From IMG/VR virus record IMGVR_UViG_3300036940_000262: a DNA stretch of 64,000 bases; one strand, 5' to 3'. The notes below the pieces were generated by a model. That model ran no database searches. It was not told the origin of the DNA and saw only the letters and a program-made list of their open reading frames with translations. Numbering within the stretch: position 1 is the stretch's first letter; each line of letters opens with the position of its first letter. The stretch comes from an uncultured virus (IMG/VR IMGVR_UViG_3300036940_000262) (taxonomy: Duplodnaviria > Heunggongvirae > Uroviricota > Caudoviricetes). The position numbers and the translations under genes were made by a program. Below are positions 1 to 64,000 of the stretch, piece by piece.

Positions 1-2
1 CG

Positions 3-380
3 GATGCTGGGGTAGATTTTGCAACAGCTGCATATCTACTAAGACCTTTTTCAGGTTTTGTTGGCATTGTACTAGGAGTAATGTCAGTCTTTATCTTTAT
101 TATGCTAGGTGTTGTTATGGCTTCGGATTTAGCTTATATGGTATTGCCATCAGTTCGAATCATAGGTGACAGGTCTGATGGGGAGAGACCAAGATGGGTT
201 TCAAGAGAAGCTTTCCATGCTGTGAAAGAGGCAGAGGGTTCTACAACGTATAAAGGTGTATTAGGTATGTATTTGAAATTAAAGATACCTTTGATACTTG
301 GGATGTCTGTTTGCATGACTTATTTAATCAGTGGTAAAGTATTTGACATAATCGGGTTCTTAGTAGATGCGTTTGGGTGA
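3..380 (+). CDS. Multi-pass membrane protein, 5' truncated by the window edge; probable transfer-region component
   Basis: The frame of ORF 81..380 stays open back to position 3 (DAGVDFATAAYLLRPFSGFVGIVLGVM...). It has hydrophobic segments and lies directly upstream of the transfer cluster. Confidence 0.55.
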   Translation, partial: DAGVDFATAAYLLRPFSGFVGIVLGVMSVFIFIMLGVVMASDLAYMVLPSVRIIGDRSDGERPRWVSREAFHAVKEAEGSTTYKGVLGMYLKLKIPLILGMSVCMTYLISGKVFDIIGFLVDAFG

Positions 381-388
381 GGTAGATA

Positions 389-3300
389 ATGAATATGTTT
401 AAAAGAATAACGAGTTTATTAGCAGTTTTTATGGTCGTACTAAACATAGTGATTCCACTGGTAGAAGTAAACGCTGCAACAGACTCTAACGGTAGAATAA
501 GTGCATTTATTAGTTGGAGTGCGGGTAAAGAGGTAAATGTCTCAGACTTTGAAAACACTAAGTTTACTCAAAGAGATCTTCAATTCTTAGGTGTATATTT
601 GTCAAACTTCTATGTACCATTCGGAACAGAGTTAGGTGAGAGTGACGAATTAACAGAGATGAATAAGACAGACATGGTGTCTGCGCTACAAACAAGTTTA
701 AACTTCGATGATGCTGTAGCAACAAGTTTTGTGGAAACTATACTTGGTATGTCTCGTTCTTCATCTCAAGAGTTGAGTTTATATGTCTCTAACACTTATC
801 AAGGGGATATGGTGTCTGTACCAGATGTACCTCTCAATTACTATACTGTACTGTCTTGCATGTTAGGTGGTCTACCAGAAATTATGGAGAGTTACGACTC
901 TACAAATTCTGTATATGCAGGGATGAAGACAGGGTACTATCAGTATGGGTATTTTTGCACAAGTGATGGCAAGCCTGTATTTGATTTTGATCTAGATATG
1001 AGTACAATGACAGCTTCAAACACTGCTTTTATTAAGTGTTTAGAGGCTGTAGATATGGAGAACGGGTATGGTACAAGCTTCTTTGATTTTAAAGAGGGTG
1101 AGATTACAGTAGATAACGATAGTTTTAATATTATTAATGGGGAGGTAACTGACGAGCAATCGTACCAAATGTCAGCATACGGTATGCGACTATCTGTAGA
1201 CTGTTTTGGTAACTTGATCATAAACGGTGCAAATCATCAATTGATAGCTGTACCTGGGTGTATGAATCCGTATACTTGGAAAGAGGTTGATTCGGATGGT
1301 AAAGAAATTTCAGGAATAAATCATGGGGGTACTGCTTATAATTTAATTTCTGTCCCTTCTTTATCGTTGCAGACAGGTCAGGGTAGTAACAGCCTATTCA
1401 GCACTATATCAGCACCAATTGAAAGTACAACAGCAGAAGTTGTAGAGTCTGGGGATGATACAATTGTAATTGCTTTTGACGGCAAACTTGGTGAAAAGAA
1501 CCTTATTTCAGGACGATCAACATATTTGACAATGTTTAAAACGCTTTTAAATTACGGGTTTGGTGGGGAAGATGGCGTAGAGGATCTTTACACAATTGGC
1601 TGGAACGGAAATTCTTTGACAATAAGCGGTAAAGCTTCAGATTTGGTAAAAATGAATCCAAACAGGCTTGATTATGATGTACTTGATTCAGATCCAGATA
1701 AGTACGGAGTGATAAGAGGTGTAAAGAACAATTTCGCCCAGTATTTAGATCCCGGTGTGTCTGGCAATTGGCAGACAATAGACAGTAACTTAACCAAAAT
1801 TTACACTGAAGCACAAAACAAGTTATCTGGTTCTTCTGATGATTCTTCTGCAGTATCAAACACAAAAACAGGTGAAGTTACAATTGATGCTTTGAAAAAA
1901 CACTTAAATAATATGGTTGGTAAAACATATCCTATATTGATGCCCTCTGTAGATGCTGAATATAGTTTTAGAGTTCTTCGAGGAGATAGTGAAACAGCAA
2001 TAGGTGACGGGTATTGGTCGGAAAGTTTTGGGGATATTAAAGACCTATTTACAGGTGAGGATACTTCTGTAGAAGGTATGCAAGCCCTCCTTTTCAAAGC
2101 AGAGACTGGGTTTACAACGGCAAATCCAAAAGCTAAGAACTATTATTTAAGTTCAAAAGGTGATGGGGGTATTGCTGGTTTAAATTATGATGAATTAAAA
2201 ACGTTAGAAGATATAAAATTCTATGCTGAGGTTGGTAGTGGTAGAACTATTTCATTATACGATTCTTTTGTATTTATCGACACAACTGGTGCTGCAAACT
2301 ACGGTAATGATTTAGACTACCAATTATTTAACGTAGCACATTATAACGATGATAAAGCAACATCTTTTAAAGAAGCCTTTACTTCTTGGGCAAAGGATTC
2401 TAAAAACGGCTACACAAATATGTATAAAGACATACAAGAAGGTAAATCAATTGTGCCAACAGGAATGTCAGATGAGGGTTTAATTAGTATTTATGTAACT
2501 TATGCATACGCATCTCTTTATGAGGATAGTGAAGTAAAAGAAACAATAGGAAAATTGGGGTATAAGTTAAATGTAGACGACTTACCAACTGTTCCAGATA
2601 CAGCACTCGTTTTATCTGAAGAGGCTCTATCGGATGCTATGTTAGATGCTATTAGAAATTGGATGTACTACTTACTTCATCCAACAGAAGGTATTGACTA
2701 CTTCCGTATTCTAATTACAAATAAGGTAAATGGTTTATTAGTTGGAATCCATGAGGACATCATTGGTTCGGATAGTACAGGTTTAATAAATGGGACAACA
2801 TACTATCGAGGAGATGTGGGGTATGTAACAACACCTGAGTTATCGGATGTATCTTGGATAGCAAGGTTAATAGACTTCTTTAAACTAGCTTTACCTTATT
2901 TAATTATCATAGTATTACTACTGATGTTTGCAGTATACCTGACAGGGGGTATATCGATGCAAAGAGCGATCATCGGAACAATGCTCTTTGCCATGTGCAT
3001 CACAATGATACTACCAGTAATAAATTCAATAGTAGGTATGTCTAATAGATTTTCAACAGAGCTGTATGGTGAGAGATTTACGTATTGGGCTTTAGTACAA
3101 CATCAATCTTACCAGTCAGCAATAGATGAAGCGGCTGAAAAAGAGAGTTATGAGAACTATTTAAGAGAGCTTTATGCACAAAACTCTGCTGTTTCAGGCA
3201 ATCAGGGTTCAGAGTCAATCATGTTGAGGTGGCAAGCGCCAAAGAAAATGGCATCTTTGATGTTTGGTGAGGATAAGCCTTCTGATGAGTCATCTTCTTT

Positions 3301-5584
3301 AATGAGTTCACAACTGATGTCAGGAATCTTAGGTGGAAAATATTCTGGTGAAAATTATCTTGATGATGAGGATATAAACTATTTATATCGTTCCTATATC
3401 GATATAAGTAACTTTAGTCGATATATTCATCGGGGTTTAACAACAGATGTACAACCTATAAACATGGCATTAGCAAATGATATAACTTACAGTTGGTATC
3501 CGGATTTGCGGGAGTCTATGACAAATTTCAACTTATTGTACGAGTCTGATAGAGCAAATGGTTATTGCAATCTTAATGCAGATGGAAGTACAAGTGGTGA
3601 TAGCTCTAGTATTTTAAGGGTTAAACTTCCTTTGTCATCGAAACTGGTGTCAAAAGCCTATGAGGGGTATGGGACAATTGCAAATATGGGTATCACAGAC
3701 TATGTGGGTATTAATCAAGACGCTTTCAACTTCTCTATACCGATGTTTAATGCAACTTCTTTAGACTATTTTGAAGTATTAAAAACAGCAAATTTCGATC
3801 CTGCATCTGAGGGTTATACACCTGAGGACTTTTCTGCTTTAGCCGCATACGGTTTAATGAGTGAGAATCCTTTTTACTACTTCTCATGGTACTTATATGA
3901 GTCAGGGTTATCAACTGAAAGTGGGGCAACGAACGGATATAAAAACCTATTGCTTGGTCAAGAGGATGCAGGGTTTTTCTACAACGTTTCATCTGAGGAT
4001 ACTGCTGATGTAATATCAAACGGTGAAATGAAAGACTTCATGGATATGCGTTCATTGTTTACTTATGTTATTCCTTATTTAAAACAAGGTAATGATATTG
4101 TTAGAGAGTGGGATAGCACCTACGGTATATTCTTCTACGAGGGGGTATCAACAGAGGAAGGCAAAGAAGCTGAATATGCAGATGATCCTGAATTGGCTCA
4201 AAAATACTGGCATAATCTTAATGTTGCCAGGTTATATAACATATATACTCCTTGGGTAGACTTGATGTATGATTGTTCATACGCAAATGCAGAAAAGATA
4301 AATTACTTGGGTGAAAGCTATGTTATAGAAGACCCTATCAATCCACAGTCTTATCCTGATGATAGACCAATGATTTTCTCCAGAACAGAGATGGCGGATT
4401 ATGGACTAAAGATCAGCCAATTAACAACAGTAGAGCGTAAGATTATCGAAACGAATGATGGTATGCAGGAACGTTTGTTTAATTTATTAAATTACTATAC
4501 ATTTAATGACACTGTATTAAATACAGCAGCCGCAATGAACTGTGCATTTGAGTTTAACTTACAATTTAGTGAGAATGGTTTATTAGGGGAGAATTATAAC
4601 ATTTATCCTCAGTCATTTGAACTAAGTGATTTCTCATACGATGCTTTCTTAAGATTTATATTATCAAACTCGACTGGGGAATCAATGACAGTCGAGCAAG
4701 GTCAAAGTTTTTATAACAATGTTGTAAATCATTCAAATACTGTTACCGCAATAGTGATGATTTTACTGGATATAACCGCTGTGTACTTGCTACCTTACTT
4801 TAAACTACTCTTTATACTAGGTATATTTATCTTAGCGGTACTGCTGACTTTAATCAGTGCAACAAGGTCAGATAATGAGATGAATGTGCTTGGTGGGTTT
4901 GTAAAGGTACTGATAATGCCTATGGTGTCGTTCTTAGCGGTTTCTGTAGGGTTTGCATGGGTAGTATCCCTTTTTATGGGTAGTGGTTTAGTGGGTGTGA
5001 CAGGTGAAACGAGTACATCGATATCCACAGGAGACCCTGTAATTGCTATGGTTATTATGCTTGTACTCAATTGTGTAGCGGTTTACTTATACTTTAAAAT
5101 GTTACTTCCTGTATGGAAAGATGTCATAAAAGGGGTAAAATTTGTCTACAACACTTTCTCAGGGGCGGTAATGGGTCTAGGTGGTGCTGTATTGTCAAAA
5201 GTACAAGGTGCAACTTCTAAGACAACTTCATCTACTGGAACACCTGCGCAGGCTTCTGGCATGATGGGTTCATCAAGTATTAACAACACTTCAACGCCTA
5301 ATTCAGTATCCTCTAAAGGGAGTATATTAAGTGTATTTAGAGATGGGGGTACTGGTAAATCTGGTAGTAGTTCAAGCAGTAAGAGTGGTTTGTTTGATAA
5401 AAAAGGAAGTAAACAAAAAGAAGACAAAGAGCAGTATTCTGAGAAACGTAAAAAATCTATCGAAGATACAGTCAAAGAAGGTGCTAAAAAAGCAAGTAAA
5501 CTGGTTGATAGAGCTGGCTCTAAGACTACAGCTAAGGCCGAGAGTGCAGAGGAAGTTGTAAAAACAGCTAAAAAACTGTTATAG
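389..5584 (+). CDS. Very large exported, polytopic membrane protein (1731 aa); putative mating-channel (VirB6/TcpH-like) or surface component
   Basis: RBS GAGGT; N-terminal signal peptide (MFKRITSLLAVFMVVLNIVIPLVEVNA); two clusters of TM helices (middle and C-terminal); Ser/Lys-rich tail; context next to VirB4. Function inferred from topology and context only. Confidence 0.55.
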   Translation: MNMFKRITSLLAVFMVVLNIVIPLVEVNAATDSNGRISAFISWSAGKEVNVSDFENTKFTQRDLQFLGVYLSNFYVPFGTELGESDELTEMNKTDMVSALQTSLNFDDAVATSFVETILGMSRSSSQELSLYVSNTYQGDMVSVPDVPLNYYTVLSCMLGGLPEIMESYDSTNSVYAGMKTGYYQYGYFCTSDGKPVFDFDLDMSTMTASNTAFIKCLEAVDMENGYGTSFFDFKEGEITVDNDSFNIINGEVTDEQSYQMSAYGMRLSVDCFGNLIINGANHQLIAVPGCMNPYTWKEVDSDGKEISGINHGGTAYNLISVPSLSLQTGQGSNSLFSTISAPIESTTAEVVESGDDTIVIAFDGKLGEKNLISGRSTYLTMFKTLLNYGFGGEDGVEDLYTIGWNGNSLTISGKASDLVKMNPNRLDYDVLDSDPDKYGVIRGVKNNFAQYLDPGVSGNWQTIDSNLTKIYTEAQNKLSGSSDDSSAVSNTKTGEVTIDALKKHLNNMVGKTYPILMPSVDAEYSFRVLRGDSETAIGDGYWSESFGDIKDLFTGEDTSVEGMQALLFKAETGFTTANPKAKNYYLSSKGDGGIAGLNYDELKTLEDIKFYAEVGSGRTISLYDSFVFIDTTGAANYGNDLDYQLFNVAHYNDDKATSFKEAFTSWAKDSKNGYTNMYKDIQEGKSIVPTGMSDEGLISIYVTYAYASLYEDSEVKETIGKLGYKLNVDDLPTVPDTALVLSEEALSDAMLDAIRNWMYYLLHPTEGIDYFRILITNKVNGLLVGIHEDIIGSDSTGLINGTTYYRGDVGYVTTPELSDVSWIARLIDFFKLALPYLIIIVLLLMFAVYLTGGISMQRAIIGTMLFAMCITMILPVINSIVGMSNRFSTELYGERFTYWALVQHQSYQSAIDEAAEKESYENYLRELYAQNSAVSGNQGSESIMLRWQAPKKMASLMFGEDKPSDESSSLMSSQLMSGILGGKYSGENYLDDEDINYLYRSYIDISNFSRYIHRGLTTDVQPINMALANDITYSWYPDLRESMTNFNLLYESDRANGYCNLNADGSTSGDSSSILRVKLPLSSKLVSKAYEGYGTIANMGITDYVGINQDAFNFSIPMFNATSLDYFEVLKTANFDPASEGYTPEDFSALAAYGLMSENPFYYFSWYLYESGLSTESGATNGYKNLLLGQEDAGFFYNVSSEDTADVISNGEMKDFMDMRSLFTYVIPYLKQGNDIVREWDSTYGIFFYEGVSTEEGKEAEYADDPELAQKYWHNLNVARLYNIYTPWVDLMYDCSYANAEKINYLGESYVIEDPINPQSYPDDRPMIFSRTEMADYGLKISQLTTVERKIIETNDGMQERLFNLLNYYTFNDTVLNTAAAMNCAFEFNLQFSENGLLGENYNIYPQSFELSDFSYDAFLRFILSNSTGESMTVEQGQSFYNNVVNHSNTVTAIVMILLDITAVYLLPYFKLLFILGIFILAVLLTLISATRSDNEMNVLGGFVKVLIMPMVSFLAVSVGFAWVVSLFMGSGLVGVTGETSTSISTGDPVIAMVIMLVLNCVAVYLYFKMLLPVWKDVIKGVKFVYNTFSGAVMGLGGAVLSKVQGATSKTTSSTGTPAQASGMMGSSSINNTSTPNSVSSKGSILSVFRDGGTGKSGSSSSSKSGLFDKKGSKQKEDKEQYSEKRKKSIEDTVKEGAKKASKLVDRAGSKTTAKAESAEEVVKTAKKLL

Positions 5585-5595
5585 AGGTGTGAATT

Positions 5596-6549
5596 ATGTT
5601 TTTATTACTGGCATTGCTATTAACAGTTTTTAGTATAGGCCTAAGATTATCTACAAGTGGATTTTCGTTAGCAAGGAAAGTGGCTAAACGAAATAAGGGT
5701 ACTGTAGCAGATGTTGCAGACGTTGGTTTAGCGTCTGCAACACACAGTACAAAAATACTAGGTTCTGTTATTAGAATCTTAAGAGATTTATGCTTAATTA
5801 TAGGCTCTGTAGTTGGGGTAATAGATCTAATTGTATTTGTAGTTTTGGTATCTTCCGCTGGTGGATTTCTGTTACTTTTTAACAACATTGATGGCAGTGG
5901 TGAAAATATTGCGTCTTCATCTACAGTGTCTACTAGTATAGAGTCAACTGAAACTGGTGTTAAACCGACTACGTCTCAGGATATTGGTTCATTTACACAA
6001 TTGATAAATAAAACACATCCTCTCGCATCTGACTATGTACCTGCAAATTTAGAGGTTGTAGACTTAGATAATACCTGGTCAAACAATACAATGATGTTAG
6101 ATTCAACTGCATTAGCTAATTTGAGAAATTTGGTAGGAGACGCTAAAACAGCTGGGTACAGTCTAATGTGTGTATCTGGGTATAGAAGTTACGATTTACA
6201 ATCCAGTCTGTTTAACAGTGCTGTATCGTCTTATGGTAGTGAAGATGCAGCTAATATGGTAAGTGCAAGAGCGGGTCAGAGTGAACATCAATCTGGGTTG
6301 GCTATGGACTTATCATGTGCATCCGAGGGGTATGATTTACAAGAATCCTTCGGTTCAACTCCAGAAGGTGTATGGTTAAAAGATAACGCTTATAAGTATG
6401 GTTTTATTATCAGGTATCCATCTGATAAAGTTAGTATAACAAAATATAGTTACGAACCTTGGCATATCAGATATGTAGGGGTTGATGTTTCAACATATAT
6501 GCAAAGTAGCGGGGAGTGTTTTGAGGAGTTTTTAGGTATACTAGACTAG
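5596..6549 (+). CDS. Membrane-anchored VanY-like M15B zinc peptidase (peptidoglycan peptidase)
   Basis: Motifs SGYRSY..Q, SEHQSGLAMD and EPWHIRY; N-terminal hydrophobic helices. Confidence 0.9.
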   Translation: MFLLLALLLTVFSIGLRLSTSGFSLARKVAKRNKGTVADVADVGLASATHSTKILGSVIRILRDLCLIIGSVVGVIDLIVFVVLVSSAGGFLLLFNNIDGSGENIASSSTVSTSIESTETGVKPTTSQDIGSFTQLINKTHPLASDYVPANLEVVDLDNTWSNNTMMLDSTALANLRNLVGDAKTAGYSLMCVSGYRSYDLQSSLFNSAVSSYGSEDAANMVSARAGQSEHQSGLAMDLSCASEGYDLQESFGSTPEGVWLKDNAYKYGFIIRYPSDKVSITKYSYEPWHIRYVGVDVSTYMQSSGECFEEFLGILD

Positions 6550-6603
6550 TTTTAGATAACTGGTTAATTGGTATCTAAATATTATATAGTATAGTATAGA
6601 GAG

Positions 6604-7704
6604 GTGAGTTTTATGTCTATTTCAGAAAAATCTTCTGAGAACAATATAATGATTCCACAAGAGGGGGACATTACTATAAATGTACCAACACCTTTTGTTG
6701 TTTCAGAAGGGAGACGGGGTTCGTCAAACTTCAAAAAAGCTTCTTCAATTATAATTGGTATTGCGTCTGTAGTATTTTCAATCTACGTAACGTTTTTTGG
6801 TGAAGGGTTTTTTATTGCAAATCTGTTATTTGGGTTATTTACTTTATTAGGAGCATCTATTTTTATAAGGTTTTTCATGTATAAGGAGGGTTTTGTCAGA
6901 AATACAGAACTAGAGCTTCTAGATAATGATTATAGAAGAAAGAGTTCAGATTTTTGGAACATTTTTAGTATATCTTCTGAGTACCCTTATTTTTGCTTCT
7001 TTAAAAACGGGGCAAAAGGTGTATTTGTAGCTTTTGAAAAAGATGTAACAGTAGGTGAGGTAACAGAGTTAGAATACTCTCATTATGATGCAATAAGCGA
7101 TGCATACAATACTGCGTATTCAGAAAATATTGATATATGCCACATGGATTACATGGATGATCTAGGGAGTGACTTAAGAATGGATGAGTGTATATCAAAC
7201 TTAGATGTTGAAGGTATAAACACAGATTTAAAGGATGTCTTGTTAGATGTATTCAACAATCTAAAAGAACAGATGGCTGAGGAAACTACAACTTACGATG
7301 TATATTTGTACTACTCTGTAGGTATGAGTGAGAATTCATTTACTTACAGTTTAGAGAAAATTCTGAGTCACATGATGTTGGCAAACTATTCTTCTTATAA
7401 TGTGCTTGAGGAAAAAGAGATAAGGTCTTTAGTTAAACCATTATTGAACATAAACAACTTTAGTGTGTTGGATGCTATCATGGACTCTTTCGACACAAGT
7501 GAGGATTCTTCATATTTAACTTTAATTAGTGTGGAGTCTAAAAATGGTGAAGAAACAAAAGTATCAAAAACAAGGCAAGAGAGATTAGATGAAGTGTCTA
7601 AAAAATCTGCTGAAAACAAAGCAAAGAAAAAGGATAAAACTAAAAAGAAAGGCAAGAAAAAAGGCAAAGACAGTCAGGAGACTGATTGGGATGACCTTTT
7701 ATAG
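6604..7704 (+). CDS. Two-TM membrane protein with cytoplasmic domain; PrgI/TcpE/VirB3-like position
   Basis: Two adjacent TM segments near the N-terminus, Lys-rich tail, upstream of the VirB4-like gene. Confidence 0.4.
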   Translation: MSFMSISEKSSENNIMIPQEGDITINVPTPFVVSEGRRGSSNFKKASSIIIGIASVVFSIYVTFFGEGFFIANLLFGLFTLLGASIFIRFFMYKEGFVRNTELELLDNDYRRKSSDFWNIFSISSEYPYFCFFKNGAKGVFVAFEKDVTVGEVTELEYSHYDAISDAYNTAYSENIDICHMDYMDDLGSDLRMDECISNLDVEGINTDLKDVLLDVFNNLKEQMAEETTTYDVYLYYSVGMSENSFTYSLEKILSHMMLANYSSYNVLEEKEIRSLVKPLLNINNFSVLDAIMDSFDTSEDSSYLTLISVESKNGEETKVSKTRQERLDEVSKKSAENKAKKKDKTKKKGKKKGKDSQETDWDDLL

Positions 7705-7712
7705 GTGTAGTT

Positions 7713-9047
7713 ATGAAAGTAGTTTTTTCATTTGGTGCTCAATCGCAGGCGATTATAGATGGCAGTTTAAAGGGTTTAGTGGACAATGTGGAGGTTGTAA
7801 CTTTTGCTAATGTGCAGGATTTAGTAGATACAGCTAGAAATAGGGGTATCTGCTATAATAGGATAACTTTTTCTAGTAAGTTCTTAAATGATTATGCAGA
7901 TGATTTACAAGTACTTGCAGATTATATTCATAATGATCCTTCTGCAAGGGAGCGTACAGAGCTTATCTATCTAACAAATGATAAGAACGTAGCGATAAAG
8001 AATATATTTGATGATTTGTTTAATAATCCTTTATTGCATTTATCGGCAACAATTAACGGTGCTTACAGCACTGACATCTTGAAAAGTCTTTTAAGCAAGG
8101 AGTTTAGCGATTTAAAACTTCTTTTAATTGGTGAGGATATTGTAGATAGTATCGAAGAAGTTGAGGATGTGATAGAGGAAGTTGCAGTAGAGACAGATTT
8201 AAAGAAGGTAGAACAGACCAATGGACTAAAGTCTAATTTAAATCTAGCAAATGCTGGTGAGGAACATTTAGATACAGGGTTTTTATCTGAGGATATGTTT
8301 GAAAACGAGATAACAGTTGAGGATGCCGATGTAGTAGAGTTTACTGAGGTCGAGGAAGAGGTAAAATCTGAACTTGAGGTATTAGAATTCGTCCAAGAAA
8401 TTAAAGATCCTGAAAAGCAGTCCATAAGGTTAATTGCAGGGGTAAGGGGTTCTGGTGTTACATCAAAAGTTGTAGATGAGAGTTTCAAAACTTCTAGAGG
8501 AAACAAAAAAGAAGGTTCAGCAACGAAGAAAGTTTTAGTGGTTGATTTAGATGATAAATGCAATGGTATACTTTCATTTTTTGAAACTGAGACTTCCGAT
8601 TTCTATAGACAAGGTTGTATGAATGGGATAAGTGATTTACGAAGAAATTCTTTTTTCACAGTAGACGGTGTGGACGTAATATCTAATGGTTTTGGTTTAG
8701 CTCTAACGCCAGAGGATGTAGAAAATCTACTTAAGTCTGAATTTGTAAAATCTTATGATGTGATATACTTAGATTGTCCACTAGATTGTATAGACTTATT
8801 AACTCCAGAGGTTCTTAGAAATGTTGTGTGTATGTTAAAAATAGCAGGGCATCTTGGATCTTTACATAATACTTTACATCAATTGACTTCTAGGGAATAT
8901 GTAACAGCGGAGGTTGAGGATTTATTATTTAAAAAATCACGATTTCTGGTGTCGGATAAAGCACCTGAGTATGGTAGAGACTTAACTTACATCAAAGAAC
9001 ACTGTTTATTTGGACGTAATGATTGGTATACTAAATTAAGTCAGTAG
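7713..9047 (+). CDS. Degenerate ParA/MinD/CpaE(TadZ)-like P-loop protein with N-terminal alpha/beta domain and acidic linker
   Basis: LIAGVRGSGVTS (deviant Walker A without Lys), KVLVVDLD and YDVIYLDCP are MinD/ParA-type strand motifs. Confidence 0.6.
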   Translation: MKVVFSFGAQSQAIIDGSLKGLVDNVEVVTFANVQDLVDTARNRGICYNRITFSSKFLNDYADDLQVLADYIHNDPSARERTELIYLTNDKNVAIKNIFDDLFNNPLLHLSATINGAYSTDILKSLLSKEFSDLKLLLIGEDIVDSIEEVEDVIEEVAVETDLKKVEQTNGLKSNLNLANAGEEHLDTGFLSEDMFENEITVEDADVVEFTEVEEEVKSELEVLEFVQEIKDPEKQSIRLIAGVRGSGVTSKVVDESFKTSRGNKKEGSATKKVLVVDLDDKCNGILSFFETETSDFYRQGCMNGISDLRRNSFFTVDGVDVISNGFGLALTPEDVENLLKSEFVKSYDVIYLDCPLDCIDLLTPEVLRNVVCMLKIAGHLGSLHNTLHQLTSREYVTAEVEDLLFKKSRFLVSDKAPEYGRDLTYIKEHCLFGRNDWYTKLSQ

Positions 9048-9055
9048 GTGTTTAG

Positions 9056-10303
9056 ATGGTTAATATTGTAGTATCAAAAAATAAACTGGATTTTCAAAAC
9101 TACAGATACTTTAAGACATTGAAAGATGTAGTATCTTCAACTAATAACATAGATGTTTTGGTTTTATTCTATACTGCTGAAGATGAGAGAGATATTCTTT
9201 CTCATCTTTCATCTATAAGAGATAATGTGAACAAAGTAGTATATATTTGCAACAAAGACTTGTCAAGTTACATAGTTAGAGTAATGGTTAACGGTATGGG
9301 AGGGGTTTATTGTGAAGATGACGATATCTACAGCAACAGTGAGGATGATTTAAATTCTTTAGTAGAGGATTGTAAAAACTCTACTATGCTGGTATCAACT
9401 AATCCAAAAGGCAGTGACTTAATTACGGGGTTTGTAGACTCTTGTATAAATGATCTTCATTCTGGTGTCCCAACTTTCTATACTAAGAAATATTTGGAAG
9501 TTGTGAAGAGTGCTTGTGATTTTTTAATTACTGAGTACAAAAGTAAGGATATAGAGAACACGAATCTTTCTAGGGCGGCATACAGTGTTTTATCTTGGGC
9601 ATACGATGTTATGGGTGAGATGGAGCAAGAATTAGGTGTAGCTAAGGAAAGTTTCAACAAGATACAAGAAAGTTTGGAGGTTAGGCAACAATCCGTCAAC
9701 AACAGTGGTTTACCTGTATTTATGTATCCTCAATTTATCTATAGGGGGTACAGTAAAGTGTTGAGAATAAAGGAGTTAGGTTCTGTGAACTACTTAACTT
9801 CTTTTATTTTAGGTTTTAGGTCTTATTTAATAAATGTTATTCATTTAAGACCAAAACTAATTTTTATTTATCCTGTAGGTATTATTCAGAAAGACTTATA
9901 CAATTATAGTTGGGTGTCAACAGAAGATAGTATTAATAAAGGCATAGGAGATTCAATCATATTTACAAACACTCCTACATCAGAATTAATAACAAATTTA
10001 TTAAACGACTCTTATTTTGATACTTTTATAGTTGTAGATAGAACTACTATGGCACATAATCATATAGTTAAAAAAGGTATAGATAAAACGATTTATGCTG
10101 TTAGTGGTGAAACTCCTGTAAATGTATATAAGCTTAATAAGTCTGACTGTATACTTTCAAATAAAGAAGTTTCAGAGTATCTTTGTGGAATTACTAGAAT
10201 AGAAGACTATCCAAAAGAGGAGAATCGTAGAGTTGGGTTGTATACCAAGAAATTTGATAGTCAGTATAAACGTTTAGCAAATAGATTGGAGGGTTTAAGT
10301 TGA
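9056..10303 (+). CDS. Hypothetical cytoplasmic protein (receiver-like N-terminus, coiled coil, possible degenerate P-loop domain)
   Basis: 415-aa ORF in the operon, overlapping the start of the VirB4-like gene; NIDVLVL and FDTFIVVD strands. Confidence 0.4.
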   Translation: MVNIVVSKNKLDFQNYRYFKTLKDVVSSTNNIDVLVLFYTAEDERDILSHLSSIRDNVNKVVYICNKDLSSYIVRVMVNGMGGVYCEDDDIYSNSEDDLNSLVEDCKNSTMLVSTNPKGSDLITGFVDSCINDLHSGVPTFYTKKYLEVVKSACDFLITEYKSKDIENTNLSRAAYSVLSWAYDVMGEMEQELGVAKESFNKIQESLEVRQQSVNNSGLPVFMYPQFIYRGYSKVLRIKELGSVNYLTSFILGFRSYLINVIHLRPKLIFIYPVGIIQKDLYNYSWVSTEDSINKGIGDSIIFTNTPTSELITNLLNDSYFDTFIVVDRTTMAHNHIVKKGIDKTIYAVSGETPVNVYKLNKSDCILSNKEVSEYLCGITRIEDYPKEENRRVGLYTKKFDSQYKRLANRLEGLS

Positions 10304-12369
10304 AACTATTTAGACAATTATCAGGACTAGGGGATACTTCCGATACAAGGCTAGGGTTCTTTAGATTATGGGAAAGAGTATTTTTAAGATATGAAAATAT
10401 GAATAGTAGTTTAAGACCAGAAGTTAGAGATTACAACTATTATTCAGATGGAAGTTCAATTTTTAGCAATCGTAGGGATGTTGCTTTTGTATACACAATA
10501 GATGGTATGGAACGAGAAGTGCCTATAGATATACGAGCAAGAATACGTCAAGAAGCAAAGCCAGGAGTGCGGGTTAATTTTATATCTCTTTTTGAAAGAA
10601 CTAAAATAGACTGGAGTTCAAGTAGGACGAAGTCAACTATTCGTTTATGGTCTACACTTAATAAAGACATGAAAGATGTAGATGAGTTCTCATATAACGA
10701 CAATGTTAAATACTTAGACAATAATGCTTGGAGAAAGCAATCTTTAATTTATCACACAGGTGCGGATAATCGAAAGAGGAGGTTGTTTAAGTATAGAACT
10801 TTAATGTTAGTTATTGGTGAGAGAGATGTTGATTTCGATAACTCTATTGAGGAAATACTTAAAACTAGAAGTATGAAAATCACTAGAGTTACAGAGGGGG
10901 TAGACAGATATTTAAGGGTATTTAGTCCTTTCTCCTTAGAGTACAACTCTAGTGTTTTAAAAGATGTCGGTGCAGTAGAGCTAACAGACGAGTTAGTTTC
11001 GAGACTTAGCAGTTACGATCATGGTAAAATTGGTGAGTTTGGACTATATTGGGGGGTAGATATTGAGTCTCGTTTTCCTGTTTTAAAGGCTGTAAAAGTA
11101 CATTCAACTGATGCTGAAAACATTCTTATAACCGCTGAAACTGGTGGAGGTAAATCATTCCTTGTAAAAATGATAATAATGCAGTTACTTGCTGATGTGA
11201 GATTTAGAGGAACTATCATGGATATTGAGGGTTTTGAGTATAAAACTCTTGCTGATTTTGTCAGAAACAAAAGTAGTGTAGTAGTTATCAATATGGCTGA
11301 AGGTCAAGGTGCTTATTATGACCCTGTAGAGATATGTCATGTATCTGGTTTAAGTGAAGAGCAAGACAGTGATACAGATATGTTTAGTTTTTCTCAATCC
11401 TTTACTTTATCCCTATTTAAGACGTTACTTGGTGATGTATTAAAAGATAACAATTGGGCGAGTATAATAATCGATAATGCTGTTGCGAACACATATGCTA
11501 GTAGAGGTGTAACATCAGAAAAGTCTACTTGGAGGTACAGTACAGGATTAACCTTATTTGATGTGTATGAAAATATTAAGCAGTTGTACGATTTAACAAT
11601 GATAGATGATTCTGAGCTACATTATAAATATCGTAGCAATGAAGAGTATATCTCAGCTTTAGATTTAGTTGTGGCGAAGTTGGGTGTTTATTTTGAAAAG
11701 CCCGAAAACGGCGGTACTAGATCACATTTGTTTAAAAAGAGAGTTAAACTAGAGGAAGTAGTCAATGCTAAACTTGTAATTTGTTCTTTTGGCATGGCTG
11801 GTAAATCACAGGATTTAGTTGACCCTGTTCAGATGGCTTTAGCTCAACTATCAGCAGCAAACATCTCTCACATAAGGTCATTATTTTCATCTAGGGATGG
11901 ATTGTATAACTTCAAGGTTTGGGAGGAGTTTCAACGATGGGGTGCGTTTCCTGACTCAGATAAAACAATTAAAACAGCTTTAACTGGCGGTCGTAAGCTT
12001 GGTGATGTGAATTTAATATTAACTAACAATGTTAAAGACTTGCTTGATGATGATAAATTTGCTGTATTTGGAAATACAACATCCTTTGCAATTGGTGCAA
12101 TCAATGATCAAGAGACAAGAGATAGATTGATTCAAAAACTGTCAATCCCCCTATTAAAACCAGATTTAGATAAGATTGTATTAACTAAAAAGAATACAAG
12201 TAGGAAGAAAGACAAGAAATCAAAAGGTAAGATAGGGAACAAGTACGATAAGGCTTTCCTCTTAAGATTAGACAGAAGTGTTGCAACGATTGTAAAGATG
12301 GAAGTTCCTGAATATTTAGCAGAGTCAAGTTTGCTAAAAACAGGAGACGAAGCCACAGGGGTAGCTTAA
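10300..12369 (+). CDS. virB4: VirB4/TraC-family conjugative ATPase
   Basis: Walker A AETGGGKS, IMDIEGFEY, Walker B variant VWEEFQ, GRKLG motif; TL.DVY pattern typical of VirB4. Confidence 0.8.
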   Translation: MKLFRQLSGLGDTSDTRLGFFRLWERVFLRYENMNSSLRPEVRDYNYYSDGSSIFSNRRDVAFVYTIDGMEREVPIDIRARIRQEAKPGVRVNFISLFERTKIDWSSSRTKSTIRLWSTLNKDMKDVDEFSYNDNVKYLDNNAWRKQSLIYHTGADNRKRRLFKYRTLMLVIGERDVDFDNSIEEILKTRSMKITRVTEGVDRYLRVFSPFSLEYNSSVLKDVGAVELTDELVSRLSSYDHGKIGEFGLYWGVDIESRFPVLKAVKVHSTDAENILITAETGGGKSFLVKMIIMQLLADVRFRGTIMDIEGFEYKTLADFVRNKSSVVVINMAEGQGAYYDPVEICHVSGLSEEQDSDTDMFSFSQSFTLSLFKTLLGDVLKDNNWASIIIDNAVANTYASRGVTSEKSTWRYSTGLTLFDVYENIKQLYDLTMIDDSELHYKYRSNEEYISALDLVVAKLGVYFEKPENGGTRSHLFKKRVKLEEVVNAKLVICSFGMAGKSQDLVDPVQMALAQLSAANISHIRSLFSSRDGLYNFKVWEEFQRWGAFPDSDKTIKTALTGGRKLGDVNLILTNNVKDLLDDDKFAVFGNTTSFAIGAINDQETRDRLIQKLSIPLLKPDLDKIVLTKKNTSRKKDKKSKGKIGNKYDKAFLLRLDRSVATIVKMEVPEYLAESSLLKTGDEATGVA

Positions 12370-12382
12370 ACAGGAGAAGAAG

Positions 12383-13300
12383 ATGAAAAGTATATTTAAA
12401 AAGCTAGGGGAGTTAGTAGTAAACAACACAAAAATAACTGTTATACTCGTTGTTTTGGGTATAGTATTCTTTTTGGGTGTTGGTGTATACAATAGTTATC
12501 AAGCAAAACTAGAGGAGGATGCAAGACAAGCTAGAATGGAGGAGGCTAGGCAAGCATCTGAAAGCAGTTCTGAAAGTGCCGACAGCTTACTTATTCAGGT
12601 ACAACCAGACCTTGTTGATAAGTTTGGATCTGTTCCAGAAGGGTTTATTTGGGATATGGATGGGACAGTCTTATCTTTAGGAGACCAATCTATGTCTGCT
12701 GAGGATGTTGTTTTTGCGTACTTACAAGGGTTATCCTCTTTAGACATTTCTACTGTTCAACGGTACTCTAGACGAAGCTCTGTAGTAGAAAGGTATGGAA
12801 GTTACTTCGATTCAACAGATAAGACAACAGATTATACAGACCAATTTATGAGGGGTATGTATAGAGAGAGTTTGCTGTCTTTACAGTCAAAAGGAATAGA
12901 AAGTAATGCTGTTTTTGCTGAAAATAAGCAAGTGTTTACAATAAACTTAAGACTACTTGACTTAACAGATAAAGATTTCTGGAGACATGACCAGATGGAG
13001 ATTTACGAAAACTTATATATGTACTACTCTGATGAGTCAGATTCAACAAAGAGTGATATGTATTTATATGAATACATTTTAGACTACTATCAGTCAGGTG
13101 ATGCCCAATTGAGAGATATAACAGTGGATATAACTGTACAACGTTATCCAGATCTAGACAGTGGTTGGTTAGTATCTGTAGACACAGATGTGGATTCAGC
13201 CTGTATCTATAAAGAGGGTAATCTAGTTGTAAGCTATATAAAAGAACAGTACAGAGACTACGGAAGAGAATTAGTAGAGGACTCAAGAGGGGTACAGTAA
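12383..13300 (+). CDS. Bitopic membrane protein; possible VirB8/TcpC-like channel subunit
   Basis: Single N-terminal TM, short coiled coil, extracytoplasmic domain; RBS AGGAG; follows virB4. Confidence 0.45.
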   Translation: MKSIFKKLGELVVNNTKITVILVVLGIVFFLGVGVYNSYQAKLEEDARQARMEEARQASESSSESADSLLIQVQPDLVDKFGSVPEGFIWDMDGTVLSLGDQSMSAEDVVFAYLQGLSSLDISTVQRYSRRSSVVERYGSYFDSTDKTTDYTDQFMRGMYRESLLSLQSKGIESNAVFAENKQVFTINLRLLDLTDKDFWRHDQMEIYENLYMYYSDESDSTKSDMYLYEYILDYYQSGDAQLRDITVDITVQRYPDLDSGWLVSVDTDVDSACIYKEGNLVVSYIKEQYRDYGRELVEDSRGVQ

Positions 13301-13453
13301 ATGTTAATTGCATTAGTTGTAGCGATTATGATATTGTCAGCAACATTTGTATTCACATTTGATGGGGTTACAAGCACAGCAAAAACAATATCAGGTGTAG
13401 GTTTAGGTTTAGCGGTTTTGTGGGTGATTTTTAGAATAGCTACAGGAGGGTAA
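13301..13453 (+). CDS. Small two-TM membrane protein (50 aa), missing from the ORF track
   Basis: MLIALVVAIMILSATFVFTFDGVTSTAKTISGVGLGLAVLWVIFRIATGG*; ATG directly follows the upstream TAA; RBS GAGGGG; fills the gap exactly. Confidence 0.75.
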   Translation: MLIALVVAIMILSATFVFTFDGVTSTAKTISGVGLGLAVLWVIFRIATGG

Positions 13454-13457
13454 TTGA

Positions 13458-15638
13458 GTGCGAGGGGATATAGACAGAGATAAAATAGAGCAAGCAAGAG
13501 CAAACAGAAATGCGCCTAAATATGATCAAGGTCAAGGTTCTGGTGACGATATGGATGATGGTTGGTCTTTTTCATCAGGGGAGGAAGACATGGATTTTGA
13601 GAACAGTTTTGGTTCAATCGGGGAGTCTGAAAATGTAGGAATAGACTTAGGGGATTCTTTTTCAGGTTCGCAGTTTGCTCAACCCCAAGTACCTTCAACC
13701 CCTCAAAAATCTTCTGAGGAGGTGATTTTTGATGGTGTAGTTGCAGGGGGTAAGGTTGCTTTCAAGGGTGCAAAAGAGCTGGCAGATGGCGTACAGAAAG
13801 GTTTAGAGGGCAGTAATGCACTGCATTGGTGTATGTATGGCAGGAAGGTGATAGTGGTTTCTGCTGTTGTCAGTGTGGCTAGTTTGTTACTTAAGATTAT
13901 TTCACTTATCACTGGTTCTTTTTCAAGCATATTTTGGGTTTTAGTGGGTGGTTTGATCTCTCTGATGTCAGGACTTATAATTTTTACTTTCAACTTTGAA
14001 AATAGTAGAGAAATTAAAACTAACGAGTATGGAGAACCTCAAGATATTAACGATTATCCAGACGAGAGTGCGGAGGAACCAATTGACTGGGGTGATGATG
14101 AGGATTTTCAAGAGGGTGAAGATACTGGGGAATCTGAAATAGATTGGGGTTCAGACGACATGTGGGGTGATGAGGATGAGGAGGTAGAGGATACATCTTG
14201 GAATGTTGTAAATGAGTCTATAGTAGATACTGTAGAGGAGGCTATAAATAACATCAAAGAAATACCAGTAAACACTCATACAAGAGCATACTTATACGAA
14301 GAGTATATAAAGATTCTTCCAAAAATAAACCCAACATTTTCTAAAATGAGACAACTAGATGATGAGGGAGATGAGTTTTTAGAGTTTGCAAGTTACTTAG
14401 ATGAAGCTTCTAAGATAGTAGGGGTAAAAGAAGGTTATGAGCCTTTTCTTGAGGAAGTTAGAGAAAATGACCTAATCGTCCAATTAAAAATAACAAGACC
14501 AAAAGGTTTAAATTTAGAACAAGTTGCTAATGAATTGGCGGATATGTCAAGCAAAGACAGTTATGGAAAGACAGTTAAAGAAGGTGTTTACGCAACTTTT
14601 TCAACTGTAGGTAGTTCAGCAATTATCAATATCTTTAAAGGCGAAAACTGTATTGTCTCAATAGCAGATACCTATTTAATAGAAAAAGACTTTGTTCTAG
14701 ACACTAACAATAAGATGCCAATAGTATTTGGGGTAGACGAAAGTGGGGACGTTTGGAAGTTTGATGCTGAGAATGTATTTAGTTATATTATAAGCGGTAA
14801 GCCGAGGTCAGGTAAATCTTGGGCGGCAATCACACTCATCGTACAATTGGTGATGTACTCAACTCCTGATGAAATCAACTTTGAGGTATTCGATGTTAAG
14901 GCAAAGGGTTCTGATTACTATTATATGAGCGGTCAATTACCTCATTTTACTTATTTTGAGAGTGATCCTATCAAGATAACACAGAGGTTGGAGTATCTTT
15001 TAAGTGTAGAAGTACCGAGAAGAAAAGAGTATATGGGAAAATACGGGGTAACTAATATTAAAGACTTAAAAAAGATGAATCCGGATGTTAAGTTACCGTA
15101 TATTTATATTGTGGTTGATGAGATGGTAGGTTTAAACACAAGATTAGACAAGATAGATAAAAACGCGTATACTCAGTTTAGGGAGAATCTGCAGGCAGTT
15201 ATAACAGAAGCACCTAATATTGGTTTCAGAGTCATCTTAATCCCTCATCGTATAACTGATAAAATTATACCAAAGACAATTTATACGATGGTAGGGTTTA
15301 CGGCTTGTGTTCGTTCTGATATGTCGGAAATTAAAGCACCTATGAATGTTACACCGTCATCATTCCCATATAGCTTTCCAAAACAAGGTGATATGGCTTT
15401 AAAAACTACAGAAATCAATGCGGATAAAGCAGTGTATTCTCATGGTTTAGCCTTAGCAAAAGATGAACAAGAGAATAGGGCAATTTACAGATATATTGGC
15501 AGTTTGTGGTCTAAGACATTTAGAACGAAGCAAGGTGATGAAGAGAAACAATATGGAGAGAAAGAAGCACCTAAAAATGTTGATTGGGTAGACGACGTAG
15601 AGGACGATACAGACGAGTCCTTCTGGGATGAAGTTTAA
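13458..15638 (+). CDS. FtsK/SpoIIIE-family DNA translocase (TcpA-like coupling protein)
   Basis: Two TM helices; MPIVFGVD; Walker A ISGKPRSGKS; FDVK; PYIYIVVDE Walker B; GDM motif. Confidence 0.85.
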   Translation: MRGDIDRDKIEQARANRNAPKYDQGQGSGDDMDDGWSFSSGEEDMDFENSFGSIGESENVGIDLGDSFSGSQFAQPQVPSTPQKSSEEVIFDGVVAGGKVAFKGAKELADGVQKGLEGSNALHWCMYGRKVIVVSAVVSVASLLLKIISLITGSFSSIFWVLVGGLISLMSGLIIFTFNFENSREIKTNEYGEPQDINDYPDESAEEPIDWGDDEDFQEGEDTGESEIDWGSDDMWGDEDEEVEDTSWNVVNESIVDTVEEAINNIKEIPVNTHTRAYLYEEYIKILPKINPTFSKMRQLDDEGDEFLEFASYLDEASKIVGVKEGYEPFLEEVRENDLIVQLKITRPKGLNLEQVANELADMSSKDSYGKTVKEGVYATFSTVGSSAIINIFKGENCIVSIADTYLIEKDFVLDTNNKMPIVFGVDESGDVWKFDAENVFSYIISGKPRSGKSWAAITLIVQLVMYSTPDEINFEVFDVKAKGSDYYYMSGQLPHFTYFESDPIKITQRLEYLLSVEVPRRKEYMGKYGVTNIKDLKKMNPDVKLPYIYIVVDEMVGLNTRLDKIDKNAYTQFRENLQAVITEAPNIGFRVILIPHRITDKIIPKTIYTMVGFTACVRSDMSEIKAPMNVTPSSFPYSFPKQGDMALKTTEINADKAVYSHGLALAKDEQENRAIYRYIGSLWSKTFRTKQGDEEKQYGEKEAPKNVDWVDDVEDDTDESFWDEV

Positions 15639-15649
15639 GAGAGGTCGTA

Positions 15650-16858
15650 ATGGTAAAGGTAGATTTAACTATGAGTGAGTTTCAAGGTGTACTAAATACA
15701 AAGAACTCTTTGAATCCTTTAATAGAGGGCAAGAAAGAGGGATACAACTATGAGGTCATCTCGAATAAAAAGGTTGTGTTATTAAAAACAGAAGTAGAGA
15801 GCAGAGCATTAGACTACGCACTGATAGATTTACTGAATGAAAAAGAAGAACCTAAGTATTTAAGTATAGATGAGTTGTTGTGTGGTTTCTCCGAGGGGTT
15901 AAATTCCACTACAGACGATGATGAAGACTCTTTTGCAGAAGATTCTAGTGGGGATACAGGTATTCTTATAGATGATGAGGAAGAATTTTATACTGACGAT
16001 ATTAGTGGGGATACAGGTATCCTTGTAAATGACGAGGATGCTATTGGTGTCTATTTTGACGATGAGGATGACTTCTACTTTGAGAAGGATATAGAGAATG
16101 TCGACACTACTGAGGATGAAGATGAGTTCTATGTTTATGAAGACATAGGTGATAGTAACGATATGGTTGACGGGGATGATGAGGAAGAGTTCTATGTTGA
16201 TGATGGGGACAGTGAAGACGACTTATATGTTAATGGTGATAACTTATCAGATTGGGAAGAAGACGAATTATATCTAGGGTTTACTTATGAAACTAGGATA
16301 ATTTTAGATGATAAGTTGAGTAATACTGAAATAGCTAACACTTACACTAAAGTTGAGGATATCGAAGAAGATTTGGATATCGATGAGGAGTATGGAACAA
16401 CTGATATTGAAGAGGAAGATTCAACAGATAGCAGGTGTGCTGATGTAGGTGGTTCTAAGGGAACAAACGAGGATGTGTGGGATAATGAGTGGGGTTTAGA
16501 GGACTTGTCGGTTGAAAGTGACGATATAGAACTTCACAGTGTAAAGGAGGAACAAAGTAGTGATAACATTATAAGTGCGGGGGAATCTGGAAGTGACTCT
16601 GAGGACATATCAGATTTATTTAGTGCGGATGATATTTCTGAGGATTTGTATGATATAAAAGAAAGTACTATTGTAGAGAAACAACCTGAAGCAGTGGAGA
16701 TAAAAGAGGAAAAACCTAAAGATTTGAGAGCCTATGTAAAGAAAAATAAAGGGTGTTCAATTCAAGAGGTGGTAGACTTATATTCTAAAAGAGAACTTGA
16801 TTCTGCAATGAGTTTAGGTAGAGTGTACACTAGGTCAGGAAAATTATATGTGTCTTAA
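15650..16858 (+). CDS. Highly acidic D/E-rich low-complexity protein with a small basic C-terminal domain
   Basis: Long Asp/Glu tracts with DDEEEFY-type repeats; C-terminus KDLRAYVKKNKG...GRVYTRSGKLYV. Confidence 0.7.
   Translation: MVKVDLTMSEFQGVLNTKNSLNPLIEGKKEGYNYEVISNKKVVLLKTEVESRALDYALIDLLNEKEEPKYLSIDELLCGFSEGLNSTTDDDEDSFAEDSSGDTGILIDDEEEFYTDDISGDTGILVNDEDAIGVYFDDEDDFYFEKDIENVDTTEDEDEFYVYEDIGDSNDMVDGDDEEEFYVDDGDSEDDLYVNGDNLSDWEEDELYLGFTYETRIILDDKLSNTEIANTYTKVEDIEEDLDIDEEYGTTDIEEEDSTDSRCADVGGSKGTNEDVWDNEWGLEDLSVESDDIELHSVKEEQSSDNIISAGESGSDSEDISDLFSADDISEDLYDIKESTIVEKQPEAVEIKEEKPKDLRAYVKKNKGCSIQEVVDLYSKRELDSAMSLGRVYTRSGKLYVS
15946..16020 (+). repeat. 18-bp direct repeat TAGTGGGGATACAGGTAT x2 (57-bp period), encoding SGDTGI
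   Basis: Exact copies at 15946 and 16003 within the acidic protein gene. Confidence 0.8.
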
Positions 16859-16878
16859 CAATAAGGGGGTAAAGAGTT

Positions 16879-17187
16879 TTGGAGATTACAAAAATTGTTT
16901 ATTATTTAAATGAAGGGGATAGTGTCGAAGGTTGCTTTTTAGGAAGGTGTTCAATTGTTTTTTCAGACACTTTAATAGTTCATAATGTAAAGATATTCAA
17001 CGGTTTAAAAGGAAGGTATATAGTGATGCCCGAAAAGGCGGATGAGTGTGAGGATAACAAAAGATGGGGTAAAGATGTTTTCCACTCATTAAACAAAGAT
17101 TTTTTCAACTATATGTCTAAACAAGTATTAGAAGGTTACGAGTTATATAAAGGCAGGGGTAGATTCAGCTACAGACCGAGAAATTAA
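16879..17187 (+). CDS. spoVG: SpoVG-family nucleic-acid-binding protein
   Basis: MEIT, SIVFSDTLIVHNVKIFNGLKGRYIVMP and KDVFH match the SpoVG pattern; TTG start with RBS AAGGGGG. Confidence 0.8.
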   Translation: MEITKIVYYLNEGDSVEGCFLGRCSIVFSDTLIVHNVKIFNGLKGRYIVMPEKADECEDNKRWGKDVFHSLNKDFFNYMSKQVLEGYELYKGRGRFSYRPRN

Positions 17188-17201
17188 GAAAGGGTAGAGT
17201 A

Positions 17202-18785
17202 ATGGCAAAAAAGAGAGAACTTAGTTATTATGGGGAGTATTTAAAAGGTTCTTATTTAACAGATGAGGATTGTCAAATACTGGATATAATTAAAGATATG
17301 TCAGATGAGAATAGACCTGTAGAGGAGCTTAGAAAAACAATATTTGAGTTATCTGACGAGGATGTTGCAAGGGTTTTAGAGGAGGAGACAACAGATTTTT
17401 TAGTAGAAAAAAAGCTTGGGGAGCTTAGAGACGAGCAGACAACTGGTGTTGCATTTATGTATCATGCAAAGAGACTTGTTCTAGGCGATTCTGTAGGGAT
17501 GGGTAAAACTGTAGAAATAAGTGGCTTATTAAATCTTTTAAGTCAGGAGTATCTTAAACAAGGAAAAGAGTTCAGGTACTTATTTTTAACAGAAAAAACG
17601 TTATTAGATCAGGCAAGATTTGAGTTAATAAAGTTCACAGGTGAGTTTGTCGATACGCTGTGGGGTGAGAAGAAAGACGTACAGAAGTTTATTGACAGAT
17701 ATTCAGAAGAGTTGACAACAAATATAGCAGGGGTACACTCATTGTTCAATAGCAAGTATTTTCAAAACTATATATCTTCATACAGAGATATGTATGACTG
17801 CAACCCTTTTGATGCAGTCATTATTGATGAGTCTGCTGTTGTTGCTAATACTGCAACTCAAACATTTAAAAATGCTGTGTTTTTAACAAAAGATATACCT
17901 AGAGTGATTGTGATCAACGCTACACCTTTCGAATCGAATTTAAGAGCTTTTTATTCACAAATAACTTTGTGTGACGGCTCATTATTACCAACGAAAACAG
18001 ATTTCAAAAAGCAATACGAGATAACAGACTTCACAAAAACTTATCCAGTTTTTTCTGGGAAGTACAAAAATGCTGAAAAGTTTGAAAAACAGGTTAAGTA
18101 CAGGTATTTGGCTAGAACTCGTAAGAAAACTGGTGCTGTTATGAAGGATTGTTCTGCTAAAGTAATTATCTCTCCTTTATCAAAAGAGCAGAAGAAGTTA
18201 CTTGCTTTAACATCAATGCCAAACATGGTCTACAATTGTCCGAACTACTTTTATGAAAATATGGAAATTAATAGAGAAACTATTCCAAAGTTAGGTTCTT
18301 TGATTGATTACATAAGATATGAAGCAAAGGAAGAAAAAACAATATTAGTTTACTCAAAGTATTTAAAGTCTCAGGATTGTATAGCGGTTGCTTTAGAGGA
18401 GTTAGGTATCGACTATAGAATCTTAAATGGTAGTACAAGCAGAGAGGACAGACAGACTACTATAAACGAGTTTAAACGAAAAGATTTCAGAGTACTAATA
18501 ACAAATGTACAAAAGGGTTTAAACTTTGGTAACTGTGATTGTTGTATATTCTACACCTATGATTCAAACCCAAACAGAATGGTTCAGTTTGAGGGTCGTA
18601 TGATGCGTAGTTTTGATATAGTAAACAAGAAAGTAGTTGTACTACTTTCTGAAGGCAAAGAACAGAAACAGTTTAATGAAATAATTTCAACGAAAGCAAG
18701 AGCTTCGGACTTGTTTGCAGGTAGTGACTTCTCTTGTGTGTTGAGTCTATTACTTGAAGATAAGTCAAAATGGGAGAGCGCATGA
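17202..18785 (+). CDS. SNF2-like superfamily 2 helicase/translocase
   Basis: LGDSVGMGKT, IIDES, ATPFE, GLN and QFEGRMMR motifs. Confidence 0.85.
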   Translation: MAKKRELSYYGEYLKGSYLTDEDCQILDIIKDMSDENRPVEELRKTIFELSDEDVARVLEEETTDFLVEKKLGELRDEQTTGVAFMYHAKRLVLGDSVGMGKTVEISGLLNLLSQEYLKQGKEFRYLFLTEKTLLDQARFELIKFTGEFVDTLWGEKKDVQKFIDRYSEELTTNIAGVHSLFNSKYFQNYISSYRDMYDCNPFDAVIIDESAVVANTATQTFKNAVFLTKDIPRVIVINATPFESNLRAFYSQITLCDGSLLPTKTDFKKQYEITDFTKTYPVFSGKYKNAEKFEKQVKYRYLARTRKKTGAVMKDCSAKVIISPLSKEQKKLLALTSMPNMVYNCPNYFYENMEINRETIPKLGSLIDYIRYEAKEEKTILVYSKYLKSQDCIAVALEELGIDYRILNGSTSREDRQTTINEFKRKDFRVLITNVQKGLNFGNCDCCIFYTYDSNPNRMVQFEGRMMRSFDIVNKKVVVLLSEGKEQKQFNEIISTKARASDLFAGSDFSCVLSLLLEDKSKWESA

Positions 18786-19969
18786 GGGGTAAAAAACGAC
18801 TAAGTGTATTTATAACTCTGTTTTTACTATTACCAACAATATTTAATCTACTGTCACCTTACATTGTAAACGCTGCTGTTTCAGACGATTTTATGACTTT
18901 TAGTCAAGGGGATGAAAGATGGGCTAACGAGACTTACGATGCTAAAACAGGTGAGTTGATTGGGGATTCTGGTTGTGCAATCACTGCCGTAGCTGTGCTG
19001 ATGGCTTACGCAAACCCTAAACTTAGGGATGTGGAGGTGTTCAATCCTAAGAAATTGGCGGATGGTATGTATGTCGATAATGGAAACATGGTGTGGTCAG
19101 AACCAGCTAGCGTAGATCCAACATTTACTTTTGTGTCAAGAGGCAGTGATGGTAGTGGTTCGTCAGCAAACGATACGATAAAGAAGTATTTAGATGAAGG
19201 GAAGTACGTTGTAGTAATGACAACAAAACAACCTATAACTGGGTATATGCATTTTTCTCCCATAGTTGGTTGGGATGCTTCAACTAATAAACCTAAAGTT
19301 TGGGATGTAAATTCAGGTAAACATACTGATTGGTCTGATTGGGAGACTGCAGGTATTGAGTATTTTGTCGTATACGAAAGTTCTCTTAACAAGAGTTACG
19401 ATGTTTTAGGCAAGTCAACTGGTAATGGTGCAGTTGGTGAGACACCTACTGAAGACGAACTACAAGAAAATTGGGCACGAGTTGAAGAGTGGGAACTTGT
19501 AGGTATGCATAAAAACTCTGCATTTTGGTCAGAAATGGAAGAATTAATCTTTCCTGATGGTTCTGATTTAACTACTGTAGAGTTAGAAAACTTAAGTTCA
19601 ATTCAATCAAATATAGATGGTCGGAAAACTTCATTCATTGATTATGTTAATTTAGGGTTTACAATCTTTGGGTTATTATTAGAACTTTATGTAGTAGTTC
19701 TAGCATTGGCCTATTGGGTTGATAAAGGGATTTCTTGGATAGACATACCATTTTTAACAGTATTGACTTTCGGTAAATACAAAGTATGGGAGGAAGAGTA
19801 TGGAGTAGACATCGGGTATAACAGCACTACTAAGATCACATATTGTAACTTTACATTTGCAGTAAAACGGTTATTCTTAATCGGTCTATTTGGTTTCTTT
19901 TTAATAAACAAAGGGGTATTCAGAGTAGTTAATGAGATATATTACTTTATAATAAGTCACATTTTTTAG
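18782..19969 (+). CDS. Exported C39-like cysteine peptidase with C-terminal membrane domain
   Basis: Signal peptide; FSQGDERW, SGCAITA (catalytic Cys), MHF and VWD; C-terminal TM helices. Start moved from 18770 to the ATG after GGAGAG. Confidence 0.75.
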   Translation: MRGKKRLSVFITLFLLLPTIFNLLSPYIVNAAVSDDFMTFSQGDERWANETYDAKTGELIGDSGCAITAVAVLMAYANPKLRDVEVFNPKKLADGMYVDNGNMVWSEPASVDPTFTFVSRGSDGSGSSANDTIKKYLDEGKYVVVMTTKQPITGYMHFSPIVGWDASTNKPKVWDVNSGKHTDWSDWETAGIEYFVVYESSLNKSYDVLGKSTGNGAVGETPTEDELQENWARVEEWELVGMHKNSAFWSEMEELIFPDGSDLTTVELENLSSIQSNIDGRKTSFIDYVNLGFTIFGLLLELYVVVLALAYWVDKGISWIDIPFLTVLTFGKYKVWEEEYGVDIGYNSTTKITYCNFTFAVKRLFLIGLFGFFLINKGVFRVVNEIYYFIISHIF

Positions 19970-19983
19970 GGAGGGTTCTCGAC

Positions 19984-20364
19984 ATGGTTAAGAAGGTAGT
20001 AAAGTCGAAGGTAGATACAGTTGGTTTAGCAATATCTTTACTAAAGCGTTATCACAAATTTATAATAGAGGAGACTACAATAGTTGTAGAATACGAATAT
20101 AAAAACTTATTTAAACATGCTTTGAAAGATATTTTAGAGTTGGAGTCCTTTGAAACAACTGGTAGAATATATGAATATGGTGATGTTTGTATAAGTTACC
20201 TTAAAGAAACTACTGGCTTACCTAAAAACGTAGGTAAATTGGAATTGTCTGATAGGGTTTCGATATTATCAGCTTGTGAACATGGATTAGATTTGAATGT
20301 ATTCGACAAAGAATTGATATTAAAAGGTAGATTAAAGTATGAAAAAGGAAAAGAGGTAGATTAA
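19984..20364 (+). CDS. Hypothetical protein
   Basis: 126-aa ORF with RBS GGGAGGG. Confidence 0.6.
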   Translation: MVKKVVKSKVDTVGLAISLLKRYHKFIIEETTIVVEYEYKNLFKHALKDILELESFETTGRIYEYGDVCISYLKETTGLPKNVGKLELSDRVSILSACEHGLDLNVFDKELILKGRLKYEKGKEVD

Positions 20365-20367
20365 ACT

Positions 20368-21321
20368 ATGGGAAATATGGGTGGATTAAGTAAAAGTTTT
20401 CCTGACTGTCCTTATCATTGTAGTAATGGGGAGCTTTTTGACAGAAAGGCTCATAAATTATATCCTTGTCCTTACTGTGAGGAGCAGAGGAAAAAGATTG
20501 CAAAAGGGGCAACAACAGATGTAGAGGTTATTGATGAAAAAACTGGTAGAAAGACAACAGTACAGCAGACGTTAGCTGAGATGTTGGGGGTAAAGAAAAC
20601 AATAAGCACTAAGTTTGTCTGGGAGGCTGTGATTCAAGATTTTGAGAAGAAGTACATTACTGAAGATTCATTAGACTTTTTAAAAAGCAATCTTGAGGAA
20701 GTTTACGATCATATTGTGATGGGGAGAGTTCCTGAAAAAAGTTATGTGTTTGGTTTAGGTTTTAAAGGAAATCCTGAATTTGTAGTTTACCCTCTATTGG
20801 CGAGAGCTTACATGGAAGGTTTAACGATATGTAAACCACTATCAACATTCGATATTCTTCATAGAACAGTCTGTGAGGATACTTTTGAAAAAGAAATGAC
20901 TGCGGATATTCTTTTTATCAGTTTACCTGATGATGGCAACCGAACGCATTTGAAAGTTGCAAGAACTATAATGACTGGTAGAGCAGGAAAACAGTTACCA
21001 ACATTTTTTATTACAACAGGTGAAGTTTCACTATATACTAGCCTATATTCACAGTATGGGTTTAGTTCTTTAAATAGTGCAACTGCAGTTTTTGTAAGAC
21101 AAAAACTAACTATTGACGATGAATCAGCTTATACAAAAGGTTCTTTACCGCCAGATTCATATAAACCAACTGAAAAAACTGTAATACCAAATGCAGTAAA
21201 ACGTTCAGAAACAGGTGCAGTTAAAAATTATTTAACAGTGGATAGTATAACTGAAAAGGAGATAAGACAATCAAGAAGGACATACAAAGCAAGCAGTATC
21301 TTCGATGATGGGTTAGAGTAG
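20368..21321 (+). CDS. Zn-finger plus degenerate AAA+ protein, DnaC/DnaI/IstB-like
   Basis: CPYHC..G...PCPYC; ADILFI and QLPTFFITT resemble DnaC/IstB strands, but Walker A and B are not intact. Confidence 0.5.
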   Translation: MGNMGGLSKSFPDCPYHCSNGELFDRKAHKLYPCPYCEEQRKKIAKGATTDVEVIDEKTGRKTTVQQTLAEMLGVKKTISTKFVWEAVIQDFEKKYITEDSLDFLKSNLEEVYDHIVMGRVPEKSYVFGLGFKGNPEFVVYPLLARAYMEGLTICKPLSTFDILHRTVCEDTFEKEMTADILFISLPDDGNRTHLKVARTIMTGRAGKQLPTFFITTGEVSLYTSLYSQYGFSSLNSATAVFVRQKLTIDDESAYTKGSLPPDSYKPTEKTVIPNAVKRSETGAVKNYLTVDSITEKEIRQSRRTYKASSIFDDGLE

Positions 21322-21349
21322 ACAGGTGTAGATCCTGTCTTTTTTATTT
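21320..21349 (+). terminator. Intrinsic terminator
   Basis: AGACAGG/CCTGTCT stem followed by a T tract. Confidence 0.75.
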
Positions 21350-21350
21350 C

Positions 21351-21386
21351 AACAAGGTAATATTTTCGAGTGAAAAATATTAAAAT
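21351..21386 (+). promoter_or_regulatory. Element-type promoter AACAAGGT-N22-TAAAAT
   Basis: Recurrent motif with fixed spacing, after a terminator and before the MTase genes. Confidence 0.7.
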
Positions 21387-21430
21387 GACTTGTAATTCAT
21401 AAAAAGTGAAAAAGGAGAAAAGATTCGCTT

Positions 21431-22273
21431 ATGGGGTATAAAACAGAACCTTTCCTAACATGGGCAGGTGGTAAAGGACAGTTATTAACAATACTAAAAG
21501 AAATGTTACCTGAAAATATTGGAAAGTTCTACGAGCCTTTCATCGGTAGCGGTGTGTTGCTACTAGATTTAAAACCTGAAAATGCTGTTATAAATGATAA
21601 CAATAAACAGCTTCTCAATGTATATAGACAGTTGAAAAAAGATGCGGAGTCTGTAATCAGAGAGGTGAATTTATTAGATTCGGTAACTTGTGATGAGGAA
21701 AGATATCTTGAGGTTAGATATGATTACAACGAAATGATAAGGGGTAGCATACTTGATGCAGAGTGTGCAGCCCACATGATTTGGATAAACAAGCATTGTT
21801 TCAGCGGGCTATACAGAGTTAATTCAGAGGGGTTGTTTAATGTAACATACAACAACAAAGCAATAGGTTCTTCTATTAATGCAGATAATCTTAGGAATAT
21901 TGGCATGTACTTAAAAAGTAACGATATAGATATACGGCAAGGGGACTTTGAGGATGCTTGTCATGATGCTGTGTCTGGAGATTTTATATACTTTGACTCA
22001 CCGTACTTTCCTTTAAATGAGACAGCTAACTTTACAGACTACACAAAAGAGGGTTTCTCTATGAAAGACCATGAGAGGCTGGCAAGGTTAGCGAAACAGC
22101 TAGACAGTAAAGGGGTAAAAGTGATGCTAAGTAATCACGATGTACCACTTATATATGAGTTGTATAAAGGTTTTAATATAGAAACAGTTGATGTTCAAAG
22201 GTTAATAAGTCGGGACACCTCTAAACGGTTATGTAAAGAGGTAATCATAACAAATTATTGGAAGTGGGGTTGA
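21431..22273 (+). CDS. Dam/D12-class N6-adenine DNA methyltransferase
   Basis: WAGGK, EPFIGSG, FSGLYRVN, motif IV DSPY, VMLSN, EVII. Confidence 0.92.
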   Translation: MGYKTEPFLTWAGGKGQLLTILKEMLPENIGKFYEPFIGSGVLLLDLKPENAVINDNNKQLLNVYRQLKKDAESVIREVNLLDSVTCDEERYLEVRYDYNEMIRGSILDAECAAHMIWINKHCFSGLYRVNSEGLFNVTYNNKAIGSSINADNLRNIGMYLKSNDIDIRQGDFEDACHDAVSGDFIYFDSPYFPLNETANFTDYTKEGFSMKDHERLARLAKQLDSKGVKVMLSNHDVPLIYELYKGFNIETVDVQRLISRDTSKRLCKEVIITNYWKWG

Positions 22274-22274
22274 A

Positions 22275-23030
22275 ATGCATTATTTCGGTGGAAAAGCAAA
22301 AATAAGTGAGGAGTTGAGTTCTTTCTTAAACAGCGAGTTAGAAGACGATCAACCTTTTGTAGATTTATTTTGTGGAAGTTGTAACATTATATCTAAGATA
22401 GATTCAAACAGGTTAAGAATAGCAAACGATAAACATAAGTATCTGATAGCAATGTGGAAGGGTTTACAGGATGGTTTTGAACCACCAAAAGATATATCTC
22501 TTGAACAATATCAAGAGATACGAGAAAATTTAGATGTAAACCCTGCGCTTAGTGGATTTGTTGGTTTTGGTTGCAGTTATGCAGGTAAGTGGTTTGACTC
22601 TTTTGCTAAGTCCGACGATGGGAGACCATACTCTCTAAATGCCTACAACTCTACAAAAAGAAAATTTGAGTCATTAAAAGATGTCCAATTTTACAATTAC
22701 GACTATCGAGAACTAGATATTCCAGAGGGTTCTCTTGTATATTGCGACATCCCGTACAGGGGTACAGGACAATATTGTAAAGAGGAGGTTGGAGTATTTG
22801 ATCATGACGACTTCTATAAATGGGTTGATGAGAACTGTCTTAAGTACAAAATCTATATCAGTGAGTATGTCCAAAATACTCCAAAGAATTACGATGTTGT
22901 GTGGATGAAAAGAAGTAAACAAGATATGAGGAACAGTTTAAACAAAAATAATGCTACTCAAGAGGTTTTGCTTGTTTGTAAAACTACTGAAACAGGCGAG
23001 TTATTGACTAGCGAGTTTTCTTGGATGTAA
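22275..23030 (+). CDS. Second D12-class N6-adenine DNA methyltransferase
   Basis: YFGGK, DLFCGS, IAND, motif IV DIPY, ISEY. Confidence 0.88.
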   Translation: MHYFGGKAKISEELSSFLNSELEDDQPFVDLFCGSCNIISKIDSNRLRIANDKHKYLIAMWKGLQDGFEPPKDISLEQYQEIRENLDVNPALSGFVGFGCSYAGKWFDSFAKSDDGRPYSLNAYNSTKRKFESLKDVQFYNYDYRELDIPEGSLVYCDIPYRGTGQYCKEEVGVFDHDDFYKWVDENCLKYKIYISEYVQNTPKNYDVVWMKRSKQDMRNSLNKNNATQEVLLVCKTTETGELLTSEFSWM

Positions 23031-23031
23031 T

Positions 23032-23058
23032 AAAAAGGCAGTCGATTCTGTCTTTTTT
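23032..23058 (+). terminator. Intrinsic terminator
   Basis: AAAAAGGCAG/CTGTCTTTTT stem with T tract. Confidence 0.65.
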
Positions 23059-23063
23059 GTTGC

Positions 23064-23100
23064 AACTAGGTATAAATAAGAGGTGAAAATATTGTATAAT
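23064..23100 (+). promoter_or_regulatory. Element-type promoter AACTAGGT-N23-TATAAT
   Basis: Recurrent motif upstream of the topoisomerase B gene. Confidence 0.65.
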
Positions 23101-23139
23101 GATTGTAGTTCATAAAGAAAAAATAAAAAGGAGCAATAT

Positions 23140-25197
23140 ATGTCAAATAAAAATGCGTACGATAATAATTCAATTGACCAGTTAGTTGGGGCGGCTAGAA
23201 TCAGAAACCAACCGCAGGTAATGTTAGGTTCAAAAGGATTAGAAGGAGCACAACATACATTCTTTGAAATTGTAGGTAATGCCACAGATGAGCATCTTTC
23301 GGGGTATGGGGATAGACTGGATATTTGTTTATATGATGATGGTGCGATATCTGTAAGAGATTATGGTCGAGGTGTACCTCTTGGTTGGAATGAAAAAAGA
23401 CAAGCATGGAACTACTTCCTTATCTATGAGGAGCTGTATGCTGGCGGTAAATACGATGCTGTTAAAGCAAAAGAGGTTTTGAAACAGTTTTGGGATAACG
23501 GAAACTGGGAAGACTTTAATATCAAAGACTATCCGTACATCATTTCTGTAGGTTTACATGGTCTTGGAGCAGCCGCAACTCAATGTTCATCAGAGTACTG
23601 CGAAGTTTCTTCTTACAGAGATGGTGTGAAAAGCACAATGAAATATGAGAAGGGTGCAAGTGTCTTAGAAGAACTGATTGTTGAAGACACTAACGAGGAG
23701 AACGGCACATTCGTTAAATGGAAACCTGATAAAGAGGTATTTACCGATGTAAACATAACAGCGAAATGGTTAGAGGGTGCAGTAAAGACACTATCAACTG
23801 TTTCGGGGTTCTCAGTTACTTTCAACAATAAAGGGGTAGAGAAAGAGTTCCCACACACTACTATTGAAGAACAACTTAAATCTGAATTGGGTGGTAGTGT
23901 AGTATTTAGCAGTAAGTTTTATCCTAGTCTTGTAAGTGAAGACGAGGTAGGAATCTGTTATGTAGATATTGCTTTGGGTGAAGGTAGTAGAAGTAACGAT
24001 TACTTTCACAATATGGTAAGAGTAAGAGGGGGGGTACATTCTTCTGCTTCAAACTTTGCTGAATCAGATTTCTTTAACAAAAGAGCAAAAGAGGAAGAAA
24101 TCAGATTAAAGGCTGTTGACTATTCAGGTCGGCTATCCTGTATTATTTCTACCTTATCTAACATTGTATCTTATCGTGGTCAAACAAAAGACAGCTTAGA
24201 CGACCATTATGTTTACAAGGCAATTGAAAAGACAATGACAGATATGTTAATAGAAGAATGGGATAAGCAATCTAAGTGGTTAGTAGACCTTGTAGACGAT
24301 GTTATGGCTCAGGCTAGAAATCGAATTGCAATTGAAGCCTTATCTAAAGACGTAAAAAGCGTTGAGAAAACTCTTAAAACATCTAAACCTTCTGAGAAAT
24401 TCAAGTCGTGTGATGCTTATGAAAAGAAGGATTACAACGAAGCTGAATTGTGGATATTTGAGGGAGATTCAGCCGGAACATCTGGTAAAAATGCAAGAGA
24501 TTCCAGATATCAATGTATCCTTCCAATCAGGGGTAAATCTCTAAACGTATTTAAAGCTACTATTCCAAAGATTTTAGCAAACACTGAGATTAAAGATATT
24601 GCAACAATCTTAGGGTGTGGCGTAGATTTAGGTTTAGATGAGGTTGAGTTTTTCGACATAAATAAATTAAAAGTTGGAAAAGTCATTATAGGGGCTGATG
24701 CGGATATTGATGGTATGCATATTCGTATGCTGGTATTTTTAATCTTCTACAAACTATTTCCTGAACTGCTTTACAATGGTTTAGTGTATGTAGCAGACAC
24801 ACCAAAGTTTGTAATCGTAACAAAAAATGATGAATCCATATACTGCTTAGATGACAATGAGGTAGATGAAAAGCGTCAAGAAATTGGTAGCGGAAACATT
24901 AAAGAGATTACACGATTTAAAGGTTTAGGTGAAATGAATCCAGATCAGCTTTGGTCTACAACAATGAATCCAGATAGCAGACAACTAACTCAAATCAAGA
25001 TTGACAAGAACGACCTTGACATCTACAATACATTGGAAGTGCTGTTTGGTAAGTCAACAGATAGAAGAAAGAAAGCAATCTTAGGTTCAATGATGGGTGC
25101 GACATTTGATGATGTTATGGAGAACATCTTTGATATGGTAGAATACATTGATACATTAGGGTTAAGTGACGTTGAGTATGAGGAAGTGGCAATGTAG
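23140..25197 (+). CDS. Type IIA topoisomerase subunit B (GyrB/ParE-like)
   Basis: EIVGNATDE, DYGRGVP, AGGK, GLHGLG, EGDSA, PIRGK, DADIDG and RFKGLGEM. Confidence 0.95.
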   Translation: MSNKNAYDNNSIDQLVGAARIRNQPQVMLGSKGLEGAQHTFFEIVGNATDEHLSGYGDRLDICLYDDGAISVRDYGRGVPLGWNEKRQAWNYFLIYEELYAGGKYDAVKAKEVLKQFWDNGNWEDFNIKDYPYIISVGLHGLGAAATQCSSEYCEVSSYRDGVKSTMKYEKGASVLEELIVEDTNEENGTFVKWKPDKEVFTDVNITAKWLEGAVKTLSTVSGFSVTFNNKGVEKEFPHTTIEEQLKSELGGSVVFSSKFYPSLVSEDEVGICYVDIALGEGSRSNDYFHNMVRVRGGVHSSASNFAESDFFNKRAKEEEIRLKAVDYSGRLSCIISTLSNIVSYRGQTKDSLDDHYVYKAIEKTMTDMLIEEWDKQSKWLVDLVDDVMAQARNRIAIEALSKDVKSVEKTLKTSKPSEKFKSCDAYEKKDYNEAELWIFEGDSAGTSGKNARDSRYQCILPIRGKSLNVFKATIPKILANTEIKDIATILGCGVDLGLDEVEFFDINKLKVGKVIIGADADIDGMHIRMLVFLIFYKLFPELLYNGLVYVADTPKFVIVTKNDESIYCLDDNEVDEKRQEIGSGNIKEITRFKGLGEMNPDQLWSTTMNPDSRQLTQIKIDKNDLDIYNTLEVLFGKSTDRRKKAILGSMMGATFDDVMENIFDMVEYIDTLGLSDVEYEEVAM

Positions 25198-25271
25198 TCT
25201 TTAGAGTGTGTGCCTGAAATAGTTCTTTCAATAAAAGGGGTAATTTGGATTTTTAATGAAAGGACTGGTGT

Positions 25272-25493
25272 ATGTGTATGGGTTATTTTGCTGAACTAAG
25301 CTGTAATGCCGACACCTCTATTGAGGTAGGCGATTTTGATGGTTGGGTAACGAGTGAGGGTGACTACGTTAGAATACCAAAAATGTCTAATGAGCATCTT
25401 CAAAACACGATAAAGGTTTTAGAGAGACGAAGACATAAGCCTTTTATCAAAATTGAGCGTATGCGAGAGGTTTTGCAGAGCAGGGGTTTATAG
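25272..25493 (+). CDS. Small phage-type hypothetical protein
   Basis: 73 aa, RBS AAGGA; W.T..G...I..M...HL.N pattern. Confidence 0.55.
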   Translation: MCMGYFAELSCNADTSIEVGDFDGWVTSEGDYVRIPKMSNEHLQNTIKVLERRRHKPFIKIERMREVLQSRGL

Positions 25494-25603
25494 ATTTTTA
25501 GAGCGTAGGCGGTCATTTAAAAGGTTTTTTAAGTTGACCGTCTTTCTACCTCTAAAAATAATAAAAATTAATTTAAAGGGGTAAATTCTAAGAAATTTTA
25601 GCA
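25491..25603 (-). repeat. Long imperfect palindrome, related in inverted orientation to 41865-41974
   Basis: ATTTTTAGAG (25494) / CTCTAAAAAT (25550) with inner GGCGGTCA/TGACCGTC arms. Confidence 0.55.
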
Positions 25604-25636
25604 TCGGGTAGTATGAGATTATAGAAAAGAGGTATT

Positions 25637-26470
25637 ATGAGCGGATATTATTGTAATATTTGGGAGAGTGAAAGAGAGTGTTTTGAAAATATCTACAACT
25701 ACCTGTGCAGAACAAATAAGTGGTTCAAAAACGAAGTAGATACGAACAAAGTGGCTAAGTTTTCATTAGAACCATTGAAAGGCAACAAATATAAACTTAC
25801 AAATATGTTTGTAGGTTCACACACTACAATAGATGAACCTGATAAAGATGGTGAAGATATACACATCCTATGGGGTAGACTACTTGACGAATTAAGAGGT
25901 ACTGTCAACAAAGTTATCTTTAATCATGCTGTACTGTATAAAGGTGTGTACGAGTACTTTGAAAGAAGCTACACCTTAAAAGAGTTTAATGACGATGCTT
26001 TTGAGTATCGAGGTGTTCTTGGTAGAATCTATGAACCTGTAGATGCTTCTGTCTACTCAACAATTCCTTTGTGGGAAATTTTTGAAAAAGCAGGTGCTAG
26101 TATATTCAAAGAACTAAAATCTTCTAAGTTAAACACTAAACTTCATAATAGTGACAAGTTCAAAAGGGAGTTTGAGTCTTTTAGGAGTGATGTAAGTGAG
26201 GTTGTTTGTGATAATTTAAACACACTTAAGAGTATGTCGAACTTATTTTATAGATTAGAAGACACAGAAGAAGGTAATATCTTAAAAGTGTCTAACAAGA
26301 TAAGTCCAATAAAAGACGATGATTTAGAGTTATTTATGCTTGATTTTATATTTAAACTGGGTGTACCTGTCCATTCATTTACGGTATACTTTAAGGAAAG
26401 TATGGAGAGTAGCAAGCTATATGCAAAACCTTCAAAAGTAAGAGGTGAGTACGATGTGGTTTGCAGATAA
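25637..26470 (+). CDS. Hypothetical protein
   Basis: 277-aa ORF with RBS GAGGT, between the two topoisomerase genes. Confidence 0.7.
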   Translation: MSGYYCNIWESERECFENIYNYLCRTNKWFKNEVDTNKVAKFSLEPLKGNKYKLTNMFVGSHTTIDEPDKDGEDIHILWGRLLDELRGTVNKVIFNHAVLYKGVYEYFERSYTLKEFNDDAFEYRGVLGRIYEPVDASVYSTIPLWEIFEKAGASIFKELKSSKLNTKLHNSDKFKREFESFRSDVSEVVCDNLNTLKSMSNLFYRLEDTEEGNILKVSNKISPIKDDDLELFMLDFIFKLGVPVHSFTVYFKESMESSKLYAKPSKVRGEYDVVCR

Positions 26471-26495
26471 AAGAAAGTAAGGGGTAGATTTTAAT

Positions 26496-28649
26496 ATGTC
26501 AGAGATTTATAACGGAGATTCACAGGGTTTTGATTTAATGTGTGATGGGTACATTGATTATGCGAAAGAGGTTATTTCACATAGAAGTGTACCAGACTTG
26601 AGGGACGGCTTAAAACCGATTGGTAGAAGATGTTTATATGCAACAAGCAAATTAAACAACAAGTCGTTTTCTAAGTCAGTAACAGTATTGGGTGAAATTT
26701 TAAAACTACATCCTCATGGGGATACATCAGTATATGGCTCATTATGTACAATTGTAGATAGTAATGGAACAATGAATCTGCCATTATTTGAAGGACAAGG
26801 TAATTTTGGTAGAGTTTACTCATCAGGTAGTCCAGCCGCACCGAGGTATACTAAAACAAAGTTAAACTCTTATTCAGAACTATATTTAAGAGATATTAAT
26901 GCTGTAGAAATGGTTGTATCGGAGGAAGGCGATGGTTTCGAACCTGTAGTATTACCAGTAAGATTTCCATCAGCATTAATAAACGGAACTTCTGGTATGG
27001 CGGTATCTGTAGCAACTGCAATACCATCATTCAATCTTAACGATGTTATTGAAATAACTCAAGACATCATTAAAACTGGTGAACCTTCAAGAAATATTGT
27101 ACCTGATTTTCCTACAGGTGGTATTCTTGTTTCGGATGAGTCTGAACTTGCTAAAATCATGTTGACAGGTAAGGGTCGATTAAAGATAAGAGCAAAGGTT
27201 GAGATTGAGGGTAAGGTTATTCTTGTAAAAGAAGTGCCTTTTGGTAAAACAGTTGAAAATATCATTAAAAACATTGATAAGGCTGAGATAAGCGGTATTC
27301 AATCTGCATTTGATGCATCTGGTTCAACATCAGATACTTTGCTTAAAATCACATGTAAAACACAAAAAGTTGTCGACCAAGTGTTGTTAGCTTTATACAA
27401 GCACAGAATTTTACAAACATCTTTTTCTTCAAACATGTTATTCATCAAGGATAAAGAACCACTCTACTTAGGGGTAAAAGATACAATTTTACATTGGTTG
27501 GATTGGAGAAGGTCTGTTGTAAAACTTAAATTTGAGAAGTTGATTGACTCCTTAAAAGAAGAGGAAGAACGGTTAGTTTACTTTACTCAGTTAGTAAGAA
27601 ATCTTGAGTGGCGAGATACTTATACTGATACAGTAGTTAAGAACGGTAAAAAAGCGGGTTCTACGTATCTAAAAGGAATTTTTCCGGATATTGATGATTC
27701 TAACTGTGAGTGGATTGCTGACAGAAATATTGCCTCATTCAACAAAGGAGAACGCTATGAGACTCGATTGGCAACTTTGTTGGAAACTAAATCAGAGTAT
27801 CAAAATGTTCTAAAAGATATTGATACGTATATCTTAAACGATTTAGAAGAGGTAAAGAATGAGTGTCGAGGGGTTTCTGCTAGAAGAACAGAGGTAACTT
27901 ATTACGATTATAAATTTACAACAAACAGAGAAAAAGAACCTGAAGATGATAGTTTCTGCGTGTACACTGTGTATAAAGACGGATTCTTAACAAAAACTCG
28001 TTCAGGTGACAATATTGATAATAAAGAGGTACTGACTGAAATTCATGCTCAAGCCAACTCAATTTTAATCGGATTTGACTGCTTTGGTAGAGTGTTAAGA
28101 GTTTATGGGACAGATATACCTTTCACACAAAAAGGTTCAAACGGAGTATACCTAAACAATTATTTTGAAGTGCCAGAGGATGAAGAAGACTACTCAATAC
28201 CTTATATGTCTTTATTGGATGGGACTAAGAAAATGATTGTATACAAAGACGGGTATGCTGGTTTCTTAGACACCTCTGAATGGTTAGATAAAACTAAGAA
28301 GTCTAAAACACTATTAAACGGTGTATGCAGACACGTATTCGATAAACTATTAGAAGTATATGAGGAAGATGAAATTCCAGAATATATGCTGTTTGTAGAT
28401 GATACTCAACCAAAAGGGGTAAAATTAGGTCTTGTTAAGTCTTCTGGAATCAAAGAAGTTGGTAGAATAACAAGAACAAGGATTTTGCCGGGGAGAGATA
28501 TTGAAACGAAGTATATTAAACCATTATCTTCTAAAGAAGCTTTCTACGGGGATTTAAACATTGCTGACTTATTAGATAAGTTCAAATATGTTGACTTAGA
28601 CAAAGTTGGACTAAGAAGAGCGGATGAAGGACGATACTTAGTAGATTAA
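26496..28649 (+). CDS. Type IIA topoisomerase subunit A (GyrA/ParC-like)
   Basis: RSVPDLRDGLKP, HPHGD, GQGNFG, catalytic AAPRYT, NGTSGMAV and PDFPTGG. Confidence 0.95.
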   Translation: MSEIYNGDSQGFDLMCDGYIDYAKEVISHRSVPDLRDGLKPIGRRCLYATSKLNNKSFSKSVTVLGEILKLHPHGDTSVYGSLCTIVDSNGTMNLPLFEGQGNFGRVYSSGSPAAPRYTKTKLNSYSELYLRDINAVEMVVSEEGDGFEPVVLPVRFPSALINGTSGMAVSVATAIPSFNLNDVIEITQDIIKTGEPSRNIVPDFPTGGILVSDESELAKIMLTGKGRLKIRAKVEIEGKVILVKEVPFGKTVENIIKNIDKAEISGIQSAFDASGSTSDTLLKITCKTQKVVDQVLLALYKHRILQTSFSSNMLFIKDKEPLYLGVKDTILHWLDWRRSVVKLKFEKLIDSLKEEEERLVYFTQLVRNLEWRDTYTDTVVKNGKKAGSTYLKGIFPDIDDSNCEWIADRNIASFNKGERYETRLATLLETKSEYQNVLKDIDTYILNDLEEVKNECRGVSARRTEVTYYDYKFTTNREKEPEDDSFCVYTVYKDGFLTKTRSGDNIDNKEVLTEIHAQANSILIGFDCFGRVLRVYGTDIPFTQKGSNGVYLNNYFEVPEDEEDYSIPYMSLLDGTKKMIVYKDGYAGFLDTSEWLDKTKKSKTLLNGVCRHVFDKLLEVYEEDEIPEYMLFVDDTQPKGVKLGLVKSSGIKEVGRITRTRILPGRDIETKYIKPLSSKEAFYGDLNIADLLDKFKYVDLDKVGLRRADEGRYLVD

Positions 28650-28658
28650 GAGGTACTT

Positions 28659-30362
28659 ATGAGTAATGTTGAAAAAAGAGGGGGATTATTCGGTGGGGTA
28701 ATTATTGAGGAGACAGAAAATGTTGGAACTGTCTCCGAACCCACTCAAGGTAGCCTATTTTCGGAGCTAAACAAAGAACCAGAACAAAAGACTTCTGAGC
28801 CTGAGAAAGTAACTCAGGAGTCAAAAACAGATATTCAAGAAGTAAAATCAGAAAAAGAAGCACCTGAGTCTGTTTCTCAGGACAGTTTACTAACACCAGA
28901 GGAGAAGTTAAGTTACTACGCTGACAGGTTGATATCATCTGTGTTAGGGAATAAAGAAATTACAAAGTTCGCAATTGAACGTCTATCTTCTACTGTACAT
29001 CCTACCGTATTCAGGGATGAAAACTACATAATTTATCATCTTATTTCTAAGAATTTAACTAGAGTTAAAAGCCTTTCATCGATTGATTATGAGTTTATTC
29101 AGTATGCTTTAGACTTTAATCGAGATTTTTTAGAAAAATCTACGGGGTATATCGATATTAATGCTTATGGGGAACTTGAAGGTTCAATGACATTAGGTTA
29201 TATTGCAGGGGTATTGAAGCATTATAATCGATTAATGACTTTGCAAGAGGTTAGTGAAACAGAATTTGACTCTTATTTGGACAAATACATGGTTGTATAT
29301 AAAGCAATCGAGGCAAACAGGATTTTAAGGAACAGTTCTTTAATACTGACAGATGGCTTAAAAGTAAAGGGTAAAAAACTGGTAGGTTTTGATGATTCAG
29401 TATCTTATGTTAAACATAGTTTGGCGGACTTAGAGGGTTTAATGGATAACAATAAAGGGACAGGGTTTTCGGATTGGGACGAGGTTTTCAAAGGGGAGTC
29501 GGCTAAAGCAAGAAAGCCTGAACTTATCGGGGATTTTGGTCAATTAACTGCTTTAAATGATGTTTATACAGGCATTTACAGTGGTACATTCTATCAGGTA
29601 GTAGCCCCACCAAAAGGGGGTAAATCTAAGTTTTGTGCCAGAGTGTGTCATAATATTGCGGTAGAATATGGTAATAATGTATCCGTATGGCCTTTTGAAG
29701 GGGGTAAAGAAGCGTGGTTGGCACAGATGAGAGCCATTCACTTCGACTACACCTATAACGAGGGTGTTGCGGGGCATGAGAAACGATTCGGGGTAGATCA
29801 AGATGCAATTTTGTTTGATAAATTCCCTGATCCTTCCTTAAAAGATTTGGAAAATGTTTCTGCTCTTGATTTGACTACTAATGGTGAATATGGTAATATT
29901 AACTTTATTGACCGTCCCTTCAATGTAGAGACTTTTATTCAAGATATTGATGTGTCTGTAAAGAAGAATAATAGTCGTGCCATTATCATTGACTATTTGC
30001 AGTTGATAAAGAGCGAAGGTAGGCTGTCAGAACGTGAGTGTGTGGCAAAGGCTTATCCACTCCTTTTAGATTACTGTAGAAAAAACAACATAACAGTCTT
30101 TACACCAGCCCAGTACAAGCAGGATGTAGTAGAAAAACTATCGTCATCTGATGATACATCTAATGTAGAGATGCGAGTATCTGGAGGTGTTTCGGCAGAA
30201 GTTATTCGAACACCGGATATTTCAATTGCATTATGGGCATCAACTGAGGACTTAAGAAATAATCGGATGAAGATTTTATCTTTACCATCTCGTTTTGGTA
30301 AGGCATTTCCTCAGATTGATGTTTACCACGATTTAGGGGTATGTTTATTCTCATCTTTATAA
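28659..30362 (+). CDS. DnaB-like (SF4) replicative helicase with extended N-terminus
   Basis: Walker A APPKGGKS, FE after the second strand, IIIDYLQL, PAQ and C-terminal SRFG. Confidence 0.85.
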   Translation: MSNVEKRGGLFGGVIIEETENVGTVSEPTQGSLFSELNKEPEQKTSEPEKVTQESKTDIQEVKSEKEAPESVSQDSLLTPEEKLSYYADRLISSVLGNKEITKFAIERLSSTVHPTVFRDENYIIYHLISKNLTRVKSLSSIDYEFIQYALDFNRDFLEKSTGYIDINAYGELEGSMTLGYIAGVLKHYNRLMTLQEVSETEFDSYLDKYMVVYKAIEANRILRNSSLILTDGLKVKGKKLVGFDDSVSYVKHSLADLEGLMDNNKGTGFSDWDEVFKGESAKARKPELIGDFGQLTALNDVYTGIYSGTFYQVVAPPKGGKSKFCARVCHNIAVEYGNNVSVWPFEGGKEAWLAQMRAIHFDYTYNEGVAGHEKRFGVDQDAILFDKFPDPSLKDLENVSALDLTTNGEYGNINFIDRPFNVETFIQDIDVSVKKNNSRAIIIDYLQLIKSEGRLSERECVAKAYPLLLDYCRKNNITVFTPAQYKQDVVEKLSSSDDTSNVEMRVSGGVSAEVIRTPDISIALWASTEDLRNNRMKILSLPSRFGKAFPQIDVYHDLGVCLFSSL

Positions 30363-30388
30363 ACTAAAATTGTTGTAATGCTTAACTA

Positions 30389-30425
30389 AAAGACCTATGC
30401 ATCAGTTTGTATAGGTCTTTCTTTT
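30389..30425 (+). terminator. Intrinsic terminator
   Basis: AAAGACCTATGCA/TGTATAGGTCTTT stem with T tract. Confidence 0.8.
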
Positions 30426-30481
30426 ATAGGTTAGATTTAAAGTGGTTCTTGTGTTTTGAAAAAAGAAAAAGAGGGGAAAGT

Positions 30482-31579
30482 ATGCAAAATTTAAGATACA
30501 TAAATAAAAACTATAAAACAAGAACAGTTAATGGGAGACAAGTAAATTACACAATGTTTGACATTGATAACATCTCTTTAGGGATGATTTTAGAGTACAC
30601 CTCACAAGGTAATCTTATGTTTGCAACTACAAATAATAAGGTGTACTTCTCAAATCAGCCTGTTTATAAGAGAGCTTTCACCGATTCTGTAATCCCTAGA
30701 ACTTATAATTTAAGTATAGCTACTTTTAATCAAGGTAGTATTGTGTATTCTGAAAGATTGACTAAACATATTACAAAAGAAAAGATACTGGATACTCTTG
30801 TAAAGCTACCATACACTTACTGTGTATCTTTTATTGGGGCATACTTAGTAATATTTGACTACAGGTTTAATATAAAAAACACAGAAACTTTGACTTACGA
30901 AAACATAGGTTTTAAGTACAAAGAAATAGGAATGACTTATTCTAAATCCTCTTGGAAGGGGTTTATGGTAGGCTCAGAGATTTATACAACAGGCGTAGAC
31001 CAGTGGACTAAGATGGTAGAACCTCCAAAGGGGTATAAATTCCCTGACTTAAACTATAGGCTTTTCAGAGATAAGGTGCTTTCAGCTATGTGGAACGTGG
31101 AAAACTATCAGAGTTTTGCTTTTGAGGATATTTGGTACGATTACTCAGATACCCCGGGCGATTACAAGGAGTCTGGATACTGGTATGTTGGGAGTAGAGC
31201 AAATAACAGTAAAGAGGGGTATCTTAGAGACAAAGATATACTAAAAACACTAAGAACAAACACTTATAAAGGTTTATCTATCAAGAAAGCTTTCACTTCA
31301 TCAAAAGAGTTTAATCTTCTAACAAGTAAGTTAACAAAAGTAGGTGACTCTTATTATAAAGTAGATTTAAACAAAAAGTCAAGCAACGAGTTCTTATCAG
31401 CATTGTTCAGGTTTTTAGTATATTTTGGCAAAGAGGTGTTCTTGCACTTTGATTTCCAAACAAACTGTTGGTATATGGCTTTTAATTCAAAGAGTTATAC
31501 TGATGGTTCTTTATCAGTAAAATTTAATAATTGTCTAATGATAGGGGTATACGAAAGGGTGAGTGTTCAAAATGGGTAA
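30482..31579 (+). CDS. Hypothetical protein
   Basis: Start moved from 30407 (inside the terminator) to ATG 30482 after RBS GAGGGG. Confidence 0.65.
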   Translation: MQNLRYINKNYKTRTVNGRQVNYTMFDIDNISLGMILEYTSQGNLMFATTNNKVYFSNQPVYKRAFTDSVIPRTYNLSIATFNQGSIVYSERLTKHITKEKILDTLVKLPYTYCVSFIGAYLVIFDYRFNIKNTETLTYENIGFKYKEIGMTYSKSSWKGFMVGSEIYTTGVDQWTKMVEPPKGYKFPDLNYRLFRDKVLSAMWNVENYQSFAFEDIWYDYSDTPGDYKESGYWYVGSRANNSKEGYLRDKDILKTLRTNTYKGLSIKKAFTSSKEFNLLTSKLTKVGDSYYKVDLNKKSSNEFLSALFRFLVYFGKEVFLHFDFQTNCWYMAFNSKSYTDGSLSVKFNNCLMIGVYERVSVQNG

Positions 31580-32114
31580 ATTTATATCAAGATATCGACT
31601 AGTAATAGTCTGTGTTGCTATCTTGTTAGTTGCATTGATAGCTTGGAACATATCAAAGAAGCTTGTTTCAATTGGTAATGATGTTTCAACTAATATCTCT
31701 GTAAAGACACAGGAGGAATTGATCGAGGAAACAGATAAAAGTGAAGTTAATAGTATAGACTTATCTGAGAGAGAAGCTGTAGAAGCACCTAATGGTGATA
31801 TATACTACGAGTTGACAGGAGATGTATACGATCAAGCATTTCAGTATGTATATGACTATCATAGCAACTATCTGTCTGGTATTAGTTTAGATGGGTTAGA
31901 TTACAGCGTAACAAAGTCTGACGATAACGATAAAAACTATACTGTAGTAGTTGGGGACTGGGTTTTCTTACTGTACTACTCCAACAATGACTTCTTTATT
32001 ATTCATTACGGTAAGAAAACACCATATACTCCGCAAGAGAAAGAGACATACCTCAAATTAAGCGAGGGTGAGTTTATAGAAGATGGGGGTATATACTATT
32101 ATGTTCCAGAGTAA
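31563..32114 (+). CDS. Bitopic membrane or exported protein
   Basis: N-terminal TM followed by an acidic extracellular part. Confidence 0.6.
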   Translation: MFKMGKFISRYRLVIVCVAILLVALIAWNISKKLVSIGNDVSTNISVKTQEELIEETDKSEVNSIDLSEREAVEAPNGDIYYELTGDVYDQAFQYVYDYHSNYLSGISLDGLDYSVTKSDDNDKNYTVVVGDWVFLLYYSNNDFFIIHYGKKTPYTPQEKETYLKLSEGEFIEDGGIYYYVPE

Positions 32115-33294
32115 ACTAAAGAATATTTTATTAGTTGTTTTAGTGTTATGTATTTTACCAACAAACTTGTCTACTGTATACGCTTATGACTTCAATGCTA
32201 AGCACCCTGATATTAACAAAGAGGTATCAGTAGAGGATACGAAACTATATTTATGGAAGTACACAAGGTCAAAGGGGTACTCAGAGCAAGCGACAGCAGG
32301 TTTGATGGGAAACTTCTTTGGGGAATCTAGCTACAACTATAATAGAGTAGAGGAGTGGGCTAATGCCCCTGTAGAACGTGGAGACTTCTCCTATTTTTCA
32401 AGCCATATAGAGGGGAAGTATGGCGTTGGGTTAGTGCAATGGACATCGGCAGGTAGACAAGCAGGTTTGTTTGGTAAGTGTGATGAGTTAGGTACTCAAT
32501 GGACTGATTTAGGTTCACAACTAGCTTATTTGTACGATGTAGAAGCACCCTCAGAAGGAGGGGGTTCTGGTTGCACTAATGGTTGGTGGGATTACAATGG
32601 GCATTATCCTACATTAGATGATTTCAAAAAGTCTCAAGATATAGAACTTGCAATGCAAGTATTCTTAAGGGGTTTTGAGCGAGCAGGGGTAGAGCATTAT
32701 GATAAGAGATTACAAGCCGCAAAAGAAGCTTACGATACTTACAAAGGTACAGATTTCTCAGACTTAAGTGCAGGTGCTACAACAAATGATTCAGAAGTTG
32801 AGGTGGACAGCAACTTTTTAGTCCTTGAATGGGATTTAGTAGGTATGCCTGATAGGTCGGGTTTCTTAGACGGGGCGGTAGCCTTACCTACAGTTGAAGC
32901 TTTGAGTGGACAAGAGGCTTATTCTTTAAGTATAATAAAAGAGAACATACAAACGGCTAACGACAACAGAATATACGATATTATAAGACAATCAATCGTA
33001 ACAATTGGCTTGTTGTTAATAATGTATGGGTTAATTCTAAGTTTAGCGTTCTTTTTTGACAGAATCAGTATAGTCATTGACTTTAGCTTAGTGTCTGTAT
33101 TAACAGGTGGAAAGATAACTCCTGTATTTGACAACGTAGAGACTTATAATCAAGATCAGGGGTATATGTCTTGGATTCCTTTCTTTAAAAGGATGACGGT
33201 TGTATGGTTAGTAGGTTTTTTCATCATTTCAGGAGGGGTATTTTCTGTTATAGTAGCACCAACAGCAAGGTATATACAAACTTTATCTATGTAA
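32083..33294 (+). CDS. Exported phage-tail-lysozyme-like muramidase with C-terminal membrane domain
   Basis: Signal peptide; AGLMGN..GES, GVGLVQWT..GR, QLAYL and FERAG...R; likely start ATG 32101. Confidence 0.85.
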   Translation: MGVYTIMFQSKLKNILLVVLVLCILPTNLSTVYAYDFNAKHPDINKEVSVEDTKLYLWKYTRSKGYSEQATAGLMGNFFGESSYNYNRVEEWANAPVERGDFSYFSSHIEGKYGVGLVQWTSAGRQAGLFGKCDELGTQWTDLGSQLAYLYDVEAPSEGGGSGCTNGWWDYNGHYPTLDDFKKSQDIELAMQVFLRGFERAGVEHYDKRLQAAKEAYDTYKGTDFSDLSAGATTNDSEVEVDSNFLVLEWDLVGMPDRSGFLDGAVALPTVEALSGQEAYSLSIIKENIQTANDNRIYDIIRQSIVTIGLLLIMYGLILSLAFFFDRISIVIDFSLVSVLTGGKITPVFDNVETYNQDQGYMSWIPFFKRMTVVWLVGFFIISGGVFSVIVAPTARYIQTLSM

Positions 33295-33376
33295 ACAAAA
33301 GGTTATTTTTAAATATAATTTGCAAATAATGTATTAGAGAAAAAGGCGAAATATGTAAAATTTTGGAGGTATTAAA

Positions 33377-33991
33377 GTGGACAATAATTTAAATATGGTA
33401 AACGATGCAGCAGCTATTAGATTTTCACAGGAACTAGACAAACTACCACCAGAGGTTGGTGAGGTTGTCACCTTAGTAATTCCTGAATTTATGAATGGTT
33501 GTAGTTGGGGTTTTATTAAAGATAACGATGAGGTTTTTAAAAAGCATATTCCTGCAATTCAAAAGAATCCTAAAATGTCAGTGTTTAAAGTTTCAGGGGG
33601 TTACTTGGTATTTATGAATATGCTTTACTTGGTAGACCTTCTAAAACGAATTTCTAGCGGTTACATTACAAATAAAGAGTATGTAATTGCCGAGAAAAAC
33701 AGAGAAAAAGCACTTTTTGAGTTAAATAAAGAACTTAGTAAAGGTGAAAGAGGTCTGGTAGGTATTTACAACTTGAATGACACCAACAGAATCACTGTAA
33801 AAGGTAAAGTATATCCTGCATTTTGTGTATCCGTAAACGAGTTTCTAACAGCTTGCATCAGAAATAATCGTAAGATTAAGGTGCAGGGTAAAGTATATAC
33901 ACCTGATGATATTTCAAAAAACGTTACAAATTTTATCAAAACACTGATTATTGCACCCTCTGGCAATGCATTGTTTGTAGATGTGGTTTAA
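33377..33991 (+). CDS. Hypothetical protein
   Basis: 204 aa, GTG start after RBS GGAGGT. Confidence 0.7.
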   Translation: MDNNLNMVNDAAAIRFSQELDKLPPEVGEVVTLVIPEFMNGCSWGFIKDNDEVFKKHIPAIQKNPKMSVFKVSGGYLVFMNMLYLVDLLKRISSGYITNKEYVIAEKNREKALFELNKELSKGERGLVGIYNLNDTNRITVKGKVYPAFCVSVNEFLTACIRNNRKIKVQGKVYTPDDISKNVTNFIKTLIIAPSGNALFVDVV

Positions 33992-34510
33992 ATGGTAGAT
34001 TACAGTAAGATATTTCCGTTGGCTGAATACTATGAAAAAGTAGTTATGCCAATTGATAAGAAATACAGATATCGTAAAAGCGATAACAAGTTTATCTGTT
34101 GTTTACACAATGATAAAGACCCTTCACTAGGTATCGTAAAGTCTAAAAGTAAAGGCGAGGAGTTCCATTGTTTTGGTTGTAACTCTTGGAATAATGTAGT
34201 AGACTTCCACATGAAAGTTTCTTATATGTACTATAATAAGCTATTTGCCAGTAAAGACTTAGCTATTAAAGACTTATGTAGAATATTTGAGGTAGACTAC
34301 AAAGATGTCCCCGTAGAATCTTTATTAGAAAACTCTGAGGATAAAGCTTTTAGAAAGGAAGTGGCCTTAATGGATGCTGTTCAGCAGTGGAATTTTGGCG
34401 ATTTCAAAGTAGGGGTTGAACAAGGAAAGCTAGAACAAAGAGGGGTAGCATACTTTAATGAATTAATGATAAGGATGGTGGATGTGGTAAAATGTCAGAA
34501 TCAGAATTAG
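33992..34510 (+). CDS. Stand-alone CHC2 primase zinc-binding-domain protein
   Basis: CCLHNDKDPSL...FHCFGC...VVDF matches the DnaG zinc finger; no TOPRIM domain follows. Confidence 0.85.
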   Translation: MVDYSKIFPLAEYYEKVVMPIDKKYRYRKSDNKFICCLHNDKDPSLGIVKSKSKGEEFHCFGCNSWNNVVDFHMKVSYMYYNKLFASKDLAIKDLCRIFEVDYKDVPVESLLENSEDKAFRKEVALMDAVQQWNFGDFKVGVEQGKLEQRGVAYFNELMIRMVDVVKCQNQN

Positions 34511-35418
34511 AATTAGACTGTGGAATAGAGGATGGTTTTGAGTGTGTTACTACAACAAGGTCAATATTCGATGTAGTTCCCAGAGAAGGGGTATTCTTAG
34601 GATTAGACATATCTAAAACATCATCAGGGGTTACACTAATTGACAACAGTAAACATCAAGACTTGACAATAACTCTTGAAGATGTGAACAGTAAACATAG
34701 TGAAGTTTTGTTAAGACGACAATTAAAAGAACGGCTAGCACCGATAGTAGTCGGCAGACATTTTGATTTAATTATAGTAGAGGACGCCTTTCAAGGGGAT
34801 AACCCTAATGTAACAAGACTTTTATACAGCCTTAACACTGTAATAGACGAATTTATCGTAGATGGTGAGTGTACTTGTGATGTGTTTATGCGAGAGGACA
34901 ATCAGAGGTGGAAGAAGTGGTTATTTACATTAGACAGCACAAACAGTCACAAAGGTTATAATGACAAGGTGAGGATAGAATACTGTTTAAGCCTCTTAGG
35001 GGTAAAAAGAGACGGATCTAAAGGTTTTCAAGATAAACTAGACAGTCTAGGGTTAATCGTAAGTTATTTCTTGAGAAGTGCTGAAGATTTAGTGGAAAAT
35101 TCTATAAGTAAGGTATTGGGTAGAAGAGTCAGGTTTTCAGACATAAGTTTTTCTTACCAATATTTTGAAGAGGATGTGTTCTTTGGACTAGATTCAGAGG
35201 TATTTGAGAAGGGGTATCAGGTAGAAACAAGAGTAAGAGTTTTCACTAAAAAGAAAATGACAAAGATGCTAACAGAAAATCCACAAAGTATATTTATGAC
35301 TCATAAACGAGTTGTATTAGGTGCATTTGCTGAGGAGTTAAAACTAGACTCAAATATGCCAGAGGGTTACTTTGCTTTTTGGATTGGTAAGAATTTAGAC
35401 AGGTATTTAGAGATGTAG
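34492..35418 (+). CDS. RuvC-like Holliday junction resolvase with C-terminal extension
   Basis: FLGLDISKTSSG, IIVED, WKK and DKLDS acidic triad pattern. Confidence 0.75.
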   Translation: MSESELELDCGIEDGFECVTTTRSIFDVVPREGVFLGLDISKTSSGVTLIDNSKHQDLTITLEDVNSKHSEVLLRRQLKERLAPIVVGRHFDLIIVEDAFQGDNPNVTRLLYSLNTVIDEFIVDGECTCDVFMREDNQRWKKWLFTLDSTNSHKGYNDKVRIEYCLSLLGVKRDGSKGFQDKLDSLGLIVSYFLRSAEDLVENSISKVLGRRVRFSDISFSYQYFEEDVFFGLDSEVFEKGYQVETRVRVFTKKKMTKMLTENPQSIFMTHKRVVLGAFAEELKLDSNMPEGYFAFWIGKNLDRYLEM

Positions 35419-35475
35419 TACGAGAAAGGGGAAAACAACAGTTAAAATAAATTTATAAAAATCTAAAGAAATATG

Positions 35476-35503
35476 TTGATTAATATCATAAAAGTGTTAT
35501 AAT
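35476..35503 (+). promoter_or_regulatory. SigA-type promoter of IS607 tnpA
   Basis: TTGATT-N16-TATAAT with extended -10 TG; RBS GAGGTG downstream. Confidence 0.65.
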
Positions 35504-35523
35504 TATCACAGAGGTGATAAGAA

Positions 35524-36150
35524 ATGAAATATTATTCAATAGGTGAGTTTTCAAGGTCAATAGGAAAAACTCCACAAACATTAAGAGATTGGCATAAAAA
35601 AGGTATTTTTATACCGAGCCATGTAACAGATGGTGGAACTAGATATTATTCACAGGAACAATTAAATCATTTTTTAGGCATAAAAGGTGAAAAACCTAAA
35701 AACAAAAAAATTATAGGCTACTGTAGAGTTTCAAGTAATAAACAAAAAGATGACCTAGAAAGACAGGTCGAGAATGTAAAGACCTATATGATAGCCAAAG
35801 GATACTCTTTTGATGTTATAACAGACATTGGAAGTGGAATTAACTATAACAAAAAAGGATTAAATCAATTAATAGACTTAATAACTAATTCAGAAGTTGA
35901 AAAAATAGTAGTGTTATACAAAGATAGATTGCTAAGATTCGGTTTTGAATTGATAGAAAATCTGTGTGAAAAATATGAAACAGTTATAGAAATCATAGAT
36001 AATACCGAAAAAACAGAAGAACAAGAGTTGGTCGAGGATTTAATACAAATAGTTACAGTTTTTAGTTGTAGATTACAAGGTAAAAGAGCCAATAAAGCTA
36101 AAAAGATGATAAAAGGGTTGTTGGAAGATGATACTAGCGAAAAAAGTTAG
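35524..36150 (+). CDS. tnpA: IS607 transposase (MerR-like HTH plus serine recombinase)
   Basis: N-terminal TLRDW...GGTRYY HTH; YCRVSS, DIGSG, DRLLRFGFE and ELVEDL. Confidence 0.95.
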   Translation: MKYYSIGEFSRSIGKTPQTLRDWHKKGIFIPSHVTDGGTRYYSQEQLNHFLGIKGEKPKNKKIIGYCRVSSNKQKDDLERQVENVKTYMIAKGYSFDVITDIGSGINYNKKGLNQLIDLITNSEVEKIVVLYKDRLLRFGFELIENLCEKYETVIEIIDNTEKTEEQELVEDLIQIVTVFSCRLQGKRANKAKKMIKGLLEDDTSEKS

Positions 36151-37243
36151 ATTATTGCCTACAGAAAAACAAGAGCAACAACTTTGGAAGTCTGTAGGTA
36201 CAGCAAGATTTATTTATAACTGGACACTTAATAAACAAGAAGAAAACTACAAAAACGGTGGCAAGTTTATAAGTGATAATGATTTAAGAAAAGAATTAAC
36301 AATATTAAAACAAGACGAGTTAAGGTGGCTTAGTGAAGTATCTAACAATGTTGCTAAACAAGCAGTAAAAGACTGTTGTAATGCTTATAAGCGATTTTTT
36401 AAAGGACATTCAAAAAAGCCTAGATTCAAAAGTAGGCGTAAAAGCAAAAAGTCTTTTTATAATGATACTGAAAAGTTAAAAGTCAAAGAAAATAAGCTTG
36501 TTTTAATAGAAAAAGTAGGTTGGTTAAAAACAAACGAGCAGTTACCAATAGGGGTAAAATACACAAACCCTAGAATAAGTTATGACAATAAGTATTGGTA
36601 TATATCCGTTGGAATAGAACAAGACGAAATTAAAGAAGATTTAACAGATGTTTCTCTGGGTATTGATTTAGGACTAAAAGAATTGGCAGTATGTTCTAAT
36701 GGAGATGTTTATAAAAACATTAATAAAACCCCAGCAGTGAGAAAATTAGAGAAGAGATTAAAAAGATTACAAAAACAGGTAAGTAGAAAATATGAAAAAA
36801 ATAAAAAAGGAAAGGAGTTTGTCAAAACAAAAAATATTATAAAGCTTGAAAAACAGATACAACTAATACATAGACGATTAGCAAATATAAGAAATAATTA
36901 CATTCATCAAACAACTACAAGCATAGTGAAAACCAAACCTTGCAAAATAGTAATTGAAGATTTGAATGTAAAAGGAATGATGAAAAATAAACATTTATCG
37001 GATAGCATAAGGAAACAAAGTTTCTATGAATTTAGACGACAGTTAGAATATAAATCTAAATTTAGAGGGATTGAATTAATTGTAGCAGATAGATTTTATC
37101 CGTCATCAAAAACTTGTAGTTGCTGTGGGAATATCAAGACAGATTTAAAACTTAAAGATAGAGTTTATAACTGTGAATGTGGTTTTACCGTTGACAGAGA
37201 TTTAAACGCAAGTATCAATCTTTCGAGATATAAATTAGCTTAA
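36128..37243 (+). CDS. tnpB: RNA-guided nuclease TnpB
   Basis: RFIYNW HTH; RuvC motifs GIDLG, IEDL and DRDLNA intact; Zn finger CSCC...CEC. Confidence 0.95.
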   Translation: MILAKKVRLLPTEKQEQQLWKSVGTARFIYNWTLNKQEENYKNGGKFISDNDLRKELTILKQDELRWLSEVSNNVAKQAVKDCCNAYKRFFKGHSKKPRFKSRRKSKKSFYNDTEKLKVKENKLVLIEKVGWLKTNEQLPIGVKYTNPRISYDNKYWYISVGIEQDEIKEDLTDVSLGIDLGLKELAVCSNGDVYKNINKTPAVRKLEKRLKRLQKQVSRKYEKNKKGKEFVKTKNIIKLEKQIQLIHRRLANIRNNYIHQTTTSIVKTKPCKIVIEDLNVKGMMKNKHLSDSIRKQSFYEFRRQLEYKSKFRGIELIVADRFYPSSKTCSCCGNIKTDLKLKDRVYNCECGFTVDRDLNASINLSRYKLA

Positions 37244-37410
37244 AGTCACTTTAAAGACTAAGTTAATATGTAGGATTCGTTGTATCCGAATTTACGCCTT
37301 TGGAGTGTTATACAAACTAAAGTAGGTAATTACTTATAATTATCAAAATAGAACACGTTGAAAAAGGAATTAAACAAGATTTATAGATTTTTATAGATTT
37401 TTGGCAACGG
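37244..37410 (+). ncRNA. Putative TnpB omegaRNA scaffold
   Basis: Structured non-coding right end after tnpB, containing GAATTTACGCCTTTGGAG...GAAAAAGGAA. Boundaries are approximate. Confidence 0.65.
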
Positions 37411-37416
37411 AAAGTT

Positions 37417-37653
37417 TTGGCAATAGCAAAAAGAGATCAAATAAGTGCATTTATAAACTATATTGGCGGTTGTAGTGATTTAATCTATGTTGACGATAGC
37501 GGTGAGCGGGAATCTCAACATGTATGTACAAACGGTGATAAAGTATTAATACTTGGTAGACAAATTGCTTCTGTTTTTGTGTTTGGTGAAATGTTTACCT
37601 TCGAGTACTATAAATGTCCTAACTGTGGAAAAGTACTTTTATACAAGTACTAG
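37417..37653 (+). CDS. Small Zn-ribbon protein
   Basis: TTG start; HVC and CPNC motifs; its original RBS appears to lie on the far side of the IS. Confidence 0.65.
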   Translation: MAIAKRDQISAFINYIGGCSDLIYVDDSGERESQHVCTNGDKVLILGRQIASVFVFGEMFTFEYYKCPNCGKVLLYKY

Positions 37654-37666
37654 AAAGGGGTCATTA

Positions 37667-38347
37667 TTGAGAGTTAAAGAGGTTGAGGATTATTTCACAA
37701 GTCTCAACACTTCTTTAACATACTGCCCGGACAGCGTTATACGAACGTATATGTCAAGGGTTTCTATGAGTGATAAACAGGAAAAAGGTAGATTTAAAAA
37801 GAGTAAAGTCAGGGTTGTGTCAGAAACAAATCATTCACTGAGAGTGGGGTTGCTGTGCAGGTCTTTTGTATCAGATATGCTTCATGCAGGAGACTCTTTT
37901 CAGAACTTTATGTATGTTTCAGGATTGTTGCATGACATTGGCAAACAAGGAGTACCTTCAAGTATTCTAACAAAAGCGTGTAAATTAACTGAGGATGAGT
38001 GGGTTATCGTTAAAAACCATTCTAAACTTGGTGCAGACCTCTTAGCAAGTTCTTTAGCTTTTCATAAGTATGCTGAGGTGGTACTACACCATCATGAGAG
38101 GGAGGATGGTTCTGGTTATCCAAATAACTTAACATCCAAGGAAATTTGTATTGGTTCTAAGATATTGTGCATCGTAGATTCTTTCGATGCAATGATAAGT
38201 AAAAGAGCATACAGTGATGCTATGAATGTAAATCATGCAGTTGATGAGTTACAAGAAAACTCAGGGGTACTATTTAACAAAGATATTTGTTCAATGTTTA
38301 CTGATTTTGTTTCAAACAATTGCAAAAATATGTTTGAAGTGGGGTAA
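37667..38347 (+). CDS. Stand-alone HD-GYP cyclic-dinucleotide phosphodiesterase
   Basis: HSLRV, LHDIGK, HHHEREDGSGYP and DSFDAM. Start moved from 37553 to TTG 37667 after RBS AAAGGGG. Confidence 0.9.
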   Translation: MRVKEVEDYFTSLNTSLTYCPDSVIRTYMSRVSMSDKQEKGRFKKSKVRVVSETNHSLRVGLLCRSFVSDMLHAGDSFQNFMYVSGLLHDIGKQGVPSSILTKACKLTEDEWVIVKNHSKLGADLLASSLAFHKYAEVVLHHHEREDGSGYPNNLTSKEICIGSKILCIVDSFDAMISKRAYSDAMNVNHAVDELQENSGVLFNKDICSMFTDFVSNNCKNMFEVG

Positions 38348-38356
38348 AAATATCTA

Positions 38357-38392
38357 AACAAGGTTATATTAGCATCTGTAATGTTGTATAAT
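38357..38392 (+). promoter_or_regulatory. Element-type promoter AACAAGGT-N22-TATAAT
   Basis: Recurrent motif upstream of the micropeptide ORFs. Confidence 0.72.
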
Positions 38393-38432
38393 AGTCACAT
38401 AAGATAAAGAAAGCGTAATGGAGGTGCAGTAT

Positions 38433-38456
38433 ATGGCTAGAGATCGACCTGAGTGA
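38433..38456 (+). CDS. Micropeptide MARDRPE (7 aa)
   Basis: RBS GGAGGTG 6 nt before ATG; paralogous to 38526..38567. Confidence 0.55.
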   Translation: MARDRPE

Positions 38457-38525
38457 GTTTTTTTAATATGTGATATAGTAGAGAGTATAAACAAATAAAA
38501 ATTTTATATAAGGAGGTGAGTGCGT

Positions 38526-38567
38526 ATGGCTAGAGGACGACCTTTAGAAACTACAATTAAATTATAA
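38526..38567 (+). CDS. Micropeptide MARGRPLETTIKL (13 aa)
   Basis: RBS AAGGAGGTG 7 nt before ATG; paralogous to 38433..38456. Confidence 0.55.
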   Translation: MARGRPLETTIKL

Positions 38568-38794
38568 TTAAATAAGATCCGGCGGGGCAACTATAAAATC
38601 AATATAATCCCGTATAAGACACCATACAATATCAGGGTGTATAATAAAATATTAAAAACGTTCTGTGCGAATTGCCCAATAGTGCGGAACATGATTTTCC
38701 AGAAGTATTCTATAATATTGTGTTGTTGGTTTGGTATCAGAGTTGATTAACAAGAGTGTTACTCCGTAGACAAAATGCTAACTCTTTTGTGTAG

Positions 38795-38826
38795 AGCAGT
38801 CATATTTAAAATGACTGCTTTTTTTA
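38795..38826 (+). terminator. Intrinsic terminator
   Basis: AGCAGTCAT/ATGACTGCT stem with T tract. Confidence 0.85.
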
Positions 38827-38930
38827 TTGCACACTATTTTGGTGAGAGGAAATTTCTATATTATAATTAATAGGTAAAGGTGGTTAAATAAGTATTTATT
38901 AGTATAATACAAGTAAACAAGGAGAGTTGA

Positions 38931-40289
38931 ATGGAAATTAAAGATGAGTTAAAAAACAATCCGCAGTTGCTGGAGGAGTTTGATGAAATATTTGACAACG
39001 AAGAAAAAGTGTCAATGGTGTTAAACTTAAAAAAGGATTCCTGCACAAGAACTATTAAGGATGTCCTATTTAATGAACTTGCATCTACTGAACCTATAAA
39101 GAACAGTAGAAGTGAAACATATTTAGGTTTATCAAAATCTGTACTAGAGCTTGGTATATTGTCACCCATTCATGTAATGGTAACAGAAGGGTATGCTGAG
39201 TGGTTAGAGGAAGGTCAACCAGGTGTGTTTACTGAAAGTAAGTACCTTATTATAGACGGTTTCAGGAGAGTATATGCGGGGTTAAAAGCGGGTTTAGAAG
39301 GGTGTAGAGCAGTAGTATGGGACTTTAAGGATAAAGATGAGGGTAGTCAAATACTGACTTCTTTATCAAGAGTATTAAACAAAACTCAAAAACATTCATG
39401 GAATGAGATTTGGTTTCTTCATCAAGTTTTAGAAATAAACTACAATCTAAGTCCGGGAACTTTAGAATACCTGTTGCAGATAGAGCTAGGGGACTCTATG
39501 AGATTAAAAGACATTATGACTTGTGATTATCCGGAGGTAAGGGATGAGTTGAGAGCAGGTAATAAGACTTTAATGCAGTGTTATACAATGCTTCAAAAGC
39601 TAAGAAAAGAAGAAGATATGTTGTTGCACGATGATGCGACAGGGGTATCAAGTGTTGATAGAAACAATGTATTGGGTTCTGAAATGTCTGGGTTAAAACC
39701 ACCAACATTAACTGACGATGAAGTTAAAGAGGTTATGGATATGGTTTCAGACTACGATGGCAGCTTATCTGATGATGACTTTGATGAGTTGATGGGTAAC
39801 AATGTACCTGATGAAAGACAGATGGTAGGTGAACGACATCCATTAGACCCAGCATTAAAAGCTGAAACATTATTACGGGACGAGTATAAGTGTGTTTGTT
39901 GTGGTAGAGGAGATGGATACCCTATAAAATATGCTTTGTCTATACTAAATAGCCACCATAAAGTATCAGTAGCAAATGGGGGTAAAGACACTGCAGAGAA
40001 CATAGCAACATTATGTCAAGTATGTCACACAATGGTTCACACCCTGCTTAAAAACTATTTGAAATTTGGTATGTCAAAAGAAACTTTTGATGAACTGCCA
40101 GAGGATACACAGGAATCCTTAAAGAAGATAATGAAATTAGCAAGAATCGACTACGAGGTAGGGGTACGATTAGGGAAAAATGCTAATGACTTTAAAGAAG
40201 CTAATAAAAACAACTTAAAATTCCGTATGCCGGGAGCTGATTTAAAAGATAACTTAGATGCTCTTAAACAAAGTGGTGTAATAAAATAG
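38931..40289 (+). CDS. ParB/Srx N-terminal domain fused to an HNH endonuclease
   Basis: GILSPIHV...IIDGFRR (ParB-N); CVCC...HHK....GG....N...LCQVCH...H (HNH). Confidence 0.85.
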   Translation: MEIKDELKNNPQLLEEFDEIFDNEEKVSMVLNLKKDSCTRTIKDVLFNELASTEPIKNSRSETYLGLSKSVLELGILSPIHVMVTEGYAEWLEEGQPGVFTESKYLIIDGFRRVYAGLKAGLEGCRAVVWDFKDKDEGSQILTSLSRVLNKTQKHSWNEIWFLHQVLEINYNLSPGTLEYLLQIELGDSMRLKDIMTCDYPEVRDELRAGNKTLMQCYTMLQKLRKEEDMLLHDDATGVSSVDRNNVLGSEMSGLKPPTLTDDEVKEVMDMVSDYDGSLSDDDFDELMGNNVPDERQMVGERHPLDPALKAETLLRDEYKCVCCGRGDGYPIKYALSILNSHHKVSVANGGKDTAENIATLCQVCHTMVHTLLKNYLKFGMSKETFDELPEDTQESLKKIMKLARIDYEVGVRLGKNANDFKEANKNNLKFRMPGADLKDNLDALKQSGVIK

Positions 40290-40291
40290 CA

Positions 40292-40327
40292 AACTGGGTA
40301 AATGTTCTTCATATTTTGTTGTATAAT
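40292..40327 (+). promoter_or_regulatory. Element-type promoter AACTGGGT-N22-TATAAT
   Basis: Recurrent motif; RBS GAGGAGG downstream. Confidence 0.72.
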
Positions 40328-40350
40328 ATTGATAAAAGATTTGAGGAGGT

Positions 40351-40716
40351 ATGAAGATGACTGGACATGTGGAGATTTTTGAAGGTATCCCAATAACTGT
40401 ACCAAACGATATAGTATCAATTACAGAGGATTATTATATAAGCTATAATGGTCTTGATATTGCTATATACGGTTGTTCAACAACTGCTTTAGTAGTAACA
40501 AATCCTAATAAGGCTGAAAAGTTTCTAATCTTAAATGGGGATCACAGATTGGCTTATAAGGAGATAGAGGACAACGGCGGTGGTTATTTGGGTTGCTTGG
40601 AGTATTTCAAGCTCAATCAGGATAAAAAGTCAAAATTTAGTGAAAATTGGGATGAGATGCTTGTAATGGATAATGGTAAGATTACTTATGTAAAAGATCC
40701 TGATTGTGAAAACTAG
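40351..40716 (+). CDS. Phage-type hypothetical protein
   Basis: 121 aa; YISYN...IYG..TTALV...FLILNGDH. Confidence 0.7.
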   Translation: MKMTGHVEIFEGIPITVPNDIVSITEDYYISYNGLDIAIYGCSTTALVVTNPNKAEKFLILNGDHRLAYKEIEDNGGGYLGCLEYFKLNQDKKSKFSENWDEMLVMDNGKITYVKDPDCEN

Positions 40717-40737
40717 TAGGGATAAACCTTGTTATAA

Positions 40738-40998
40738 CATTATTCAGCGGTACACTATCAAAAAGAAGAAGACTTTTTCTGTGATTTTAAACCATCAACA
40801 ACAGAGGTAGTTATAGAGGAGCAGAAAGGGTTTTCTTTCAAAGAAGAAGAACTTCATAAGGTATTGTTACCTTTATTCGAGGATTTAGGTAAACTGCCTG
40901 TAGTTGTAGATAAGTTGGATTTTATTGTTAGAGTAGATGGTTACTCAGATGTATTCATAAAGGAAGAAGAAAAGGAGAAAACAGTATTCGTATGGTAG
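40738..40998 (+). pseudogene. Open frame of about 86 codons without a clear start (frameshifted or atypical-start gene)
   Basis: YSAVHYQKEEDFFCDF...EKTVFVW* fills the gap and overlaps the dUTPase ATG. Confidence 0.4.
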
Positions 40999-41711
40999 AT
41001 ATTTTTAAAATTATTGATGATTTAGAGTACAAGACCTTATCAGAGGAAGGTGTACGAGTTGACGAGTTATTAGAGCAGATTGAGGACATTATGGATTCTG
41101 GATTATCTGAGAAGGTTGTCAATGAGTGTCGAGCATTAATGGGCTTCATTGCCTGTACAGAAGGGATTCCTTCAAGAATCTTGTCAGAGGCAAAAGTTTA
41201 CTTTGATAAAAACAAGACTAAGCGGTTCAGAAAGATGGGGGTATTCAGCCAGGTTTCTAAGGAGTGTTACCTAAAATCTGATGAAATGGGGTGTGATGTG
41301 GGTAATACATACAACAACATCAAACATCCTTTAGCAAAAACAGCGGATAGTGCTGGTTACGATTTCTTTTCACCAAAGGATTTTGTTTTAAATCCTAATG
41401 AGGTATGTGTACTTGCAACAGGTATTCGTTGCTTGATGAAACAAAACACTGTACTATTACTGTATCCTAGAAGTAGCTTAGGTTGCAACTACGGAATAGA
41501 ATTAAGTAACACTGTAGGTGTAGTAGATTCGGGGTACTATTTCTCAGACAACGAAGGTCACATTATCTTACATTTAAAGAATACGGGAAACAAACCATTA
41601 ACTGTCAAAGCAGGAGATTCTGTGGCTCAAGGAATATTTAACGAGTTCGGGGTAGATGGTTCTCAAAGAGCAGGTATTCGTAACGGTGGTCATGGTAGCA
41701 CAGGTAAATAA
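40992..41711 (+). CDS. dut: Trimeric dUTPase with N-terminal extension
   Basis: Motifs AGYD, PRSS, GVVDSGY, AQGIF and RNGGHGSTG. Confidence 0.93.
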   Translation: MVDIFKIIDDLEYKTLSEEGVRVDELLEQIEDIMDSGLSEKVVNECRALMGFIACTEGIPSRILSEAKVYFDKNKTKRFRKMGVFSQVSKECYLKSDEMGCDVGNTYNNIKHPLAKTADSAGYDFFSPKDFVLNPNEVCVLATGIRCLMKQNTVLLLYPRSSLGCNYGIELSNTVGVVDSGYYFSDNEGHIILHLKNTGNKPLTVKAGDSVAQGIFNEFGVDGSQRAGIRNGGHGSTGK

Positions 41712-41719
41712 TATTACAC

Positions 41720-41753
41720 TAAAAGATAAGGTTAAACACCTTATCTTTTATTT
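41720..41753 (+). terminator. Intrinsic terminator, possibly bidirectional
   Basis: TAAAAGATAAGGT/ACCTTATCTTTTA perfect stem. Confidence 0.8.
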
Positions 41754-41755
41754 AT

Positions 41756-41791
41756 AACAAGGTGTTTTTAAGAGTATTTAAAATGTAAAAT
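41756..41791 (+). promoter_or_regulatory. Element-type promoter AACAAGGT-N22-TAAAAT
   Basis: Recurrent motif directly after a terminator. Confidence 0.7.
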
Positions 41792-41864
41792 AGTCTTTAG
41801 TAGGAAAGAGGAAAAAAGGTTTTCCTGCAGAGCATGATTAAGTAAGGTTCTAAGAAGAAAGGCT

Positions 41865-41974
41865 TGCTGAAATTCGGGGCATATTTGCCCTGTAGTGGCT
41901 TTTTTAGAGTTTTTAAGGTAGGGCTGAGGGCGGTATAAAAAAGCTTTAAAAAAGGCATTAATCGAAAATTTTAG
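41865..41974 (+). repeat. Long imperfect palindrome related to 25491-25603
   Basis: TTTTTTAGAGTTTTT/AAAAAGCTTTAAAAAA arms with outer CTGAAATT/AATTTTAG. Confidence 0.5.
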
Positions 41975-41978
41975 GAAT

Positions 41979-42908
41979 GTGAGAGGATGTGTAAGTATGT
42001 TAGTTGAGACATTAGTAGAGAACTATGAGGAGTTAGGGTTGCCAGAGGAGTTTGTTGATATTCTTCCAATATACTGTCCCTCTTGCGGTAGTATGATGGA
42101 GATAGGTGAGGCATTGACAGGGTTATCTTGTTCAAATCAAAGATGTGTAGATAAGTTAGTCATGCGAATCAAAGGAATCTGTAAGGCTTTAAATATAACA
42201 GATTTTGGTGAAGCGACTATTGAGAAGTACATTCTGGATAGAGGCATAACAAATCATTTAGAAATGTTTGCTTTGGATGAGGGAGAATTGCTGTATGATG
42301 GAGCATCTGAAAAGATTTCAGATAAGGTAACAAGTCAGATAGAACAGCATAAAGAGTGGGTTTTGTGGGAATTTATTCAGATTGCAAACCTTCCTTTTAT
42401 ACAGACATCAGCAAGAAAAATATTTCAGGGGTATACGGATATTTATGAAGCCTATGATGAAATTACAGACGGTGGTGTAGAATTTATACAAGAGAAGTTG
42501 GGTATAAACGATTCTGAAACATTATCTGTTCAAGCCTTAAAGATTTATGGTGTTTTAAAAGATTTTGAACAGGACTTAAAAGATGCTGTAGATAATTATA
42601 TAACTCTTATAGATTTAGGTGATATTGTAGAGTTAAATGTTGTTTGTTCTGATCAAGTAGGTGGTGGTTTCTCTAAAAAATCTGAGTTTTACAACTATGT
42701 TTCTAGTGAGTACGGTAGTCGAGTTAAAGTGCATTTTCTATCTTCTGTAAATAAAACGATAGACTATCTTGTTTGGGCGGGTGCTGATGGCTCAGATGCT
42801 AGATACACCTCAAAAGTCAAGAAAGTAGAGGGGTACAACGATAAAGGTTGTGATATTCCTATTGTTACTGCAACAGACTTTATTGAAACATTAGAGGAGT
42901 TATATTAA
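41979..42908 (+). CDS. C-terminal half of an NAD-dependent DNA ligase (Zn finger, HhH, BRCT)
   Basis: PIYCPSCG...CSNQRC; ALNITDFGEATI (HhH); SSVNKTIDYLV...SKVKK...IPIV...DF (BRCT). Likely start ATG 41997. Confidence 0.8.
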   Translation: MRGCVSMLVETLVENYEELGLPEEFVDILPIYCPSCGSMMEIGEALTGLSCSNQRCVDKLVMRIKGICKALNITDFGEATIEKYILDRGITNHLEMFALDEGELLYDGASEKISDKVTSQIEQHKEWVLWEFIQIANLPFIQTSARKIFQGYTDIYEAYDEITDGGVEFIQEKLGINDSETLSVQALKIYGVLKDFEQDLKDAVDNYITLIDLGDIVELNVVCSDQVGGGFSKKSEFYNYVSSEYGSRVKVHFLSSVNKTIDYLVWAGADGSDARYTSKVKKVEGYNDKGCDIPIVTATDFIETLEELY

Positions 42909-43973
42909 ATGGATTATATAAGCTACAGCAGAGAACTTAACTGGATATTTTGTCAGGATTTTGAAAGGAGGGGGTATCGGAAATACAGCAGAACACCTGT
43001 AGGGTTAAGCAAATTCTTAAATGACTTTTCAAGAAAAAATACAAAGATGTTTATAACGGTTTGGGAGAACGATGGTAAATACAATATAACAAATGATTGT
43101 CTGGGGAGCTTAGAAGACTTCTTAAAAGGGGTAGGCAGGTATCTTTCAGAACTGAATATCCCTACTCATTCAATCTCTTGGTTAGCTGATGGCATAGAGG
43201 ATGGCAGAACTGTAATGTATGCTAAACCTTCTCAATTTGTTACAGGGGAGTATGATTTAGTCATCAGAAAAGAAATTGAATTAACTAAAGACTCCACTGG
43301 TAAAGAGTGTCAGCAAGAGGTAGACAGGTTGTTATATTGTGGTATAAATGATTTAGAGGCAATTAACTTACCTGTATCAGAGTACATCTACGAAAACCTT
43401 CATATAGATGATAAAACTTCAAGATTTGGAACTTGCATGACAAGATCGAAGTACAGTAGAATATCTGTTTCAAGAGTGCTGTTAGGTTTAGAGGGTTTAA
43501 GAAACACTATCTACCATGAATTAATACATACTTGCAGAGGTGCAAAGGGGCATGATGCAGTGTGGGTGCGGTATGCAAAAGTAGCAAGCAATGCATACGA
43601 TGTTGGAGAGATAAAAAGAACATCTGATCATGATGAAAAAGGAATTTCAGACGATGCTATAAAACACAACTACAAGATTGTATGCAAAGAATGTGGATAT
43701 AAGGGGTATCGGCAGAAATTAACAAGTGCATTGAAAGAAATTACAACTGGTTCTGATGCATACAGGTGTAATAGATGTAAAGGTAAATTAGAGGTACAAG
43801 ACAAGAACGGTTTTGTACTAGAACCTATAGAATCTGTTCCTAAGTACGAGATTATTTGTGTAGATTGTGGAACTACAAGTTATAAGTCAAAACGTTCTAA
43901 AGTTGTAGAACATCCTTATAATTACAGTTGCAGTAGGTGTGGTGGTACACTGAGAGTAAAGCAAAACTATTAA
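42909..43973 (+). CDS. SprT-like zinc metalloprotease with two C-terminal Zn ribbons
   Basis: RFGTC, TIYHELIH...GH...W; four CxxC motifs (two ribbons). Confidence 0.85.
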   Translation: MDYISYSRELNWIFCQDFERRGYRKYSRTPVGLSKFLNDFSRKNTKMFITVWENDGKYNITNDCLGSLEDFLKGVGRYLSELNIPTHSISWLADGIEDGRTVMYAKPSQFVTGEYDLVIRKEIELTKDSTGKECQQEVDRLLYCGINDLEAINLPVSEYIYENLHIDDKTSRFGTCMTRSKYSRISVSRVLLGLEGLRNTIYHELIHTCRGAKGHDAVWVRYAKVASNAYDVGEIKRTSDHDEKGISDDAIKHNYKIVCKECGYKGYRQKLTSALKEITTGSDAYRCNRCKGKLEVQDKNGFVLEPIESVPKYEIICVDCGTTSYKSKRSKVVEHPYNYSCSRCGGTLRVKQNY

Positions 43974-43993
43974 AGATAGGAGTAGACATTAAT

Positions 43994-44162
43994 ATGATAG
44001 AAAAAAGAAAATAATACTTGCCCTAAATGTGGTAAAATCTATTCAGAAAGACCAGCATTATCAAGAATAGATAATGAAACACAGATTTGTCCTGACTGTG
44101 GTTATCAAGAAGCGATGGACGCATTCAATGAACACATTAAAAATTCAAATACGGAGGAATAA
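43994..44162 (+). pseudogene. Small phage-type Zn-ribbon gene interrupted by one extra A in an A-run
   Basis: CPKCGKIYSERPALSRIDNETQICPDCG..EA frame is +1 relative to ATG 43994; deleting one A at 44001-44006 gives MIEKENNTCPKCG... Confidence 0.6.
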
Positions 44163-44163
44163 T

Positions 44164-45309
44164 ATGCCATTATTAGCAACGAAATTAAAGAAAGCGTTAA
44201 ACGAGATAAGACCGGGTTTAGATTACCATATAAAGAACAATAAGATAAATGGTAGGAACATTGGATGTTCAGGGTTTGTAGAGGATAAAGGAACAGGGTT
44301 GATTGTGTACTTAACAACTGATGAGAATACAATTGGAAAAGAAGCCTATATGTGCAGGTTTGCGGAGAGCTTAAAAGATTTTGTGGGTAAACAAAATCAT
44401 TGGACAACTGGTTTAGAGGAGTTAGTAAAAGAGGTAAATTCTATGTTAGATGCTAACGATTTTGTTTTAGGACATGAAAAAATAACAAGAAAAACAACAC
44501 AAAAACCTGTTGAAGAGAAATCTATTGAAGTTAGTAAAGTACCAGAAATTTTTATGTATCCTGAAAATTTTGCAGGGGCGTATACTGCAGTAGCACAAGC
44601 TTTTTTAGAGCTGTTCCCACAGGCAATTGACAGAATTAAAGAGTGTAAATCTTATCGATTGATGCTTGAAGAGGGTGCATGGTGCTTTCATAGTGAGCCT
44701 ATAAAAGACCTTAAATTAAATCATAGAGTGGCTAACTTGGTAAGTGCTTTTGAAGACAGAAATAAAGGGGTATATGTAGATACCGTTAAGATAACATTAG
44801 ATGCCTTTTATAAGCTACCTAACAGTGCTTTTAAAGACTTTATCGTTAAAGAAAGTGGATCACATGGAGTTGTTGAAGGTCGCAGACCTGTTAAATTAAT
44901 GGGGTATGACAACATTAATGTATTCAACATTTCAGATGTTCGTGATACTGTTGTAGACGCTTTACCGAGTTGGAAACCTATTGGTGTGATAGGTTTAAAA
45001 GAGCAAAACTATTTGGAGTATTTTTCTACTGAAATGGGGTCTGGTTTTAATCGACTGGAGGATGTTAACACTTTAGGTATGTGGGAGAGTTTTGCTTACA
45101 ACAATATTGTGCTTTATGACAGTAAATCACCATATTTGATAAAAGAGAAGGATCAAGAATCTTTTAATGATTTAATCAAAAGATTTGTGGTAAAGATAGA
45201 CAAACCTCTTGTATCTATAACTTGGTTAAATAGTCCAAAAATGCAAGGGAAGGTTTACATTAGAGAATCTTTATGGGAGCGGGGTTCTTTTGAAGTGATG
45301 GTTAAGTAG
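44164..45309 (+). CDS. Hypothetical protein
   Basis: Start moved from 44074 to ATG 44164 after RBS GGAGGA. Confidence 0.7.
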   Translation: MPLLATKLKKALNEIRPGLDYHIKNNKINGRNIGCSGFVEDKGTGLIVYLTTDENTIGKEAYMCRFAESLKDFVGKQNHWTTGLEELVKEVNSMLDANDFVLGHEKITRKTTQKPVEEKSIEVSKVPEIFMYPENFAGAYTAVAQAFLELFPQAIDRIKECKSYRLMLEEGAWCFHSEPIKDLKLNHRVANLVSAFEDRNKGVYVDTVKITLDAFYKLPNSAFKDFIVKESGSHGVVEGRRPVKLMGYDNINVFNISDVRDTVVDALPSWKPIGVIGLKEQNYLEYFSTEMGSGFNRLEDVNTLGMWESFAYNNIVLYDSKSPYLIKEKDQESFNDLIKRFVVKIDKPLVSITWLNSPKMQGKVYIRESLWERGSFEVMVK

Positions 45310-45337
45310 CAACTTTAGATTAAACTAGAAACGAGGT

Positions 45338-45829
45338 ATGATTATACAGTCAGTTAAAATAGGGGTAGTGGATGTTATTGAAATAGCGACTAAGATTAGA
45401 GAGGAGATTTCTGAGAAGTACAGAGATATTTCTTTAGAGTTCGATGTACCTAATCATAGAACAGTAACTTTAGTGGCATTAGAGAATCACATTATTTTTG
45501 CTATTTCAAAAGGGGTAGACAAATATAAAGGAATTTATGTTATTGAACAAAATGAGTCAACTTTAGGTTTTACACCTAATATATTTAAGAGGGTTGATGA
45601 ACCAGTATCCGCACCTGTAATAAGAAGTGTATTAAAAGAGGATGCAAATGTTGTAAGACCTCTATTATTTTGGTTTAAACAAGAGGATATATCAAAAAAC
45701 AAAAATATTGAGTTCTTTGACAAAATAATTTCAAACAGTGTTGAAAGTTTTGTACAAGATGTTTATGTTGCTGAGGTTTTAAGTAAAAGATTAGAACAAG
45801 GTAAAATAGACAGATATATTATGGTATAA
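45338..45829 (+). CDS. Hypothetical protein
   Basis: 163-aa ORF in the co-oriented run. Confidence 0.6.
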   Translation: MIIQSVKIGVVDVIEIATKIREEISEKYRDISLEFDVPNHRTVTLVALENHIIFAISKGVDKYKGIYVIEQNESTLGFTPNIFKRVDEPVSAPVIRSVLKEDANVVRPLLFWFKQEDISKNKNIEFFDKIISNSVESFVQDVYVAEVLSKRLEQGKIDRYIMV

Positions 45830-45842
45830 TTTATTCAGAGAG

Positions 45843-46133
45843 GTGAGTATGGTTAGTAAAGAGGTAGTTTTTTCAACGTTTAATGAGGCTTATTTGGGTG
45901 AGGATGGGTGTATTAACGAAAAAGTATTGTGCGATTCTTTAAAAGAGGCGATAGACAAACTGGATAGTACAGAAGGTAAATCTCCAAAGTCCTTAGTTTG
46001 GGATTCTTTAATGCATTTAGTTCCAGAGGTGACTGTAACAAGCCCATTATTAAACAATTGGCTGAAGGAGTATGGAAGGGGTATGCGTTCACTAGACGGT
46101 GCTTTAGAGTACGCAACATTAAAATTAATTTAG
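45843..46133 (+). CDS. Hypothetical protein
   Basis: 96-aa ORF with RBS GAGGTG. Confidence 0.6.
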   Translation: MSMVSKEVVFSTFNEAYLGEDGCINEKVLCDSLKEAIDKLDSTEGKSPKSLVWDSLMHLVPEVTVTSPLLNNWLKEYGRGMRSLDGALEYATLKLI

Positions 46134-46146
46134 CAGAGGTAGATTA

Positions 46147-47436
46147 ATGAAGATAGTGGATATGCTTGAGTTCGTAGATAAGTATGGATTCGAGGGATTT
46201 GATGATGAGAAGATAGAAGAACTTGAAGGGGTTATCATAGACTTAAATAAGTCTATGAATGACCCCGAAGCTGTTCTTGTAGCAGATGGCATTTACGATG
46301 CTCTTTTCGACTTATTGAAACGTTTAAAACCTGATGCAGATGTTTTAAACACAATATGGGAAGAGGATGGAGATATTACAGATTACACAGACTTATTGGT
46401 AAGAAATCCAATGATGTCTATTGAGACTGCAAAATCTTTTGATTGTCCAGAAATATTGCAGTTTGTAGACAGGTTACCTGATACAGCAGATTATATGGCA
46501 TCTTTTAAGTTGAACGGTCATGGTATTAGAATTGTTTATGAAGACGGTTTACTTGTATCGGCAACTTCAAGAGCAAGAAGTAGTGCTGGTAGAGATTTGA
46601 CAGAGCATATGAAACATATACTAGGTGTTTACAACGAATCATTAGAGGATTATGGTCTTGTAGAAATTAGAGCAGAAGCAGTATTAAGAACTTCATTAAT
46701 GTCTGAGGCTAGGGAGTTTAACAGCTCATTAAAATCTCCATTCTCTGCTGTAGCATCTCTTATGAGACAGTCTGCAACAGAAGAGGAAGTTAAACTACTT
46801 AGCGTAATCTGCTATAAAGTGTTGAGCGATAACTTGGATTTTGAGACATTGTCTGAGGAATACAGTTTCTTAGAGGACTGTGGTTTTGAAGTGCCTGAAC
46901 ATGGTGTTATCAGTAACTTAGGTAGAGAGAGTATTATCGGATTTCTTGAGGAAACTTTAATACCTGACTTAGAAAACCTTTATGAGGAGTATGATTATTT
47001 TTGTGATGGTATCGTGTTTGGTTTGAATGATTCTGAAGAATTTAATAGTTTAGGTTCTGAGGGTAAAAGTAATAATGGAAACATCGCATTAAAAGTAGGT
47101 GTGTGGAAACAAGATGTTTACACTGGAATTGTTAATAAAATTATTTGGACAAGGGGTAAAAACAAACTATCTCCTGTGGCAATTGTTAGTGAAAACTACG
47201 GTGATTTAGAGGAGATTGATGGTAAGTACGAGAATTTAAACGATATTGGAATCCTGACAATTCAAGGAAATAAGGTTAAAAGAGTGCCTTTGTACGAACC
47301 TAAAAATATTTTAATACTTGAATGTTATGAGGGAGAGCCTTTAAGTTTTCGTTACGGTGGAGAAGCAGGGGTAGTTCCTTGTTTTTCAGATGGTAGATTG
47401 CTTAAAGAGGATGTTGCTAGGGAGATTTTAACATGA
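46147..47436 (+). CDS. N-terminal half of an NAD-dependent DNA ligase (Ia, adenylation and OB domains)
   Basis: D..YD.L, PMMSI, motif I KLNG, GRDLT, EIRAE, DGIV, IALK and LSPVA; ends after motif VI with no Zn/HhH/BRCT. Confidence 0.85.
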   Translation: MKIVDMLEFVDKYGFEGFDDEKIEELEGVIIDLNKSMNDPEAVLVADGIYDALFDLLKRLKPDADVLNTIWEEDGDITDYTDLLVRNPMMSIETAKSFDCPEILQFVDRLPDTADYMASFKLNGHGIRIVYEDGLLVSATSRARSSAGRDLTEHMKHILGVYNESLEDYGLVEIRAEAVLRTSLMSEAREFNSSLKSPFSAVASLMRQSATEEEVKLLSVICYKVLSDNLDFETLSEEYSFLEDCGFEVPEHGVISNLGRESIIGFLEETLIPDLENLYEEYDYFCDGIVFGLNDSEEFNSLGSEGKSNNGNIALKVGVWKQDVYTGIVNKIIWTRGKNKLSPVAIVSENYGDLEEIDGKYENLNDIGILTIQGNKVKRVPLYEPKNILILECYEGEPLSFRYGGEAGVVPCFSDGRLLKEDVAREILT

Positions 47437-47855
47437 GTGTATTGTTAAGTTGTTATGCAAGTAGACAAGGAATTGCTTACACAGTATTAAGAGATGGGAA
47501 ACAGGTAGATAGTGGAGTTGAGAGAGTATCTGCCTTAAAAGAACATTCTTTAAAAACTAATATTTTAAAAGCAATTGCTTTTGGATTAAAAAGGGTAGAG
47601 GTTAATCACGAGTATTTAACCCTAGAGGTACAGAACAGAGATGTTGTTGATTGGTTAAGCAGTAGAAAAGACAATAAAGAATATGCTGTACTTTTAGATG
47701 AGCTGGAAATAGAGATAGAGAAACTGGATTGTGTTTTAACAGTTATTTGTGGAGATTGTAAAACTTCAAGATACATTTTAACAAAAGAGTTAAAAACTAA
47801 GAAAGTTGAATCAACTAGTATCTTAGACATATTTGGAGGTTTAGAAGATGAGTAG
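47433..47855 (+). CDS. Possible catalytically inactive RNase HI-like fold protein
   Basis: Strand/helix pattern (CYAS..GIAYTVL..G, AIAFGL, LEVQNRDVV) resembles RNase HI, but the acidic catalytic residues are absent. Confidence 0.35.
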   Translation: MSVLLSCYASRQGIAYTVLRDGKQVDSGVERVSALKEHSLKTNILKAIAFGLKRVEVNHEYLTLEVQNRDVVDWLSSRKDNKEYAVLLDELEIEIEKLDCVLTVICGDCKTSRYILTKELKTKKVESTSILDIFGGLEDE

Positions 47856-49209
47856 ATTTTTAGAAGCATTCAACTATGGTGTGGAGACATTGAATATTAG
47901 CAGAGAGGACTTCTTTGAGGTTGTAAAAAACTCTGAAAACTATGTTGGTGAAGACTATTCTTATTGGTTAGCTAACAAAATACTTGGTATTGCTGACAGA
48001 GATGGAGTATCTTTTAATAAGATAATGTCTAATAAAACAAGCATATTGAACAACAACTTTAAAGACACATCTTTAAAATTTGAAGTGGGTAGCTTATATT
48101 TAAAGCACATTTTGGATGAAGTAGTTGGGGGTACACCGTATTTGCGAGGTTTGGAGAGCGATTCGGAGCTAGAGTCTGTAGACTTTGGCTCAAACTTAGA
48201 TATGGATAAATACAATTGTTTTTTCATTGATAACAATCTTCCAGAATCTCTAGCATCATCAATTAAGAATGAGAAAGAGTTTTCAATCTTATTTAAGCAG
48301 GATTTTACACAAGCTCAAAAAGGTTCTGACTTGTATATAGATGCAAAACATAACGGGTTTACATTAAATTATGAGTTTGATGTTATTCTGTATCGTCTAG
48401 TAACTATTGCAAAAGCATTCCCTAGATTAAAAGGGAAGTTCAACTTCATTGTGCCTGAAAGTCTAGTAAGTGAGAAGTCGGATGTTGTAGACTACTTTTT
48501 AACTTATTTTGAGTGTTCAGGTGGGTTCTTCTCAAACAACCTAATCTTTATGTCATTTAAAGTTAGGGAGGGTAGTGAACAAAATCCTATCGAATTGAAA
48601 GAACTGCATTTAGAGCAGGGTAAAGAGGTTATTGGTAAAACAAAACTATTTACTAACTCAGGAACATTAATGATTGATAAGCTTTCTGAAGATGCGGATA
48701 TGGGAGATGTGTTTGGTTTCTTGTGTGTAGATGGGTACGATTGTAAAATAGAAAAGTTAAAAAAGACTGATATTGAGTACTGCATACCTATAACAGAGGA
48801 CAATTTATTAGATGCTGTAACCTTCTTTGGGGTTTGGGTGGCTCATAAGAAAGAACTTGGATATGTTACAGGGTTCAACAGATTCTTAAGTGGTTTAGCC
48901 GAGTATAATAAACTCGTATATTCTTGCATGGTTTTAGCAATATTCCATGAGGATTCTCATGTAAATTTTGCTGAACATTTGGAGGTTACCCTAGACAGTA
49001 AGAAAGAATTACTTCCTTTCTTTGTTAAAGAGTTTAAGGTTAACTGCCAAGCATTCAGAGGTGTTATAAAAGAACAGGATGAGTATGCAAGTGATGTATT
49101 CTCGGAGTTAAAAGATGAAGCAAATCACGAAAAGTTTAATAAGTATTATGACAACGCATTGTCTAATGTTTGCAATGATATTTACGACTTGAGTGAGAAA
49201 TTTCTATGA
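47848..49209 (+). CDS. Hypothetical protein
   Basis: 453-aa ORF, RBS GGAGG, coupled to its neighbours. Confidence 0.7.
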   Translation: MSRFLEAFNYGVETLNISREDFFEVVKNSENYVGEDYSYWLANKILGIADRDGVSFNKIMSNKTSILNNNFKDTSLKFEVGSLYLKHILDEVVGGTPYLRGLESDSELESVDFGSNLDMDKYNCFFIDNNLPESLASSIKNEKEFSILFKQDFTQAQKGSDLYIDAKHNGFTLNYEFDVILYRLVTIAKAFPRLKGKFNFIVPESLVSEKSDVVDYFLTYFECSGGFFSNNLIFMSFKVREGSEQNPIELKELHLEQGKEVIGKTKLFTNSGTLMIDKLSEDADMGDVFGFLCVDGYDCKIEKLKKTDIEYCIPITEDNLLDAVTFFGVWVAHKKELGYVTGFNRFLSGLAEYNKLVYSCMVLAIFHEDSHVNFAEHLEVTLDSKKELLPFFVKEFKVNCQAFRGVIKEQDEYASDVFSELKDEANHEKFNKYYDNALSNVCNDIYDLSEKFL

Positions 49210-50171
49210 GCCTTAAAAAGATAGATACTTGCAATGTAAATGCTTACTTTACAGAATCTTCTAAAGTTGATATGTTTATCTATGATAAACTTAAGAAAAT
49301 CGGGGGCAACAGTTTAAGCACAATAATAACTGTAAATACAGCCAAAGATTTCAATGAGGTAATAAGTTTAGCCAACGTATTACCTCACGAGGCGGATAAG
49401 TGGTTGTTTGTACTAAACTACAGCAAAGTAAGTGGTTTATTAAAGAAGCACAAAGGGGTATTAAAATCAGACACTTCTTCTTTTATAGTTAAACTTGCAA
49501 ACTATAAAGAGTTCTTAAACTTTAATAAAGAACATTCAGATGGCAATATAAATTCAATGTATTTGTCGAGATTCTCAAAAGACGATTTTTACCATGTTTT
49601 GTCTGGAAAGGGTTTATCTGATGATACATTAAGCTTTATCTGGACTTCTTACTATAACGATATAGACAAGTTCTTTGATATAGCAGAACACATAGACTCT
49701 GGTGGTACATTGAAGACGAGAAAAGATGTGTCGGACTTATGTGGGGTTTCAGCAACATCTTTACAAGGCTTAAGTTTTATGCTTTTGAGAGACTTGCCAA
49801 AAACAGCTAAAGGTAGAAAGACTTCATTAAAAAAGGTTTTAAATCTATCTTTATTAACAGCAGAAGGATTTGGGTTTACAAAGGCGTATTACTATTTACT
49901 AGGTTGTCTGAAAGATTTTTTAGACATAAAGATGCTAGTAATGCAAGGGGTAGTATACGATAGAATATTTGAAGTGCCTCAAGGTTTTGATGAAAACAGA
50001 TTAAAAAAGAACAACAGATACTTAAAATCAATTGGTAGGATTCCATACAATAAACTTGCTGGTGTTTACTTGCTTTTAAATAGTGTAGGTGTGTGGAGAA
50101 ATGAAAAGGATGTAACAAGTTTCATATACAAACTTTATTCAAGAGAAGGTTGTTTTGATATTAATACATAA
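49206..50171 (+). CDS. Possible clamp-loader delta (HolA)-like protein
   Basis: Size about 320 aa; EVISLANVLPHEADKWLFVL resembles the HolA A..LPF...RLV+ segment; helical C-terminus. Confidence 0.4.
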   Translation: MSLKKIDTCNVNAYFTESSKVDMFIYDKLKKIGGNSLSTIITVNTAKDFNEVISLANVLPHEADKWLFVLNYSKVSGLLKKHKGVLKSDTSSFIVKLANYKEFLNFNKEHSDGNINSMYLSRFSKDDFYHVLSGKGLSDDTLSFIWTSYYNDIDKFFDIAEHIDSGGTLKTRKDVSDLCGVSATSLQGLSFMLLRDLPKTAKGRKTSLKKVLNLSLLTAEGFGFTKAYYYLLGCLKDFLDIKMLVMQGVVYDRIFEVPQGFDENRLKKNNRYLKSIGRIPYNKLAGVYLLLNSVGVWRNEKDVTSFIYKLYSREGCFDINT

Positions 50172-50188
50172 GTTAAGGTGGTGTAAAA

Positions 50189-50836
50189 ATGTATTTAGCA
50201 AATTGTGAGTATAAGGATGTAGCAGACATTAAAGGTAGATTAGTTTCTACTAGAGATGGGATAACAACTAATGTTGTTTTAAATATCCTTAGTGAAGATA
50301 TGACGGATGTAGATTTTTCAGACCGTAATATAAAGTGTATCACAGTTTTAAGTGATGATATTACTGTACCAGAGGGTTTTGAAGAGGATATTTTCAGAGA
50401 GTATACTTTAGAGACTCTCAATGAAAACGCAAATAGTTTGCCGAGTGGTGTCGTACCACTACTTAAACTAGAGGATTCTTATAGCAACATGATGGAGGTT
50501 TACAACCTCTCTCTAAAATATCCAAAATTACGAGTAATCGGTGGCAATTTGCTTGCTTTGGATGGTGTGAAAATCGGTAGATATGAGCGTGGAAAAGATA
50601 AGATGGGTATTGTTTTCAAAGGTCAGTACGATACCTATGATGCTATAGACTTAGCGGATCTTGATTATAAAGTAGTTGAGCGTAAGAAGTCTGTAAACAA
50701 AAGGGTTCAAAAGAGTAAAGCTTTAAAAGCCAAGTCAACGAAAGAAAAAGTTAAAAAAGCAAGCTCTCAAGGGGTAAATAGTCGTAAAAAGAAGGTCTTT
50801 GAGGCATTGTTTTCTGAGGGTGCAGGTTCTTTTTAG
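50189..50836 (+). CDS. Hypothetical protein with Lys-rich tail
   Basis: 215-aa ORF, RBS AAGGTGG. Confidence 0.65.
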   Translation: MYLANCEYKDVADIKGRLVSTRDGITTNVVLNILSEDMTDVDFSDRNIKCITVLSDDITVPEGFEEDIFREYTLETLNENANSLPSGVVPLLKLEDSYSNMMEVYNLSLKYPKLRVIGGNLLALDGVKIGRYERGKDKMGIVFKGQYDTYDAIDLADLDYKVVERKKSVNKRVQKSKALKAKSTKEKVKKASSQGVNSRKKKVFEALFSEGAGSF

Positions 50837-50949
50837 GTTGTCAAGGGAATTTCCTGTAAATTGTCTTAAAGCTTCTGGGGAATTTTTTATAGTAATAGCA
50901 GGAGATAGGAGTAGAGCAAAATCAAAAATATTTTACAACTACTAATCAC

Positions 50950-50985
50950 AACTGGGTAAAAAAATATTTTGAATTATGTTATTCT
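50950..50985 (+). promoter_or_regulatory. Element-type promoter AACTGGGT-N22-TATTCT
   Basis: Recurrent motif with extended -10 TG, upstream of a sigma-like orphan gene. Confidence 0.6.
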
Positions 50986-51033
50986 ATTCCTATAGAATAT
51001 TTACGGAAAAATTTTTTTTTGGAGGTATGTGTA

Positions 51034-51627
51034 ATGCGGGTATATGAGTTTGTAAACAATGTTGGAGATTGGACACCTTTTGAGAGTATGGAAAAAGACA
51101 TCTTTGTTCCGGGTTCTTTGGTAAGTGAGGGTATCGATATTTTAAGTATCGAACAAGCTAGAAGGGGAAAAGACAACGAAGATTTTAATTTAAAAGGGTA
51201 TGCTTTTATTGTCGAATCAAACAAGAAGAAGCATAAAGCAAAACAACAGAAGAAATATAACCGTATCGTAGATTTGGACGGAGATGAGAGACTGGCTAGC
51301 GATGAGGTTGCTTCAAACAGTGCAGAGTTGTCAACTGGTGTAGAGGATTTTGAGTTAATATTAGATAATGTTGACTTTGAAATAGCTCTAAGACAACTGT
51401 TTGATTTGAAAGAGGAAGTAGCTGTGGAGTATGGAGTCGACATTATTCAATGTGTAAAATCCTCTTTAGAGGATTTAGGTTCATCAAAAGAATTGCTGGC
51501 AAGTTTAGTAAGAAAAGATGGTCGGTTGGGTAATGTGATTCAAACTGTATTAACTTGTGCTTCTAACAGCAAGTACAGTCTACAAACAATATTGGAGAGA
51601 CCGTCAAGTTATGCATTTAGTTGCTAA
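51034..51627 (+). CDS. Hypothetical protein, weakly sigma-factor-like
   Basis: ATG after GGAGGT; FNLKGYAFIVESNKKKHKAKQQKKYNRIVDLD resembles the ECF sigma region 2.4-linker pattern. Confidence 0.4.
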   Translation: MRVYEFVNNVGDWTPFESMEKDIFVPGSLVSEGIDILSIEQARRGKDNEDFNLKGYAFIVESNKKKHKAKQQKKYNRIVDLDGDERLASDEVASNSAELSTGVEDFELILDNVDFEIALRQLFDLKEEVAVEYGVDIIQCVKSSLEDLGSSKELLASLVRKDGRLGNVIQTVLTCASNSKYSLQTILERPSSYAFSC

Positions 51628-51654
51628 CAAGAGGGTTTTATAGGTTGTCACTTT

Positions 51655-51690
51655 AGAAGAAAGTCTTTTATTTAAAGACTTTCTTTTTTT
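51655..51690 (+). terminator. Intrinsic terminator
   Basis: AAGAAAGTCTTT/AAAGACTTTCTT stem with T tract. Confidence 0.8.
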
Positions 51691-51706
51691 AGTCTAAAAG
51701 GGTGAG

Positions 51707-52729
51707 GTGGGTTGTTTGCGAGCGTATACGTTCATAGAGAGTGTAAATCACGATTTTATGAGTTTAGTCTACAAAGTGGTTATGGATAATCATAAATACA
51801 CACGATTTATTCACAAAGGTAACTGGGAAAAAGTATCAGAATTGACAATAATGCATATCATAAAAAATTTCGATCCAATGAAGACAACCACAGATAATCT
51901 TGAAGATGCATTGGATAGGTACTCAAAAAGAATTATTAAGTGGATTAAAGAAAACAGTTCAGATGAACTAGATTTATCAGAGGATTTCTCATTAACACAT
52001 GAGCCTTATTTAACCAACGAGGAAGATGAGGCTGAAGTGGTTATAGAGAAAGTAGCAGATGAGAACACAGTACATTGCTTAGAGCAACTTGCATTTCCAT
52101 GCTTCATAGATATGGGTTATCTAGAAACTGGAAAAGGTAAGTCAGTAATGCAGAGGGATTTTGAATCATTAAAATCTTTATACAGTTACAAAACACTAGC
52201 AAACTGTACTAGATATATAAAAAGTGAGTACTCTAAGTCTATACTAGAGTTTAAAGAGAGAATTAACAACGGTAAAATTGGAAGACCTGTAAGCAACTTT
52301 GAAAAGTACATCGACTATAATATTGAATATCTAGGTAAGAACAATGGTATGCTAACTATAACAAGGAAAGAGCGTACACATACAAAACACTTGTATAAAG
52401 TTGAGTATAAAAGCGTTTTTCCAATACTGTTTAAAGCGTTATACGAGGACGACTATAGAGCAGTAATGGAGATAGAAGGGGTAAAAATCTACGCCTCTCT
52501 ATCAGGTGTATATCTAAACAATATAAAAGAGTTGTTGTACTGTATTGAAAATGAGTTAGCGAGTGAGGTATTAACTAAAACTGGCTTATCTTTATTTACT
52601 TATGTTCGTGGTGAGTATGCTTATTTTTCAAGCACAAAGGACAATATAGAGGACTTAATAATAGAGGTTTTCGGTATAAAACTAACCATTCCATTTACGA
52701 AGGTTGAGATTGTAGAATATTTAGTGTGA
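51707..52729 (+). CDS. Hypothetical protein with a sigma70 region-2-like N-terminus
   Basis: MHIIKNFDPMK...DRYSKRII resembles sigma A++KFDP...YA...I; no recognisable region 4. Confidence 0.4.
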   Translation: MGCLRAYTFIESVNHDFMSLVYKVVMDNHKYTRFIHKGNWEKVSELTIMHIIKNFDPMKTTTDNLEDALDRYSKRIIKWIKENSSDELDLSEDFSLTHEPYLTNEEDEAEVVIEKVADENTVHCLEQLAFPCFIDMGYLETGKGKSVMQRDFESLKSLYSYKTLANCTRYIKSEYSKSILEFKERINNGKIGRPVSNFEKYIDYNIEYLGKNNGMLTITRKERTHTKHLYKVEYKSVFPILFKALYEDDYRAVMEIEGVKIYASLSGVYLNNIKELLYCIENELASEVLTKTGLSLFTYVRGEYAYFSSTKDNIEDLIIEVFGIKLTIPFTKVEIVEYLV

Positions 52730-52739
52730 GGGGTAAACG

Positions 52740-55700
52740 ATGCTAAAAGGGTATTATAGACTTGGCGATATAACAGTAGATTTGTCAGGTTACGAATTTT
52801 CAAAAAGTTTCTTATTTTATTTGAGTTGTCCTGCCAGCACAAAGAAACAGATAGATACTGGTATCGATGTAGATTTTGGGGATGGTGACATATCCCATGT
52901 ACCGTCATCTTGGAGTAGTCTTTATTTAAAAGTAGACTTAACCAAAATATGTGTACCGAGATACACGATTGAGGAAAACGGTCAAGTATTTAAAAATGAT
53001 TACAACAGAGATTTCTTCAAGATATTTGGTTCAATTCTGAGAGGGTTTATCAAATCTTGCAACACTACCAACTGTGTAGATAGTCTAGGTGGGTTTGGAT
53101 TTAATCCTTCTAAGGTAAAGAAGTACGAAGTTATGAGCATAGGTAGTGATATCAGGGGTAAGGTAGAACTTGATATGGGGAGTGTAGTCAAAATCCATGC
53201 TGGTGGTGACGATGCACCTTTTGAACTTTTCTTAGAGGAGGATTATTCTGAGTGGTTAAAAATTAAGAAACCCGGTGAGAGACTTCTTAACATTCCATTA
53301 GACTTATCCGACTTTACAAGAAAACAAACTGCTTTGGAACGAGATACAGACAAATTACTTTATTCTCTTGAGGAAATCATTGAAAGAAATCCTGATAAAA
53401 ACTTTTCATGGATCAGGGATATGGATTTTGAGGTTGTAACTGATTTTGAGAGAATGAAAGAGGTTTGTCAGGAGATTTGGAATCATGATGGGTTGGTTGC
53501 TTTTGATACCGAGACAACAGGTCTTAATTTTAATTTCAAGTGCGAGACAGGTGGTGGAGACCGTTTAGTTGGTATGGTTTTTTCAATTAGAGAAGGTCAG
53601 GCATGGTATTTTCCTGTAGCACATAAAAAGTTTAAAAACATTTGTACAGAGGAGAATGAGTATGCGATAATAGAGGAGTATTTTAAGCCTATTTTAGAGC
53701 ATAAGCCTCTGATTGGTCACAATATCTCTAAGTTTGACTGGAAAGTTATGTACACCTATGGTATTGATTTAAATGTAGCCCATGATACGATTATCTTGTA
53801 TCAACTAACATTGGCACACGATAACAATATTAAACTGGGTTTGAAACCTTTAACAAAACTATTATTAGGTCGGGACAGTTTAGAGTTGTCAGACTTTATA
53901 GGTGCAAAGTGGGGTTCAAACGATATTGACTTCTCAGATTTACCGATGGAATCTGTAAAATGGTATGCTTGCCCTGATGATGACAATGTATTAGCTTTAT
54001 TCAGGTACGCCATGGAAAACAGTCTTTTAGAAAAGTATGGTGCTAAGAAAGTATACGAACTTGAGGTTATGTTCGGTATCTGCATCGCTTATCAGGAGTA
54101 CTATGGTCATTGTACAGATATGGATGATATTGAACTGTTAGAAAAAGATATTGAACGAGATACAGGTAATGCTTACAATGCTATGAAAGAGATATGCGGT
54201 AGAGATTTTAGTCCAAACTCACCTCAACAGCTATCTGCTATCATGTATGACCAATTGGGGTATCCCGTTCTAGGTAAAACGGATACAGGTAATCCAAGCA
54301 CAGGCGGGCCTGTTCGAGAGAAACTTATTAAATACAAAACACCCGAAGGGGGGTTAATGTACCCATTTGCTAAGTATCTAGACGACTACAAAACTTCAAA
54401 CCTACTTAAGTCTAACTTTACCAAGAATCTTCCAGACTTAGCAACAGATGATGGTTTCATGTTTTCAGAGGTAGAGCAGTTCTTAGCAACAGGTCGAGTA
54501 TCCTGTAAGAAGCCAAACTATCAGTCATACAATAACACCATTAAAAAGTATATTAGACCACGAAGAGGGTTTTATATGCTAGATGCGGATTTCTCATCGG
54601 TAGAGTACCGTATCCTTGCAAACATGGCAGGACAAGAAAAGTTGATTGAGGAGTTTGTTGATCCTGATATGGATTATCACTCTTATCAGGCTTCGAGAAT
54701 GTTTTCTGTACCGATTGATTTAGTTTCAAAAGAGTTGCGTTCTCAATCAAAAGGGGTAAACTTTGGTTTAGCTTATGGTATGGGTGATCCTTCTCTAGGA
54801 AAACGTATCTTTGGTAAAGAGACACCTGAAAACACAAGAAAGGCATCAAAGTTAAGAAAGCTATACTTTGAGGGACAAGAGAAGATTGAATTATTTTTCG
54901 AGAGAGCGCAACAAGAAGGTATTAATCAATCATACTCAACCACTCATTTTGGTAGAAGAAGGTACTTTGATAAAAGACAAACAAATATAGGTTCTATTAA
55001 AAGACAAGCTTCAAACAACAGGATTCAAGGGACAGCAGCAGATTTATATAAATACTCAGTTGTTAGACTATTCCTAGAGATAAGAAAACGTAAATGGTAT
55101 GGATTGTTTCTATTCACAGCATTTGTACATGATGAATTAGTTTCAGAAGTCCACAACAGTATCAATCCTGTTATAGCATTTAAGGTGCTGAGAGAGTGCT
55201 TTATGATTAAGATTGACGGGTGGTGTGACTTGTATATTGGTGCTGGTTTTGGACGTTCATGGTATGAAGCTAAATCAACTGAAATGCCTGTACAGGTTCA
55301 GGAGTCCATCTTAGAACGATATGGTGAAGAAGGTCTACCATTTTGGGATGGGGATATGGATAAGGTCATGCGTTGGGAAGTTGATGAAATCAATAACTAT
55401 AAAAGAGACCGAATCATATCAGCGTTCAGAAATCCTGATAAACAGGGTAAAGTATTTGTTTTTGAAAGTGGTTTAGCACACGATGTACTGGCGGATATTA
55501 AGGCAGGTAAGTATTCAGATGGGGTTTTAGACTTTGAGTTTGAAATCAAAAAAGACCTTGTAGAGAACTTAGCTGAGTTTGCCAGAGTATTTGGGGTAAC
55601 AGAGGACTTCTTAAAATGCGATCCTAAAAGACCAGATGATATTGAAGTAGCTCAGACTACAGAGGATGTTGGAACGGATTCTATGGAAGAGGAGTTATTT

Positions 55701-55970
55701 GAGGAAGATATATTTGAGCTGTGTATGGCGGGTGTACGACAGTATGGTGTAGCCTACGACAGTGAAGATGCAAAACTTTATTTTAAATACAGTAAATCAA
55801 ATACGGATTTGATGGTTTCAGTTGAGAATATAATAACATTAAATCCAGGTGTTACAGATGTATATGGGGTAAGTGAGGACGGTAAAACATACGATACAGG
55901 GTTAAAAGTAAGTATGAAAGCATACCGAGACATTTTCTCGGTATATGCAACAGCAGGAGGTAGATTTTGA
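52740..55970 (+). CDS. polA: Family A DNA polymerase with 3'-5' exonuclease and N- and C-terminal extensions
   Basis: Exo motifs DTETTG, GHN..KFD and YA..D; polymerase motifs DFSSVEYR, RSQSKGVNFGLAYG, IQGTAAD and VHDE. Confidence 0.95.
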   Translation: MLKGYYRLGDITVDLSGYEFSKSFLFYLSCPASTKKQIDTGIDVDFGDGDISHVPSSWSSLYLKVDLTKICVPRYTIEENGQVFKNDYNRDFFKIFGSILRGFIKSCNTTNCVDSLGGFGFNPSKVKKYEVMSIGSDIRGKVELDMGSVVKIHAGGDDAPFELFLEEDYSEWLKIKKPGERLLNIPLDLSDFTRKQTALERDTDKLLYSLEEIIERNPDKNFSWIRDMDFEVVTDFERMKEVCQEIWNHDGLVAFDTETTGLNFNFKCETGGGDRLVGMVFSIREGQAWYFPVAHKKFKNICTEENEYAIIEEYFKPILEHKPLIGHNISKFDWKVMYTYGIDLNVAHDTIILYQLTLAHDNNIKLGLKPLTKLLLGRDSLELSDFIGAKWGSNDIDFSDLPMESVKWYACPDDDNVLALFRYAMENSLLEKYGAKKVYELEVMFGICIAYQEYYGHCTDMDDIELLEKDIERDTGNAYNAMKEICGRDFSPNSPQQLSAIMYDQLGYPVLGKTDTGNPSTGGPVREKLIKYKTPEGGLMYPFAKYLDDYKTSNLLKSNFTKNLPDLATDDGFMFSEVEQFLATGRVSCKKPNYQSYNNTIKKYIRPRRGFYMLDADFSSVEYRILANMAGQEKLIEEFVDPDMDYHSYQASRMFSVPIDLVSKELRSQSKGVNFGLAYGMGDPSLGKRIFGKETPENTRKASKLRKLYFEGQEKIELFFERAQQEGINQSYSTTHFGRRRYFDKRQTNIGSIKRQASNNRIQGTAADLYKYSVVRLFLEIRKRKWYGLFLFTAFVHDELVSEVHNSINPVIAFKVLRECFMIKIDGWCDLYIGAGFGRSWYEAKSTEMPVQVQESILERYGEEGLPFWDGDMDKVMRWEVDEINNYKRDRIISAFRNPDKQGKVFVFESGLAHDVLADIKAGKYSDGVLDFEFEIKKDLVENLAEFARVFGVTEDFLKCDPKRPDDIEVAQTTEDVGTDSMEEELFEEDIFELCMAGVRQYGVAYDSEDAKLYFKYSKSNTDLMVSVENIITLNPGVTDVYGVSEDGKTYDTGLKVSMKAYRDIFSVYATAGGRF

Positions 55971-56320
55971 GCATTTATGAAGGTTTTGATGAGGATGCAA
56001 CAGTCAATAGTGAAATCGATGGTGTGTCTGGTAATGTCAGCAAGGGTACTGTAACAGATATACAGTACCCTAATATTCTAATCACGACAAGTAAATTAGC
56101 ATCTTATAAATGGGTTTCTCTTAGTAAATTTATTTCAACAGATGTTAAAGAAGGTATTCAAGTAAACATCAATAAAGATGGTGATATTCTTAAATTAGGG
56201 GTAATTAAGCAAAGCAGTATTTCCGCATTAGCTGAGATAGTGGATGGAAACATAGAGGTAAATTACTCTAAGGATAAAAAGTTAACTGGTGATAAAGTAT
56301 ATCTTATAGGTGATTTATAG
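55967..56320 (+). CDS. Hypothetical protein
   Basis: TTG start overlapping the polymerase stop; RBS GGAGG. Confidence 0.65.
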   Translation: MSIYEGFDEDATVNSEIDGVSGNVSKGTVTDIQYPNILITTSKLASYKWVSLSKFISTDVKEGIQVNINKDGDILKLGVIKQSSISALAEIVDGNIEVNYSKDKKLTGDKVYLIGDL

Positions 56321-56329
56321 GAGGAATGT

Positions 56330-56812
56330 ATGAACACAACAGTTCTTGATGGTAATTTAGTCAGAGATCCAAAAATTGCAACATCTGCAGGTGGTAAACT
56401 TGTAGCAAATTTTAGGATTGCAGTTGATAGACGTTACAAGAGTGAAGGAAGACCAACAACTGATTATTTTGATTGTATCGCTTTTGATAGTCAGGCATCA
56501 GCATTGAGATACTTAGGTAAAGGTGATGGTTTGGTTATCAGAGGTAGAATTGAGAATAAAGAGCCTTATAAAAACAAGAATGGGGAACTTGTTAAAGAGG
56601 ATATAATTGTAGTTGAGGAGGTATCTTTCAGTAAAAAGAGGTCATCAAACAGACCATTGGAACAGCCTGAAACAGTAGTCACTTCAAGTAAGTCTGGAAA
56701 AACTACTACTGTAGATAACAGTAAACAAGCATCTAAACCGCCATTAACCGAGGATGAGTACTTAAGATATTTAGATGAAATCGGGTATGGTGCGGATATA
56801 GAGGGTATGTAA
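56330..56812 (+). CDS. ssb: Single-stranded DNA-binding protein
   Basis: MN..VL.GNLVRDP, FRIAVDR, TDYFDC.AF and LGKG...IRGRI. Confidence 0.92.
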   Translation: MNTTVLDGNLVRDPKIATSAGGKLVANFRIAVDRRYKSEGRPTTDYFDCIAFDSQASALRYLGKGDGLVIRGRIENKEPYKNKNGELVKEDIIVVEEVSFSKKRSSNRPLEQPETVVTSSKSGKTTTVDNSKQASKPPLTEDEYLRYLDEIGYGADIEGM

Positions 56813-56847
56813 ACTGGGTTGAAAAGGGTATAAATGAGGTGTATAAT
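56812..56847 (+). promoter_or_regulatory. Element-type promoter AACTGGGT-N22-TATAAT
   Basis: Exact motif and spacing, but the -10 abuts ATG 56848, so it would drive the genes further downstream. Confidence 0.5.
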
Positions 56848-57177
56848 ATGGGTGTAGTGTTATTCGATAAGAATAAGTATGTGTGCGAGGAGTTAGAATT
56901 TTGCGGTGATGTGATGCTTGTCAATGGTTGGTGTATACCATTATATTATAAAGGCATGAACTATGAATTAGATATGTCATCAATGAGTTCTAATGCTGTG
57001 GAATTTAAAGAATTGGAACATAGACAGTATGACAGTGCTATAAAACCTGAGACAATTAAAATTGAGGGTGTTTTTAAAAATATTAAAGTCGATACGGCAG
57101 GGGTGTTGATGAAGTATTCAATAAAGGGGGTAAACAGTGAGTATCGTAACAGTAAAAGATATTGCAAGCAAAGGTGA
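56848..57177 (+). CDS. Hypothetical protein
   Basis: ATG 56848 after RBS GAGGTG. Confidence 0.55.
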   Translation: MGVVLFDKNKYVCEELEFCGDVMLVNGWCIPLYYKGMNYELDMSSMSSNAVEFKELEHRQYDSAIKPETIKIEGVFKNIKVDTAGVLMKYSIKGVNSEYRNSKRYCKQR

Positions 57178-58054
57178 TAAGGAGTTATTTACAACATTAG
57201 CTTTAGTTCAAAGATATGAGGTAAAGCCTACTAAAAAAGGTGGTAAGTATATCGAAGGGGTATTAGAATTACAGGGTTCGGTACCTTTTAAAGTATGGTC
57301 TGGTGCGACTTTTGATGAGATGGATAAATGTGAGTATGCGGACACGATTTGTGAAATTGATGCAGAAGTAAATGTCTACAACGGTTCTAAAGGTCTTATT
57401 ATTAAACGAATCATAGCTGTAGATAATCCTGAGATTAAAAAAGAGGATTTTTTGAAAGTGAAGTATGATACTAATAAATACTTTAATGGTTTTTTAACTT
57501 TACTTCAATCAAATTGCACACCTGAAAGTTTAGGGGTAGTAGAGGTAATCTTTTCAGAGGATGTTCTTGAACGATTTAAAGTAGAGTTCGCCGCATCCAG
57601 ACATCATGATGCAACTAAATCTGGCTTGCTTGTTCATACTTACAAGGTAATGTACTTTATGTCAAAGATTATACCAATGTATCAACATATACTAGATAAA
57701 TGCACAAAAGACCTTTTGATGATTGGCTGTGCGTTGCATGATATCGGTAAAATTTATGAGTACACTAATGGTGCTGTAATAAACAGCGGTACTCTAGTTT
57801 CACACCATACTTTTGCTGTAGAAATATTACACTCGAAAAAAGAGTCTATTATTAAAGCAAAAAGTGAGGATTTTTACTATCGGTTGCTGGCTATCGTAGA
57901 ACAACATCATGGGGAGTATGCTGAGAGACCGAGAACTATAGAATCATATCTAATTCATCTTATTGATAATTTAGAAGCAAGTTTTCAGTCGGTAGAGGAG
58001 TCTTTAGAAATGGGTAACACAATGGTGAGTTCTGGTGGGTTCAAGTTAGTATAA
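57137..58054 (+). CDS. yhaM: YhaM/Cbf1-family OB-fold plus HD 3'-5' exonuclease
   Basis: N-terminal OB fold (TKKG.KY...KVW); AA..HH....GLL.HT, LHDIGK.YEY, HHG and IDNL. Confidence 0.85.
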   Translation: MSIVTVKDIASKGDKELFTTLALVQRYEVKPTKKGGKYIEGVLELQGSVPFKVWSGATFDEMDKCEYADTICEIDAEVNVYNGSKGLIIKRIIAVDNPEIKKEDFLKVKYDTNKYFNGFLTLLQSNCTPESLGVVEVIFSEDVLERFKVEFAASRHHDATKSGLLVHTYKVMYFMSKIIPMYQHILDKCTKDLLMIGCALHDIGKIYEYTNGAVINSGTLVSHHTFAVEILHSKKESIIKAKSEDFYYRLLAIVEQHHGEYAERPRTIESYLIHLIDNLEASFQSVEESLEMGNTMVSSGGFKLV

Positions 58055-58076
58055 AAACAGTTGGAGGTTTTCTTTT

Positions 58077-61000
58077 ATGTTGGATTTATTGTCAGTCTTA
58101 GATAGGAATAGAGGTGGAATAGACAACACCATAGTGTATGGTTACGTATCCACAGCAATTAATAAACCGTATTATCTACCGAACAATCTTATTGTAACTG
58201 AAAAAGGTTTCTTTGCAAAAGTAGATGTTTTGGCTATAAAGTGTACAAAACAAGATTATTTTAAATCCAACGAACAAGAACCTCAAAGTGTTTATATAGT
58301 GCATGGAGACTTAGTTGTATACATGACAGACAGTTCTCTAATCGGTAAAAATGTTAAAATTATGGGTTCTAATCAGAAAAGAACAGGGAAAGTTAAACGT
58401 CAATTTGGTTCAGAATCCGCTTTTGATGGTATAACAGCTTTCGTTTGGGAGAAGGTTAGTGGAGGTTGGGGTATTTCACCAAACTATGTAGTACCACTAT
58501 GTTCAAACGATGTAAAAGGCACTGTTATGGAGGAGTTTGTAATAAGTGCATCAAACACTAAAGGGTTCGTACATCCTGCTGTTGCAGAAGCTTATAAACC
58601 TTTTAAAGGTGTTATTGATGAAAAACTTGAGGAAATCCAACCTGCCATAGAATCTAAAACTTCTAATAGTGTGGAATCTGTTTTGCCAAAGAAACAAACA
58701 AAGATAGTTTTCAACGATAACGGGTTAGTAGACTTATCAAAGATAGATTTAGGTTTACGTCATCAGTTAGAGGTTAGTTTAGACGAAAGAATCGTAGATA
58801 TTACCAAGGCTGAACTTGAAGAGTTAAAGGAGAAATCTGTAGAGTTTACAGGTAACTTAGTTTCAAGTATAAAAGAGCGAGCATCTGATAAAGAGTCCAG
58901 AATAAAATTAAGTGAACTTGCAAGTGGTTTATCTTATGCGTTTATAAACGAGGTAGTAAAAGAGTACAATACTAAACTCACTAGAAGATACAAATACAAA
59001 GGTTCTGTATTTGTAGACAAGTTTGTGGACTCGATAGCAAGCAACCTGTTCGGAGTTGGGGTAGAAAAAGAAGACAGGGGTACATTCCTTGCGGAGATAG
59101 ACGATATTCGTAGGTCAGTATCTTATGACCATACTGTATTAGATCCTGCATCGGTAAAAGTGGTGACACTTAAAGATGAAAGAGTGTTTTCCTTATTTGT
59201 AATTGGCACGATAACAGGAATCGGGGTAGATACCTTAAACTCTTGTTACAATGCAATGAGTATATTTAACGATTTATCGGATATAGACTATTTCCACTGG
59301 TGTGTATTTAACAATCCATACTACTTAGGGCTAATGGGCAATTTATCATTATATGATTGTGATATACTACAAACATTCTTTTGCCTTAACAAATATGCCT
59401 ACACAGATGACATAAAGCAAGCAAGGGGTTATCTAAGAGTAATCAATGCTTTCACTGAATTATCTGGTAGAAACACTATTAGTAACAGGTCTAGGGATAT
59501 TCTTCATAGTCGTTCAGATGTTTCAAGACAGGCTGGAAAGAACTTAACCAAAGAATACGCTAGCTTTAAAGAAAACAGGCATTTTTTAAGTTCGGATTAC
59601 TTCGATATTGTAGAGATTGTATTGGGTGATGTAGAGAAAGCCTATGAGGATTCAGAAAGCATCATAAAAATGCGGTATTCTTCAAACAAGGCTATAAAAG
59701 AACTGTTAGAGAGTGGAGTAATAACTTTATTTGGCGAGAATGTTCTAATTTTACAAACAGATTTACATAAAGAGTTTACGATACTTGAGACACTAATTAA
59801 AAAAGGACAAGAGCAGACATCAATAACAGATAAGAACATAGACGAAACTGTAAAAGTGTTTGAGCAGGAACGTAAATTTAAGCTGGAAAAACTTCAAAAA
59901 GATGGTATAAAGCTGATACAATACAAATCAGGGGTACTTAGCGGTTGTGCGGGTTCTGGTAAAACTACTACATCAGACTGCATGGTAATGGGTATAAAAG
60001 AATATATGAGAGATGTAGAACTTAAATTTGCAGCACCGACTGGTAAAGCCGCTAAACGTCTTTCAGAAGTCGTAGGTGGAAATGTAAGAACAATACATTC
60101 TTTATTTGGTATTGGGTTAGATAGTGAACCTAGCTTGAAGCTAAACAGTTACGGTCGAAGAACAAAAATGATTGAGGGTTCTCCAATTGCTTATTTCTTA
60201 GACGAGATGGCAATGTGTAATACTTCGCTTCTATACAATGTAGTAACGAAGTTAAGAGAAAAAGACATGATTTACTTCTTAGGTGATATAAAGCAACTAC
60301 CCCCAATAGGAACTGGTTCTCCCTTCAAGGCACTGATGCAACTTCTGCCATGTGTAGAATTAGGGGTATCTAAACGAGCTGCAGAAGGTAGTAAAATCAA
60401 CTATAATTGTGGTCTTATTAACTTCTTATCTGATGAGGAGAAATTAATAGAATTAACGGCAGGAGAGGATTTTGAAATTCTTCCTTGTAAGGATGAACAA
60501 ATACAAAAGCACGTTGTCGATGTCTTTAAGTCCTACTTGATGCGCTTTCCTGAAGACGACATACAAGTCATTACTGGTTACAGAACAGAAGAACATTCAC
60601 ATTCTACAGAATGTTTAAATCCTTTGTTACAAAGAATCTTAAGACAACAACATGAAAGACTGTATGTTTACAATAACAAAGAGTTCATGTTAAATGATAG
60701 GGTTATTCATATCAAGAGAAACGCCTATGAAGTACCTCGATTCAGAAAGAAAATGGATGGTTTCAGTCACTTAGAGGAGGTTGTCACCTTCGGGGTAACT
60801 AATGGGGACTTGGGTAAAATTGTAGGTATGATTCGTTCAGACAAAGTAACAATAGACCCTTGGTATGACCCAGAGCATACAGCAGAAGACCTTAAAGGCA
60901 TGGATGAGAGGTATGTAGACGCATATCAAAAACGAATAAACACTCAGGTTGAAATTAGGAAAGAACATGAGTTTAACGATGAAAAGATAGCGTATGTAAT

Positions 61001-61391
61001 TGTAGAAGTGTTTGATACAGATTTACAAGAGAATGTATACTTGCTTTACAGGGGTATGGAGAAAAAAGCAATCAATACTGATTTTGCAGTAGCTTTATCG
61101 GGGTTTGATATGTCATATCTTGATTTAGCTTATGCATTAACAACTCATAAAATGCAAGGTTCTCAGAGTAAAGCTGTAATCATACCTTTGTCATCTAAAG
61201 GTAGTGCAAGTTTTATAAATAGAAACATGATAAACACTATGATTACAAGAGCATCAGAACAGGTTTGTTTAATAGGTTCTGTAGAGGGTGCTGGTTCTGC
61301 TTTAGAGGCAGGTAGAAGGATAACATCGGTAGATTCGGGTAGGGATTTACTATCTGAAATAGTTGTAGCAAACGAGAGTATGAAAGAGTAA
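58077..61391 (+). CDS. RecD2-like SF1B helicase with long divergent N-terminus
   Basis: GCAGSGKTT, APTGKAAKRL, LDEMAM, GDIKQLPPIG, AYALTTHKMQGS and TMITRA. Confidence 0.92.
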   Translation: MLDLLSVLDRNRGGIDNTIVYGYVSTAINKPYYLPNNLIVTEKGFFAKVDVLAIKCTKQDYFKSNEQEPQSVYIVHGDLVVYMTDSSLIGKNVKIMGSNQKRTGKVKRQFGSESAFDGITAFVWEKVSGGWGISPNYVVPLCSNDVKGTVMEEFVISASNTKGFVHPAVAEAYKPFKGVIDEKLEEIQPAIESKTSNSVESVLPKKQTKIVFNDNGLVDLSKIDLGLRHQLEVSLDERIVDITKAELEELKEKSVEFTGNLVSSIKERASDKESRIKLSELASGLSYAFINEVVKEYNTKLTRRYKYKGSVFVDKFVDSIASNLFGVGVEKEDRGTFLAEIDDIRRSVSYDHTVLDPASVKVVTLKDERVFSLFVIGTITGIGVDTLNSCYNAMSIFNDLSDIDYFHWCVFNNPYYLGLMGNLSLYDCDILQTFFCLNKYAYTDDIKQARGYLRVINAFTELSGRNTISNRSRDILHSRSDVSRQAGKNLTKEYASFKENRHFLSSDYFDIVEIVLGDVEKAYEDSESIIKMRYSSNKAIKELLESGVITLFGENVLILQTDLHKEFTILETLIKKGQEQTSITDKNIDETVKVFEQERKFKLEKLQKDGIKLIQYKSGVLSGCAGSGKTTTSDCMVMGIKEYMRDVELKFAAPTGKAAKRLSEVVGGNVRTIHSLFGIGLDSEPSLKLNSYGRRTKMIEGSPIAYFLDEMAMCNTSLLYNVVTKLREKDMIYFLGDIKQLPPIGTGSPFKALMQLLPCVELGVSKRAAEGSKINYNCGLINFLSDEEKLIELTAGEDFEILPCKDEQIQKHVVDVFKSYLMRFPEDDIQVITGYRTEEHSHSTECLNPLLQRILRQQHERLYVYNNKEFMLNDRVIHIKRNAYEVPRFRKKMDGFSHLEEVVTFGVTNGDLGKIVGMIRSDKVTIDPWYDPEHTAEDLKGMDERYVDAYQKRINTQVEIRKEHEFNDEKIAYVIVEVFDTDLQENVYLLYRGMEKKAINTDFAVALSGFDMSYLDLAYALTTHKMQGSQSKAVIIPLSSKGSASFINRNMINTMITRASEQVCLIGSVEGAGSALEAGRRITSVDSGRDLLSEIVVANESMKE

Positions 61392-61399
61392 GAGGGTTT

Positions 61400-61693
61400 A
61401 TGGTAGAGGCTAACATTGAAGTACATAAAGCATTTATGAATATATTTTGGGGTAATTCAATCTTTGTTTTTTATTTAGGATTGTATTTAGGGTACAACAT
61501 CTTATTAATAATAGCAGGAATTGCTGAAAAGGGTTTACAGGGGTATCACAAGTCCTTAATGGTTGCTGTGACAGGCAAGACGGATATTATGGAGACAGAA
61601 CATAAGTGGCTGTTTACAACAATATTAATGTCTGTCATATACATAATAGGGTATTGTGCCAATGTGTTATTGGTTTTATTATTGAGAGGGTAG
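61400..61693 (+). CDS. Small membrane protein
   Basis: Two hydrophobic segments; RBS AGAGGG. Confidence 0.6.
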   Translation: MVEANIEVHKAFMNIFWGNSIFVFYLGLYLGYNILLIIAGIAEKGLQGYHKSLMVAVTGKTDIMETEHKWLFTTILMSVIYIIGYCANVLLVLLLRG

Positions 61694-61695
61694 AA

Positions 61696-61905
61696 TTGTT
61701 TACGAGAAAAAAGAAAAGAAAACGAGAGAATTTCGCAGGTCGTTACTTGCGTAGATACGATAAATTGGATTTAAACAAGATGGATGATAATGAATTTGCA
61801 TATTTTAAAAAAGCCTTGTATCTAGAAGCAGGGGTAAGAATCGTTTCTGGCTTGGTTTTGGCAGGATGTGCTTTATTCATTTTCTTAAAAGGCGGTATAT
61901 TTTGA
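61696..61905 (+). CDS. Small protein with basic N-terminus and C-terminal TM
   Basis: TTG after RBS GAGAGGG (LFTRKKKRK...), within ORF 61606..61905. Confidence 0.5.
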   Translation: MFTRKKKRKRENFAGRYLRRYDKLDLNKMDDNEFAYFKKALYLEAGVRIVSGLVLAGCALFIFLKGGIF

Positions 61906-62696
61906 GCGTAATACGGGATTACGAGTCTTATGTTGAAAAATATAACATTGTGTGGGATTATTTAAAAAAGTCCAGCAGACCGCATTCTGAGGTGGTTTCC
62001 GAGGTATGTGAGTATCGCAAGTATTTTGGTGGGGAGAAGTCATGGGGTGATTTCCTGAAAAACAAAATGGTTTGTGTTACGGAGAGCTGTTGTGATTTTT
62101 CCTTAATGCGTAAAGATGAGTTTAAAGAATTGGCTCTTTTTACTGAAACAGGTCGATTTCTATTAGAGGGGCGATATATTGTTCCTGTAACAGATATGTT
62201 GGGTAATGTAGTAGCATTGATTGGCTGGTATCCTGATGATAAGAGATATATAACCACTCCTAGTAAATATTTTTCAAAAGAGTGTATGTACTTTGGGATG
62301 GAGCAACTTGGAAAAAGAGGTTTAAATAAACCTTTCTTTATTGTAGAGGGCATATTTGACTCCTTAAACATCAGAAGGTTAGGGTTTAATGCAATGGCGA
62401 ATATGGGTGTATCTTCTTCAAGGGTTAAAAAGAAGATGTACGGATTATTCAGCAAGTTAATCTTCATATCAGACAATGATGAAACAGGCAGAAAAGTTCT
62501 TAAAGAGGATAGGTGGTCAACTCCATCAACTTCAACATTCTTTTCTTGGTCTGGAACATTTGATTTCGGTGATGGTGTTGAAGCAGGAATAAAAGACGTA
62601 GACTTATTATGTTCCTTATTTGAGGAAGATGATTTAAAAAATATACTACAAGAGTGTGTGGACAGTAAAGACAGTCTAATTACATTAAAATTATAG
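61902..62696 (+). CDS. DnaG-type primase catalytic core (TOPRIM) lacking the zinc-binding domain
   Basis: IVPV.D..G.VV...G, YITTP, FSK...YFG, IVEGIFD, ANMG, DNDETG and KDVD; TTG start overlapping the upstream TGA. Confidence 0.85.
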   Translation: MSVIRDYESYVEKYNIVWDYLKKSSRPHSEVVSEVCEYRKYFGGEKSWGDFLKNKMVCVTESCCDFSLMRKDEFKELALFTETGRFLLEGRYIVPVTDMLGNVVALIGWYPDDKRYITTPSKYFSKECMYFGMEQLGKRGLNKPFFIVEGIFDSLNIRRLGFNAMANMGVSSSRVKKKMYGLFSKLIFISDNDETGRKVLKEDRWSTPSTSTFFSWSGTFDFGDGVEAGIKDVDLLCSLFEEDDLKNILQECVDSKDSLITLKL

Positions 62697-62709
62697 GGTG
62701 GAGGTAAAA

Positions 62710-63333
62710 ATGTCAACTACTAATTATTACTGTGTGGGTAAGAATATTCCTAAAACTTATGGTGTTGGGCATATTGATGATCTAACGAAAATACAAGTGC
62801 GAGACCTTTACAGGTCAGCTTGTACAAAATTGGCAGGGGTATTTAGTGAATCAATATCACATTCATTTAGACTTTGCCAGATGATTGCAAAAGATGACGG
62901 TGTGATGCGTATTGTAGCTTTTGGAACAGATGATGAAGGGAAAGTAAGCAGATTTAATATCGTATTCGACAAAGCTACTATGAGTTTTTCATTCGACAAC
63001 AAGTATTTAAAATATGTTGAGTTTGATGTTTTAGAGGGTGAAGACTTCGATGTAGAACAAGAATTATCAAAGGCTTTACGAGATTTTGTATCTTATGTTA
63101 GTGGGTTAAGTAGACCTTTATCTTTATTTGAATTTCCAATCATGCCAATGGATTTGGAGAAAGATTCTAATGGTGTTTGGAAATACAGAACAAGCAACAT
63201 GGTAACAGAGGGTAAAATGGGTGAGTGTTCTTTAGAAGAAGGGACTGGCTTAGTAGTTTTATTAAACTGGGACAACGACTTCTATGAGGAATATGGTGGT
63301 CAAAATTATTCTGGTACAACAATAGATTTATAA
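62710..63333 (+). CDS. Hypothetical protein
   Basis: ATG after RBS GGAGGT. Confidence 0.7.
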   Translation: MSTTNYYCVGKNIPKTYGVGHIDDLTKIQVRDLYRSACTKLAGVFSESISHSFRLCQMIAKDDGVMRIVAFGTDDEGKVSRFNIVFDKATMSFSFDNKYLKYVEFDVLEGEDFDVEQELSKALRDFVSYVSGLSRPLSLFEFPIMPMDLEKDSNGVWKYRTSNMVTEGKMGECSLEEGTGLVVLLNWDNDFYEEYGGQNYSGTTIDL

Positions 63334-63337
63334 AGTA

Positions 63338-63373
63338 AACAAGGTAGATTAGAGGTTGAATTTATAGTATACT
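63338..63373 (+). promoter_or_regulatory. Element-type promoter AACAAGGT-N22-TATACT
   Basis: Recurrent motif; RBS GAGGGG downstream. Confidence 0.7.
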
Positions 63374-63408
63374 ATGTATAAAAATAAATTCAATGAGGGG
63401 TAAGAAAA

Positions 63409-63702
63409 ATGACAGGAATCAGTCACGATGGTGTACAACAATTCAGAAACACAGCAGATATGTGTTTATTTCATGGCATACCTGTATGGGCATTTGAGGT
63501 AAGAATGGAGATGGGGTATCCTGTCGATGTAGCTTTAACGGCACATTGTGTAGAGTATCGACAATTAACTTGTTGTGACTTTACTGGTCAAGCCTTTCCA
63601 AACTTGTATGCTATGTGTGACTATTATGGTAAATCAGTAGACTTATTTGAAATGAGAGCAGAAGCTTTGTGGAATTTAAGAGATATACTGTTAACAAATT
63701 AA
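63409..63702 (+). CDS. Small protein made of two HTH-like internal repeats
   Basis: QQFRNTADMCLFHG...FEVR...ALT and QAFPNLYAMCDYYG...FEMR...ILL. Confidence 0.6.
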   Translation: MTGISHDGVQQFRNTADMCLFHGIPVWAFEVRMEMGYPVDVALTAHCVEYRQLTCCDFTGQAFPNLYAMCDYYGKSVDLFEMRAEALWNLRDILLTN

Positions 63703-63714
63703 GAGAGGTAGTAA

Positions 63715-63954
63715 ATGGCAGGAATAATGCAATGGTTATCTGTCAATTGGCAGGTTGGCTTTATTGTAACATTTATAATAGTCTTGATTTTCTATTTGGT
63801 AAGGGTTTCTTTATGTTATTCAATCCTTAACAAGAAAGAAATTAAGTCAGGCGGGATATTCATCCCAATAATCGGGGTACTATGGTTTATCATAGTTTTC
63901 ATTAAAAATGGATTCTACACTGAAGTAGTGGAAACACAACAGAAAAGCAAATAG
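63715..63954 (+). CDS. Small two-TM membrane protein
   Basis: Hydrophobic helices, FIPIIG motif; RBS GAGAGG. Confidence 0.65.
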   Translation: MAGIMQWLSVNWQVGFIVTFIIVLIFYLVRVSLCYSILNKKEIKSGGIFIPIIGVLWFIIVFIKNGFYTEVVETQQKSK

Positions 63955-64000
63955 TCAATAATAGGTCATTTTTTCAACTATTTTGTTAAAGTGATTATTA

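Follow-up and report, generated by a model that had tools for sequence, protein, structure and literature searches.

Two bar regions of phage lambda share a short, nearly identical sequence. One of the 5' stabilisers is said, after work by Hue et al. in 1995, to originate from phage SP82. The lambda bar minigene is described as a Shine-Dalgarno (SD) sequence followed by AUG AUA UAA (PMC8012679, PMC2490762), and drop-off from minigenes is reported to rise as they are shortened from eight to two codons (PMC2490762). Long untranslated RNAs of the Bacilli are described as gaining stability from a strong SD close to their 5' end, for which the start codon is optional (PMC3997798); the 5' stabilisers named for Bacillus and its relatives are cryIIIA STAB-SD, the ermC and ermA leaders, and hbs (PMC3997798, PMC5737220).

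The window analysed here, a stretch of 64 kb, represents the replication module of a ~180-kb (181,661-bp) uncultured phage. It is densely coded, and its remaining gaps are all 440 nt or shorter. A unit of ~430 nt without a gene runs from a promoter motif at 38357 to a terminator ending at 38829, and it contains two starts of very short ORFs. The unit is similar to lambda bar in that it is phage-encoded, has an SD leading into a very short ORF that closes immediately with a stop, is present in more than one copy and has no obvious protein product. However, bar encodes a dipeptide, whereas the mini-ORFs have 7 and 13 codons; AUG AUA UAA has no sequence similarity to ATG GCT AGA G.. CGA CCT; and the host here is of a different, low-GC lineage. 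Peptidyl-tRNA drop-off at bar is toxic in pth-deficient E. coli.

The likeness to the Bacillus 5' stabilisers would lie in a very strong SD (here 7 and 10 nt) close to the predicted 5' end of the transcript; in the descriptions of those systems a bound ribosome can protect long untranslated RNA downstream, and a productive ORF is optional. In contrast, two modules with complete mini-ORFs were found here, and the first codons are also conserved. The precursors of arbitrium AimP and of Phr are likewise small ORFs encoded by phages, but that comparison was rejected: the present ORFs are far shorter and have no signal sequence, and the adjacent genes are HD-GYP and ParB_N+HNH, with no receptor.

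Layout of the twin mini-ORF units

The features of the locus are as follows.

37667..38347, + strand: gene for an HD-GYP phosphohydrolase, starting at TTG (Pfam HD_5, 1.9e-29)
38357..38392, + strand: phage promoter motif AACAAGGT-N22-TATAAT, recurring in the window
38420..38426, + strand: Shine-Dalgarno 1, GGAGGTG, with the ATG 6 nt further 3'
38433..38456, + strand: mini-ORF 1, MARDRPE, TGA stop (sequence reading)
38457..38509, + strand: spacer between units 1 and 2, with a hot spot of strain divergence at 38463-38501
38510..38519, + strand: Shine-Dalgarno 2, AAGGAGGTGA, with its GGAGGTG core at 38512-38518 and the ATG 7 nt further 3'
38526..38567, + strand: mini-ORF 2, MARGRPLETTIKL, TAA stop (sequence reading)
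38568..38792, + strand: body of the predicted transcript, without an ORF, with an internal sigma-70-like site AAGACA-18-TATAAT at 38616-38645
38793..38829, + strand: intrinsic terminator, an 11-bp stem and then a T run (terminator scan, folding)
38931..40289, + strand: conserved core gene ParB_N+HNH (domain match), with its own TATAAT box 5' of the gene

The SD plus ATGGCTAGAGnnCGACCT was present twice, at 38420-38450 and 38512-38543, in the form GGAGGTG-cagtat-ATGGCTAGAGATCGACCT-GAG-TGA in unit 1 and GGAGGTG-agtgcgt-ATGGCTAGAGGACGACCT...TAA in unit 2. The two ATGs are 93 nt apart; ORF1 comprises 7 sense codons and TGA, and ORF2 comprises 13 sense codons and TAA. The units were identical at 7/7 positions of the SD and at 16/18 positions counted from the ATG. 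The differences between the copies formed two clusters, the SD-ATG spacer and codon 4. All four synonymous sites were identical (4/4), and codon 4, the sole differing codon, changes the residue (D vs G). Neither downstream of codon 6 (289/500 shuffles scored as high) nor upstream of the SDs (477/1000) were the units more similar than expected by chance, and a tandem duplication of a larger unit was rejected on this absence of excess similarity outside the SD and codons 1-6.

With up to three mismatches, the pattern ATGGCTAGAGNNCGACCT matched only units 1 and 2 on both strands of the 64 kb, and at least two matches occurred in 0/100 shuffles, the pattern itself being derived from the data. An unbiased test gave a weaker result: an ungapped direct repeat of 16/18 appeared in 5/300 dinucleotide shuffles of the 583-nt gap. 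The full coincidence is far beyond chance. On the + strand of the window GGAGGTG was found at five places, of which only units 1 and 2 have an ATG 6-7 nt downstream. The full 7-mer preceded none of the window's 55 long genes, and the 10-mer AAGGAGGTGA of the second unit occurred once in the window. The SDs of the two units were the strongest in the window.

The earlier note on this DNA had described two related units encoding MARDRPE and MARGRPLETTIKL, strong SDs, and a similarity limited to the RBS and the first six codons, and all of this agrees with the repeat found here. It was also right that a signal sequence is absent, the products being 7 and 13 aa long without a hydrophobic leader.

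Predicted transcription unit and upstream neighbour

The motif AAC(A/T)AGGT-N22-23-TAWAMT had six sites in the window (21351, 23064, 38357, 41756, 45795 and 63338), all on the + strand and each 5' of a gene start. Mini-ORF 1 has its ATG 40 nt from the -10 element; at the topoisomerase gene (23140) this distance is 41 nt. Transcription is predicted from the motif to start near 38399-38401, and SD1 would begin ~20 nt from this predicted 5' end. The terminator scan of 37200-39000 returned only one terminator-like site, 38793-38821, within the terminator at 38793-38829, the stem of which begins 226 nt after the ORF2 stop. A promoter motif and a terminator belonging to the unit, with no long ORF between them, had been reported from the first reading as well, and both sites were recovered here.

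The 43-nt region of unit 1 folded worse than 199/200 shuffles (z = +1.97) and is predicted to be unusually open. Folding of units 1 and 2, of the body and of the whole 441 nt gave nothing more stable than shuffles (z = -0.04 to -1.0 for the RNA body). An inverted repeat, 38395-38408 / 38460-38473, encloses unit 1. The body had no Pfam, PHROG or Rfam match. At gathering thresholds, the only Rfam match in the whole window was RAGATH-18 at 37297-37369, which is the IS607 TnpB-associated RNA. A permissive Rfam scan of 37200-39000 gave matches in the gap at chance level only; among the candidates, a Guanidine-II (mini-ykkC) riboswitch (RF01068) was rejected, as it scored 14.7 bits against a gathering threshold of 32 (E = 6.1) and covered unit 2 only, and unit 1 has AUCGA where one of the family's two ACGR-loop hairpins would be expected.

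The frame of ORF2 contains only two in-frame TAA stops across 38526-38867. A decayed gene in this frame was rejected, since the read-through (stops as X) matched no PHROG or Pfam family. Against 1.84 billion representatives it gave no true homologue and one match, a 3126-aa repeat protein, judged spurious because it arose through a short Cys/Trp motif across the stop. One-nucleotide deletions at 38717 and 38720 shift this read-through in strains X3 and X6. On the minus strand, a hydrophobic ORF of 33 aa (38692 down to 38591) was noticed as a type-I-toxin-like candidate; it is probably a chance ORF because of its weak SD and the T-rich antisense sequence.

The HD-GYP gene begins 13 nt past the preceding gene and finishes 5' of the promoter motif, and it was therefore assigned to the upstream operon. 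Its best homologues are bacterial, at no more than 46% identity, and the best non-self homologue had 46% identity over 55% of the query. The gene is missing from the slot in the relatives. On these comparisons it is a lineage-specific insertion without phage relatives and lies outside the mini-ORF unit. In the best 30 HD-GYP loci (97 kb) from 401 genomes, 0 MARxRP starts were found beside the HD-GYP gene. The peptides had been proposed as ligands of the HD-GYP enzyme, with MARxRP arrays to be sought downstream of homologous genes. The proposal found no support, given the separate operon, the lineage-specific gene, a slot held in relatives by another gene (X225, below) and the 0/30 loci, and the arrays were absent from the same 30 loci. 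The parallel noted between DRP in the first peptide and the segment of the enzyme that reads MISKRAY here (usually MTSDRPY) has nothing behind it beyond coincidence. On present evidence, pairing the peptides with HD-GYP is not worth pursuing.

The slot in relatives and in a sister strain

Homologues of ParB_N+HNH with 50-62% identity were found on many contigs of 100-300 kb, and 47 related loci were fetched around them. In the relatives, a fast-evolving gene of ~225 aa, X225, occupies the slot between a conserved 78-aa gene and ParB_N+HNH, in the layout promoter, X225 gene, terminator. The gene order shows the mini-ORF unit to occupy the slot of this X225 gene. Neither tblastn with 15 X225 proteins nor an HMM built from 16 sequences detected a remnant here (E > 0.28). 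X225 was rejected as a relative of HD-GYP (hhalign probability 0.7%), and 0/12 of its members had a Pfam family. Strong SDs preceded X225 in all relatives viewed; the translation initiation region (TIR) in L010 and L051 reads GGAGGTGCAGTgATATG, compared with GGAGGTGCAGTATATG in unit 1. None of the X225 proteins among the relatives compared started with MARxRP. The region has taken up further insertions, IS607 and HD-GYP.

Mini-ORFs of the form MAR(D/G)RP were found in 0/47 related loci and in 0/110 IMG/VR loci sharing the SD and the first ten bases, and neither the 47 loci nor a 140-kb relative (G003) had a MARxRP gene. Searches by blastn gave no match for 37400-39400 among phages or for the gap among plasmids, and chance matches only for the gap among the 47 loci; single-protein scans of IMG/VR with HD-GYP and ParB_N+HNH queries found nothing. 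Within the collections searched, the module is unique to this lineage. The earlier note had made conservation of the MARxRP frame in related elements a test of its proposal. The count of 0/47 formally speaks against the frame, but these relatives lack the whole unit, which leaves room for a function in this lineage.

A 58.8-kb contig of run X3, from a sister strain, aligned to 36561-40282 and differed there by 50 substitutions and 7 gap letters. Eight substitutions fell in 36561-38425, three in the SD1-ATG spacer at 38426-38428, and none in 38429-38462, which holds ORF1, its stop and a T run. Among the differences listed, 38463-38501 had a C inserted after 38463 and 15 substitutions in 38465-38501. 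The flanks of the unchanged unit 1 differed at 18/76 positions; the differences were given position by position up to 38501 in the spacer, so this comparison applies to unit 1 only. Seven of the substitutions listed for X3 in 38465-38501 were also present in X5. The 3' arm of the inverted repeat around unit 1 was changed in X3, and the 5' arm had no listed change. Over the unit the X3 contig was collinear, and nothing between the direct repeats had been deleted. Another patch of X3, 34578-34698, had 12 substitutions, most of them a multiple of three nt apart, and shows the strains to differ through imported tracts of diverged sequence. Should one of these tracts cover 38426-38501, unit 1 would be conserved amid free positions that are ~40% different; if the change at 38426-38428 was independent, 0/34 nt would equal the genome-wide baseline of ~0.4%.

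Explanations for the repeated module

Here, our tentative first choice is that the units are selected and translated ribosome-loading minigene modules acting in cis on a small RNA. The two 'micropeptide genes' would be two copies of one compact translation-initiation module, made up of a very strong SD, a spacer, and the AUG with the next five codons. They would head a ~430-nt orphan RNA, which the phage-specific promoter would start and the intrinsic terminator would end. The unit was probably assembled from leftovers after the loss of X225 or of a later cassette, and selection would keep the modules for ribosome loading. As minigenes, with 7 and 13 codons, both would be translated; ribosomes bound to them or moving along them would act in cis, and the peptides themselves would be by-products. 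The best-documented effect of this kind for a low-GC Gram-positive-type host is that of a '5' stabiliser', which would shield the downstream RNA from 5'-to-3' decay. The repeat with its extent, the promoter motif, the terminator, the shared slot and the lack of a link to HD-GYP are established by the comparisons above. We infer transcription, translation and selection from these features, and above all the stabiliser role is meant conditionally.

An initiating ribosome covers about the same stretch as the repeat, from the SD through codon 6. The repeat fits this footprint with nothing before or after it, and it carries the strongest SDs of the window, in an unusually open region in the case of unit 1. 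Unit 1 also has exactly the position that a gene start would take downstream of the promoter motif, which the window uses six times. In X3, both repeats persist in collinear order, and ORF1 is unchanged between diverged flanks if one tract spans them. The Bacilli provide a precedent for a strong SD near the 5' end, as described in PMC3997798. Against ribosome loading, the unit is unique to its lineage and the comparative support comes from one sister strain. A pure stabiliser needs an SD only, which leaves the identity of codons 2, 3, 5 and 6 at every base and the presence of two modules unexplained; the RNA body, without significant structure or an Rfam family, is no evident cargo; and RNase J-type decay in the host is presupposed. 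Should selection indeed keep the modules, a phage would here be using complete translation-initiation regions as RNA-level devices and not to make a protein, in a natural setting. Gene callers miss devices of this sort, and the non-coding gaps of large phages may often contain them.

Somewhat unlikely, but the main rival, is that the locus consists of relics: a promoter, TIR and terminator left from a lost slot gene, with the second start as a scar of local duplication or recombination and with incidental translation. X225 has gone without a trace from a slot that is occupied in relatives, the same region took the IS607 and HD-GYP insertions, SD1 may be inherited when compared with the X225 TIR of L010/L051, and the unit is missing from all relatives examined. 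The identity of all four synonymous sites has a chance of ~2% if the copies are old and selection acts on the peptide only (by codon usage), which indicated a recent copy and not a coding constraint of long standing; two or three multi-nucleotide events, comparable to that at 38426-38428 in X3, could account for the differences between the copies. However, no X225 protein has a MARxRP start, the 47 loci and G003 are devoid of MARxRP genes, and a 31-nt duplication placed 62 unrelated nt away requires a special mechanism. Useless direct repeats at such close range should vanish quickly, yet X3 retains both; unit 1 is unchanged between the diverged flanks of X3; and a 430-nt stretch of junk that keeps its promoter and terminator intact would be unusual in a densely coded window. 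If the units are relics, the locus shows the turnover of a hyperplastic slot between conserved replication genes (X225 lost, HD-GYP and IS607 gained), in which the scaffold of promoter, TIR and terminator outlives the slot gene.

A stronger form of the ribosome-loading explanation, which we consider unlikely, is a purpose-built device engaging ribosomes or tRNA, with a phage promoter dedicated to an RNA that bears two tandem 'super' ribosome-binding modules. The only conserved features of the RNA would then be the two modules with their minigenes of 7 and 13 codons. Such a device would be the Gram-positive counterpart of lambda bar, or else a novel type of RNA stabiliser or decoy that depends on the ribosome, and an arms race with the host may lie behind the hypervariable spacer next to it.

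It is distinctly unlikely that the peptides are the product, whether as an AT-hook-like binder, an HD-GYP ligand or a drop-off minigene of the lambda bar type. R-G-R-P is the core motif of AT-hooks. By residue reading only, a putative core RGRP is present in ORF2 and RDRP takes its place in ORF1. The SDs and their spacing are ideal, and the residues MAR-x-RP are common to both copies. The described bar minigenes are a phage precedent for an SD with a very short ORF (PMC8012679), and drop-off is reported to increase with decreasing minigene length between 8 and 2 codons, a range that includes the 7 codons of ORF1 but not the 13 of ORF2 (PMC2490762). Conservation between the copies is at the nucleotide level, however, with identical synonymous sites, while the one differing codon alters the residue. 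AGA is the commonest Arg codon in the window (57%), so it is not a 'hungry' codon. An association with HD-GYP was seen in 0/30 loci and HD-GYP lies in a separate operon, no signal sequence or nearby receptor gene is present, and no relative examined has a related peptide.

Very unlikely is an attenuator, in which translation of a mini-ORF leader would decide between a stop at 38793-38829 and read-through into ParB_N+HNH, although short ORFs are indeed followed by an intrinsic terminator and, 100 nt on, by a conserved gene in the same orientation. The ORF2 stop, 226 nt before the stem, is too far for direct control by a ribosome, there are no significant alternative structures (folds are no better than shuffles), and no run of regulatory codons is present. 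ParB_N+HNH has its own SD and a promoter-like site, AAAGGT-N21-TATAAT, ending at 38910, and in relatives it stands behind a terminator without such a leader. The earlier suggestion of a leader or arrest peptide is favoured here as far as it concerns a short ORF acting in cis.

A pair of nucleic-acid binding sites (operators, iterons, translational operators, for example of a ParB-like protein, or RNA targets) would suit the nucleotide-level conservation at all synonymous positions, the two direct copies at 93 bp (about nine helical turns) and the place in a replication module beside a ParB_N-domain gene, but it is highly improbable, as the non-palindromic motif has only two copies with no further full, partial or complementary one on either strand of the 64 kb, the exact canonical SD-spacer-ATG geometry is unexpected for a DNA operator, and relatives with the same ParB_N+HNH gene lack the repeat.

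The N-terminus MARGRP of ORF2 is also seen in phage small terminase and HTH proteins, which differ in having 120-170 aa or more and a DNA-binding domain. A terminase small subunit was rejected for the present locus: its frames stop at codons 8 and 14, and the read-through matched no PHROG or Pfam family. Our literature search found no paper naming both MARGRP and the terminase small subunit. Long ORFs with a MARGRP start were found in L003 and L005 (terminase small subunit by PHROGs) and in L132, and the first six codons of ORF2 are identical to those of the terminase small-subunit genes in L003 and L005.

Gene order and the largest gap of the window

The long ORFs of the window are all on the + strand and tightly packed. 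Their PHROGs matches include topoisomerase II subunits, DnaB-like and other helicases, DNA polymerase, primase, ligase, dUTPase and methyltransferases, and this gene content marks the window as the replication module of a large phage. Its proteins were also found on a 181,661-bp contig in the protein database. Two neighboring DNA methyltransferase genes at 21431–23030 both belong to phrog_56. The NAD-dependent DNA ligase is apparently split into two genes ~3 kb apart in swapped order: 41979–42908 aligns with the C-terminal region of phrog_3869 (positions 391–653), and 46147–47436 with its N-terminal region (positions 5–331). The local gene order is as follows.

Local features of the window
33992–34510, +, primase-like gene
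34492–35418, +, conserved 308-aa gene
35524–36150, +, IS607-type tnpA (MerR plus serine resolvase), between the 308-aa and 78-aa genes
36128–37243, +, IS607-type tnpB (Cas12f1-like TNB domain)
37297–37369, RAGATH-18 RNA (71 bits), just downstream of tnpB
37417–37653, +, conserved 78-aa gene
37667–38347, +, HD-GYP gene, TTG start (Pfam HD_5, 1.9e-29)
38420–38426, +, unit 1 Shine-Dalgarno (SD) GGAGGTG, six-base spacer to ATG
38433–38456, +, unit 1 ORF, ATG GCT AGA GAT CGA CCT GAG TGA, product MARDRPE*
38510–38519, +, unit 2 SD AAGGAGGTGA, seven bases from the GGAGGTG core to ATG
38526–38567, +, unit 2 ORF, ATG GCT AGA GGA CGA CCT TTA GAA ACT ACA ATT AAA TTA TAA, product MARGRPLETTIKL*
38931–40289, +, ParB_N+HNH gene

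The 583-nt gap containing both units (38348–38930) is the largest in the window. A promoter motif, AAC(A/T)AGGT-N22-23-TA(T/A)A(A/C)T, was detected six times by pattern search (21351, 23064, 38357, 41756, 45795, and 63338). Each copy is on the + strand ahead of a gene start, and the reduced pattern AGGT-N22-23-TAWAMT returned exactly those six sites. The distance from the −10 box to the ATG is 40 nt between the copy at 38357 and unit 1, and the topoisomerase gene at 23140 has a distance of 41 nt; therefore, unit 1 lies precisely at the gene position expected for this promoter class. The only terminator-like site in 37200–39000 was found at 38793–38821 (an 11-bp stem, then a T run), and the ParB_N+HNH gene is preceded by a further TATAAT box and SD. 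The predicted product of the gap is an RNA of ~430 nt, in which we found no ORF longer than the two mini-ORFs, no Rfam family and no fold better than those of shuffles.

In this phage-specific promoter motif, the distance between the conserved upstream box and the −10 box exceeds that of a normal −35 by ~5 nt, which points to a sigma factor or activator encoded by the phage. Several copies directly follow terminators. Behind the 41756 promoter, a 267-nt leader (41712–41978) precedes the ligase-like gene at 41979. A GC-rich hairpin and then a T run (GGGGCATATTTGCCC...TTTTTT) lie within this leader, which may be an attenuator or RNA element.

The two initiation modules

The earlier note had described two units, each with its own SD and alike only in the SD and six codons, and every descriptive detail that was checked proved accurate. 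The 18-mer ATGGCTAGAGNNCGACCT, allowing up to three mismatches, occurred at no third place on either strand of the 64-kb window, and its partial cores did not recur there. An unbiased test gave a 16/18 direct repeat in 5 of 300 shuffles of the gap, which is only moderately strong. Of the five + strand GGAGGTG sites in the window, only those of units 1 and 2 precede an ATG by 6–7 nt; the full coincidence of repeat and SD/ATG geometry is not due to chance. The tails downstream of the units and the regions upstream scored no better than shuffles (289 of 500 and 477 of 1000 scored as high, respectively), and the units are thus unrelated outside the SD and codons 1–6.

The footprint of an initiating ribosome spans roughly the SD to +18, and the repeat extends from the SD to about +18. 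The SDs of the two units are the strongest in the window; GGAGGTG precedes none of the 55 long genes, and AAGGAGGTGA occurs only once. The translation initiation region (TIR) of unit 1 is unusually unstructured, with 199 of 200 shuffles folding at least as well. All four comparable synonymous sites (GCT, AGA, CGA, and CCT) are the same in both copies, including CGA, which accounts for only 10% of the Arg codons. For old copies under selection for the peptide alone, the codon usage of the window gives a chance of ~2% that all these choices would agree. The synonymous sites match, and at the sole codon that differs the residue differs too (GAT, D; GGA, G); constraint, or else a recent copying event, therefore acts at the nucleotide level and not specifically at the peptide level.

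The slot in related phages and sister strains

The ParB_N+HNH protein is encoded by a conserved core gene, with homologues of 50–62% identity on many contigs of 100–300 kb. An alignment of 29 homologues (A1) was used to find 47 related loci (1 from IMG/VR, 44 from metagenomes, and 2 MAG contigs). The closer relatives share the order primase-like gene, 308–317-aa gene, 78–135-aa gene (homologous to 37417–37653 of the window), a fast-evolving gene of ~210–240 aa (X225), ~100 nt holding a terminator and a promoter, and ParB_N+HNH. X225 always lies directly upstream of ParB_N+HNH, as seen in L008–L024, L030, and L051 (e.g., L010:4206–4889), and in more distant relatives other genes fill the slot. 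In the closest relative (L007, 62% identity), the 232 upstream bases comprise the end of an X225-like gene, a terminator and a promoter. Distinct types of X225 share 12–48% identity, and the neighboring ParB_N+HNH 45–62%. The 12 sequences of the X225 alignment (A2) matched no Pfam family (0/12), and X225 showed no relationship to the HD-GYP protein. In the six frames of 37200–39000, no X225 remnant better than E = 0.28 was found (tblastn with 15 proteins; 16-sequence HMM). X225 is absent here, and the promoter, 430-nt body and terminator are thus the positional equivalent of the relatives' promoter, X225 and terminator. The most fitting view of the unit is that a cassette was lost from a hyperplastic slot and left its scaffold, at whose head there are now two copies of a complete, very strong translation-initiation module.

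Several runs of subsurface and related metagenomes contained near-identical DNA. A 58.8-kb sister-strain contig from run X3 covers 34400–35511 and 36561–40282, the latter with 50 substitutions and 7 gap letters. It is without 35512–36560 (1049 nt of the IS607 element) and so carries a deleted IS607 copy. There were 8 substitutions in 36561–38425 (1865 nt), three consecutive ones at 38426–38428 in the spacer between SD1 and ATG, none in 38429–38462 (ORF1, its stop and the T run), a C inserted after 38463, 15 substitutions in 38465–38501, and the other 24 somewhere within 38502–40282. In the 39 nt of non-coding spacer at 38463–38501, one insertion and 15 substitutions mark a hot spot of divergence. 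A 529-nt contig from run X5 has 7 of these changes and not the others, a mosaic intermediate, and this partial sharing implies at least three haplotypes. A second X3 cluster, in the 308-aa gene (34578–34698; 12 substitutions, most of them separated by multiples of three), showed that imported diverged tracts distinguish the strains. The strains are otherwise ~99% identical, and the short dense patches in X3 and X5 suggest fine-scale recombination with diverged relatives or local diversifying pressure. The 1-nt deletions at 38717 and 38720 (X3 and X6, another such run) put the long open frame that follows ORF2 out of register, which argues against a hidden gene there.

Possible roles of the modules

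The locus appears to be an orphan transcription unit, specific to this lineage, that carries minigenes with strong TIRs in tandem. We tentatively favor an explanation in which the modules are kept and translated as minigenes, and ribosome loading on them would act in cis on their own RNA. In Bacillus-type hosts, a strong 5′-proximal SD stabilises long untranslated RNAs even without a productive ORF (PMC3997798; PMC5737220). The strain data provide moderate evidence for selection on unit 1. If one such imported tract runs rightwards from SD1, unit 1 would be conserved within a tract that differs at ~40% of its unconstrained positions, which would be unlikely by chance (estimated as 0.65^34); if the change at 38426–38428 arose independently, the lack of change in ORF1 carries no information. 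Short of proof that the modules are selected and translated, the locus is of modest interest.

The main rival, somewhat less probable, is that the modules are functionless relics. SD1 and its spacer resemble the X225 TIR of L010 and L051, the synonymous-site identity fits a recent short copy, and nothing comparable exists in any relative. No close relative carrying this unit turned up in the contig collections searched. A pair of strong-SD mini-ORFs upstream of ParB_N+HNH was found in none of the 15 distant loci examined among the 47.

Bioactive peptides or effects like those of the lambda bar minigenes (PMC8012679; PMC2490762) seem improbable. The earlier note had proposed the peptides as ligands of the adjacent HD-GYP enzyme, and this interpretation fails: no MARxRP start lay beside homologous HD-GYP genes in the 30 best loci (97 kb), and M-A-R-(G/D)-R-P or a looser start occurred in 0 of the 47 related loci on either strand. 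The degenerate start ATGGCNMGNGRNMGNCCN was absent from the 140-kb IMG/VR relative and from two MAGs. GGAGGTG-N5-8-ATGGCTAGAG was present at 110 IMG/VR loci; one of these starts MARGRP, in a long ORF (>136 aa), and none of the 11 with ORFs of ≤40 aa encodes MAR(G/D)RP. Two of the five exact IMG/VR matches to the 18-mer are true starts of terminase small-subunit genes. Thus, proteins of a known phage class ordinarily can begin with MARGRP, but here nothing follows it.

The HD-GYP gene is lineage-specific and extra compared with the relatives, starting 13 nt after the 78-aa gene and ending before the promoter motif. It had no phage relatives, and its best homologues were bacterial (≤46% identity over about half its length); HD-GYP homologues are ubiquitous (351 of 401 genomes of one phylum). 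The protein is a phosphohydrolase with the motif HHExxDGxGYP and a candidate phage-encoded c-di-GMP phosphodiesterase; nothing matches its first ~50 residues.

An attenuator for the ParB_N+HNH gene is slightly less probable still than a peptide or bar-like effect, and a DNA or RNA operator is very unlikely.

Two further features inside the orphan unit may be due to chance. A hydrophobic ORF of 33 aa (38692–38591; MFRTIGQ...) lies on the − strand and has a weak SD. The + strand carries a sigma-70-like site (38616–38645; AAGACA-18-TATAAT), which could yield an RNA of ~180 nt ending at the terminator of the unit.
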